DNA of 64,000 nt, taken from positions 58,468,001-58,532,000 of the forward strand of contig CM052816.1 of the NCBI GenBank assembly GCA_028534125.1, written 5' to 3'. The DNA comes from Lama glama (Eukaryota). Made by a program: the position numbers and the translations under genes. Below are positions 1 through 64,000 of this stretch, piece after piece. The number at the start of each line of letters is the position of its first letter. Position 1 is the stretch's first letter. Below the pieces are notes generated by a model. The model was not told where the DNA came from, ran no database searches, and saw only the letters and a list, made by a program, of their open reading frames with translations.

Positions 1-837
1 CCAGAACCACCACCACTTAAAGACAGGGATGACAGCCTAAAGCAGCCTTTCTCAATCGAAGTTCTAGCATGAGAATTAAGCCCTAATGCCCTAAGGCATC
101 TACTCCATGTAATAAATTACCTTCTTTTCCTATGCACCTACAGTGGGACTAATATGACCATCCTTGGAGAAATTAGAAAACAGTAACTGAAATTATTTTC
201 TATAGTTCAGATGAGAAACCTAGAGTAAAGATCAATCTTAATAAAGAGTAAAACTAAGCCTTGACACGAATAAGGAGAGTTGACAATATATCAGCTGCCT
301 TCTAGAACTAAACTCAACCCTCTTTAAGGGAAAAACAAGCAAGCAAACATAATCTAGATATTGTGCAACATATCAGCCACAATGTCCAGCATGCAATAAA
401 AAAAAAAAAAAACACCACCACAAGACATGAGAAAAGGTAGGAAAATGAGACACACAATCAGGGAAATGAAATAAAAAATATAATATCAGAAATGTAACAA
501 TCACTGAACGGGCTTAACAGCAGACTGAAGATAGCAGAAGACAGGGTAGTGAACTTGTAAACACGGTAACAGAAACTAACCAAATTGAAACGAAGAAAAA
601 AGACTTGAGGGAGAAGAAAGACAGAGCTTTAATAATATTTAGTACAATGTCATGCAGACTGACACATGTAAGTGAGGCACCAGAAGTAGAGAACAAAGCA
701 GACAAAAAATATTTTAAAAACCCTTAAGCAAATCATAAACATACTGCTGAACACCAAAGTTAAAAAGAAAAATCTTGAAAACAGTCACAGAAAAACAATT
801 TCACCAAATATGTGACTACATATTAAAGACTACAGTT

Positions 838-947
838 ACAGTTGACTCTTGAACAACATGAGTTTGAACTGTGTGGTTCCACTTACGCATAGGTTTTTTT
901 CAATAATAAATACTATAGTACTACACAATCCGAGGTTGGTTGAATCT
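838..947. mobile_element. Tigger2-family fragment
   Basis: TA-CAGTTGACTCTTGAACAACATGAGTTTGAACTG terminus. Confidence 0.7.
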
Positions 948-1040
948 GTTTTAGAAGTGGGTAGATATAAACCAGAAAATGTAATACTGAGGGTTAAAGA
1001 GATTATACTCAATTTAGAATTGAGAAATATTACATTACTT

Positions 1041-1175
1041 TTGGAGGGGGTGTAATTAGATAGATTTATTTACTTACCTACTTACTTATTTATTTATAAG
1101 AGGTACTAGGGATTGAAACCAGGACCTTGTGCATGCTAAGCACACACTCTACCACTGAGCTATACCCTCCCCTCC
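1041..1175 (-). mobile_element. tRNA-Ala-derived SINE (camelid Vic-1-like)
   Basis: Reverse complement of GGGTATAGCTCAGTGGTAGAG...GCTTAGCATGCAC...GGTCCTGGT; imperfect TSD ttacattactt/ttacactactt. Confidence 0.88.
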
Positions 1176-1317
1176 TTACACTACTTTATGAGCTGTAAAG
1201 GATAGTTGTACCAAAAACACAGTAGTGGAAAAGGATGGAATGAGATTTCAATCAAAGGTTAAAAAGTAATACATTTTGGTCTCTTTTCAGTTAACAAATG
1301 TGATGGGTTTACTTTAC

Positions 1318-1412
1318 CTTAATTTCTATCCTGGCTCTATGAGGAAAAAGTTGTCCGATCATAGAAAAGTCAGTTCCCACCATGCTGATGGCTAAAAAAA
1401 ACATATCTGTTT
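1318..1412 (-). CDS. BDP1: BDP1 coding exon 7, 95 nt (SANT domain); gene continues beyond the window start
   Basis: ETDMFFLAISMVGTDFSMIGQLFPHRARIEIK; ttttaCAG acceptor, AAG|GTAAAG donor. Confidence 0.95.
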
Positions 1413-1528
1413 CTGTAAAAATAAACATTCAGAAAGATTGAGAATTAATCTCCTAAATATTTCAGAGGAAAAAGAAATCTTACATAAGTATATCTTTTGA
1501 GGTAAAAATAAATTTGACAGTTAAGTTT

Positions 1529-1677
1529 TGTTTTTTGTTGTTGTTGTTATTATTTTGGTGGGATGAGGGAATTAGGTTTACTTATTTATTTATTCTTAGA
1601 GGAAGTACTGGGAATTGAACCCAGGATCTCATACATGCTAAGCATGTACTCTACCACTTCAGCTATTTCCTCCCCTC
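1529..1677 (-). mobile_element. tRNA-Ala-derived SINE (Vic-1-like)
   Basis: A/B boxes and tail on minus strand; TSD-like tgacag(tag)ttaagtttt on both flanks. Confidence 0.88.
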
Positions 1678-2573
1678 TGACAGTAGTTAAGTTTTTTACT
1701 AAAGTCCAGTAAACCTTTAGACATAGAAATTTATCTATGTACATGCACACAGACATATTTCAGTTTTCCTGCAAGGAACCTCATGGATATAAAAACATTT
1801 TTTTAAACTTATATACAGAAACATGGCTTAAGAAATTTGAATGTTCATACCAAAGTAGCAGGGATTTTTAAAAAGACATTCTGCCTATTTGGTCTTAAAG
1901 TGCCTTGAAGAAAACTGTCAGTCATGACGAGTATAATATTACTGCTAATGTAAGCAACTAAGACGTGCTAAGCAGTATGTGAAAGAAAGTAGCTAGAAAA
2001 CACATAAGAAACTGCTAACAGAAGTAACCTCAAGAGAACAGGACTGGGGAAGTCAGAGAAGGGAATCTTCGTTTTTGTTCTACATTATTCTGTTGTGTTT
2101 AAATTTTTCCTTAAAACAAACTATATTATTTTTATAATAAAAAATAAGCAGTAAGCAACAGCATGCAATAAGTAATATATATTTTTTTAACTGTGTACTT
2201 ACTACCATTAAAAGCTGTATTATACAATACTGAGGTAGAACATTTTTGTGAGCATTAAAAATATTGTTAATTTTTCATTAAAATACTTATTGTACAAAGA
2301 TTACAAACATGTAAAGTACCTGTTGTACAGAGATTTGACAGAGAGGAATATTTCAGCTAAAATGACCATAATGCTAACTCCTAAAAAGACTTCTAAGATA
2401 AAGTCAGACGTGTGGTAGAGGGGATGGGAAAGGTGCCCAAAAAATTAGCTAGAGAGAAACAACACGGCAGTTTGCTAGGGTTTTTTTTAACCTGATTTAA
2501 TTCAGAAACAGAGAAAATAATTTATTTCATTTCAAATAAATAATACACAAAATTTAAAATGAAAAGTAGTTAC

Positions 2574-2707
2574 CTTTATTTGACCACGGTTTAGAGTAGT
2601 AATTTTTCCTAAAACTGGAATATGTAGTTGTAGAACCACGCTCAAATATGGGGTCATTTTCCTCAACAACACAGGGGCCTTTTGTCCTTAAAACTTCTAC
2701 AGTTAAA
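2574..2707 (-). CDS. BDP1: BDP1 coding exon 6, 134 nt
   Basis: LTVEVLRTKGPCVVEENDPIFERGSTTTYSSFRKNYYSKPWSNK, leading into the SANT/Myb-like domain; tttCAG acceptor, AAG|GTAACT donor. Confidence 0.95.
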
Positions 2708-3497
2708 CTGAAAGAAACATATTTTTAAACAGATCTACACTAAAAACAAGCAAGGAAACAAACAGTAAATGAGATTTTAGTAGTTATATTTTGAAATTTA
2801 CCATAGCAAAGTCGTATCAAAACCATAATACACATCTGAGGTATGCATATTTTCCAAGAATCTGCTAATTTTCACTTAAACTATGATTTCCATGGAATAA
2901 AAATAAATGCCAACTTTCTTTCCCCCAAAATCCTTAATAGCAATATAAAATTTACGAAATGTCTTTGGGCCAGCCACCTAAAACATTCTTTGTTTTTTAA
3001 CTGATTTCTGCATGTCTCCTATATTTAATATACATTATTTTATCATGCAAAACCCCTGAACACAAAACAGTTAAATAAGCTTTCAACAATTTAATGACCA
3101 GTAAAATCATCATCACAAAATAGTGGAACACAATATGCAAAAACAATTATTATTAATAGTATTAAATTTTTGTTTATCATAAAACTTATATGCTATGATT
3201 TGTAATTAAACTGTCAGACTTTCCACCCTTCCTTTTTATCTCCTTATTAATTTATTTTCTGTTTTAAAATATACTCATTGGAAAGACAACTAAATTTCAC
3301 AATGTCAAATTTGAGAAATTTAATGTTATACTAAGAAATTAAGCCAGAAAGTCAATAAAATCTCACCATTAAAACAATCATAAAATATGTTAAAACTACA
3401 TTTCATTGTATCTTCAATAGTTATCATCACATGCCAGAATACAGTATTAGTTCATAATGTGAAGGTTGAATACCGACATCAAGACTGAGTCAATCTT

Positions 3498-3685
3498 TGG
3501 CGGAGGAGGGTATATAGCTCAGTGGTAGAGTGCCTGCTTAATGTGCCCAAGAGTCCTGGGTTCAATCCCAGTATGTCCACTAAAAAATAAATAAACCTAA
3601 TTACCTCCTCCCACTAAAAAAAAAAAAAAAAAAAAAAAAGAACAGGAAATAATCTCAAAATTCAGGATGCTTATTAAAGAGAAAA
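3498..3685 (+). mobile_element. Vic-1-like SINE with A24 tail and an extra 3' segment
   Basis: TAGCTCAGTGG and GGTTCAATCCC boxes; 17-bp TSD 3481-3497/3686-3702 with one mismatch. Confidence 0.88.
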
Positions 3686-4021
3686 AAGTCTGAGTCAATC
3701 TTGAAAATCTATCCGCAGTGGAGGACAACATGTGATTAGGTCAACAGCTCATTTTAATTACCAATAAAGACAGTAAAACAACAGCAGTAGGTTAGTGGGT
3801 GGCAGATCAGCAGTACCATCTTCTCATATAAAGGACAGCATTATAAAAATTGCAAAAAAATTATAAATGAATCTAACCTATCTATTTACAACACACATTA
3901 TACAAATATAAACATCAGAGTCTAAGTGACAATGACAAATACAGAAACTTAATCTCCCTCAGTAGACAGAGCACATTTGTTCTCATAAAACCACAATCTC
4001 CCTCTCTTTTTTCAAACTTAC

Positions 4022-4150
4022 CTTTCTTCATCCAAAATAATTGAACCATCTTCTGCCACTTTTACTCGAGGAACCAGCAACGGCCCATCATCCATCTCTT
4101 CTTCTACTTCGACATTATCTTCACCATCAGGAGTACTCTTACCTTCCTGC
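4022..4150 (-). CDS. BDP1: BDP1 coding exon 5, 129 nt
   Basis: QEGKSTPDGEDNVEVEEEMDDGPLLVPRVKVAEDGSIILDEE; TAG acceptor, AAG|GTAAGT donor. Confidence 0.94.
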
Positions 4151-5480
4151 CTACCAAATGTAAAGACAGGTTAGTTCATACAAAAATGTTCCCTCAGGAT
4201 CATGGACTTGTAAAATAAATTATTGCAAATTCAACCTACTAGCTATTTCTTACCTTCCCTATAACCTAACTGAAAATTTCTGTGTTGTTAAGGACGTAGT
4301 TATAAGATTTTCTCTAATTTAATCTAGCAGCATTTAGTAAGAGGCTTTACTCTCTCTGAAAATAAAGAGAAATAAATGTTCATCTTTTCTATCTTAGTAA
4401 GGTTATGAGTAAATCATCCAGATATTATGGAATTAACAAAAATAACCCTTATAGTTATACAGCATTAGTTTTCAGATCATTTTATAATCTCTTCAGAATA
4501 ACCCTTAGGGGTTAGTTTTTCATATCCATTTGAGGCTTGGAGAAGATAAATTAGTCTTGCTCTAGATTACACAACAGCAAACATAGATTAAGCAGCCAAA
4601 TACAGTTTTCCAAATATTGACTCCAAATTCCCTACACTTTCCATTCAATTACAGTCTCCTTAAGGTCTTATTTAAGGAAACATAACCTATAAATCTATAA
4701 AAACATAACTTACTTCTAAATCTTGAGAGTTCTACTTTAAAACAATGTGGATTCTAAGCAAAACAGTAATCATTAATGATTGTTACTTGTGACAACCAGA
4801 AATATCAGAAGTGATAAGCAGAAAATTCCAATGTTTCTGCTAATTTTCCACAATTCCCTACTTTGAATTACAAAGCTACAATAACTTCTTAAGAGGTCTC
4901 TTGGAGGGATTTCTTGGGAACAGAATAATATATATAAGTGAAGGTTTGCACACAAAAAGACATTCTCTAATGGGATCAAAACTATACCTCTTGCAGGGCA
5001 GTGTATACAGAATGCTTTAAAAGGGAAAAAAAAGGAATGAAAGAAGAAAGGTAAAAGGGGAAAGGAAAGAAAATGAAAGGGAAAAGAAAAAACGTTTGCT
5101 TGGATAGACATAGACTAGAACTAAAACAATACATTAAAAATTTGGTAACATTTGTTGCCTCCAGGGAGAGGTACTAGACAGAATTGGAAGACTTTTCTCA
5201 GTACACTTTTGTTCCTTTGTATTTTGTATTTATTCTAAAACAAAACTCTTTCATTCTAAAAGCTTTAACTTAAAATCATAATACTGACTTACATATGTAA
5301 GACACAAATAGTGTGGGGCTTTCATACTGACTCAAATCAGGCAGTAACTTCCATTCTTGTCATGATTCTATTTAAAAATTCTATCACATGTAATCTAACT
5401 AAAACAGGAAGCATCATTTGATTCCATTAAAAAAAAATGTACCCGTAACAGAATATATTCAAAACAGATGAGATGCTTAC

Positions 5481-5540
5481 TCTCTGGTCTGGACTGGTGT
5501 CAATGATTTTTCAGTTTTCTTTTCTTGCTCCAGTGAAGAA
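5481..5540 (-). CDS. BDP1: BDP1 coding exon 4, 60 nt
   Basis: SSLEQEKKTEKSLTPVQTR; AG acceptor and GTAAGC donor; in phase. Confidence 0.92.
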
Positions 5541-6019
5541 CTATTAAACACAAGTAACAAAATACTTCTTAATAAATAAGTCATCTACATTTTGTCAATT
5601 TTATCTCAGACAATTCTATCTGATGCAAGCAGCAAATAGTTTTAATTTGTAATTTTTTTTTTATAACATACTACTACTATTAATGATGTTGGGTCCAACA
5701 GTCAATTTTTCATTTAAAAACTTTGGTCATCATTAATAATTTGTTAGGCCCTAAGTAGAGAACACTCTTACTCTCTAATCCCAAGGCATGAAGCAACCTA
5801 GGGGGCCTGTTTCCAACTCCTAGATGTCAAACAACTCAAAACCTAAGTTTCTGGTCCTTCCCTCAACTAGGCCAAAGATCTGGTACACCTGATAAAGGCT
5901 ACCTTGAAAATATGTCACTACTCCTACATTCACTTGCTAAACCACCAACAACACAACAATGAGGAGATTTATTATAAACTCTCTGCCTCCCCAGGCTAAG
6001 TCTGATTAAAGAAACTTGA

Positions 6020-6104
6020 GAGTAGGGGTATAGCTCATTGATAGAGTGTGTACTTAGCACCACAAGGTCCTGGGTTCAATCCCCAGTACCTCTGTAAAAA
6101 AAAA
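6020..6104 (+). mobile_element. Short tRNA-Ala-derived SINE
   Basis: GGGGTATAGCTCATTGATAGAG...GGTCCTGGGTTCAATCCCCAGTACC + A tail. Confidence 0.8.
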
Positions 6105-6403
6105 TTTTTTAGAGGATTTGTTATTCAAATGCCACCGTATTTAATTAAGAGGTAGGGTATAAAAATTAAATCATCCCTTTAGATCATAATATAGCATGTA
6201 AGAAATAAAAATTGCCATCTTGATTTTTAATCTTATTTTTAATCTCAGAGGTAAAGGGCATCACTTACCATCCCAAGAAAGTAGTTACTTGAAACAGCCC
6301 TAATTTTTAAAAGGACATCACATGAGCTGTAACTGCACTCTAAAAGTGATACTTAAGTCACTACATACTCAAAGAAAGTAAAATAGAAATAAAGTTTACT
6401 TAC

Positions 6404-6513
6404 GTCATTGGATTGTTATCTGGCAAGTAATATATGAAGTCTCTCATAGTCATTTTTGAACGATCTGGTGGCCCCTGACTTTCATTTATGGCGTATTTGT
6501 TTTTCCACTGCTT
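6404..6513 (-). CDS. BDP1: BDP1 coding exon 3, 110 nt
   Basis: KQWKNKYAINESQGPPDRSKMTMRDFIYYLPDNNPM; acceptor TAG, donor |GTAAGT. Confidence 0.94.
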
Positions 6514-7427
6514 CTAGATACACAAGCACACACAGATACATTTAAATTTTATAACTATAGAAGAATTTTAGATGTATATATTTAAGTATACAGCCCACTG
6601 TTGCATTCATTGCAAGTGCTTGAAAATTATTCCTACTACACTTTTGTCTAATTTTAGGAAAAATTTTATATACTGAATATTTAAAAATTATAGCACATTA
6701 ATGAATTTTAAAAACTAAAATGACTGAGACTGCCTAAAAGCTCAATGTATAAAATCAAGCTTGCTGATACTAACTACAATAATTCAGTGAGAATTTATAC
6801 GTACATAGTTTTTATTTGCCCTGTAGTGAACTGGAATTCCATGTATTTAATTAAATTCTTGAAGCAAATGTTTAATTTTTAATTCCCAAAAATAAATCTA
6901 ATTAAGCAGATTATATAGAACACTTTTAGAGGCAGATTTTAGGGGCTATGGATTCAAATCCCATATCCTCAACTGCTGTTTGACACAAAGCAAATAACCT
7001 CTCTGAGCTTATTTCCTCCTGTGTAAAATAGTGATATCCACTTCACACAGTTCAGATATTTAAATAAGATAATTAATATAAAGCACCAAGTGCCCTCTTC
7101 TTAATTAAAAAAGGGGGCATTTTATAATTAATAAGAGCTGACATGTGTTGAGTTCTTATTATTTGCTATACACTAACCTAAATACACTTTACACAAATGA
7201 ACTCACTCTTCACAATCTTCCAATGAAGTGAATGCTATCATCAGTCTATTTTAGAGACGAGGGAATAGACATAGATGATTAACTAAATTGTTCAAAGTCA
7301 CATAGTAAGAGATGAATCTAGGATCCCTTAGTCTAAGATAAAGTATCAAATTCCAGAGCTTGCATGTTTAACTACTGCTACAATACCCTCTTCAGAAAAA
7401 CAATCTTCAAGATTAAAAAGAATGTAG

Positions 7428-7548
7428 TGTGGAGGGTATAGCTCAACTGGTAGAGCACATGCTTTAGCATGCATGAGGTCCTGGATTCAATCCCTAATAC
7501 CTCCTTTAAGAATAAATAAACCTAATTACCTCCCCACAACGAAAAACT
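7428..7548 (+). mobile_element. Vic-1-like SINE
   Basis: tRNA head + AATAAACCTAATTACCTCCCC tail; TSD aaaaagaatgtag/aaaaagaacatag. Confidence 0.88.
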
Positions 7549-8058
7549 AAAAAGAACATAGACTGCACTGTAAGTATACACACATTTTCCCCATTTATTA
7601 CACTCTATATTGACAATTCAGAAAACATTAGCAATTCATTTTGCACAACTACATTTATGTTAATTCAAATGACTATAACTCATGTCAACAAGATAGCCTC
7701 AAAAAAAATCTGAAGGCTAAGTTTATAAATATGCTTGTATGTGTATCCATCCGTGTGTGTGTGAGCAAGCACATAAGATGTCCCTTTTGTGGCTTCCGTC
7801 AAAAACAATGAAAGACATTGATGAATCAAATGTATAAAAATTAATACTGTGGAAAAAATAAGGTTATCAACTCCACAGTGCTTCTTAATCATTCTGTTAA
7901 CAAAAGGTGATATTCTTACTAACATGAGGAATGTTATTTGGTTTTGTTTCCCTCATCAAAATGCTACAGATGCTTATTTTTCCTCCAAATGATCCCTGAC
8001 TAACATAAAAACAAAAATCTACCAGGCAACAGTCAAAATTCTGAATTTTCTACTGTAC

Positions 8059-8335
8059 CTTCTCTTTTCTCAATTCTTCTTTTAACATTTCTCTCAGTTT
8101 CTGGGCTTTATATATTCGGTATCTGTCTGAGCATGGCTGTTTCTCTTTTGTTGGAACAGGGTTTGGCTGTGGAGCTTCTTGATTAACTGTAGATAAAGGA
8201 TGAGGTTCTGAAGGAACACTGATACCAGGCTTAACCAAACTAGAAGTACTTGATACTCGCTTTCTTCTCTGTGAGACAGTAGAGGAAGATTTACTGGATT
8301 CTTCAACATCATTTCCACCATCAGTCTTTTCATCA
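8059..8335 (-). CDS. BDP1: BDP1 coding exon 2 (277 nt; 280 nt if the upstream CAG is used)
   Basis: Translates to ...DVEESSKSSSTVSQRRKRVSS...KEKQPCSDRYRIYKAQKLREMLKEELRKEK; acceptor tttCAGCAG, donor AAG|GTACAG; phase fits exon 1. Confidence 0.93.
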
Positions 8336-9665
8336 CTGCTGAAATTTTAAAAGGAAAAATAAAAGGACAAGTGGATCTCCTTTTCGATATTCTAGTTTTA
8401 AAAACTAGTCTGGCAAAAGTGGATCGATGACTTGAACAGAGGCTACAATAAAATGTTTGTTTAGTAAATTAAAAAATGGAAATTCTAATGAAGACTGATG
8501 ACCCTTTTCAAACTTTAAATCCTTAAGACATTATATATAGCACATAATTTTATGCTCATGCTAGTTCCTTAAAAAAAAAAAAAAAACCCAGAGGGAAATA
8601 CCCCTAAGTTTCAAAACAAACCTTAATTAGCCTAATTTGAATTACTAGATAACAGGCTTTTTCTTCTGATAGCTTAAAAAAATTTTTTTTATTGACGTAT
8701 AGTTGATTTACAATATTATATTAGTTTTGGGTGTACAGCCCAGTGATTCAGTATTTTTAAAGGTTGAAAGCCATTAAATGAGAGTTGTTTCTTAAAATTA
8801 AGTTTATATTCCACATTGACACCCCCTAAACTGATCTGAATTATTGGCATTATACTTTAATTATCAACTTGGGATCAGTCAAACCAAACATACAAAATTT
8901 TAAATCTCTGAAATACTTGTATTGCAGTATTTGAAGATAATTCATATGGCTGCATTAATCAAACAAAATTCTGTTTGAGGCAGAAGTCACTTAACTTTTG
9001 TCAGATATAACTGTTTATTCACTATCAAAATAAAGTCTTCACTCAAAACAAGTACTCAGTCACTCCAATTACATTTTAGAGATACAGATTGGATATAAAT
9101 ATTTCAGTAATGGCCTCAAGGCAAATGAAGAAGTTATAAGTCAAGAATTAAAAGTAGTCAAATTTTTTCATGTTGTGATAATTTTACATAAAAGTGGAAA
9201 ATGCCTAAATCTACAGAATAACCTTTCCAAAAAGTATCCAATTTAAATTCTTATCTCAGCTCTTATATGTGATACATGTGCTATTTACATTTCACCCAAT
9301 TAATGTGAATGCACAAGGTCAGAATACATACCCTACATTTTTACAATTAACAAAGACCCACCAAAAAAAAAAGATAAACAAATGTCAACTATAAAAAAGC
9401 CATATCCTTAAGCTTAAATGTCTCAAAACTACAGGCTAATTTATTAATATCAATAATCATGGACTCTTATGTAGTTAACAGGATCTCTGTGAACTTTATT
9501 AACAGTAACTGGTATTTGAATCTCCACTGTTGGGAGAAATTTTGAAACAAATTCATGTAACAAACTTAGAAATCACCAAGCATCACTAAGCTATCAAAAT
9601 ACTACTCTAAACCCAGCACTAGTTGAGCCCAACAGGAGAAGTTAAACTAAAAAATAAAGGAATAA

Positions 9666-9800
9666 GGGGGAGAGGGTATAGCTCAAGGGGTAGAGCGCAA
9701 GCTCAGCATGAAGAAGACCCTGAGTTCAATCCCCAGCACCTCAATTAAAAATAAATAAATAAACCTAATTACCTCCCCACCCAAAAAACAAACAAAAACA
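9666..9800 (+). mobile_element. Vic-1-like SINE
   Basis: tRNA head + diagnostic tail. Confidence 0.85.
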
Positions 9801-10499
9801 GAAAGGGATAAAATCCTGTCACAGTGTATGAAGAATTTATGCCATCTCACTGTCATTTAATAGGGTTGGTTTTTCACTGGTTTCCTACATTTATAGTATA
9901 AAAACAGAAGTCATTATTAGCTTAACATGTCTTAACTTTCATTACTTTGCTCCATAACCTTTAAACATAAAGGTAATTATTCTGCCCTGTCCTGTACAAG
10001 GAGGTTTATATCAGTTATCTCTAACCTTCACAGTAACTCTCCGAAGTAGGTAATATTATCCTCATTTTGCAGATGAGTAAACTCTGCCTGGGCAAAGCCC
10101 ATAATTGTTAAATTAAGCAAGAGAATCCTGAATCCAAATGTGGAACATGACACATGCTTTTCGGTTCAGAAAACATGGTCACCATACTTAAAGGGGCAAA
10201 CTCTCAAGTCAAAATAAGTAACCAGACCTCCTTTCCATTGACATAACTCAGCAGAATCCAAGTAACACTGCTCTTCTTTTAAAATTAAACGTTTTTAAGA
10301 TAAAAAAAAACTACTTACCCTCCAAAGTACTCCAAAAGAATGAAAACTGCGGTAATCAAAATTGTCTAATGAATAGTACCACGTGTGGATATTCTTCACT
10401 TTCTGACTGTTATACCTGGATTCCTCCCACTACCGCTTGAAGACCCCCTCCCCGAGAATCTACACACTGTAACACATCCACACTTGTCACAACCTGTGG

Positions 10500-11250
10500 T
10501 CAGCGAGACCAACTGTAGTTTGCAACGTGTTCCTCGGCCTCAACTGTCAGGCTTAGTGCAAGCGAGGGAGTACTTCCACGAAAAAGTTCATTTGCTCAGC
10601 TTCCAGGTGACATGCCGGGAGAGGCGGGACAGATGAAAATGCTCCCCTCTGCAAACACTTACCTGCTCTTGGGAGTCTTTTCTTGGGGCTCCGCTTCCCC
10701 GAAACCCACTGGGGGCCCATCTGAGGACTCCGCTGGCTTCGGGGCAGAGGCCGCTGTAGGCTCTGGCGGCCTGGGAGCCTCCTGTTCACGCTGGGGATTG
10801 GAGGCGGTGGAGCCTCTGGCGCCAGCTCCAGGCCTGACATTCGGCTTCACGCTTAGGCGTGCCCTGCGGAACATGGCGGAGCCAGGGGGCCCGGGGAGGC
10901 GGCCCCACGGCCGCTTTCAGCCCCGAGCCCCGGCCGCTGCCTGGAGAGGGGTTTAGGAACTACGCCCTTTCCACAAAGCCCACACCACCAGCCCAGCCGG
11001 CAGCTACCGCAGTTTCACGCCCCCGCCACCACCACCTGCGTCGTCCCGCCGCCGCCTCTTCTTCATGACCCTGCTACAGTAATAGCTAAGCTTCTCGCTA
11101 TACCTTGCTCCCCCGCCGTCAGAGGGCGCCGGAACTGGTTGCGTCATCCTCCAGCGCCACGGAATGACGTAAGACGCACAGCGCCCGGAGCCATGGTAAC
11201 TGTAAGCCACGGAGCCTGGGTTACCTGGGAACCGGAAATTGAGATGCAAG
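10500..11250. promoter_or_regulatory. BDP1: BDP1 CpG island/promoter
   Basis: GC/CpG-rich. Motif matches read by eye: CTCF-like CCGTCAGAGGGCGC 11116-11129, CRE-like TTGCGTCA 11139-11146 and TGACGTAA 11165-11172, RFX X-box-like GTTACCTGGGAAC 11220-11232, ETS CCGGAAAT 11232-11239. Confidence 0.8.
10663..10874 (-). CDS. BDP1: BDP1 (TFIIIB B'' subunit) coding exon 1, 212 nt
   Basis: MFRRARLSVKPNVRPG... is the BDP1 N-terminus; GCCATG context; donor CAG|GTAAGT at 10663/10662; lies in a CpG island. Confidence 0.96.
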
Positions 11251-12494
11251 GCTGTGTGTTTTCCCTCTCCAGGGGTCCCTAGAAGTTATTCAAAAAAGGA
11301 GATAGTCCATTTGCCCAAACTTTTACGAGAACTATTAAAATCGCTTTTGTTTTTAGAGGGTCCTGTAGAGCAGTGCCTGTTTATCAGCACATCCCCAAGA
11401 CTTACTTAAAAATTCTAAATTGAGTAGAACATAGATTTGAAATTCAGATGTGAAGAAACTGATAATAGTTAACTTCTAAAAGGGGAACTGGGCTTCTGGT
11501 AAATATGTCTTAGGAAGAGGAACATTTACTGTATATCCTTGTGTACTTTTTAATGTGAATGTAATACCTGTTCAAAAATTATTGTAGTTAAAATTTTGTG
11601 AATTAATTTGAGCATTCTTAATCTGCTTCAGGAGGGAGCAATAGAGCAATAAACAAGGCATTCTGGGTGGGCGAGGAAAAATTCAACAAATGAATTTAAT
11701 AATTTAAGAATTATTAAATGCCATGAAAGAAATGTAAAGGATAATATAACAGAGATTAATGGGAGGCTGGTTTACTTTATGCAGGATAATTAGGTAAGGC
11801 CTCTATGATGAGAGGGAAAATGTCCAGAGATGCAGTTGGCTCTACAGATTATGAGCAAGTGTTTGAACCGGCAATACACGTCCCCTGACTCATGGAAAAC
11901 AAAGGCCTGACTTCTTCTTGAAAGGGGAAGAAAATTCTACAAGAACATCCTGCTATATTAATAACAAAATGTCAAAGGAATAAAACACTGAATTGATTGA
12001 AGAGATTGCTAGGTCATCCAGAAGGAGAAAGAAGAGGAATAGGTATTTTTGAGAGTAGGAAAGCAAGGCTGAAAGCACAGAGGAGAGAAGAGATTCTGTT
12101 AAAACTGGGAAGGAAATAGAGGTCTGTGGGCTCCTAGTACTATGGAGAAGCAACAGGACCTCAAAACAAATCTAAAGAAGCTTAAGAACTTGACAAAAAT
12201 AACCCCTGCTGAAACTATCTCAGAAAACTTGGAGCTACTGCCAGAACCCTGTATCTCTGGACAGCATATTCTGGTATAGACTGAAGACACAAGGCCTTTC
12301 CCAAAATGTTTTGTTCCACCTATGAGTCTATGGTGTTCCCACAATTTTGCAGGTAAAGAAGTAAATAATGACTAAGATTTAATTTCCTATTAGTAAAGGG
12401 ATGAGAACAGAATCAGATTTAATTTTATTATTAAATATAAAATCATGAGATTTTTTTACACACTCAAGTTTTTAAAGTCTTGATGGTATCATAA

Positions 12495-12627
12495 TTTTTT
12501 AAAATTGTTTCTTATGGGGGGAGGTAATTAGATTTGTTTATTCACTTTTAGAGGAGGTACTGTAGATTGAACCCAGGGCCTCATGCATGCTAAGCATGTG
12601 CTCTACCTCTTGAGCTATACCCTCCCC
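12495..12627 (-). mobile_element. Vic-1-like SINE
   Basis: Reverse-complement head and tail; TSD-like tgg(t/c)atcata. Confidence 0.85.
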
Positions 12628-13579
12628 TGGCATCATAGTAATTTAAAAAAGTCTCTAGTTTTCTCTGGCAGACACACCCAACATTTCTTGTATACATGGT
12701 ATACGTCATGTGAATCCCTATAACTTAGAAAGTATATTTTCAGCCATAAAGAAAAAGCTCAATTAGACTCATAAGACCACACATAGAAACAACTCTACCA
12801 CTTACCTTCAACCCCAAATTCCTTTTCTCCCTTCCTTAGATGGTCTCTTTATAAAGAGCCTGGCCAGAAAGTCAATCTTTTCCCCTGCTCAAGTTACTCC
12901 AGAAGAGATTCACTAAGTGGAAACAGACCTGGGCTACAAGTAGTGTTGAGGAATAGGGGTAGGGCATACGGAAAACATGTTGAGTGCTATCCTATTCAGG
13001 ATACTTAGCACTTCAAATATATTAATTCAGTTAATGAAAGAGGTACAATTACCTCCCCATTTTACTGGTCAGGAAGATTTAATGCAATGAAATAACACTC
13101 CCAAGTTCACACACCTACTCATTGGTAGAGCTGGGCTTTCAACCCAGGCATGTCACCTCCAGAACCCTCAAGTAATTTTTATTAGGTAAAAGAATTGTTG
13201 AAGGTTGGTTGTATATACTTGGGGATTCATTATAGTATTTTTTACACTTCTGAGTATGTTTGAAATCTTCCAAAGCACAGCCTTAAAAAAATAGGATAAT
13301 TTTAGGGTGTCCAGACTAACTCTACACATTTCTCAGTTTGTAATATTTAACAGAACAGATGAAGGAAACAAGTACCATGCATCTTCATGCTTCTGTTTCT
13401 AGCAATGGTTGATGTTCCACAGCTGTTAAGGTTCTTTTGGGCTATTCTTAGTTTGTGGTAAGACTGCATTCCCTACCCTTCTCTCCCCATCACACAATCC
13501 AAACACAGAGCCACAAAACTCGAGTACCTCAAGTACTGTCAACTGTGACAAGGGCACTGGGATGAAATGGGAGTCCACT

Positions 13580-13711
13580 TTATTTTTTTATTTTTAGTGG
13601 AGGAGACAAGTAGGTTTATTTATTTATTTTTAATAAAGATAGTGGGGATTGAACCCAAGACCTCATGCATGCTAAGCATACACTCTACCACTTGAGCTAT
13701 ATCATCCACTC
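13580..13711 (-). mobile_element. Vic-1-like SINE
   Basis: Reverse-complement tRNA head and AT-rich tail. Confidence 0.82.
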
Positions 13712-14084
13712 AAGAGTCTGTCTTAAGTGTGAATCTCAGTTCTTATAGTCCCTACTAGTAGTTGCTTCTGGTCTGAGTCTCAGTCGCCTCTTTCGTACAA
13801 TGAGAACAGTGAAGCCTACCTTGCAGGCCTGGTACGTGAATAAAGGAAAACATGTAAAGGGCCAACGCTGCCTTTCAGAGATAACCCTTAATCTGTTCTG
13901 TCCGCCTCCTTCCCTTCCCGCCTCTACAACAGGATGAAAGAAAGCTAACGTTCTTTGTCGAAAAGTTAGATATTGTAGAGTTTAATGTCGTTACCAAAAT
14001 ATGGGGGCTGATCAAGCCCCAGTGCCCTGAACACGGGAGGAAAATCCACACACGCCTACCCCTCTAAGACACGGGACCTGCTTT

Positions 14085-14600
14085 CTAGACTCTACGCGTG
14101 GCAGAAGGACCCCCTGCGCGGGTTAGCTGCAACGCGAGGGCTAGCAACTGAGGACCGCCCCGCCTCCCAGCCGCACACGCGCAGTTGCTCTCCGGCCACG
14201 CCGGCGGCTGTTGTCGGGGCTCCGGGGGCGGGGCCGTCCACCAAGCCCAGAAGTATCTTGCTGGAGGGCCCCACCGGCTCAACCTTCCAGACCTGCGTTA
14301 GGGGCGGCCGCTGACCCCTGAAGGAATTCATTGCTTTTCCGAGTCGCTCTCTTCCAGGCTTGGTCAGGTGGTCAGCATGGCCCGTGAGTGTGCGGACCCG
14401 GGGGGAAAGCGGCGGGGAGCGCTGGGCGAGGAAGTCTAGCTCCGAGGCGCGGCGGCCGGGGAGGCGGGGGTGCTGGTTGGTGAAACCCCTTCGGTCGGGC
14501 GCGGCGGGGACCCGATTTGCAGGCAGCGGAGGGAGAGGGACTGTTGACTCCGGTCCAGCCTGAAAGGTCGGGCAGGTGCCTGTCCCTCGGGTGCGAGTTT
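14085..14600 (+). promoter_or_regulatory. SERF1A: SERF1 CpG island/promoter
   Basis: CpG-rich stretch around SERF1 exon 1; GC box GGGGCGGGGC 14225-14234; NRF1-like CGCACACGCGCA near 14172. Confidence 0.8.
14377..14383 (+). CDS. SERF1A: SERF1 coding exon 1 (ATGGCCC)
   Basis: ATGGCCC|GTGAGT: 7-nt coding start that joins in frame to give MARGNQRE. Confidence 0.9.
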
Positions 14601-15159
14601 ACACCGTAAAAAACACCTCCCCGGGGGTGAGGTTTGTGGAGATGGAAGCCCTGGAAGGGGTCGTGTTCTGGAGGTAGTTTATAGCTGGTAGTTAATACTC
14701 AAAGTCCTGAGGCCTAAAGACGGGGAGCTCTAAGTCTCCTCCCTTGTTCTTTTGGCCCTCACAGGTAATGTTTTACGAGCATATGTATTTGCTCGCTTAA
14801 CAGTTGAATTATGATGGGCCAACTTGTGCAAGGTGTGATCTGCAATTTATCTATCTTTCTCTCTCCACCCACACCCCTCAAAAGGCAAAACTTGTTTTGG
14901 AATATTGGCCCATATAGACAGACAATTGGAATGCCTGTGTTAAAGGACCTGGTATTTACAGCCAGTGAACCCCTTGACTGGTATAATACTCTTAAGACCT
15001 TAAGTGTTTACCTTCAAGCTTCCTCCTTGTCATCAGATCAGGGAACACTACTCAGTGCAGCATTCTGCTAGCTTCTCTCTTAAAAAGCAAACTTCAGATG
15101 CATTTAAATGTGAGCCTTATAATGGAGTTATCAACTTGGGGGATGGGAAAATAGCATGA

Positions 15160-15285
<126 letters not shown>

Positions 15286-15822
15286 TAAGTGATACTAAAG
15301 AAATTCCCGAGTCACAGAAGTTTTCACTTTGGAAAATAGAAACCATTTTTAAATCCTTAGTAGAACTAGGCCTAACCTACAGAAAGGGGTAACAACTGAG
15401 TATCTGTTGTGTGCCTCGCATAGTAAAACTTTGTGACATAGTTGTTATCCCAACTCATGGATGAAGAATTTAAAGCCCTTAAGCTATAATTGGTGTTGCA
15501 GAAAATCTCATACCTCTCCACCATAACCATAAGCACTTCATTAACTTCCATGTGCAAAGAAAGCATTGTTAGGTGCAAAGGATAAATATTTTCAAAGCAG
15601 ATCTCCTACCCATTCTAGTCTGGATGACAGGCCACCAATTACATTGATAACTGTCTGAAAGAGACACAAAAAACATGTATAACTATTGACTTCTGAAGAT
15701 CCATTTGGTTGGAGGGAATATAGGTGCACAGCCTTGATACATGAGTATATGTGACAAATAATACAAACCTGCTACACAAATACTTTGAGACTGAAGCTCA
15801 AGTTAAAAAAAAAAAACATTCA

Positions 15823-15944
15823 GGGGTGGAGGGTTTAGCTCAGTGGTAGAGTGTGCGCTTAGCATGCACGAGGTCCTGGGTTCAATCCCCAGTACCTCTA
15901 TTAAAATAAATAAATAAACCTAATTACCACCACCCACAAAAAAA
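15823..15944 (+). mobile_element. Vic-1-like SINE in SERF1 intron 2 (least diverged head)
   Basis: TAGCTCAGTGGTAGAGTGTGCGCTTAGCATGCACGAGGTCCTGGGTTCAATCCCCAGTACCTC, very close to tRNA-Ala(AGC), followed by the SINE tail. Confidence 0.9.
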
Positions 15945-17607
15945 TTCATGTTTCTAAAAAACAAAGCTAGCCAAATTTAATTTTATTCTAAAATCAAGTT
16001 TTGTTGTCACTATAAAAGTTGGTCAGGTAAATAACTGACTGCACGTGCTTCAGTATGGCTTCTCCGTGGCCCTCAAGCCTGGCTGCACATTAGAACCACC
16101 TGGGAAACCTTGACATCTGCTCAAGCCTGGGCCCTACACCCAGTCCAGATTTAATTGGTCTAGGGTAGGGGATTAAAAGGTGCACTAAGTAAATTTTATT
16201 GCACCTAAGTTAAACCTGACTTAAAAAGCTCCCCAGGTGATTCTGATGTTCAGTCAGAGTTTAATGAGGTTGAAGCCCTTATCACTTCACACTTTTTATG
16301 ACGTTTATTTTTAAAGTAATAAGCTTTGCTTTGAATTAGTTTACTTTCATTGGAGTAGAAGTGAACAGATCAGTAACCATGAAACAGTATTTTTTACTGG
16401 GAAACCTACCGTAGCTTGCCTCAGTAATCATTGTTTAATGAATACCTACTCCTTATAAAGCTCTGTGGTAGATACTATGTATATATTATCTCTATTCATC
16501 ACAATCCTAAAAAGTGGTATTAGCCCCAGTGCATACAATAAGAGACTAAAGGCTCTGAATTTGAGTAACATTGCTAAGGTCATACAGCAAGCACAGCAGA
16601 GTTTGGTTACAAACAGAAATTAACTATCACTGTTTTTTTCCGGGATACCTCATTTCTTGGTAGCTGTCGTCTTCTTCCTTTCTTCTCATTCCTTGTTTTT
16701 ACTGTCAGCTTTGCATAAATGTCTTACTGATACAGACAGAGCTGCTCATCCTGAATTAAAATCTAATACCAAATATACACAATAACAGCATAGGAAAGAG
16801 CCTCGACTTTGAAATTAGACAGACCTTGCTTTTTATGTGATGTGTGGCAAATTACTTAGCTCTAAGCCTTTAACTTTTTTTTTTCTAAACTCTTAAACAT
16901 AGGGACAATAACTCAAAATTATTGTGGGACTTAATCCAGAGCCAGTAAAGTGCCTGGCACATAGAGGGGGTTGAACACATAACCATTTAATTTATTTTTT
17001 AATATGGGCTCATGGACCGTCCGGCCCAGGTAGTCTGGTTTGTAGCTCACAGTAAGTGGAGGTTCAGCCAGAGACACAAAAGGTTAAGAAAATGCCCCAA
17101 AGATCCTGCTTTTCTTTGGTATAATCCATTTTTCATCACTAAATATTGGGGTTTTGGCTTGTAAGAAACTGAATTGCTTCACAACATCTATGTCCTAATC
17201 CTAGGTACCAGTTAGGAGATCTAGACTTCTTAAATGCCCCTTCTTCCAGCAAAAAATTTATAATGAATTAACTTTGTTGACAACCAAGAGTAATTACCAT
17301 TATTCCAGCATGTATCTACCTAGTGTCAGAACAGCCCTGATACATATTACTCTAATTTTGAAAGGACTTGGAGGTTATTTGCCCAAAGTCATAACAACAG
17401 TAGAGCTGGTATTCAAAATAAGATCCGACTTCAAAGCCATTTCATTCTTTGCCTTCCCATTCTATCTCCATCCATGAAAATGAAAAGACATAAAAGTTAT
17501 ATCTTTTCAGTTGTCTTCTGATATACTGAATGGGTTATTATAGAAATCAAGTGGCAACATAAAATCAGTTTTTCTGTAACAACTTACAGCCTTTTCCCCC
17601 CTTATAG

Positions 17608-17680
17608 GGATTCTGAGATCATGCAACAAAAGCAGAAGGCAGCCAATGAGAAGAAGTCTATGCAGACAAGCCAAAAATGA
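17608..17680 (+). CDS. SERF1A: SERF1 coding exon 3, 73 nt, completing a 62-aa protein
   Basis: (R)DSEIMQQKQKAANEKKSMQTSQK-stop; 7+109+73=189 nt. Confidence 0.95.
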
Positions 17681-17853
17681 TGACTGACTATTTGGAAAAC
17701 CTGGGTGCTACTGCTAACTAGGTGTATAATAAGCTCTATGATCAAGATTTTGTAGAGTGAACAGTCAGTACATATGTTATATCCTTACAAAACTATTTTA
17801 AACTTTACCTTTCAGCCTGACTTAGTATGATGTTTCAGAACCATTCTTCAAAG

Positions 17854-17859
17854 AATAAA
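17854..17859 (+). terminator. SERF1A: SERF1 polyadenylation signal AATAAA
   Basis: Canonical hexamer about 175 nt after the stop, followed by GT/T-rich sequence. Confidence 0.7.
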
Positions 17860-20800
17860 ACACAAACCATGCATGTGACGTTGGTGAACATTTTCTTTTA
17901 TCAGCAGTGAGCATTTATATAATTAGGTAATATGATCAGATAACAAGATCTATATAAATCTAGAATCTTTGTCATAAACTTTGTTGAAGTATATCTTTAA
18001 ATTTAACTTTATTGTATCATTGAATTTAAGACACATTTCTCTAATTCTGCTTTGCAATCAACTGGTTTGCTTGAAGAATTTGCGAAAGGTAGTACAAACC
18101 ATCTGGAATAGCAACTAAATGAACATAAACTAAATAAGGTCTCAGTAAGAGTTCTACTTACAGCTTTAAAATTTTCTGGAATAAGTGCCTTTTAAAAATA
18201 GACTTAATTTTTTTTAGACCATATTAGGGTCACAAAAAAATTTAGATTTCTCAGGTACCCCTGGCCCTACTCATGCATAGCTTCCCCATAATGAAAATGC
18301 CCAACCAGAGTGGTACTTTTGTTGTAATTGATGAACCGACATTAACACATCATCACCCCAAAGTACTTAGTTTACATTAGGATTCACTCTATGGGTTCTG
18401 AGTGCCTTTTTTCAGATATGTCAATGTTTGGTTTTTTTAATTGAAGTATAATTGACTTACAATATTAGTTTCAGGTGTACCATATAGTGATTTTTTTTTG
18501 ATTTGATGTTTTTATACATTACAAAGTGATCACCACAATGTCTAATTACTATGTGTCACCATAAAAAGCTACTGTGATAATATTGACTGATTCCCTTTGC
18601 TGTACATTATATGCCTGTGACTTATTACCTTATAGCTAAATTTGTACCTCTTAATCCCATTCCCCTATCTCACCCATTTCCCCACGTCCATCTGGTGACA
18701 CCAGTGTGTTCTCTGTACCTGTGAGTTTGTTTCTATTTTGTTATGTATGTTCATTTTTTTTTTAGATTCATAGAAGTGTAACTATATAGTATTTGTCCTT
18801 CTCTGTCTGGCTTATTTCACTTAGCATAATACCCTCTAGGTCCATTCGTGTTATAACAAATGGTAAGATTTCATTCTTTTTTATTAGTGAGTAATATTCT
18901 ATTATATATGTGTATATGTACAGCACATTTTCTTTATCCAGTCATCTCTCAAGTGACAGTTAGGTTGCTTCCATATTTTGGCAAGTGATGCAGTGAACAT
19001 AGGGGTGCATATATATTTTCAAATTAGCGTGTTTTCTTTAGATATTTTTCATTTTTGAGGAGCCTCTATACTGTTTTGCATTGTGACTATACCAATTTAC
19101 ATTCCCACCAACAGTACACAAGGGTTCTCTTTTCAACACATCCTTACCAACACGTGTTACATCATGTCTTTTTCCTAATAGTCATTCTCACAAGTATGCA
19201 GTGATATCTCATTGTGGTTTTGATTTGCATTTCCCTGATGATTAGTGATGTTGGGTATCTTCTCTTGTACTTTTTGGCAATCTATATGTCTTCTTTGAGA
19301 AAATATCTACTCAGGTCCTCTGCCCATTTTTAATCACATTTTTTTATATTGAGTTGTATAAGTTATTTATATATTTTGTATATTAACTCCTTATTGGACA
19401 TATCATTTGCAAATTTCTCCCATTCTGGATGCTGTGTTTTAGTTTCACTGATGGTTTCCTTCACCATGCAAAGACTTTTTGGTTTGATGTAGTTCCTTTA
19501 AGTTTAGTTTTGCTTTTGTTACCTCTGCCTGTAGTGACAGATCTAAAAAAATATTGCTAAGACCAATATCAAAGAGCATGTGTACTGCCTATGTTTTCTT
19601 TTAGGAGTTTTGTGGTTTTAGGTTTTACATTTAAGTCTTTAATCCATTTTGAGTTTATTTTTGTACATGATGGAATAAGGTTGTCAGATTTCATTCTTTA
19701 GCATGTAACTGTCCAGTTTTCCCACCACCATTTATTAAAGAGACTGTCTTTTCTCCATTTTATATTCTTGCCTCCTTTGTTGTAGATTAATTGACCATAT
19801 AAGTGTGAGTTCATTTCTGGGCTCTCTTTTCTGTTTAGTTGATCAATGTGTCTTTTTTTGCCAGTACTGTACTATTTTGATCATTGTAGCTTTTTAGTAT
19901 AGTTTGAAATCAAGGAGCATGCTACTTTAGCTTTGTTCTTCTTTCTCAAGATTGCTTTGCTATTTGAGGTGTTTTGTGTTTCCATATAAATTTTAAGATT
20001 GGTTCTGGTTCTGTGAAAAATGCAGTGGGTATTTTAATAGGGATTGCATTGAATCTGTAGATTGCTTTGGGTAGTATGGAGATTTTGACTATTAATACTT
20101 CCAGTCCATGAGCACAGAGTATCTTTCCATTTATTTGAGTTTTCTTCAATTTTGTTCATTAGTATTTTAGAGTTTTCAACGCACCGGTCTTTCACCTCCT
20201 TGAACAAATTAATTCCTAGGTATTGAATAAAAGTGGCAACAGTGGGCATCCTTTTCTTGTTTTCTATATTCAAGAAAAAGTTGTCAGCTTTTCACTACTG
20301 AGTATGTTTCAGCTATAGGTTTATCACATATGGCCTTAATTATTTTGAGGTATGTTCCCTGTATAACCACTTTGTTGAGAGTTTTTTTTTATCATAAATG
20401 GATGTTGAATTTTGTCAAGAGCTTTTTCTGCATTTATTTATATGATATGATTTTTATTCTTTAATTTGTGAATGCAGTGTATCACATTGATGGATTTGTA
20501 GATATTGAACCACCCTTGCATCCCTGGAGTAAATCCTACTTGGTTATAGTGTATGATTCTTTTAATATATTGTTGACTTTGGTTTGCTAATATTTTGTTG
20601 AGGATTTTTGCATTTTTGTTCATCAGTAATATTGGCCCATAGTTTTTTTGTAGTGTCTTATGTTTGGTTTTGATATCAGGGTAATGCTGGCTTCATGAAA
20701 TGAGTTTGGAAGTTTTCCCACCTCTTCCATTTTTTGGAAGAGTTTGAAAGGGTAGGTATTACTTAATTATTGTTGAAGTGTTTGGTAGTATTCACCTGTG

Positions 20801-22100
20801 AAGCTGTCTGATCCTGGACTTTTGTTTGTTAGCAGTTTTTTGGCTACTGATTGAATTTCAATACTAGTAATCAGTCTGTTCAGATTTTCTATTTCTTCCT
20901 GATTCATTCTTGGAGGATTGTATGTTTTAGGAATTGATCCATTTCTTCTATGTTATCCAATCTGTTGGCATATAATTGTTTGTGGTGGTCTCATGATTCT
21001 TTGTATTTCTGTGATATTGGATGTAAGTTCTCTTCTTTCATTTCTGACTTTATTTGGGCCCTCTCTTTTTTTCTTGAGTCTGGCTAAAGGTTTATCAATT
21101 TTGTTTATTGTTTCAGTGAAGCAACTCTTAGTTTCATTGATCTTTTCTGTTGGTTTTTTACTCTCTATTTTATTTATTTCTACTCTGATCTTTTATTATT
21201 TCCTTCCTTCTACTAATTTTGGGCTTTGTTCTTACTTTTATAGTTTCTTGGATGTAAAGTTACATTGTTGATTTGATGTTTTGCTTTTTTCTTGAGGTAG
21301 GCCTGTATTGCTAGAAACTACCCTCTTAGAACTGCTATTTCTGCATTCCATAGGTTTTGGAAAATTGTGTTTCCATTTCCATTTGTCTCAAGATATTTTT
21401 AAATTTTCTTTTTGATTTCTTCATTGAGCTATTGGTGGTTTAATAACATGTTGTATAGTCTCTGTGTTTTCCAGTTTTCTTCTTAGTGTTGATTTCTGGT
21501 TTCATACTGTTGTGGTCAGAAAAGATGCTTAATATGATTTCAGTCTTCTTATATTTATTGAAACTTGTTTTGTGGCCTAACGTGATCTCTCCTAAAGAAT
21601 GTTCTATGTGCACTTAAGGCATGCTTGCAGTTTTTGCATGGAATGCTCTATATGTATCTTTTAAGTATATTTGATTTAATGTGTCATTTAAGGCCAATGT
21701 TTCCTTATTGATTTTCTGTCTGGATAATATATAAGTAGAGTAAGAAAGTTCCTGGCTATTATTGTCTCCCTTTTATGCTTTATGTATTTAGGTGCTCCTA
21801 TGTTGGGTGCATAAATATTTATGAATGTTATATCCTCTTTATAGATTGACTCCTTTATCATTATGTAATGCCCTTCTTAGTCTCTTATTATAGTTTTATT
21901 TAAATTCTGTTTTGTCTTACACAAGCATTGCTACCTTAGCTTTCTTTTTCTTTCCATTTGCATAGAATATCTTTCCCTATACCTTCACTTTCAGTCTATG
22001 TGTCTTTAGACCTGAAGTGACCCTCCTGTTGGCAGCATATAGATCAGTGTTTTTGTGTATTTTATTTTTTTTATTGGGGGGGTATAATTGGGTTTATTTA

Positions 22101-23203
22101 TTTATTTATTTATTTTTAACATTTTTTATTGATTTATAATCATTTTACAATGTTGTGTCAAATTCCAGTGTTCAGCACAATTTTTCAGTCATTCATGGAC
22201 ATATACACACTCATTGTCACATTTTTTTCTCTGTGATTTATCATAACATTTTGTGTATATTTCCCTGTGCTATACAGTGTAATCTTGTTTATCTATTCTA
22301 CAATTTTGAANNNNNNNNNNNNNNNNNNNNNNNNNNNNNNNNNNNNNNNNNNNNNNNNNNNNNNNNNNNNNNNNNNNNNNNNNNNNNNNNNNNNNNNNNN
22401 NNNNNNNNNNNNNNNNNNNNNNNNNNNNNNNNNNNNNNNNNNNNNNNNNNNNNNNNNNNNNNNNNNNNNNNNNNNNNNNNNNNNNNNNNNNNNNNNNNNN
22501 NNNNNNNNNNNNNNNNNNNNNNNNNNNNNNNNNNNNNNNNNNNNNNNNNNNNNNNNNNNNNNNNNNNNNNNNNNNNNNNNNNNNNNNNNNNNNNNNNNNN
22601 NNNNNNNNNNNNNNNNNNNNNNNNNNNNNNNNNNNNNNNNNNNNNNNNNNNNNNNNNNNNNNNNNNNNNNNNNNNNNNNNNNNNNNNNNNNNNNNNNNNN
22701 NNNNNNNNNNNNNNNNNNNNNNNNNNNNNNNNNNNNNNNNNNNNNNNNNNNNNNNNNNNNNNNNNNNNNNNNNNNNNNNNNNNNNNNNNNNNNNNNNNNN
22801 NNNNNNNNNNGTCTTCTGCCCATTTTTGGATTGGGTTGTTTATTTTTTTCTTATTGAGTCGTATGAGCTGCTTATATATTTTGGAGATCAAGCCTTTGTC
22901 GGTTTCACTTGCAAAAATTTTCTCCCATTCCGTAGGTTTTCTTCTTGTTTTATTTCTGGTTTCCTTTGCTCTGCAGAAGCTTGTAAGTTTCATTAGGTCC
23001 CATTTGTTTCTTCTGGCTTTTATTTCTTCTAGGAGAAAATTTTTGAAATGTATGTCAGATAATGTTTTGCCTATGTTTTCCTCTAGGAGGTTTATTGTAT
23101 CTTGTCTTATGTTTAAGTCTTTAATCCATTTTGAGTTGATTTTTGTATATGGTGTAAGGGTGTGTTCTAGCTTCATTGTTTTACATGCTGCTGTCCAGTT
23201 TTC
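22101..23203 (-). mobile_element. Younger 5'-truncated LINE-1 spanning the assembly gap
   Basis: Open ORF2 C-terminal frame ([16 protein letters not shown]...[16 protein letters not shown]); TSD taattgggtttattta at 22085 and 23204. Confidence 0.9.
22311..22810. other. Assembly gap (500 N)
   Basis: Run of N. Confidence 1.
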
Positions 23204-23312
23204 TAATTGGGTTTATTTATTTATTTATATTTGGAGGAGGTACTGGGGATTGAACCCAGGATCTCATGCATGCCAGACATATGCTCTACCACTTGAGCTA
23301 TACCCTCCCCCC
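23204..23312 (-). mobile_element. Vic-1-like SINE body (rest of tail at ~22060-22100, split by L1)
   Basis: Reverse-complement tRNA head; tail continues on the other side of the young L1. Confidence 0.85.
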
Positions 23313-23386
23313 ATGTCAGTGTTCTTTTTTTTAATCCATTCAGCCACCTATATCTTTCAATTGGAGCATTTAGTCCATTTACATTT

Positions 23387-23521
23387 TAAAAATTTATTTA
23401 TTTTAATTTGGGGGGGTAATTAGGTTTACTTATTTATTTTTAGAGGAGATTCTGGAGATTGAACCCAGGACTTTATGTATGCTAAGCATGCACTCTACCA
23501 CTTGAGCTATACCTTCCCCCC
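23387..23521 (-). mobile_element. Vic-1-like SINE inserted in the old L1
   Basis: Perfect TSD tagtccatttacattt at 23371 and 23522. Confidence 0.9.
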
Positions 23522-23780
23522 TAGTCCATTTACATTTAAAGTAATAATAATAGGTATGTGCTTATTGCCATTTTGTTCTGGTTGTTTCGTAGGTCTTCTC
23601 TGTTCCCTTCTTTTTCTCTTGGTCTCTTCCCTTGTGGTGTGATGATTTTCTTCAGTATTATGTTTGGGTTCCTTTTTTTAATTGTTTGTGTATCTATTGT
23701 AACTTTTTGGTTTGTGATTAAGTTCAAATCCTTTCTAAAAGCATTACATTTTTACTCCCCCTCTCGTGTTTTATGTTTTT

Positions 23781-24506
23781 TTTAATTGTGGTATTGGTGA
23801 CATACAATATTATATAAGTTTTAGGTATACAACATAGTGAGTCACAATTTTTAAAGATTATGCTCCATTTATAGTTATTATAAAATATTGGCTATATTCC
23901 CTGTGCTGTACAATATATCCTTGTCGCTTGTTTGTTTTATACATAGTAGTTTGTACCTCGTAATCACCTACCCTTATCTTGCCCCTCCCTCCTTCCCTCT
24001 CCCTGTTGGTTTATTCTTTATATCTGTGAGTCTGTTTCTCTTTTGTTATATTCACTAGTTTACTTTACTTTACTTTTTTTCCACATATAAATGATAACAT
24101 ACAGTATTTGTCTTTCTCTGACTTATTTCAGTAAGCATAATACCCTCCACGCCTATCCATGTTGCAAATGGCAAAATTTTATTCTTTTTTAAGATTGGAT
24201 ATTTCATTGTGTGTGTGTATATGTGTTTGTATCACATTTTCTTTACCCATTCATCTATTGATGGACACTTAGATTGCTTCCATATCTTGGCTTTTGTAAA
24301 TAATGCTGCTATGACCTTTAGGGTGCATGCATCATTTCAAATTAGTGTTTTTGTTTTCCTCAGATACCCAAGAGTTGAATTGCTGGATCATATGGTAGTT
24401 CTATTTTTAGTTTTTTTGAGGACCATCCATGATGTTTTCTGCAGTGGCTACACCAATTTACATACACATCAACAATGTAGAAGTGTTCCCTTTTCTCCAC
24501 ATCCTA
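23781..24506 (-). mobile_element. L1 3'-end fragment nested in the old L1
   Basis: L1 3'UTR/ORF2-end antisense; TSD tgttttatgttttt at 23767 and 24507. Confidence 0.82.
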
Positions 24507-26752
24507 TGTTTTATGTTTTTGACATTATATTTTACGTTTTTTATTTTTTGTATTTTTTAACTACTAATTGTAGTGATAGTTGATTTTACTACTTTTGTCT
24601 TTAACCTTCATACTAGCCTTTTTCTGGTTGATCCACTGCCTTTACTATGTATATTTGCCAATTTTAGTCAGTTCTGAGACTCTTCAAAAACCTAAATAAA
24701 GCTGGGAGGAAAAAACATAACCCTAAAGTGAAAACCTAATATAAAATTGACTTCCACAGTCAGATTATGAAATCTGTATATTTTGCCATCTGTGTCAGGC
24801 TTTTAGCAGTGATATAAACTAAGCAGACTGTATGTCAACTTCTTTGGTAAATTCTTAGTTGACTTTGCTGATGGATACCTATTAAAAAATACAACTGGAA
24901 GAATTATTTCTATAGAATTGTCAATCATGGTTTTCCATTAGATCAAATTGAGTAAAACCATTTATTAAACTGTGTCCTAAAACTTTATCTACTGAAGTAC
25001 TCCTTGCTATATAGTAATCACACTTTGGAATATATTATCTTTACAGATGGCCAAGTCATGAAAATATCACTGAGAAAAGAAGTGCTCCAGTGCACTTCCC
25101 TATAAATTCCAGAAAGATTTAAAACCTACTACAGTCTTTTCCTTATAACCGAACAAAAACCTTTTTAGCCCTAGTGAGCCAATACACATCAAAAGGTCAT
25201 AGGTAGCCTGCAGTTGGCCCATTTGCCTGGGAAAATTGAGATTTTAAAATTTTACTCTAACTTTTATAGAAATATTTTCTATACCACATACTACTGTTGG
25301 TACTTTATCAATTGGATGTGACTTTGTTTACTGGTATATCAGCATAGAAACATTTCTTTGCACTATGTTTTGGTGGAGCCTTTCTCTACACTTGTGAGTT
25401 TGCAAGAAATTGCCTCCCAATCTGGCTATAATCAAGACACAATCCTACTGAATACTTGTCTTTTATAAACTTGTATTACGTTACAAAGGCTTTTGTCAAG
25501 GACTTTCTGAGGGGATAGCATCAAGGCTCATTTGGCCTCATACCACTCAAGGTGACTGATGGGGTGGCTTATGAACGGACATTTAATACAGAGTCAGGTA
25601 CATTAATGTATGCTTGAAGAAGTGCAACCATGTCTAACCTGTGATTTCATGGTATATTGAAATTTTTGTTTGCAAATAGAATCATTAATTAACTTATTAG
25701 TAACTACAGCAGTTATTTGAAAGGATGAGATGCTCCAGGGTCCAAGGAAAAGTTGAAGACTCAAGATCGCAGACTTTCAGAAGATCAAGAGTTAGAACAG
25801 TTCCAGGTACTATGAGACAGTTCTTTCCCACAGTGCTGGTAACAGATTGAAATTCTGATGGCCATTTTTAGTATTTAATGTCACTCAGAGTGCCTCCAAA
25901 TGGACTTGTTTGGGTTACATGCATACTCCTCAGCAAGAGGAGGGCAGGTCGCCTAAGCTGACGGTGTAACCAAGTATCCAGTGAGGAATAGGTGGTACCC
26001 CAAATGAATCTGGAGTTCTGTTGCAAGAAGGAAGGGGGAATGGATGCTGGGCAGACTAAATAAGAGTCCAATATACTTACTGCAAGGTTACAACTAAAGT
26101 TAGGTTTAAAAATACAGATAAGTGATATGGCAAATCATGAAAGTAGTATGGGAAACAATGATGAAGCTTAAACCATTCTTATCTCTACCAACTTTTAAAC
26201 CCCCAAAATGCAATGCCTGCTTATTGTAGAAAATTTGAGAAAATATAACAAACGGGCTAAAAAAAATAGCAATAAATTAGGCAGTTTCTTAGAAAATTAA
26301 ACATACTCTTACTATATGCCAGTAATTTCTCTCCTGGGCATTCATCCAAATGAAACGATAATAAGGAGCATACATCTTAGACGTATATTTTGATTGACCT
26401 TTACGTATAAATATTCCACCCAGACGAAGATAGACATTTCCAGCACCCTCACAGGCTCTCTGTGGCCAGTTTAGATAATACCTGCTATCTGACTATCACC
26501 ATAGACTAGTTTTGCCTGTTTTTGAGTTTCGTACAATTGGACCCATCCAGTACGTACTCTTGTGAGTTTGGCTTCATTTGCTCAACAGTTTGTCTATAAG
26601 AATCCTTTGTCTTATAGCAGTAATTCAGTCTTTCATTGCTGTGTAGCATTCTGTTATATGAATATACCGTAATTTAGTTATTCGCTCTACTTTCCTTGGA
26701 CATTCGGATCACTCTTAGTTTGAGGCTATTATGAATAATTCTGCCATAACCT

Positions 26753-26812
26753 TTATATATATATAAATATATATATATATCTATATATATCTATATAGAT
26801 ATATATATATAT
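26753..26812. repeat. Imperfect (TA)n microsatellite
   Basis: Seen directly. Confidence 0.9.
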
Positions 26813-26959
26813 CTTTTGGTGGTCGTAAGTACTTACTTCTATTGAGTATATACCTAGGAATCGAATTCTTGATCATATATAGGATATATAAAATATATTG
26901 TATATTTCTCTCAATGCTAATGTAAACATGTATAAATATACATATAATTAAGGAAGTAG

Positions 26960-27393
26960 GGAGTTTCCTAGGGCTGTCATAGCAAACTGCCACAAACTTG
27001 GTGACTTAACGACAACAGAAATTTATTCTCTCACAGTTCTAGAGACCAGAAGTCTAAAGGCCAGGTGTCAGCAGGACTATACTTCCTCTGAAGATTCTGG
27101 GGGAAAATCCTAGCTAGCTTCTTCAATCTTTTAGAGGCTCCAGGCACTACTTGGCTTGTGGCAGTGTAACTCCTGTCTCTGCCTTTGTCTTTATGTGGCC
27201 ACATTTTCTCTGTCTTCTTCCTGTCTTATCTCTTCTAAGGACATTTGTCATTGGATTTAGGGCCCACTCTAATCTAGGATGACCTCATCTCAAGATCCTT
27301 ATTACATCAGCAAAACCCTTTTCCCAAATACGGTCACATTCACAGATACCTGGAAGACATACCATTTGGGACACCACCATACAACCCAGTACA
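26960..27393. mobile_element. MaLR LTR (MLT1-type)
   Basis: AGGGCTGTCATAGCAAACTGCCACAAACTTGGTGACTTAA...CAACAGAAATTTATTCTCTCACAGTTCT...CAACCCAGTACA pattern. Confidence 0.8.
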
Positions 27394-29509
27394 GGGGAGT
27401 TTTTTTAAACAAAAATGGGAAATTTAATTGTAACTTGATCCTTTTTTTTTAAATAGCCATGGCTACGGTACATATATATCTAACCATGGTATGGATGTAC
27501 AGTACTTTATTATTTTCAAATAGGACACTCAGGATATTTGTAAGCTTCTATCATTATGAACAATTCTGTAATATACATCATCCTTATCCCCATGTACTTG
27601 TGCTTTTATTTCTGTAAGAATAAATTCTTAAAGGTAGGATCCCTAGGGCGAAGGCATACTTGTTTGCAATTTTAAACAGATATTTTTCCAACAAGCAGGT
27701 AATACTTCATATCCCCATGTGCGTGATATTAGATATTATTAATTTCTAATAATTTTGCCAACCTGAGTAACAAATGGTATCTTAGTTTTTAATTTGCAAT
27801 TCCCTGACCACAGAGGTTGAACATCTTTTCATATGTCTATTGGAAATATGCATTTGTGTGTGTGTGTGAAATGTCCATGTTTTCTCTCTGCTTTATGCTT
27901 TTTGTTTCACTTAGTCTTCATATGTAGGTATGACTGTTATGCCCATTTTTAAAGGTTTTATAAAAATTGAGATTTTGGTTAAGGAATTTCCCCAAGGTCA
28001 CACAGCTACTAAGTGGCAGGTTAAGGATATGAATCTAAGCAGGCTGAAATGCAGAGCTTCCAGAGTTTAGACATAGTTTCATATTTATTCGCCCTTTGTG
28101 TTTTTTTCTATGAACAGCTTATTTTGCTGTTTTTACTTTTGACAAAGCTATTTTAAATTTGTGTAACATAAATCACTATTGTTTGTCCTTTCATTTTATT
28201 TATGTTGCTTTTGTCAGACTTCTTAATTACATTATCAAATGTCTAGTTTCTTTGTAAGTGAAGATGCAGACTGACAGCCAGCAGACTTGTCCTGACTCGT
28301 TAAAAAAAATTTTTTTTTCCATTGAAGTGTAGTTGGTTTACAATGGTGTATTAGTTTCTGGTGTACAGCATGGTGATTGAGTTATACATTTATGTATTCC
28401 TTTTCATATTCTTTATCTTTATAGATTATAAGATACTGCATATAGTTCCTTGTGCTATACAATAGGACCTTGTTGTTCATCTATGTTATATATAGTAGTT
28501 TGTATTTGCTAGCCCCAAATTCCTAATTTATCTCTCCTCCCCCTAAAAATTAACATGTACTTGAATGCCTTTGGGTGGGGAGTGGGTGGGGTAAGTGTGT
28601 GTGGAGAGAGTCTCGAATTAACTTATGGTACCCACCACCCCCTATTTATTCCTCCTTAACTCATTTCCATTACCTGCCTGATCCCCAAATATATTTAAGT
28701 TTTCAATCCTTGTGTGGTTTCTTGTTTCTGTCTTAAGATCTCCCCCATCCCAAATTTATAAAAATCACCTATAATGTATTCTAGTATATGATGTGACAGT
28801 AGAGTCCAAACCTCACATACTGGATGACTATGTCATTTATGAATTATACTACCATTTGTCCATTATGTGATTCAAGTATTCTTCTAAAACATCTTTTGGA
28901 ATTTTCCACTGCTACTCTAACAGTTTCGGTGAGCATTTTTGTACACAAATCACTGACTCATCTCTGATCTCCTGACCCTAGGCCTTGAAGGTAAGGTAAT
29001 ACTAAAGAACTAATCGGTTTTGACATTCTCTTTTGTTTATTCAGTATTCTACATGATATTGCCAATATATACTATCCTAATTGGAAACCTGATCACTAGT
29101 CATTTGAATACTTATGTGATCATGAGCAAGTTTCAGGAGTCACTGAATGTAAGCTTTTGTTGTGAAAACTTTATATGCACAAAGACTGGTTCAAATTCAT
29201 GAAGTTAAATTTAATGTTTACATAAATGCCTTCAAATCTTATGAAATGGTTTCCTTTGGAAATTCAGTACATTATGCTTTGAGTGCTTTGTCTATCATAC
29301 AGATTTGTATGCAGTATAAAATTTGTAGGTACACGTAGTGATTCAAATTTGGATGTCACCATCAGGGGAAAAAAGGGCTTTTTTTTTTTTTTTGAGGACA
29401 AAAATGCCATAGGTTCATTTTTGTTGAGGAATGAGGTCCTAATAAATAGAAATACCTTTTCAACAAAGAACTTCCCATTTAAAATTCATTAAAACTAATT
29501 CCTCCTTGA

Positions 29510-29810
29510 AAACTATGCTAAGTGAAAAAAGCTAGACACAAAAGGTCACATATGATTCCATTTGTATGAACTATCCAGAGTAAGTAAATCTGTAGAAACA
29601 AAGTAGACTAGTGGTTGTGAGGAACTGGAAGGAAGACAGAATGTGGAGTAACCTATAATGGATACAAGGTTTCTTTTAGGGGTGATGAAAATGTTTTGGA
29701 ATTAGATGGTGGTAGCTGCACAATCTTCTCTGACTATACTAAAACCCACTGAATTGCATGCTTTAAAATGGTGAATTTTATGGTATGTAAACTCCATCTC
29801 AAAAAAAAAC
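29510..29810 (+). mobile_element. Old L1M 3'-end fragment
   Basis: ATGCTAAGTGAAAAAAGCTAGACACAAAAGG...GGTGAATTTTATGGTATGTAAACTCCATCTC + A tail. Confidence 0.75.
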
Positions 29811-30554
29811 CTGGTTCCAAATTCTGTTTAAATTTTTGCATCATATGCCATTGTGAGAATCTTTATGATTGAAAAAAAAAATCTTCAGTGAGCTTTTAAA
29901 CAATACACCTATTTCTGATATCTATAGAAGCCAAAGAGGGCCTTAAACTTCCCTACTAGGCCTTTTTTAAAAAAAGATGTAATAGGTACATGGAAGCCAT
30001 TTAGCAATCCTAAATGATTAATAAAGAATACTGGAAAAGTAAAGGGTAAGCTCCTACTAAGAACTAAAAACCTGTTTGATCTATGTAAAGACAAACAAGG
30101 CTTAAAAAAAAAAGCACATCTTTAAACAATACAACAATTGATGCCATTGTTTTTAAGTTGGAAAAGTTACTAGAGAAGATTTGGGAGAAGAGATACTAAC
30201 CTTAAAGTTAAGGTTGGGAAGTTTTATAGGCGTGCTGGATTCCAAGCAGCTTGTAAACGCTCTGTGCCTCAGTTTCCTCATCTTTAAATGGGCCTCTAAT
30301 TCATAGGGTCGTTGTGAAAATAAAATATAAGTAAATACATAAAACTCTTAAAAAGAATTTTTTAAATGGTAGCTATATTACAATCGGTTAACAACGGACT
30401 GATTTTTACTACTTGCTTACCTATATTTTCTAAACGACCTTCAATGAACTCTTTTTCTAAGAAAATTTATTGTTTAAAACAAAAACACCCTGGCCGAACC
30501 ACTCTACGAACAGATGAAAAATTGAAATCAAAGAACTGAGAGAATACGGAGAAG

Positions 30555-30960
30555 AACCAAGGCGGCCGCTGCCTGTCAGCTCACGGAGCCCGCCCCGCGG
30601 CCGGCAGTCAGGCCGCCATGCTCTTCCGCTCCCAGACGCCCGGCGGCGGAAGTCGTCACTCGTGGAGGGACAGAATCCACGCTGCGCACCAGGCAGCAGG
30701 CTCGTCATGGCGATGGGTGGTGGCAGCGGCGGCGGCGGCGGCGTTCCCGAGCCGGAGGACTCGGTGCTGTTCCGGCGTGGCACAGGCCAGGTGAGTTCGC
30801 GGCCGGCGCGGTTTCCGACCACCGCACCCTCCCAGCCCCCGCGCTCCTTCCCCGGCCAGTTCGCTAACTGCGGGGCCGTGGTCCGCATGCTTCCGTATCT
30901 TTCCTTGCTTGGGAGCCTCAGCCGCGAGCTCCTTCCTCGTGCAGTTTGGGCTCCCCAATG
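30555..30960 (+). promoter_or_regulatory. SMN1: SMN CpG island/promoter
   Basis: CpG-rich; contains GGCGGCGGAAGTCGTCACTC (ETS site as recalled from the human SMN promoter/5'UTR) and an inverted CTTCCG ETS core. Confidence 0.85.
30707..30790 (+). CDS. SMN1: SMN exon 1 coding part, 84 nt
   Basis: MAMGGGSGGGGGVPEPEDSVLFRRGTGQ; CAG|GTGAGT donor. Confidence 0.97.
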
Positions 30961-30999
30961 ACTGGGACGAGGCCCTTTTGTCACTTGATGGCGCCTAGG

Positions 31000-32850
31000 C
31001 TTGTCCACTGCTCTCTGACTGGGGTTGGGGTGTGTGACAGGGCAGTGAAGCAGGGAAACCAGTTAGGAATCTATTGAAATGATCCAAATGTTAGTGGAGA
31101 GCAAAGTACTTGGATTACAGATATATTTTGAAGTCACAGGCAACAGGTTTTGCACATGGATTCGGTATTAGAGGTTTGAGAGAGGAAAGGCAAGGATAAC
31201 TCCAAGATTGTTCTGAATAGCTGAAGAGATGAAGTTGCCTTTTACTGAAATAGGGAAGACTGAAAGTAGAGCAGGTTTATAAGGGGGAAGATTAGAACTC
31301 ATTCTTGGGTGAAGTGTGATTGAGGCGAGTTCGAGAGTCAGAGGAGAAAAGGCAACATTTATAAGCAGGTATTTCAAAGAGTTTTATTGTAAGTACTGGA
31401 AAATAGAGAATTGGCCAGTAAGTGGAGAAGTAAGTGAGGTAAAGAGGATTCTTAATTGTGTTTTTGTTTGTTTTTAAGATGGAGAGATGTTTCATCATGT
31501 TTGTGGGCTGATAGAAAAGATCTAGTAAGGACAGAAAAAATGATGATGCAGGCGAGAGAAGAGAATTGCTGAAGCAATGTTCTAGAGTAGGTGGATTTGG
31601 CCTTTGTTAGAAATATTGCCAGTAGTGACAGTAATATGGGTACTGATTTGTGTGGATGGGCAGTTATAGTGGCAGGAGATTATGAAAATTTTGTTTTGAT
31701 TGTTGCTGTTCTCTCAGTAAAAGCAACAAGGTCATCAGCTAGTAGGGGGCAGGGGGCAGGTGCTGGAGGTTAGAGAAGAGAGAAGGTAGGAAGCCTCTAA
31801 GAGAGTGGATGAGTGTTGGGCCAGGCCAGAGAAATGTTGCTAGGCAACATTAAAGGCCTACTTCAGACTTGTGGTTATGAGTTTAAAGGGGACTAGATAG
31901 TGTGACTGGATTTTTCTCTAGCTAAATTCAAATTCAGATGTGTGAGGGCAGACACAGAGTAAACCAAGAGTTGAAATTAATAGGGTTGTAGTTTTACCAA
32001 GTGAGTATCAAGCGACGGGGAAAGGTACAGGGAGTTATCATAATGACTGACCATGGAATTTAAGCTGGCTAAGAAAGGAAGTGAGGGCATTAGGACGGTG
32101 AGTTTAAAAAGTGGAAGGATCAATATTTTACCAGTCCCAGTGAAGTGGAATGATTGTCATCATCAAACTGCTAGAAAGAGTAAGTTGCAGAGCCTCAAAG
32201 GTGGTGTTTGGAGAGTAGGATTCTTGCAGTGGAATTTGTGGAGAGGTTGTAGTTAATGTTTATAATAAGTAAAGACCATAGAAATGAGTAGCTGAGATTG
32301 GGTGCTATAAGTAAGTAAGATCATTGGTAATGAAGAGTTTAAAGCCCTAACAAGGTATTGGAGTGATCATCTACATGGGTTTTTAAATAACCGAAAGTTA
32401 TGACAGTAGTACTAGTGGATAGAGGACTAGGAAGCAAACCTCAAGGAAATGAGGAGGCGTGACCCAGGAGGCTGTAGATGATTGCAATAAGGAGGGATAG
32501 TGGACAGAGGAGTATGGTGACAGGACTTTGAAACCTAGGCGTGTTTAGGTAGGAAGGAGGAAAAATAATCTGGTAGTGGAAGTGAGAAGCAAGGAAGATT
32601 CCTTCCCCATCTCTGGTACAGTGATTTGAGGAATATGGAGGAGAAAACATTTCATTTTGAAATGTCTACAAGGAAAGAGATGTCCTCAGGGAAAGCTAGA
32701 TTTTAGTTAGAGCAAGAAGATGAAGGGAATATTCAGAGAAGAGGTTAAAGATATTGTGGGGCAGGGGTTGCTGATTACTCTAGAGAGCACAGCGGAACTA
32801 TCAGGAGTGAGAAGTGGTAGAAGATGATAGAACATGAAGACTAACTTGAG
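31000..32850. mobile_element. LINE-2 remnant in SMN intron 1
   Basis: Purine-rich L2-like motifs (GATATATTTTGAAG, CAAGGATAACTCCAAG, TTTACTGAAATAGGGAAGACT). Confidence 0.65.
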
Positions 32851-33560
32851 AAACCTGGGCTACTATTGGTGACTGAGAAATACATATAATGACAGTCCGG
32901 ATGGTCTGTTTTGGTTGCTGTTGCTTTGTAGCAAAACACTCAAAACTTACTGGCTTGAAACAATAATCATTTTATTATCTCTCCTAGTTTTTGTGGGTCA
33001 GGAATCTGTAAAGGCCTTGCTGGGCAGTTCTTCAGACCTTTCATGTGGTTGCATCCACATAGCAGTTGGAGCTGCAATAGCTGGGGACTATGCAGCTAGG
33101 GATTGACAGGCCATCTCTTTTCTTCATGTTGTTTCAGGGCTCCTCCACATAGTCCCAATGTGTGGGCTGGTTTGGATTTCCTTATACCTCTTTGTAATCC
33201 TTCCCTTTCATCCCTCCTCATTTTCTGTCCCCAGACAACTGCTGCTCCACTTTTTGTCTCCGTGGATTAGTCTGCATCTCCTAGAATTTTATAAACATGG
33301 AATCCTTTTTATCTGGCTTTTTACTCATCATAGTTTTTTGATTTTCATCCATTTTGTTGTGTTTGTTCCTTTTTATTGCTATAGGATCCTGTTGCATGAA
33401 TATACTACAGGTTGTTTATCCGTTCACTTGTTCAAGAACATTTGGGTTGCTTTCAGTTTGTTAAAATTAAATAGCCATGAGTATTAGTGTAGGACACTTC
33501 GTATGGACATACACTTTCATTTCTCTTTGAAAACATCTAAATCATGGAGTAAATACATTT

Positions 33561-36500
33561 GAGATTTATATTTTCATTTGTTTTCTTTTTACGAATCAGT
33601 GCCCCATTTTTCAGCTTAAAGAAGTCCCTTTAACATTTTTTGTAGGGCTGGTTTAATGGTGAGGAACTCCTTTAGCTTTTGCTTGTCTGGAAAAACCCTG
33701 TCTCTCCCTTAATTGAAAGACAACTTTGCCAGGTTGGATATTCTTGGTTGGAGGTTTTTGTTTGTTTGTTTTTATTTTAGCACTTTAAATATATCAGTCC
33801 CTCTGACCTGCAAAAGTTCTGCTGAAAAATCTGCTTATAGTCTTATAGAGGTTCCTTTGTAGTTAAGTTGTTTTTCTCTTACTGCTTTTAAGATTCTCCC
33901 TTTGTCTTTAACTTTTGACATTTTAATTATTATGGGTCTTGCTGTGGGCCTCTCTGGGTTCATCTTATTTGTAACCCTGGGCTTTTTGGATTTGGATGTC
34001 TGTTTACTTCCCCAGGATGGGAAAGTTTTCAGCCATTATTTTTCAGATAAATTTTCTGCCCTTTTCTGTCTTCCTCTGGGACCCCTATAATGCAAATATC
34101 GGTCTGCTTGAAGTTCTCCCATAAGTTCTTTAAGCTTTCTTCACTTTTTTTTTTTTTGCTGCTCTGTTTGGGTAAATTCCACTGCTCTGTCTTTGAGTTG
34201 ACTGATCCTTTCTTTGCTTCATCTAGTCTGTTTTTGAACTCCTCTAGTGTATTTTTCTGTTGAGTTATTGTATTCTTCAACTCTGTGATTTTTCCTTGGA
34301 TTTCCTTGTATTTTTCTTGAAGTTCTCACTGTTCATGTACTCTTCTGAGTTTGGTAAGTGTCTTTACGACTATTTTAACTCTTTATCAGATAAATTACTT
34401 ATTTCTGTCACCATTAATTTTTTTTTGAGGTTTTATCTCATTCTTTCCCTTGAAACATATTTCTCTGTTTCTTCTTTTTGTTTTTGTCTTTTTCACTCTC
34501 TCTGTTGGTTTCTATGCATTAGATAAAACAGTCACTTCTCCCAGACTTCAAGGAGTGTCTTTGTGTACAAGATGAATCTTGTTCAACCTTTATTGAACTC
34601 CCAAGCCTTTGTGATTGTCAAAGCAGCCTGTTTAAATTTTTAGTGGCTCCCAGTAATTCAGAGTGTGCAAAAACCTGTTAGTGTCCCAAGGGGTGGATCT
34701 CAATTCAGCATCTAGATTCAGGCAGATTAGAAGACCCTCAGGCAGCAGGTTTTAAAGTATGCAAATATATACAATTTTGTAGAAACATAAGTGTAAGCCC
34801 CACTGACCAGCAGAGTTAAGCAGTCTGGAGGTGTCCCCTGGGTGCCATTTGTAATAATTGGGTCATCAGAGAAGTGTATATAGTTTTTTATTGGGAGATA
34901 CCAGTGAGCTGGAGTGAGGCAGAGGAAGAGTGCAGAGTGCCAACCCATGTTCCCCAAGACCACCACCATAGGCTTCTACTTTTTTTTTAATTAATTTTTT
35001 TTGCAAGGGGAGGTAATTAGTTTTTACTTATTTATTTATTTTATTGATGGAGGTGCTGGGGATTGAACCCAGGACCTTGTGCATGCTAGGCATGTACTCT
35101 ACTACTGAGCTATACCCTCACCCTTACCATAGGCTTCTAGATGTGTGTCAAACATGAAGCCTGCCTCTGAAGTCAAAGCTCCAGACCAAGCAAGTAGGCC
35201 TCTTTCCCAGAAAGAATGGGGATGTGTTTCAGTCGGCTGTCTGAGCGGTGTCCTGGGGATGGTAGCCTGCTAAGAACAGTCTCTCTGGGTGTTACAGTTC
35301 CATAGGACCCAGGAACATAAAACCCCTTGACCACCAGAGCCATGCAATCAAGGAGCATCTCCTGGGTGGCAGCTGCACAAACTAGGGCACCAGATGCATG
35401 CAAAAACTCCCTGCCTGGAGGTACTTGCACTCTGGAGGGCAGCAGAGGTGAAGTTGGAAAATAGCACCCACCCTCTTAAGTCTCTGGAAGGGATTACAAT
35501 CAGTACATACTTGGATGTATGGCTAATGAGGAGCTTGTCCCTCAGGCTGCATTCCTCCTTCATTGAAGACCTGAACTCCTGGGTCTGCTACCGACTGCTG
35601 TGCCCTGGGGGTGGAAGCCATTCAAGAACTCTGTCTTGATTACAGTCTAGTGGGACCTGCAGATGTAAGCCCTGCTGTCCACCAGAGCCAGCCAATTTAG
35701 AGGTGCCCCCTGGTGGTAGCCACAAACATTGGGGTGCCAGACAAATGTATAAGCTTCTTTCTGGGAAGCACAGGTGAGCTTGAGCCAGGCAGAGAGAGTG
35801 CAAGTACTATATCCACCAGCCTCTTGTTCCCTGAGAGCATTTCCATAGGTCCCTAGATAAAACCTGCTTCTCAAGCCTAAGTTCCTAGACAGGCAGACAG
35901 GCCTTTTTCACAGAAAAACTGGGGTATGTTTCAGTCCGCTCTGTGTGCAGTTCCCTAGGTATGATAGCCTACCAAGAACTGTCTCTCTGATTATTACAGT
36001 CCTATGGGACCCAAGAACACAAGCCCTTCCCACCCCTCCCTTTAGTTGCAGCTGTGAAAACCAGGACAGCAGACATTAAAAACTGGGACACTAGGTGCGT
36101 GTAAAAGCTCTCCTCTGGGAGACACTAGTCCTGTGGAGCGCAGTAGAGGGAGAGTGCAAAGATGGCCCTTGCGGCTGGAGTAAGGCAGATAGCATAAAGA
36201 TGTGTTGCTATCCTCTGTCCTTAGGGAGTATCCTGGCAGGCTCCTGGATGTGGGTTAAGTTCGATGCCTGCCCTGAAGGCCAACACTTTAAGATAAGCAA
36301 ATGAGCCTCTTTGACAGAAAATCTGGCCACCCTCAATCAGCTGCTTCTGCACTAGGTCCTGAGCTGGACCATGCCAAGCATGTGAACCCTTTCAGAGCCA
36401 TTTTTCAATTCCTGTTCCCCTGTGGGTCTCGTGGACGTGAACCCCCTTGGCTTTCAAAGTTAGATGTTTTGTGGCCTCATCTCTTAGGTATTGGTGTTAA

Positions 36501-36640
36501 AACCAGGGTGCCCAATGTGGGGTGCAAGCCCTTCACACTCCTCAGGGAGAAGCTTCAGGTTGTGAGTTCCCTTCCAGCTGTGAATCGCCACACAAGGTGT
36601 GGGGTTTGTGGCAAGATTGTTTCTAAGCCTCTCCTACCCA
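33561..36640 (-). mobile_element. LINE-1 5' part (5'UTR + ORF1) with no ORF2/3' end
   Basis: ORF1 coiled-coil remnant (KNTLEEFKNRLDEA...ESLKNLWENFKQTDICIIGVPEE) followed by a repetitive, GC-richer 5'UTR. Confidence 0.8.
34979..35124 (-). mobile_element. Vic-1-like SINE inside the L1 5'UTR
   Basis: TSD accataggcttcta on both sides. Confidence 0.9.
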
Positions 36641-37403
36641 CTTTTGCATTAAAACACTTTCTATTTGTACTTCACATTTTAATGTTTTATTGTGTTTCTT
36701 TTATATTATTCTTTTGTGTGACAGTATGCCTTAAATCCCTGATTAGACAATCTCTCTTTTGAACATGATTTCATATACCTCTCAGTGATGAATGTTTAGT
36801 AGATAGTGGGTGCTCAAAATTTTTCTTTTTGAGTTGAATTAAACTTAAATTAAAAAAAAGTAACAATGATTTTAACTCTTTTGTCAATTATGTAATATCA
36901 CTCCGATTTAAAATTAAGCTTGATTAATCACTATTAACAGTTTACATTCTTAAATATTTTGAGATTTCTTCTTTGAATAATCTAGACACATTGTAAGGTC
37001 AAGAGTGTCTGTGGTCAGAATAGCATTACTGTAGTCTGGATGTAGTCAAGCTTACGGCCAAATGTTTTCCCATTCTGCCAAACTAAACCCTTTATCCACT
37101 CTTCGAAGATTGAAACGTGGTTACCCTTGAACAGGTCCACTTATGGTTGGTAGGTGGAAATTAAATTGTGGAGTATTTACTTCATGGCATACCTTTTAGA
37201 GCATTTACATATATCTAGCTTTGGGGGTAATGTCATGTAATCGCTAAGTAGGTAGGCTTCTTGTGGTGTTATTTAGGATTTAAAATACCCATTTTTAGTG
37301 TAATTTCATTATGTCTGGGTTAAGATGGCTCTTGTTACTATCTAACACATTTTTGATAAAGCCCATCCAGATGTGAATTGGTTTTATTCTTTACCCTTTC
37401 CAG

Positions 37404-37475
37404 AGTGATGATTCTGACATTTGGGATGATACAGCACTGATAAAAGCTTATGATAAAGCTGTGGCTTCATTTAAG
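37404..37475 (+). CDS. SMN1: SMN exon 2a, 72 nt (Gemin2-binding helix)
   Basis: [24 protein letters not shown]; canonical splice sites. Confidence 0.98.
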
Positions 37476-38949
37476 GTATGAAATGTTTATTCTTTTCCTT
37501 ATTTCCTCATGTTACTTATTCAGGAAAAAATGGATAACGTATGTATAGTTAAGTGTTAAAGTACGTATTATTCAGTTCTAATTTTGAAGATTAAAAGATA
37601 ACAGGTTAGATAAGTTAGTTATCTTCTTGTAGAAGTTGGTAGCCTGTCTGTCTTATCCCTTAACAAAGATAATTTAAGCAGAGTTTTAAGCGTTTATTGT
37701 TTTTAATATGTTTATACTATATCAAACTATAGAAGTTATTTAATTCAGATTAATGAAAGGACAGTCTGAATTAGAGGTTTTAAACATTTAACAAGCCTTT
37801 ATTGAAATAATATTGATGATAAATAGCTGTAGTGTGGTAATTAATACTTGCAGAGTGTTTATGAAGTTCTAGGCACTGTTCCATGTGCTTTACATACATT
37901 ACCTTAATTTAATCCTCTTCAAATTTAATACCGTGAGTTAGGTTTCAAGTCAAATGTTCCTGATGGTGATGAATATCAAGGAATATACATTTCTTTTGTG
38001 GGATGAAGTCTGGTTTCGTGCCCCAATCTGTACAGTTGCCTTGTATCACTTGCCCTACTGTCTGAGGTATTTAGTCTTATTGAGCACCATGCACAGGCCA
38101 TCAGTAGTCCGGGCACAGAGCATACACTCATACAGAGCACTAAACATGGAGTCTGCTTCCTTCCATAGTCACTCTTGTAGCATGAGGTAAAGAATGAATC
38201 AGATTTGTATGTTATCCTTGAAGTTGCAGTCTAAATTTGTCAATAACATGCTTTTCAACATATGTTTAGACTAGAAGTACACTAATGCAGAGTTACCAAG
38301 AGAGTTCTGTAAAATGCAGGTTAAAATGAAACTCAATGGGGGATGGGGTTGGTGATATTTCAGGGAAAGTAGACTGCATAGTGGAACAGAACTGATTTGG
38401 GCAAGAGGTGGTTTACTTTTGGTTGTGTTGCATTTCAGGTAAATGTGAAGGTATGAAATTGGTAATTGGAAGTGTTGAACTAAGGAGAGAAGTCAGAGCT
38501 GAATAACAGCTTTGGAAGTTTGTTTGCATACAGATTGTAATTGAAATAATAGAAATGGGTCATCACAAGCATGTAAAGAAGGATGGCCAGTTCTTGTTGG
38601 GAATGCCCAAGTTTAAAAGTTGATGAGAGAATTAATAAAAGCATTAGGGCCCTACATTGCTATGTCAACAAAAATACCCTAACTATCAAGAAGAAAAATG
38701 ATAGAGTCTAATGTGGAAAGGTTGAAAGTGAGGAGACTGATTAAAAGGGTCCTTAGAGCTGATAATCAGTTATTTGATACCTTCGAGAGCAGTTTCTATA
38801 GCAATGTGAGATGGTGAAAAGAGGAATTAGAGGCTGTCTAAGGTGGTGGAGATGGTTGGTCCTGGAGACCAGTTTGTAGTGACTGAGTTATATTGTGACT
38901 TTTTAATATATCACTCTGTAACATGTACATTTCTATTCATGTTTTATAG

Positions 38950-39069
38950 CACGCGCTAAAGAATGGTGACATTTCTGAAGCTTCAGATAAACCAAAAGGC
39001 ACACCTAAAAGAAAACCTGCTAAGAAGAATAAAAGCCAAAAAAAGAATAACACAACTCCCTTGAAACAG
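38950..39069 (+). CDS. SMN1: SMN exon 2b, 120 nt (lysine-rich)
   Basis: [43 protein letters not shown] acceptor, CAG|GTTGTT donor. Confidence 0.97.
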
Positions 39070-39941
39070 GTTGTTTTAAAACATTGAGATTTAACTGCAA
39101 AGAATTTTTGTTCCTGTCATTATTAAATAGTATAAAATACCTTTAACTTAAATGATTAGTACAGTATTTTCTTCCATTGACATGTAATCATAAAATTTCT
39201 AAAGCAACTATTAAACTTTCTGTTGTTTGGGAACATGCATGTTAATAAAGTGTAAGGAATTAGGTAGAAACAATAAATACTAAATTCAGGACAGTGTTTA
39301 TTTTCTGTCAAGGGTGGAGGGGAGGAAGGCAGTGCTATTTGGGAGGAGCACCAGACAGCCTTAAACTGAATTGGCAGTGTTTTACTTTTCTAAAACTGAG
39401 AAGGGTATCTTTTTTTCTTCAAAAATCCTAAAACTATTAATACTGGGGGGCCAGAAGTTCTGGGTAGAGTCATTTCTATTTAGAACAGTCGACCTGGAAG
39501 CTAATCATATTGGTGTCTCATTAGTTGCTTTAGTTTTATCATTACCAATGAAGAGAGCTGATGTTTGATAAGCAGTTGCTATATGCTGGATCAGAGTGCT
39601 GGACACTTTACACACTTTCCCTCCTTTTCTTCACAAGAAATATGTGAGGCAGATTGTACTATACCCACTTAACAGATGAGGAAAATAAGACTGAAGGAGA
39701 TTAAGACACTTGCCCATGATTGTATAAATGGTAGAATTATGTTATATTTCTATTATGACTCAGATTTCTGTTTTTTTGGCTCTAAGTGTTTTTCACTGTA
39801 ACATTCTGTCTCTCAGAACAGTTAACTGGAGACTCTCCCGTTCAGCCCCAACCCCAGTCCACCCAGACAAGAGTATATATAATTTACCCTCTCTTAAAGA
39901 AGTACATGTGTGCATGTGTGTATCTTTGGTTTCTTTTATAG

Positions 39942-40157
<216 letters not shown>

Positions 40158-40292
40158 TAGAATTCTTGGAAGGAGAGACTAGATGAGAAACTAAACAGTG
40201 TAACTAGTGGTCAGTTTGATCCACTGAGGCATTAAAATTATTTTTGATGACATCTTTGTAAGAAAAATACATTTATTTCTTTCTCTTAAAAG

Positions 40293-40448
40293 AATGAAAA
40301 TGAAAGTCAAATTTCAACAGATGAAAGTGAGAACTCCTCCAGGTCTCCTGGAAATAAACCAAATAACATCAAGTCAAAAACTGCTCCATGGAACTCTTTT
40401 CTCCCTCCACCACCTCCCATGCCAGGATCAGGTCTGGGACCAGGAAAG
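40293..40448 (+). CDS. SMN1: SMN exon 4, 156 nt
   Basis: [52 protein letters not shown]. Confidence 0.97.
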
Positions 40449-41343
40449 GTAAACTTCTACCCAGAAAGGTTTTCCCAGGAAACAGTTAATAGTATTGGAA
40501 CATTCATCCTCTCCATTAAATGACTCGTAGCTAGCTGTTCTCATGAAACTTTTGTAGCTTTCTATAGGTGTTGTAAATACATACCTGAAAATTTTTTGAA
40601 AAGGAAGTTAAGATAATAATATAAAATAGTTCATAGTGAAAGACTTTCTCAATGACTTCTATGGAGTATTAGATATTAGAGTAATAATTTAGCAATCTGA
40701 CATTTGAAAGTATAATGATATTTTATCATCAGCTGGGTGTTATGGTATAGTTTCTTATGTCACTTGTGTAAGGTATGTAAAAATTGGAATTTTTTTTGGA
40801 GCAAAATGTAAATACTGTTTTCACTTAATGATTTTTTTGGTTATCAGTAACAAATCAACTTAAGCAAAAAAGATTTTTACTTTAGGTTATATCATGGAAC
40901 CCAAGTCCCTGTCCAGTTGTTTTGTATAGTGGTGATTTCTTCAGGCAGTAATAATAATGATTTTTTAAAATCAAGCATGACATTAAAACTTTTTCTTAGT
41001 ATTTTCTGTGAGAGCTTTATTGAGGTTTGTATTATATTACATTTTTCAGAATAATTAAACCTCTAATTCATATACATAAGGTGCTTCATTGGTCTCAGGG
41101 GGCTAGTTTTCTTGTTAAGTGAAAGGTTTACTGATTTTACAATATGTGCTCTAAGTTAGCACATGTAACTAAAAGGATATCGTATAGATTATACAATTTA
41201 GTTAATGAAATTGTAAGAGGTATAGTCTTTCATGATTGAAATATGTTGCTAAATATACTACCTGATTAAATTAAGAATCGTTCTCACTTTGGTTTTCCCT
41301 GAATAGCATAGATATTATGCTGGGCAATTATTTTGATTCTTCT

Positions 41344-41427
41344 TTTTTTTAATGGAGGTACCGGGGATAGAAACCAGAACCTCATGCATCCTAAGCACAG
41401 GCTCTACCATTGAGCTCTTACCCTCCC
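41344..41427 (-). mobile_element. Short tRNA-Ala-derived SINE in SMN intron 4
   Basis: Reverse-complement tRNA head + T run. Confidence 0.75.
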
Positions 41428-41517
41428 TGCTATTTTGGTTCTTTTGACATTGAATCTCTTTTCCTTTTTATGTATTGAAACTGGTAAATTAATCCTCCTT
41501 TGAAATATTCTTTATAG

Positions 41518-41607
41518 CCAGGTCTAAAATTCAGTGGCCCACCACCACCACCACCGCCACCACCCTTCTTGTCATGCTGGCTGCCTCCATTTCCTTCTGG
41601 ACCACCA
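41518..41607 (+). CDS. SMN1: SMN exon 5, 90 nt (polyproline)
   Basis: PGLKFSG-P9[17 protein letters not shown] acceptor, GTGAGT donor. Confidence 0.97.
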
Positions 41608-42420
41608 GTGAGTGCAAAAGAATTCAGATTAAACCTAGCTTTCATACCTAGTTTGGAATTGAGCAGAGCGTAGGTGGTTAGGAAATGTCATTTTATACCA
41701 TTCCTTGGGTGAGATTTTAATGGGTAAAAATTCAAACTCAACTTCTGGGTTTTTGTTTTTAATGACCTTCTGCCACACAGACTCAATTCTCTTTAACCCC
41801 ATCTCTGAGTCCTGTTTTTCATGCTTTCTGGCAGAAGTTGTATCTCATTCTAAGGGAGTAGCTTGTATCCAAAAAGATTTAATTACACCATCTATAAGGA
41901 TTAATGTTTTGCCCTTCCAGATAATGCTTCGATGTTACCTTCTGGTCACGTAGACTATCCAGATACCTAATGGGAGACTTTTAGGTATCAACAGTAGGCA
42001 AGACACAAAGACATTTTTTGGCAAACTATGTGTTGGTGGGGGACAGTGCAGATGTGCTACCCAAAACCTTTACTTGGAATGCTCTGTGGGTGTTTTTTAA
42101 GGAAAACCATGAAAGTATTTATCCTTGGTCTTTTACCAATAGCTTCATAATGAAATAGAAAAATAAGTCTAATCAAAGCAAAATGTTTAAAATACTTTAT
42201 GTGACCTATTGTCTTTTGAGTCTGTTCAATTTATTGGTCATTTGTTGTTGTTCCTGGCTGGCTTTCTCCAAATGACAGATTTAAAAAATTTTTTAACTAG
42301 GAGATGACATGGAATGTAGGGAAAGATACAACTAACATCCAGTATTCTGTATGTAAAATGGATTTCCAGACTTTACATTTTTATCTGTTGCCTTTAAAGT
42401 ATATCTTTCTCTATTTCCAG

Positions 42421-42531
42421 ATAATTCCCCCACCGCCTCCCATATGTCCAGATTCTTTGGATGATGCTGATGCTTTGGGAAGTATGTTAATCTCTTGGTA
42501 TATGAGTGGCTATCATACTGGTTACTATATG
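42421..42531 (+). CDS. SMN1: SMN exon 6, 111 nt (YG box)
   Basis: [46 protein letters not shown] donor. Confidence 0.98.
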
Positions 42532-42641
42532 GTAAGTGATCACTCAGCATTTTTTCTGACACTTACTTTGTGGTTTCGTGACTTTGTTTTGTTTGTGACC
42601 AAAAAGTTGTTTGTTAGGTAGATCCTAAGGGTTGAAAACTA

Positions 42642-42957
42642 TAGGCATACCTCAGAAATATTGCAGATTTGGTTCCAGACCACTGCAGTAAAGTAAATAT
42701 CACAATAAAGTGAGTTACATGAATTTTTTGGTTTCCTAGTACATACAAAAGTTATGTTTACACTATACTATATTTCTATTATGTATGTAATAGCATTATA
42801 TCTAAAAAAAGTACATACTTTAAAAATACTTTATTGCTCAGAAACGTTATCATCTGACAACACAGGGTTGCCACAAACCTTCAGTTTGTAAAAAAAAAAA
42901 AAAAAAAAGCAGTATCTGTGAGGTGTAATAAAGCACAAAAAAAATGAGGTATGCCTG
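42642..42957. mobile_element. Tigger1-derived non-autonomous DNA transposon
   Basis: TIRs (T)AGGCATACCTC / GAGGTATGCCTG with flanking TA. Confidence 0.88.
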
Positions 42958-43066
42958 TACCCTGTAGTTTAAAAAAATAACATCTATCTGTCTATGGCTA
43001 AAATTACTCTTGTGTTGTCCCCCTAAGTATAGCTGTAGTGCAGTTTAAGTTGGATTATTTTGATTT

Positions 43067-43388
43067 CAGTTGGCTCTCTGTATCCATGAGTTCTGCATCC
43101 ACAGATTCAACCAACTGTGAATTGAAGATATTCAAAGAAGAAAATTCCAGAAAGTTTCAAAGAAGCAAAACTTGAATTTGCTATGCATCGACAACTATTT
43201 ACATAGCAGTTACATAGTATTAGATATTATAAGTAATCTGGAGATGATATAAAGTATATGGGAGGATGTGCATAGGTTAAATGCAAGTACTGTGCCATTT
43301 TATATAAGGGACTGGAGCATCCACAGATTTTGGTATTCAGTGAGGGGGTGTCTGGAACCAGTCCCCCATGGCCATCAAGGGATGACTG
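43067..43388 (-). mobile_element. MER2-like (TcMar-Tigger) element
   Basis: CAGTTGGCTCTCTGTATCC...GGGATGACTG termini. Confidence 0.82.
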
Positions 43389-44026
43389 TGTATGTTTTCT
43401 AATTTAATGACACTTTTTCTAAATTATTTTCCAGTCATTAGTGTTTCTGTTTTGATTTGAAATAAAATGGGTTGTAGGAGATGGAAAAAGAAAGGATAAT
43501 ACTTTGGAAAAAAGAAAAAATGAAGACGAAAGAAAAAAAGTTATTTTTGTGTACAGAGGAAAGTCTGGGGTGATAAATGGCTAAACTAAATCTTAGGGAC
43601 TGAGGCTTCAAGTTTGTTGTTTTATGTGTCAGTCTTTTGGAGCCATGTTCAATTGTAATTTAGCAGGAAATTTTAAAGTTTAAAAAATGAAAACTGGTAT
43701 GCCATGCCAAGATTACAATATGATATTGTAGACACTTGAATTTTTAGTTAATTAATATATAGAAAAAATAAACAACTGACTTGAAGGTGTAATTTTATAA
43801 GTATATCATCTGTACGTGCCTCCACCAATATTCTTACTTAAAAGTTACTCTTCATCTGTTGTGTAACCCTAGTATATTTGTATGAAGTTTCCCTTTTAAT
43901 GACTGAAAAGATAATGGAAAGTAAAAGTTCATAGTTTGTAATTTTTTTGAGACTAATCATTTGACTTCCTAAGCTTCCCTCTTCTGCACTTCAATTTCTC
44001 CATATTTTTTAAAAAATTATGAAATA

Positions 44027-44337
44027 AAGTCATTCCTTGGTATCTGCAGGGGATTGGTTCCAGGACCCTCATGGGTACCAAAATTCAGGGATGCTCTAAT
44101 CCCTTATAGACAGTGGCATAGTACTTGCATATAACCTACACACGTCTTAACTTTAAATTATCTTTAGATTGCTTATACTACGTAATAGGATGTAAATGCT
44201 ATATAAATAGTTGCCAGAGTTTGGCAAATTCAAGTTTTGCTTTTTGGGACTTTCTGGAATTCCTTTTTTCTAATATTTTTGATCTGTAGTTGGTTGAAAC
44301 TGTAAATATGGAATCCATGAACACAGAGGGCCAACTG
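44027..44337 (+). mobile_element. MER2-like element, opposite orientation
   Basis: AGTCATTCCTTGGTATCTGCAGGGGATTGGTTCCAGGACCC...GAGGGCCAACTG-TA. Confidence 0.82.
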
Positions 44338-44499
44338 TATTTTGAAAAATAATGTATATATAAAGTATTAGCATAATTTATGTTTATTTTTAAATTTCTT
44401 AGGGAAAGATAGAGGGGGCAGAATTCATCCATAACTCTGTTACCCAGATGTTTTCAGGTTCACATTACGCATAGGTTCATAGCTTTGGTTGGTTGTTGT

Positions 44500-46010
44500 T
44501 GTTAATGTAAGCTTTTTATTGAAATGTGCTCGCAGGAAAGTGCTTATATTAGAAGTCCACAGTTTGATGAATTTTCTCAAAGTGATCACATCTGTATAAC
44601 TAGCACCAATATCAAAAAAAAAAAACCACAATCCTACAGTCTACTTTTATCTCCTTTTAGTCATTACCAATCCCTTTCCTCAGGGTGACCTTTTCCCTAA
44701 CTTTTAATGTCATAGATTAATTTTGCTCTCTTTTGATTTTTATGGATAGAATCACACATATACTCCTTTGTGGCTGGCTTATTTTGCTCGGCATTTTGTG
44801 AAATTAATCTACCTTGTTGTATGAAGTTGTAGCTGTATTTCATTCCATTGTATGCCTATACCATAATCTATTTATTCATTTTAATCATTGTTGGACATTT
44901 GATTTGTTTCCAGTTTGGGGCTATTAAAAATAGTGTTACTATGAATCTTTTTTAATAATTAAGTTTTATTAACATATAATCTACATGGAATACAAGTTAC
45001 CCTTTTAAGTCTGCAAGTCATGGTTTTGGTTTTTATTATATTTACAATTATGTAGCCATCACAGCAATCAGTTTTCCAGTAATTTCATTATCTACCTCAA
45101 CCCTAATAAAAACACATACCCTCATTTTCCCCAATCTCACAGTACTGGTCAATGACTAAACTACTTTCTTTCTTTATGGACTTGCCTATTCTGGACATTT
45201 TGAATAAATAGGATCATAGTATATGTGGACTTTTGTGTCTGGCTTTTTTCACTTAGTATAATGTTTTCTAGATATATGTGTGTCACAGCATGTATCATCA
45301 GTACTTCATTTTTTATTGCAGAATAATACTCCGCTGTGTATACCACACTTTATCCATTTGGGTTGTTTCCACTTTGGGGCTATAATGAGTAATGCTGCTG
45401 TGTATGTTCATGTACAAGTTTTTATGTGGATGTATGTTTTCATTTCTCCTGGGTATATACCTACGAATGGAATTAATAAGTCATAGTTTGTGAAGGTTTG
45501 GCTTTGGTAGGTAACCGAACCAAAGTACAAGTGTTTTGTTACTGTTTTTAAAATAATTTCAGACTTCCAGAAAAGTGAAAATAGTTCAAGAGTTTCCATG
45601 TACAGGTTCCCCACATGTCAACTTTCTACCACTTCAAGTTTCTTATTCTCATTCATTTCATTTTTCCTTCTCTCTCCCTCTCCTCTTTCTGTCCCTTGTT
45701 TTCTCTCTCTCTCTCGCTCTATGTATGTAAATCTCTATTTTCCCCCTGAAACAATTTTAGAATCAGTTGCATGTATGATGATGCTTTACATTTAAATACA
45801 ATATGCATTTCCTAAAAGCAAGAACATACAATTATCAAGTAAGGAATTTAAATCAATATAATACTGTGATCTAATCTACTGGCCTCATTCAGATTTTACC
45901 AGTTGTCTTAGGAGTGTCCTTTACAACAAAAGAAAAAGTTGGCTTTTAGACCTGGAATTCAATCCAGGGCCACATGTTACACTTTGCTGTCATATCTCTT
46001 TAGTCTTACA
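44500..46010 (-). mobile_element. Cluster of old L1M 3'-end fragments
   Basis: ORF2-end remnants (EYYSAIKNE...LENIILSEKSQTQK; GIYPGEMKTYIHIKTCT). Confidence 0.7.
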
Positions 46011-46329
46011 TGGCTGATTTTTTATATTGTTGTCCTCATACCATTTATATTGCTTTGTATCCTTTAAAAATACCTATTTCCTAACTACAAATAAATAAAC
46101 ACATTACCTGAAAGTTTCAAAAATTAAAGATGAGACAAAAATCCTGGTGGTGATCAATCAAAGCCAGGCCCAGTTCCCACCTTTCTCCAGAAGTCACCAT
46201 GGATACTAGCCTGCTATATAGCCTATCAGATCTATTTCTCTGTGTTCAGGTACATATGAGCACTCACAAGAAATGTGTTGTTTTTATGTTCATCTTTCTT
46301 TATATAAAGACAAACTATAAGAATTTAGG

Positions 46330-48720
46330 TGAAGTTTGCTTTTCTTATCAGTCTGTTGGTGACCTATTCTGCTAAATTTGGTGACCATTTACTTCAACTA
46401 CATTCTTTCTGATTTCTCTATTTATCACATGATTTTTCTCCTCCTCTTCACAAACTCCTTAAAAGAGTTACCTCTAGTTTCCTTACCTCACCTTGTCTCT
46501 TCAGGCCTATCAGGTAGACTTCTGTCTTCCCTGCTTTGTGATTTTTACCTCCAGATTGCTAACTCAGTGGTCAATACACTGCTTTATCTCTCTTATCTCT
46601 CAGCAACATTTTAATATATTTGACTGCACTTTTGAAACACTTTTTTCTCCCGCCTTCAGTAACACCTTGTAATCTGCTGATCTGATATCTTCCTCCTTGG
46701 CTGCTCCTTCTAGACTCCTTTAATAGCTTGTCCTAGTATCTAAGGTCTAATACCTCTTCCTAATATCTAAATGGAATTCCTTATGGCCAGCCCACAGCCC
46801 CCCTCTCTTCTCTAACTATAAACTCTAGGTGACCTCAGCTACTCCAGGACTTAAAATGGCAGGTTAGTACTGGTAGTTCTCAGATACCTAGCTCTGGATT
46901 TCAGACTTGTTTATCTAACTGCCTGTTTTCCCTTCACCACATGGATGTCTGTTAGGTAGATCTCAAACCAAATATAGCCAAAACAAAACTGTTAGTGTCA
47001 TCTCACACTCCTCTGTTCCCACAGTCTTTACATCTCAGTAAGCAGTACATTGGTGCACTAGCAGCAATGGTTTCTCAAACCACAAACAGGGAGTTGACAT
47101 TGATTCCTCACTTACCTTCACTTTCTATATCCAATTTGTAAGAAAGTTCTGTTGACTATCTCCATACAGATCTTGAGTCAAGACACTTTGCTTTCTCTCC
47201 ACTGCTATTGCCCCATTTAAGATATTATCTCTTTTTAAATTGAAATATATATAATCACCCTTTTAAAGTGTACTGTTCATTGGTTTTTAAATTATATTCA
47301 CAGAGTTGTGCAACCACCATCATTATCTAATTCAAGAACATTTTCATCACCCATTAAAAAACCCTATACCCAGTAGCAGTCACTTTGTAATATCCCCTCC
47401 TCCCAGCCCATGGAGGCCACTAATCTGCTTTCTCTTTCTAAGGATTGCCTATACTGGACATTTCATATAAATGGAATCATACAATAATGGCTTTTTGTGC
47501 TTGGCTTCTTTCACATAGCGTAAGTTTCTCAAGATTCCTCTATGTTTTAGCATATATTAATACTTCATTTCTTTTAATTGCTGAATAATATTCCATTGTA
47601 TGGGGTACCACATTTTGTTTATCCATTCATCAGTTGATGGACATTTGGGTTGTTTCCTCTTTTTGGCTATAATGAATAATTCTGTTGTAAACGTTTGTAT
47701 AAAATTTTGTATGGACATATATTTTCCATTTTCTTCGGTCTACATCTGGGATTAGAATTGCTGGCTCAAAAGTTTGCTCTAGTGGAACCACCATACTATT
47801 TTCTAAAGTGACTGCACCATTTTACATATACATCAGCAATGTTTGAGGGTCCCTATTTCTCCACATCCTCACCAACGCTTACTGTTGTCTCCTTCTTTGA
47901 TTTTAGCTATCCTAGTGTGTGCAAAGTGATACTTTATTGTGACTTTGATTTGTATTTCCCTAATGACTAAATGATGTTGAGCATCTTTTCGTGTGATTGT
48001 TGGCCATTTATGTATCTTTTTTGGAGAAATGTCTATTCACACCCTTTGCATAATTTTTTAATTGGGTTGTTTGTCTTTTTGTTGATGAGTTGTAATAGCT
48101 CTTTATATATTCTGGGTAAGACATCATTATCTCTTACCTTGCTGTAGTAGATCCCAACTATTCTTTCTGATTATGAAATCTCACTTCCCACCCTGCCAAA
48201 TCCATTCTTTCCCTTTAAGACCCTCCAGTAGCTTCCAGTCACATTTAGGTTAAAATCCAAAACTCTACTGTGATTTGCAAAGTATCATGTGATGTTTATC
48301 TTGTCAAGTTCTTTATCCGCATCATATTCCACGCTCTTCCTTACTCACTGCACTCCTGCCACACTGGCCTCTTTTCTTCCTCATATCCAGGTTTATACCT
48401 TCTTCTGGGCCTATACATGCGTTATTCTTTAGTCTGGAATGTTGTTACCCTATATTTCACTTGCCTGGCTTGTCATTCAGATCTCAACTGAAATTTCGCC
48501 TTCCCTGTTTAAGATAGAAGTAATCTGCCATTATTCTCTATTATGTCACTCCACTTAGATTCTTTTTGTGGCATTTATCATTCCTCGTATGATTTTCCTT
48601 ACCTGTTTATATCTGTCTCCTTCCAGTAGAATGTAAGTTCCATGAGAGCAGGGACCTTGTCTGTGTTGTAACCCTTGGATCTCTAGCTTCTGGAGTAATG
48701 CCTGGTTCATAGTAAATCTG
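46330..48720. mobile_element. LINE-2 interrupted by an L1 3' fragment (~47233-48116)
   Basis: Pyrimidine-rich L2 motifs ending TAGAATGTAAGTTCCATGAGAGCAGGGACC; the L1 insert is bracketed by taaga(ca)t(c)attatctct repeats. Confidence 0.7.
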
Positions 48721-50230
48721 GTTCAGAATCAGTTCTTCATTTGTAAATGTTGAACATCAGCAAGCTTTTCCTTTGATAATTAGATAACCATTTTTATATA
48801 TAAAGCTTCTTGCAGATTATTTCCTTATGATATCTGGAAATACAGTTATTAGGTCCAAAAATACAGACATTTTAATAGCTTTTGATACTGTTGACTAGTT
48901 TTCCACAATTCTTCATGTGTGTATTGCTGCCAGTGCAACTGGAAAATGTCTGCTTTACCACAGCCTTAAACAGTAATGCCCCTTATTGCTTTCTTCTTTT
49001 TGATAGTTCTAGCAACAGTTAAAAAATACTAATCTGCTAACATGTTAGAATATATTTGATTTTAAGGGTGACATGGATGAAAATTAGAGTTGGTTAATTG
49101 TATTCATAAACATTCATATTTCACAAACTTGATTGTTCTGTTATTAAAACCTAGCAGATTTTCAACAAACTTTGAACTCTGGTCCTGACCAACAAAATGC
49201 AGGTGTTCCTGTTTCTTTTGTGTGTTCAAGCAGCAGTTCTTGGGAAACCAGCCTTGTCCAATATATTTGCCACAAATTCAGGGTTAACCTATTACTGACT
49301 TGTTCCAAAGAAATGATTTTTACTTTTAGCAGTATTATTTGTAGATCTGCATAAATTAAAATACAAACCTATGTTCACATTCAGAAGTGTAAAGAAATTG
49401 CCATTTCCTAGCTCTTGCATTTTTGTCTCTCTGAAATTTTTACCATTAAAAAGAAAGCACTTCTTATTGTCACATTTTTCAAAAGCTTATGTGTGTTTTA
49501 GACACCGTTGCCTTCAGCTAGCAATTCTTAACCATTGTTCCACAGAAGCATACATGATTGACAGCTTTTCCAATAGTAACCAGTTCCCGTTAAGAGCAGC
49601 CAGATAGGATTTGGGTCCAGCTCTTAACCTATACCTTTTTCTTTTTCTAGAACTCCAAGCAGAATGCAAATGAATAAGAGTGGTGTTTACTGAAATAACA
49701 GCACAGGTTCTAACTTTGGTGCTTATTAGTAACAAATCACTTTTAATACATCTGTGACCTCTGAAGATTAGTAGTAAAGTAGAAAGCTTGTATATATGTA
49801 GGGAAAAATAAAAGACATTGAGGCCAGAAGAGAGGAATAGGACATTTGGGTGAGGTCTGACCAGGAAAAACAGTAAATATTTGAGGATTGATTTTTTTTT
49901 TTTTTTAGTTTAAAAATATTTTTGTCTAATGAATACTGGTCTTTAATGGTTTTATTTTAATAAATAAGTATGGCATTGTATATTTTATTTGACAGAAATA
50001 AGGTGTAATTTGGCTCAGGAGCATCAGACTTAGTAAAAGAAAAAATTTCTTAATCACAGCATATTTTTTACTTTGGGATCACTTTTAAAGCACATTTGAA
50101 GGTTGTAAACTTATTTTCTGGTATTTTGTTGAAGAGAATTAGTGAAATATCTTAATTGAAACAAAATGTTTGTTCACCTCTGTATAAAATGTGTATTCAA
50201 TTCTTTTAAATTCCTTTATTTTCCTTGCAG

Positions 50231-50278
50231 GGTTTCAGACAAAATCAAAAAGAAGGAAGGTGCTCACATTTCAATTAA
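50231..50278 (+). CDS. SMN1: SMN exon 7 coding part (exon 50231-50281, 51 nt); total CDS 882 nt = 293 aa
   Basis: GFRQNQKEGRCSHFN-stop; long pyrimidine tract + CAG acceptor; GGA|GTAAGT donor; C at +6 (50236). Confidence 0.97.
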   Translation, partial: GFRQNQKEGRCSHFN

Positions 50279-53200
50279 GGAGTAAGTTTGCCATCATTAT
50301 AAAAGTAAATCTTACTTTTGCATACATTTTATATTTGTGGAAAACATATTTAAAAATTGAAGTATTGAAAAGTAGAAAAGTTAATATAAAATAATATTAA
50401 AAACATTTTGATGCCGAATCTGTTTGATATGTTGATCTACATCCTTTCTAGAATTCTCATGATGTCAAAGTATCATCTCAGCAAGTACTTTTTGTTTGAT
50501 AGTGTGGAAAGGAAAACATACCTTTACAAAAAAAGAATAGATCCTTAGAATCAGAGATGAAACTTTGCATCACTGTAGTCAGACAGCCAGACTTGCTTTT
50601 TGATTTGTGATGCAGTAGGAAATACACTGTGTTACCTGTGAAGTGTTCCGTTCAAAGAAGTTGAACTGGAATGTAAACAAACCTTTAAGATCTACTTTCC
50701 AATTTACTGGAAATAACTGGGGTTAGAGCGGTAAATTAAATGACACTACAAAATGACTTCTAAATTTGCATGCAAAAGTATTTAGAAGTGAAATGTTATG
50801 GTGTCTCTAATGTATTTTTTTAATGATTTAGCAAAATGCATATATATGTGTGTGTGAAGCACATGGCTATAATTGAATCTAAGTGGTGTTCATATGGATG
50901 CTCATTGTACTTTTTTTCTATGTTCTGTGTGTATGAAAAGTATATAAGAAAAATGTTCAGCATTTTTAAACTAAATTAGTAAAAGCTAAGTGTCTATTGT
51001 ATTCTCTTTTCACATATTTTATTACACTTTTGGTTCATATTCATCTATATTTTGATGTTTCAGCATTTTGTGCTTGCGTGTTGCATGCATCCCCACTTAA
51101 TATCACATTTTAAAATTTTTCTTTGTTCTGTCAGATTGTTTTCATGTATGTTATACCACTTTTCCTTTAGTTCAATAGCTTTCGGCATTCTCAGTAACAT
51201 TAGTAAATACCTTTTTATATGTGGTACTTGATTCTGTTCTAGCCTTAGGGTAACGTTGTGTTGTGACTATTTGATAAATGGTTGTGGACATTATGATTCT
51301 TGGTATATGTTTCCATGTTGCTTTGAAAAGCAAATTTCGAAAAAGCATCTTTTTGATTTTCAAAATCAGTGCATTCTTGGGAGGGATATTTTTAAAATTA
51401 TATAAATCATCATATTTAAAAACATAATTACCTGTATTTCATTCTTTGCTTAAAGTCTTTTTTTTCTTTTTTTTTTCCTTTTTAAAAAAAAAATCTCCAT
51501 TACGGTATGATTCCTGTATAGTAAATTACATGTATTTCAGATGAACAGTTTGATGAGTTTTGATAGATGTATACACCAAAGAAATCACCACCACAATCAT
51601 GATAGCTAACATGATTAAAGTCATTTTTATTCAACTGAAGTTCTTCAGCTAGGTTATTTAGCTAAGTCTAAAAAGGTGAAAAGAAAAAGTAAGCAGGGTT
51701 GCTGTTCCAGGCAGAGAATGTATAAGCTGGAAACATTAGGGCAGTGTGTTTCAAGGCCTAAGGTAGCCAAATGTCATATCACTGTTTCTAATGCCACTCA
51801 GCCTTCTTATCCACCCCCATCCATGTAGGTTCCCTTCTTTGAATCTGTTCTCTGCTTATTTCTATTACATAGCTTTTCACAGTATATTCTCTTCATTCTT
51901 TATGTACCTGGCTTTCCTCTGTCGTTAGAGGCAAGGCACTGCATCTTGTTCATCATGTCCACAGTATCTGGCACAGTCTCTTGACCTCTAAGATAGGCTT
52001 AGAGCATAGACTGGAGGGAATGTCAGAGAAGAGAGAAAACGGTAAATAGAAGAGAGATTTCAGAGTTGTTTTCAGATCAAATCTTTCACCCATCATGAAA
52101 GGTTAGGCCTCAGTTGTATGTCTTGCTAGAAGACTTTTCTTCATAAAAAATATTACATTAGGTGAATGGTTTGAAAGTTGAGTTACTTGTAGTGGTGTTT
52201 GACATAGGGTAATTTTTAGACACTGTTTTCCTTAACTTAAATATTGAATAATGAAGCCTCTTCCCCCTTCAGTACAGACAAGTACTGCAAAATCAACACA
52301 TTAAATGTCTAGACTAACCTTAGTAATAAAGTCAAAACAGATCTTGTTTTCTGGCTTTCACTGTAGTAATTGTCCTTGTGGTTGTGAGGAATCCTAGATG
52401 GAAAGTTCCATCATCTGTACCTGCATTCAGAAGAGAGGCAAACAGAAGGTGAGGTGCCATATTTGAAGAGTGCCTTCACTAAGGGATCAGCCAGAGATGA
52501 CTTTATCTCAGTCATGTTGTAAGTTTAGCTTTCTGTATGGTTGCCATTAACAGAAATAAACTACAGAATTAATGGTTTAAGTTATGTGTTGTTTGAAGTT
52601 CTTGGTGAATGAAAAAACGGTGAATTCAATTCAGAAATCACATTCTAAAAGTTTAACCAGAGCAACTCCTGCTTCTCCGGAAATCATGTTTATATACAGT
52701 AGTCAGCAGAAGAGATTCAGTATTCAGTTATTTCACTAAATACTTGGTGCGTTGTGCCATTTTTATGTATGAAGTGTGGCCTTTCAAGAGGATTCATGAA
52801 CATTTTTTACACGGCCCTCGTTTTTTCCCCTGGTATTTTTTTGAGGTATAATTTCTGTATAAGTGAAGAGTTTGATCAGTTTTGAGAAGTTACATTGTTA
52901 CTACATCAAGATGTAGAACATTTCCCTTAATCCAGCAGATTTCTTTGTACCCCTTTCTAGTCATTCACCACACTTTGTACCCCTTTCTAGTCATTCACAT
53001 TACCTATCCTGGCAGTCACCATCCTTGATTTCTGTGAGCAAAGAGTAGTTTTACTTATTTTAGGACTCCATGTAATGGAATCCTAATGACACGAAAATTT
53101 TCTTCCCTTTATATAATAATAGCCATATTTTTTGAGTGATTACTGAGTGTCCTAGACATAGTTATTTCATTTAATCTTTATACCACTCAAGTTATTCTCA

Positions 53201-54271
53201 TTTTGCAGATGAGAAAGCAGGCTCACCGAGGTGAAATGACTTGCCTTGGACCATATAGCAAATGGTGGAACTCTATATGACTCCAGAACTCTCTCTCCAG
53301 CTCTCAGCCTCCCAGCAGCTGTTTCTTCCAGGCTCCAAGGAGTCTTGTGCTACACGTGCATAATTTAGGATTTGGGCAAGGACCTAAGTAGAAATCCTAC
53401 GCAGATTTCTGGGGCTCCTCGTCAAATCCCTCCTCTCTAGACCTTACCTCTTCAAATTCCAGCTGCCTTATCCCAGGGCCCAGAGTCCAGTGTCTGTTTC
53501 TTCCACCCACCCAGGAAGAACAGCACTCTCTACTCAGGCTCTGCCTTCCATACTGCAGTTTGGAAATTGTGTCCAGCCAAGAGGGTGTAATGCGAAGCTC
53601 ACCTTAAGTATCTGCCTTTTCCAAGGATCTTGGTCCTGTGCTGTCTGTTGTCCAGTGCCTGGAAACAGTTGTATCGTAAATTGTGCCCAGATTTATAACT
53701 TATCACAGGAAAGCAAGTATACTACCAGCTATTCCTCCTACTTTTAAACAAACATCTCATCATTTTCTTCTTGAATACTTGGTTGTTTGACACAATTCAT
53801 TGCATCACTTTTTCCATTTTGGTTTTTATTTGTTGGATGATTTCTGAAAGATTAATTAGTTGTGAAGATTAAAACATAGTGTGCTAAACAATGATGATAT
53901 ATTCTCCATCTCTCAAGTACATAAGATTAACATGTCATATTTGGAGTTGTTGATGTACATATTTCTACATGACAGTAATACATCTATTTTGGGCTGTTTT
54001 GTTAAACATAGTTGCATAGAGTTATTTTTGTGAATTGTTGATTAGTTTCATATATTGGCTCTCAGAATCTAAATAGATCATCAAACGTTGTCATATTGCT
54101 TCCCCAGAGAGTAAGTAGTTAATAATACCCTCGTTCTTTACATTTATCTAATTGTTAGAGTATCTGCTTGTTAAAGTTTATTTTAAAATTATTTCTCCAT
54201 TGTTATTCATGTTTATAAAATAAAAGCTCTAAAATAATTTGAATCCATTTTTGAACATCATTCAGTTTATT

Positions 54272-54440
54272 CTTTTTTAAATTAAATTCTTTTTAAAAAT
54301 ATTTTATTTATTTATTATTATTTTATTTTGGTATGGAGGGTAATTAGGTTTATTTGTTTTTAAAGGTGGTACTAGGGATTGAACCTAGGACCTCATGCAT
54401 GCTAAGCATGCACTTTACCACTGAGCTATACCCTCCCCCT
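54272..54440 (-). mobile_element. Vic-1-like SINE
   Basis: Reverse-complement head and tail; TSD gtttattctttt. Confidence 0.85.
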
Positions 54441-55679
54441 CGGTTTATTCTTTTAATTCTTTTTTGTGGATTTTTTTTAAATGACAGTGCTGCTTGTTAC
54501 ATATAGCAATCTGGTGGGAAAATACATTTAAATGAAAAAAGTAAGATGCAGAGCTGTGTGTATTATGCTACCTGCCATTTGTGTAAATACACATTTACAT
54601 ACGTGTGTATGTGCACTGATTCTCCTTTCAGGGTGATACTCATGTTACCTGTGAAGAAGGACTATAAGACAAAGGGTTGTGAGGGAGACTTCACAGTATA
54701 CCCTGTAGTATTTTTTCTGTTTGTGCTCTGTACATTTACTAACAATAACAATATGTAATTAAGATAAACCTGGTAAGACGTATCTATCATCTTACTCCTT
54801 TAAACTTTAAAAAATTTTCATTTCTGTAGGTTATTCAGTGTTCTTTAATAGGTAAGTACTTTTCCCTCATTATTTAAATGTGTGCCATACTTAATTAAGT
54901 GAGCTCTTGTGGATGGACGTTTAGGTTGCTTCCAATTGTTTACTATTTAATACCGTAGTTAGCGTTCTTTTACATAATTCTTTTTGTAGATTTATGAATA
55001 CATCTTTAGGATTATCTAATTAGATTGAATTAGAATCTAGAATTAGATTCTAGAATTAGAACTCCTGGACTGAAGAAGATACACGTTTTTAACTTTAATA
55101 GATTTTTGCCAAATTGCTCTCAGTAGAGATTACATTAATTTGTACTTCCACTGACGTCGTTTAAGAGTTCCTGTTTCCCAGTCTAGCCAATAATTTCTCA
55201 GACCTTTGAATCTTTGTCACTCTAATAGTTGAAAATGGTTATCATTGTATTTATAATTTTTTATTTATCTTATTGTGAAGTTCAGCACCTCTTCATGTGT
55301 TTAAGGGCTATGTATGTTTTCTGAAAACTTTATGAACATCACTTTTTCCCACCTGTCAAGTGGGCTGTATGTTTTTCCCTTTTGATTTGTAAGAGTTCTT
55401 TGTGATGAGAGTTGCAAATACTTTTTCCTTGGTTTATCATTTCTTTTGACCTTGCTTATGGTAATAGTGGTTGTTGTCATGTTGACAGAAATATTTGCTT
55501 TTCATTTAGGCATACTGCTTAATTTTCATATCCTCAGAATCATCCCCCTTTTTTTTGCTTTTCTTCTAATTCTTCTACTGTTTTAATTTTTTTCAGTATC
55601 TATATGATAATTTTCTCATTATCATTTTAGATATTTGTGTTTACTCGCTCTTAAACTTTTGCTTATAAAATTTTATCTA

Positions 55680-56297
55680 CAGTTTATCTTCATTATTCAC
55701 AGATTCTGTATTTGCAGATTTGCCAGCTTATTAAAATTTATCTATAATCCCTAAATCAGTATTTGTGGAGCTTTCACCATCATTCATGGACACATGCAGA
55801 ATGTTGAAAAAATTTGAGTCACCTGATAGGCATTCCCAGATTGAGCAATGCTCTGTTTTCTTGTTTCAGCTCTCATACTATAAACAATAAACAAATGTCC
55901 TTTTCGCAATCTATTTAGTGTTACAGTTTTCATAATTTTGTGCCTTTTGATTTCACCCATTAAGATAATGCTCAAGCATTGTGCTGAAGTGATATCTAGT
56001 ATTCCCAAGTATAAGAAGGCTGTGATGTGCCTAACAGAGAGAATATACGTGTTAGATATGTTCACGCATAAGTTGCAGTGCTGTTGGCTATGAGTTCAGT
56101 GTTAATCAATCAACAATATATATGAAATAATGTGTCTTTGAACAGAAATGCACATAAAACAAGGTTATATATCAATCAGTTGATAATGTGACCAGAGGCT
56201 TGCAGGAACCTAGCCTTGTATTTCTTCTAAGAGCAGTGGCTCAGTGTTTGTGGCAACTTTTAAAAACATAACTGCCATGAATAATGAGAATTGATTC
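55680..56297. mobile_element. TcMar-Tigger element (MER82-like)
   Basis: TA-CAGTTTATCTTCATTATTCACAG start and ATGAATAATGAGAATTGA end form imperfect TIRs. Confidence 0.7.
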
Positions 56298-57519
56298 TAT
56301 GTATTTCTCTTCAAGGTATTTTACAAACAGTTTACAAAATAAAGAGATAGTGAAAATAACTTTGTTAGCAATTGTAGTGAGAATTAAAATACTGCAAACC
56401 CAAATTTTTATTCTGTATTTTTCCAGTTTTGAATGTTTATATATATATCTCCAAATTGGATAACATTCTTTGAATGCAGCTAACTGTTCACTGGCTATTA
56501 TGTACAGACTTGGAATACATTTATCTTCAAAATATTGATTCTAAATTTCAAATGCATCGCTAGTATGTTCTAGCTTATCATTACTTTGATTCTTTATGCA
56601 CTTGCTTTATCAAAACATAATACTTTTGAAAGCTTCTGTTTATTGCATAAACAAATGATAGCTATCCTCTTTGTTGCCTAAAAGCATAACATTGCGTTTT
56701 TAATAGTACCAGTTAGGATGATCTTATTGTTTCTGCATTATCTGTTACCTTCCAGTTACTTTCTATACACATCTGTCATCCGTATCTGTTCACACACTGT
56801 TATCAAGTAAATTTTGGTGCACAGGCATTAAAAAAGATGAAAGGACACTGTCACATGTCCTTTTTGCAAAATGGAATGGTTCAGGCTTTTATCACAAAAT
56901 ATTATTATATTATACTATGAAATCCTTTCTGTTGAAGGACTAACTGAATATTACCGTATTTCCTTTGTCCTCAGAAATATATCAGATCTTGAGTTTGAGA
57001 AAATTCACCTAAGTAGAATATGTCATCTGAAGATTCATCATCTGAGACTTTGCTTATGTGAACAGTCTCACTATTATTGGTCTAGAATAAGGATCAAAAA
57101 TTTTTTCTTAAAAGGTTAGATTGTAAATATTTTAGGCCATAGTTTTGTAGCCTCTGGTCTAAATGTTACCATCTGTTCCCTTTACATTCATCTAATTGCT
57201 TTAATAATTATGGAATGACTTTCTCTGTAGATTTTGTTCTCTTTGCCTTTATGGACAGAAAATGAAAAAATCTGAATTGTGTTCAAGGAAAACTTAAAAA
57301 AAAAAAGGAAAAAAGACTACAAGGATGTTGTTTCCAGTCTTCCATTAAAATTTCTTGAAAGATAATCCAATACTTTGGGCAACAGAATAAGAAGACTGTA
57401 ATAGTGATACATTAGTTCACTACTGATGATTTATTCCATCATCCTTTTAGGTGATTCTGTACTTCCATGTTCTTATTTTATTTTAGTTTTTTTTTTTTAA
57501 CATAGCTAGAGGTCATTGG

Positions 57520-58005
57520 TGTGAGTATATTATCTGTTGCTACATAACAGACTGCCTTAAAATTTAGCACCTTAAAACAGCAAATATTTATTATCTCTAG
57601 TTTCTGTGGGTCAGGAATCCAGGAGCAGCTGAGCTGGGTTGTTCTCATAAGGCTTCGAAGCAAGCTGCCAGCCTCAAGTGATGGTCATCTCAGGGTTCTA
57701 CTGGGGCTGGAGGGTCTGCTTCCAAGCTCACTAACGTGGTTGTTGTCAAGAGGCTCTCTTGCTACCTTGGCCTTTCCAGAAGTAGCCTGAGAGTTCTATG
57801 ACATGACAGTTGGCTTCTCCAGAGTGTGTGATCCAGTAGAAAGTGAGCAGCACCACACACACACTTTCATAATTTAGTCTCTGAGTCACACACCATCACC
57901 TCCACCTTTTTCTATTCTTTTGAAGTAAGTCCAGGCCACATCCAACTGGAGGGGTCTACACAAGGGCAGGAATCATTGGAGACCATCTTGAAGGCTGGCT
58001 ACCAC
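57520..58005. mobile_element. MaLR LTR (MLT1-type)
   Basis: TTGCTACATAACAG...TTAAAACAGCAAATATTTATTATCTC...GGTCAGGAATCCAGGAGCAG...GGCTGGCTACCACA. Confidence 0.78.
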
Positions 58006-58871
58006 AATGAGTTCATCCTAGGATGAAGAATAACTAAATATTTCAATATAAGGGATAATAAAATCACTAAGATTCTGCATTTTGGATTTATAAAAGAGTC
58101 CAGTAGAGTTAGTATAATTGTTAAGATAGGAGTTTTGGTTTTTTTAAACAGTAAATTTTCTTTTTGTTCATCAGACCTCTAAGACTGAGTCATGAATCCT
58201 TACAAATAGTTAGAACTGCTGAAATAAGAAACTCAAACTGAAATTGAGTCCATTGGACTGAGATAATATAGTAGGAATTAATTTCCACTTTCTGCTTTCC
58301 TTATAAGCTTTTTAAATTCCTTCTTATCTGTTGTGCATTAAAATAGATACTTCAGGACCATAAATTTTCCTCTCAACAGTACTTTGGTTGTATTCTGTAG
58401 AATTCTTATTTTCTAGATATTCCAAATTTTTAAATTGTTTTCAACTCTAGATATGTCTAATAAATGTTTAATTTCCATGTAGTTAGGTTTAATTTCTAGT
58501 TTTATTGTAGTTATAGGATGTTGTTTGTATTGTTCTAATTATTTTTTTTACATATGATTTTGATCATTGTTTTTAATGTTTTAAATTGTATTGGGACAGA
58601 TCAAATACCAGTGCTCCTGAAGAATTTTTTTAACTGTTCTTGCTCATTTACTTCTCCAAACGAATTTTGCAATTAATTTGTCTAATTGTTTAACTGTCCC
58701 ATAAAGATTGAAACTGGTATTATATTTAGTCTTTATATTAGCATATTTTTATTCTAGTTTTATTTACCATGATGAGTGTATTGCTTTCCGTTTTCTCTCT
58801 TTATGACTTTATAAGAAAATAGGTGTTTAAACGTCATCATTGTATTTAGACTTTTTATCTTTCAAATTCAG

Positions 58872-59225
58872 GTGCAGCTGTCTCCCAAGGAGAATGTATT
58901 TTGATGTGCTCTGGTCGATGTGAACAAAAGTTTCATCATTTTCTTCATGAATACTTGGATAGGTGCATGTCATCTACATTTCCCCTTGTTGGATGTGTCT
59001 CATGCCTAAATAACCAGTTAGGTATTTGGAGAGAATAATTCATTTGAATAATTGAACAATGGAAATGTGAGTGATTGAAAGAAACTCAAGGTCACATATA
59101 GTGCAGAAAATTTATTCTGTCAAAATCACAATTAAGCACATTTGTATATTGTAACTTTCTTAGTAAATATGTTAAGCTTTTTATTAATACTTTAAAAATA
59201 AATGATCAATCTTTTTTTTTTTTTA
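58872..59225 (+). other. SMN1: Candidate SMN terminal (3'UTR) exon, mouse Smn exon 8-like
   Basis: Pyrimidine tract + CAG|GTGCAGCTG acceptor; AATAAA at 59197-59202 with downstream T/GT-rich element; both ends resemble the mouse Smn 3'UTR as recalled. Confidence 0.7.
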
Positions 59226-60059
59226 ACCATGACCATCTGATTTTTTGGGGTGGGGGTGCAGAACATACATGGTTAAGTTGGAGTCTATCTAATGATGTAG
59301 AAAAGCACTCCTCAAGCTTATTTGGTAAAGGATAGTATTGAAAGATGCAAGCACTTGTAAAACAATGTTGCTGATAATTCAAAATTAGGGAACAAAGCCT
59401 TGCTGAAGCTGAATGTCATAGTCATGGGACTGGACTGGGCCAATCAGGAACCAAGGCTGTGTCCTGTTGCTTGGAAGTTACACTGTCAGTCTCCTCCTTC
59501 ACCTTTTCTTATCTGTCTACCTCTTTTCTAGCTTTCTCCACATCCTTGTCATGCACACTACCTTGCAGTTCCATCTGCCATCCCTTTGACTATATGTCTC
59601 TCAGTTCAAATTCTATGGAGAGGTAAAAGTCACACTGTTTAGTCTAAGGATTAATGTCCATGTACCAGAGATTCTCCCTAGTCCATTTAGCCATAGGAGA
59701 ATATGTTAATATGTTAAGTGCTTTCTTTCAGAGGTTTTTGCTTGGACAAACTAAATGTGCCTAACATATTAGTAGCTGCCCAGTATTTGTTGAATAAGTG
59801 AATGAATATTCAAGTGCCTGGTAAGTAAGTTTTGCAGAATGGGATGTTCTATGGCTAAAGCTTTTTTGTACAGGGTAAGTGGAATTTTATCTTTTTTCAT
59901 GACAATCAGCTAATATTTTATACATCTAGTGTATATTAATTGCCTAAGTATGTGCTGGGATAAATTTAGTTATGAACGTAGCTTACTTGCCTTGTAAGAT
60001 TTTTGAATGTTACCCCCCTTAATACCTAATACAGTTGAAGAGTAGTTGTAGGTTCCTGA

Positions 60060-61330
60060 AAGTCATTCATTTCAGCAAATATTTAACTTTGTGTTGGACA
60101 CTCTTCTAGGTGCTTGGGAGACAGTAATGAACATAACAGAGGAAAGTTCTTGCTTAAAATGGTTAAGAACTAACTAGTAAACAAGTATAATTTATAAGGT
60201 GGCAGCTAGTGATACATGTCAGAGAGAAAAGTGAAAACAGGAAAGGAGGTTAGGCAGAGTGGGACTGGAAGCAGGGATGCTTTTTAAAAAATGGTCAGGG
60301 AACTCCTCATTGAGGTGACATTTGAGCAGAGATTCAAAGGAAATGAGAGACATTCACATAAGTAGAGGGAACCTCCCAGGGAAAGGCATGAAGGGAATAG
60401 CAAATCAGCTTGGCTTGGAGTGGAAGTGAGCAAGGAGGAAAGATTGAAGGAAAGGAGGTAAGAGAGGTAGCCAAGGGTCAGGTCATATGTAGGCCATTGC
60501 AAGGTCTTCACCATTTACTTGGAGCTAGGAATCCATTGGAAGATTTTGAACCAAAGGTGTAGCATGATCAGATATATAGAAAGAGCCTTCTGACAGCTAT
60601 GTTGAAACACCATAAGTTTCAAGAGAGAAAGCAGGCTGACTTACTTAGGACCAGTGAGCTTGGATCTGAGTGTATTTTGCAGCTGGAGCTCAGGATTTGC
60701 CAATAGAAAGAAAGTAATCCAGACTGACTCCCAAGGTTTTTGGCCTGAGCAAGTGAAAAAATAATGAGATGGAGAAGTCTGCCTCAAGGGTACTTCTGTG
60801 GAAAGGAAGGATAGGAGTTGGGTTTGGACATGTGTAATCTGAAATGCCCATTAATAGGACTTGGATATGAACAAAAAGTTCAAAGGAGAGATCTGGGATA
60901 AAGATGAAAATTTAGAAGTTAGCATAGACCTGGAATTTAAAGCCATTCAAATAGGATGAGACAGCCCAGGAAGTGCATTTAAATAGGGAAGTTAGAGGAG
61001 AACTCTGGGATATTCCCCATGTTCAGAGATGAGGTATGAGGAGAAGCAGTAAAAGAGACAGCTCTCAATGAGTAAGGAATCCCAAAGGGATGCCCTGGAA
61101 GCCAAATGAAGAAAGCGTTTTGAGGAGTAATGGGCAGTATCAAAGGGGCCGATAGGTCAGATGCTGCTAATGAGTCACGTAGGATGAGGACTGAGAAGTA
61201 TTCACTGAATTTAGCAAGGTGGAGATCGTTGGTGACCCTCATAAGAGCTGTTTTGGTGAAACAGGAGGTGGGAGAGAATGTAACAGTTGAAGACAACACA
61301 TAAAAACAACTCTTGCAAGGAACTTTGTAT
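60060..61330. mobile_element. LINE-2 remnant
   Basis: Starts CATTCATTTCAGCAAATATTT; the antisense ORF has L2 RT-like TKTALMRVTNDLHLAK...SVLIL. Confidence 0.8.
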
Positions 61331-63028
61331 TTCTGAATTTTTGTTACATTTGGGTTATTAGTAAAAATCCTATTAGATATAACTTTGAAGTTTTGGTGAA
61401 GCTTGTTTAAGTTGTGTGTGTAGTATACTGTATGTGTGTAAATTTTATATAAGAGTTCTTACTGTGGGTCATGGTTTAAAAAAGTTTTGAAAAATACGCA
61501 ATTAGAACAAGAAAATGCAGGGAATGTTAAGAAAAGATGGAGGATATAGGAGACATTACTTGTGTGAGCACTGGTGAAGGATTTAAGGAGCTGGAGAGGA
61601 TTAGAATACGTATAAGAAAGGGAGAAGTTTAGAAACATAAGGGTAAGTAAGTGTCCGGGCAATGAGGGATGACCTAGGAGTTCTGTGGAAATTGATGTAT
61701 ACTGGAATAAAGGGCATGGTGACCTTATGATCCAAAAATACTTTTTTGTGGAAATAACTCATTCTCTGTGAAGGGCCAGGGCACATTAGCTTCATAGGCC
61801 TCTAAAAATGTAAAGACATTCTTAACTCACAGGCCGTACAGGCTGTAGCTACACTTTGCTGCCCCCTGCTTTATACTGGAAGCCCTTAGCAGATGCTCTG
61901 GACAATTAATTTGCCCAGAGTCGTGTTAGTGTTTTTAAAGTATCATTTTTAATAACATATGCAAGTGATAAAGAATTCAGGTAATTATATGCAGGTAAAA
62001 AAATGTAAACCTCCTGCCCCTGTCCGCTAGCTATCTTGATCCTCTCTGTGGAGTCTGTCATCACCATTTTCTCATGTATTAAAGAATTTTTCTATGAAGG
62101 TATGAACATGCATCTAATAGTATGTTAATCTTAAGAAATTTAACTAGGTTCTTTTTTGTTTAGGTCTGAACAATTTAATAAGTAATACTTGTACCATTTA
62201 TCAGGTTACTGCCTGTCCTGCAGTAATGCATCTGGACCCTGTAAATGCCTCTCCCCTGTCAGCAGGCACAGTGTAAAGCTTTCTCAGTAGAGGTTACTGG
62301 TGAGACACTGGATGGGAAAGAGACTTCTTTTCCTGAGTCCAGTGTGCCTCTCTGGCACATGGTTTCCGCAGCCTTGTGCAGTGCCTGGCTTCAGCAGTAC
62401 CCAGTGGCCAGCAGCACCCCCACATGAATGGTTTCCTGTGACACCCCCAAAAAACTTTCTAAGCAAAGTGTCCCAAGCTTACACTGTCTTGGGCTGTAAC
62501 TCGCCACCCTCTCTGTTGTCCATGGCTGTACCTTCTCCACCAAGGTCTGGATCTCAGTCCTGGGTTTCTTTTTTTGGTGCTCTGTCTCAGCCTAGGGTGA
62601 AGAGCCAGTAGGCTGTTCCCTATACCTGCTTCGAGTTCTCCATTTCATACTACAGTCTCCTGTCACAGTTAATAACTTTTTATAGTAAACTTCCCCCAAA
62701 TTACTATGTGGTGTCTCTCCTGATCAGACTAATACAATGCTTAAAACCTTTCTGATTACAAAAGAATTAGATATAGAATCAGACCAGCAAGAAGGTAACT
62801 CATCTCACCTTCTAATAATCTCATCCTCCAGAGCAATTATTAATGTTGTAATAATGCTAAACTAGTTTTATACTTTATTATTTAAATAAAACAGGTACTT
62901 GTAAAACAAAGCAGTACAAAAAGTAAAAAGAATGCCTTCCAGTCCCACTGTTTAACAACTTAGACTAGTTATCCACTGTTACCATTTTGTATATTCTTCC
63001 AGAAATTCTTAATGCATCTAGAAACATG

Positions 63029-63062
63029 AATATATATATATATATATATGTATATGTATATT
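63029..63062. repeat. (TA)n microsatellite
   Basis: Seen directly. Confidence 0.9.
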
Positions 63063-64000
63063 AAACAAATAGAATCATAACATATACACTGTTCCTATGT
63101 TTCATTGTAAAAATAAAAAGGCAAAATAAGTTTTCCAACTTATACTAGCATCATGAATTTGCAGTGGCCTCCTAGCCATTCAGAAAACTCTGCTACTTGG
63201 TAGGAGTGAAATTCTGGACACAAAGATGTAAACATCCACATCAAATGTAATACCTTGAATCCTATGACGTCACTGACAGTATGTTCTCCCTGAGCAGAGT
63301 GGAGTCATAAGAAAATTCTAACACCATTTTAAATGCATATGTTGAACTCTCAAACATGTTATCTAAAAAAGCATTGATGCTCAATATTCTTGAAAACAGA
63401 TTTAGCTCATTTCCAATAAAGCTCAATTCTAAACTGCATTTTTTGCTTAATCAATAAACATTGAATCAAAAGCTTCCAGAATACAAGCATTTTCCCTAAA
63501 TCTTATTTCTTCACATTGGCAGTAGATAAAGGGAAGGTACAAATAAACCCTACTATACCAAAGTTAATTAAATATGCAAAACAGACCCTACAAGATATAC
63601 AAGATTAATACCTGTTGTTTCACCTTTGTGTAAAACTGATTTAGTTCTTAAGTTAGCCATTTCGTAATAACTTGAATATTCTTTTGTATTAAGACTTTAA
63701 GGTAGATTGGTGCACTTCTTCCCAGCCCCATCCTGTGGCTTTGTGTTCCTGTTTATCGTAGCGAGCCTGATGTTTTCCCAGGGTTATGAAGAGTTAGATG
63801 TGTAAACTTGATTGAAGGACTCATCTTTAATTGGGGAGGATCACTTAGGAACTTCAGAGTTACTGGCAATATCTATTTCTAAACTCAGTAATGGGTAAGC
63901 AGGATGTTTGTTTTTTTTTTATTACATGCCTTAACATTATATTCTTTTGTGTGTAATATTTAATAGTTTTTGGATAATTAGGCTTTTAGAATTATTGATG

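Follow-up and report, generated by a model that had tools for sequence, protein, structure and literature searches.

The llama SMN gene probably ends at a distal last exon and carries the counterpart of human exon 8 as a presumably unused intronic relic

Introduction

RACE in pig showed that SMN exon 7 is followed after 8.9 kb by an exon of 26 bp and, another 3 kb downstream, by the last exon (Doktor et al., 2014; PMC4043917). That paper describes pig exon 9 as a homolog of mouse exon 8 that does not resemble human exon 8, presents the small exon as unseen in other species, suggests that a long intron 7 favors exon 7 inclusion, and marks pseudoexons inside introns in the legend to Figure 1A (PMC4043917). 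For the mouse last exon, poor homology has been noted and a cryptic donor reported at nt 192 (PMC6451121), and junction probes give GTTCAGC as the start of exon 8 (PMC3012126). In human SMN, intron 7 is 444 nt long (PMC4043917; PMC5854547), the exon 8 acceptor is printed as tctcatttgcagGA (PMC5854547), and exon 8 contains the 3′ end of an L1MC5a element (Pinto et al., 2022; PMC9219815). More generally, old LINEs can give rise to exons and poly(A) sites that are specific to one lineage (Attig et al., 2018; PMC6108849), and SMN is not mentioned in the main text of that study. Our search, mostly of literature outside subscription, found no paper that joins L1MC5a and a last-exon switch as a primate exonization or that treats camelid SMN; the accessible text of PMC5694776, PMC6954450, and PMC2781471 added nothing on the last-exon question.

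Results

A complete SMN gene in the window

The window, a 64,000-nt stretch of Lama glama DNA, contains a complete SMN gene on the plus strand, with the ATG at 30707 as judged by reading and translation. Exon 6, which carries the YG box (42421–42531, plus strand), was identified by its translation and GT donor and served as the query for the SMN protein search. Exon 7 (50231–50281, plus strand; 51 nt), also identified by translation, reads GFRQNQKEGRCSHFN before the stop codon TAA at 50276–50278, and the C-terminal end of Camelus SMN proteins is identical. The exon translations as a set are almost identical to those of Camelus SMN, the differences being the glycine length in exon 1, GSG/GLG, and FSG/FGG. 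The exon 7 donor is a consensus GTAAGT, with 50282 as the first base of intron 7. Because the stop codon sits in exon 7, the choice of 3′ end alters only the UTR. The proximal ISS-N1 motif at 50292–50297 is CATCAT, as in pig, where the human gene has cagcat, and this silencer may be weak in the llama gene too.

Several other features were seen in the window. A gene start on the minus strand at 10876 reads MFRRARLSVKPNVRPG and presumably belongs to BDP1, and exon-like segments on the plus strand at 15150–15330 and 17600–17680 resemble SERF1. A 500-N assembly gap (22311–22810) lies beside an open frame on the minus strand that we assume to be L1 ORF2-like, and a short tRNA-type SINE on the minus strand (54310–54440) resembles the camelid SINE.

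The counterpart of human exon 8 lacks a splice acceptor

The original prediction held that a counterpart of human exon 8 is present in intron 7 but non-functional, with TG at 50708–50709 in place of an acceptor, at a distance of 428 nt from the exon 7 donor, and with AAGAAA at 50946–50951. Direct reading confirmed both motifs as well as the distance, counted from intron base 50282, and the absence of an AG together with an intact distal last exon downstream (see below) supports the view that this segment is non-functional as a spliced exon. From its motifs, acceptor likeness, and a primer match, we delimit it as an intronic relic at 50692–50985 (plus strand), orthologous to human exon 8. Its designation as putatively L1MC5a-derived follows from that orthology and from the L1 content of the human exon (PMC9219815); a self-search of the relic within the window gave no long match.

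The position of the would-be acceptor agrees with that in human (428 nt versus 444 nt). Compared by eye with the human oligonucleotide −18+7, 13 of 18 intronic bases and the first five exon bases match, and at the acceptor itself (CTG, 50707–50709) a T replaces the invariant A of the human site. A published human exon 8 primer aligned at 50726–50749 with 18 of 22 bases, a score reached by 1 of 1000 shuffles in a 700-nt target around the expected place; over the whole 13.7 kb the best match was still 50726–50749, although it was not significant at that scale (77 of 200 shuffles). By eye and by the local primer test, the likeness to human exon 8 thus takes in the acceptor and the first 35 nt. 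Beyond this, Cebus and marmoset exon 8 tails, compared as protein or back-translated, shared only a non-significant 13–17-nt core with the relic; in the back-translated 219-nt marmoset tail only nt 23–35 matched, at 50737–50749, again without significance. An apparent Cebus match further into the relic did not survive alignment. The likeness therefore appears to drop past ~50750, and from acceptor position to hexamer the relic measures 236 nt; both lend indirect support to the absence of a few hundred nt of human UTR that had been proposed near 50755.

The 3′ end of the relic carries only variant hexamers (AAGAAA at 50946, ACTAAA at 50970, and AGTAAA at 50978). No AATAAA or ATTAAA was found near that end, the nearest ATTAAA motifs lying at 50735 and 51614 and the first AATAAA at 52325; we take human exon 8 to have AATAAA where the relic reads AAGAAA. 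With CTG where an acceptor needs AG, and with variant poly(A) hexamers only, the relic would be spliced out with the intron.

A probable distal last exon shared with other mammals

The original prediction named no alternative last exon. A probable true last exon of ~340 nt, the homolog of mouse exon 8 and pig exon 9, lies at 58872–59215 on the plus strand, the 3′ end at ~59215 being an estimate. This candidate was chosen by reading before the comparison with pig, with the mouse transcript as a guide. It has an intact CAG acceptor with 12 of 16 pyrimidines and an AATAAA at 59197–59202 followed by a T-rich stretch. Its homology to the last exon of other mammals is seen both in mouse probe sequence and in the isoform tails described below: the window reads GTGCAGC at 58872 where mouse has GTTCAGC, and the lone GTGAGT within the exon is at nt 196, compared with nt 192 for the mouse cryptic donor.

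Five published primers were placed over 50282–64000 and scored against shuffles. The best place for the upstream primer of pig exon 9 was at 58758, 88 nt before 58872, with 0 of 1000 shuffles doing as well in a 570-nt target set beside the candidate and 33 of 200 over 13.7 kb, a non-significant result at the larger scale. Neither the pig exon 9 downstream primer (102 of 1000 shuffles locally) nor pig primer ivs7.586s (561 of 1000 locally) was significant over 13.7 kb or locally, and ivs7.586s was set aside as support for an AAGAAA shared between pig and llama.

Gene models in which exon 7 is skipped or frame-shifted read into the next exon, and we sorted the tails after exon 6 in 391 SMN-cluster proteins (the best 120 of 129 matches, supplemented by 30 clusters with up to 15 listed members apiece). 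These comprised 269 normal exon 7 ends, 22 intron 6 read-throughs, three proteins ending at exon 6, 26 that were not parsed, and 71 others. Sorted by eye, the 71 unusual tails, which are annotated gene models and in part submitter predictions rather than experiments, fell into 16 of distal type, 19 of human-exon-8 type, and 36 that were not assigned; four tails were aligned without a match. All 16 distal-type tails are non-primate, from ten named species of three orders (Carnivora, Artiodactyla, and Rodentia): Lycaon, Meles, Ovis, Capra ibex, Moschus, Bos, Mesoplodon, Castor, Myodes, and Apodemus. All 19 human-exon-8-type tails are primate (human, chimpanzee, mandrill, colobines, gelada, Cebus, Sapajus, marmoset, and aye-aye), and no named non-primate tail among the 391 was recognized as belonging to this type, a 5-residue Mirounga tail not being placeable. 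The camelid proteins in the sample (P0193, P0296, P0299, P0303, and P0052) all end in exon 7.

Nine of the 16 distal tails were back-translated and aligned to both strands of 50282–64000, and all nine best matches start within 58851–58872. Eight of the nine beat all 60 shuffles; for the Apodemus tail, 6 of 60 shuffles did as well, and tighter gap settings lowered this to 0 of 50 and 1 of 50. In an earlier protein-level test, two of five distal tails beat all shuffles and the best match of the Castor tail fell elsewhere. Searching proteins with the distal exon's read-through frame as the query returned one candidate and no real match, a metagenome scan with a distal-exon pattern returned no matches, and a metagenome scan for beaver SMN gave 46 candidates, none of them confirmed. 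Nineteen sequencing runs in eight studies were listed as containing 58860–59230, 14 of a related organism at shares of 0.37–0.43, one of them recorded as RNA, and five at 1.00; we give these runs no weight as evidence.

Isoform tails also point to alternative upstream acceptors of the distal exon at 58848–58865 (plus strand). The homolog of the AG at 58848–58849 is used in a sheep isoform, whereas the acceptor used in Lycaon, Castor, Ovis, and Moschus models (the 58866 site) reads AA instead of AG here, at 58864–58865. A tandem acceptor cluster spans 58848–58877, and models of other species begin at sites matching 58850, 58866, or 58872. The extra residues of sheep isoform X1 had been considered as a mini-exon; they align to 58851 onward and reflect the upstream acceptor.

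Three further observations concern the tails and the distal exon. In P0040, a Meles meles SMN-like protein, exon 6 is joined directly to the distal exon, and the contig differs from that of the Meles SMN gene; this protein may come from a retrocopy of an exon-7-skipped mRNA. Exon-7-skipped models of New World monkeys (P0067, P0151, P0180–P0182, and P0191) have tails of 27–73 residues, whereas those of catarrhines consist of the four residues EMLA. Intron 7 (53747–53782) and the distal exon (58923–58958) share a direct repeat of 36 nt with 32 identical positions; it was the best non-self match of 246 tiles (0 of 500 shuffles) and may be an old duplication or a shared element. A more extended duplication of the distal exon at 53.5–54.2 kb did not exceed control blocks, and the 36 nt stand alone.

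A candidate mini-exon in intron 7

A probable untranslated mini-exon of 22 nt lies at 54830–54851 (plus strand), with an intact TAG acceptor and GTAAGT donor, and was picked by eye before comparison with the pig structure. Pig primer ivs7.8677s, from position 8677 of the pig intron and thus shortly before the pig exon at 8.9 kb, maps to 54644, 186 nt before the candidate, and no shuffle of 200 over 50282–64000 scored as well, which makes this the sole significant match among the five primers at that scale. Both the position and the splice sites are thus those expected of a homolog of the pig 26-bp exon 8. In a beaked-whale model, P0219 (XP_059948988.1), a 26-nt segment separates exon 6 from the distal exon; the best match of this segment is 54830–54852 with a 4-nt gap, at a score within that of shuffles (50 of 60) and at a place that moves under stricter gaps. 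The splice sites and the position of the pig primer make it likely that 54830–54851 is homologous to the pig exon, and we put its use in camelids at somewhat better than even. Because exon 7 is spliced straight to the distal exon in one sheep model, the mini-exon would not be constitutive across artiodactyls.

Alternative readings of the relic

The reading we prefer, and consider very probable from the sequence, is that camelid SMN leaves the relic unused and ends ~8 kb further on at the distal exon, the human exon being the derived state. Exon 7 would be joined to the last exon at 58872, with or without the 22-nt mini-exon at 54830 in between; the putative L1MC5a 3′ fragment, ~430 nt into intron 7, would be removed along with the intron; and the mRNA would be cleaved after the AATAAA at 59197. 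The last junction would then lie 3 or 25 nt past the stop, below the 50-nt limit for decay. A competing account would have the relic end some transcripts without splicing, with exon 7 running on into intron 7 for its first 700 nt and cleavage at a weak hexamer at ~50950–50985, giving full-length SMN with another 3′ UTR. The stop codon in exon 7 would permit this, the three variant hexamers are clustered with TGTA upstream and a downstream T fraction of 0.39–0.56, and a poly(A) site within intron 7 is used in human (PMC5854547). Such hexamers are, however, frequent throughout this AT-rich intron, the exon 7 donor is consensus, an exon with a canonical AATAAA lies downstream, and 3′ RACE in pig, in the accessible account, reports only the distal end (PMC4043917), all of which make unspliced ends distinctly unlikely. 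We regard it as very improbable that the TG reflects a mistake in the assembly or a rare allele, or that a nearby AG (50614, 50617, 50688, or 50830) is used, so that the relic is spliced as in human. The tract before the TG is still 12 of 16 pyrimidines, and AGs with 8–11 of 16 pyrimidines lie within 150 nt, but the hexamer is non-canonical too, the named non-primate tails among the 391 proteins include none recognized as human-exon-8 type, and a human-type exon 8 is described as unused in pig and mouse (PMC4043917).

It is also conceivable, if doubtful, that the direction of change was reversed, the AG, the AATAAA, or both being native to the L1, kept in primates, and decayed in camelids, or that both last exons were in use in an ancestor, with each lineage retaining one of them. 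As is generally known, a poly(A) signal comes with the L1 3′ end itself, and an aye-aye model (P0185) has a proximal-type tail; that tail is only five residues long, however, and may be a projection of the human model. Against this history, the distal exon is common to rodents, which are nearer primate relatives, and to three laurasiatherian groups, which makes a single switch in primates the simplest history. We accordingly favor a history in which the distal exon would be ancestral for rodents, primates, and laurasiatherians and primates would have switched to the L1 relic as last exon. Reversing the direction leaves the behavior of the camelid gene unchanged. Human exon 9 had been considered as the ancestral last exon and was dropped, being Alu-derived (PMC6451121).

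Discussion

The finding is real and largely explained: it is a new species instance with two small additions, the spread of the mini-exon and the age of the L1. Pig and mouse are already known to have a distant, non-human last exon, and the layout here is therefore the ordinary, published non-primate one and no oddity of this genome (PMC4043917). The first addition is that the 26-nt exon described only from pig probably also occurs in a whale gene model and in the llama window. The second is that the L1 relic probably predates the human exon.

For the Lama glama genome this is mainly an annotation result. Distal versus L1-derived last exons would explain differences between primates and model animals in SMN 3′ UTRs and in the tails of exon-7-skipped products, and the comparison is a warning that the sequence setting of human intron 7 and exon 8 is absent from camelid, pig, and rodent SMN. 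The mis-splicing of SMN2 would be due in part to the primate switch to a nearby L1-derived exon, if that switch increased the competition facing exon 7. A fuller scenario, unlikely as a whole, is that human exon 8 was born in early primates from an old intronic L1MC5a, with intron 7 going from ~9–12 kb to 444 nt, the ancestral last exon and an artiodactyl-wide mini-exon position being displaced, the competing acceptor leading to SMN2 exon 7 skipping, and the ancestral exon surviving in humans as the rarely used exon 12. Human exon 12 is the one intergenic exon that PMC6451121 does not call repeat-derived, and if it is the ancestral last exon, its forced use might favor exon 7 inclusion.

Among known systems, pig Smn1 matches the predicted llama layout in its long intron 7, small untranslated exon, distal last exon, and proximal ISS catcat (PMC4043917). 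It differs in the size of the small exon (26 nt versus 22 nt) and in spacing (8.9 + 3 kb versus 4.5 + 4.0 kb), and its structure comes from RACE, whereas we infer the camelid structure from sequence. The distal exon resembles mouse Smn exon 8 in its start motif (PMC3012126) and in having a cryptic donor at a similar offset (PMC6451121); unlike the candidate camelid layout, mouse exon 7 joins exon 8 directly, with no mini-exon in the junction probes (PMC3012126). The relic resembles exon 8 of human SMN1 and SMN2 in its orthologous position and 5′ sequence (PMC9219815), but it has no AG, carries a variant hexamer, and is apparently much shorter. In PMC9219815 the L1 is interpreted as an insertion into an exon 8 that was already there, whereas a putative L1MC5a copy in the camelid intron points to the L1 having been present first. 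As in the cases of PMC6108849, an old L1 near an exon would have become a processed exon in one lineage only; unlike those cases, the LINE exon here would have replaced the constitutive last exon of an essential gene.
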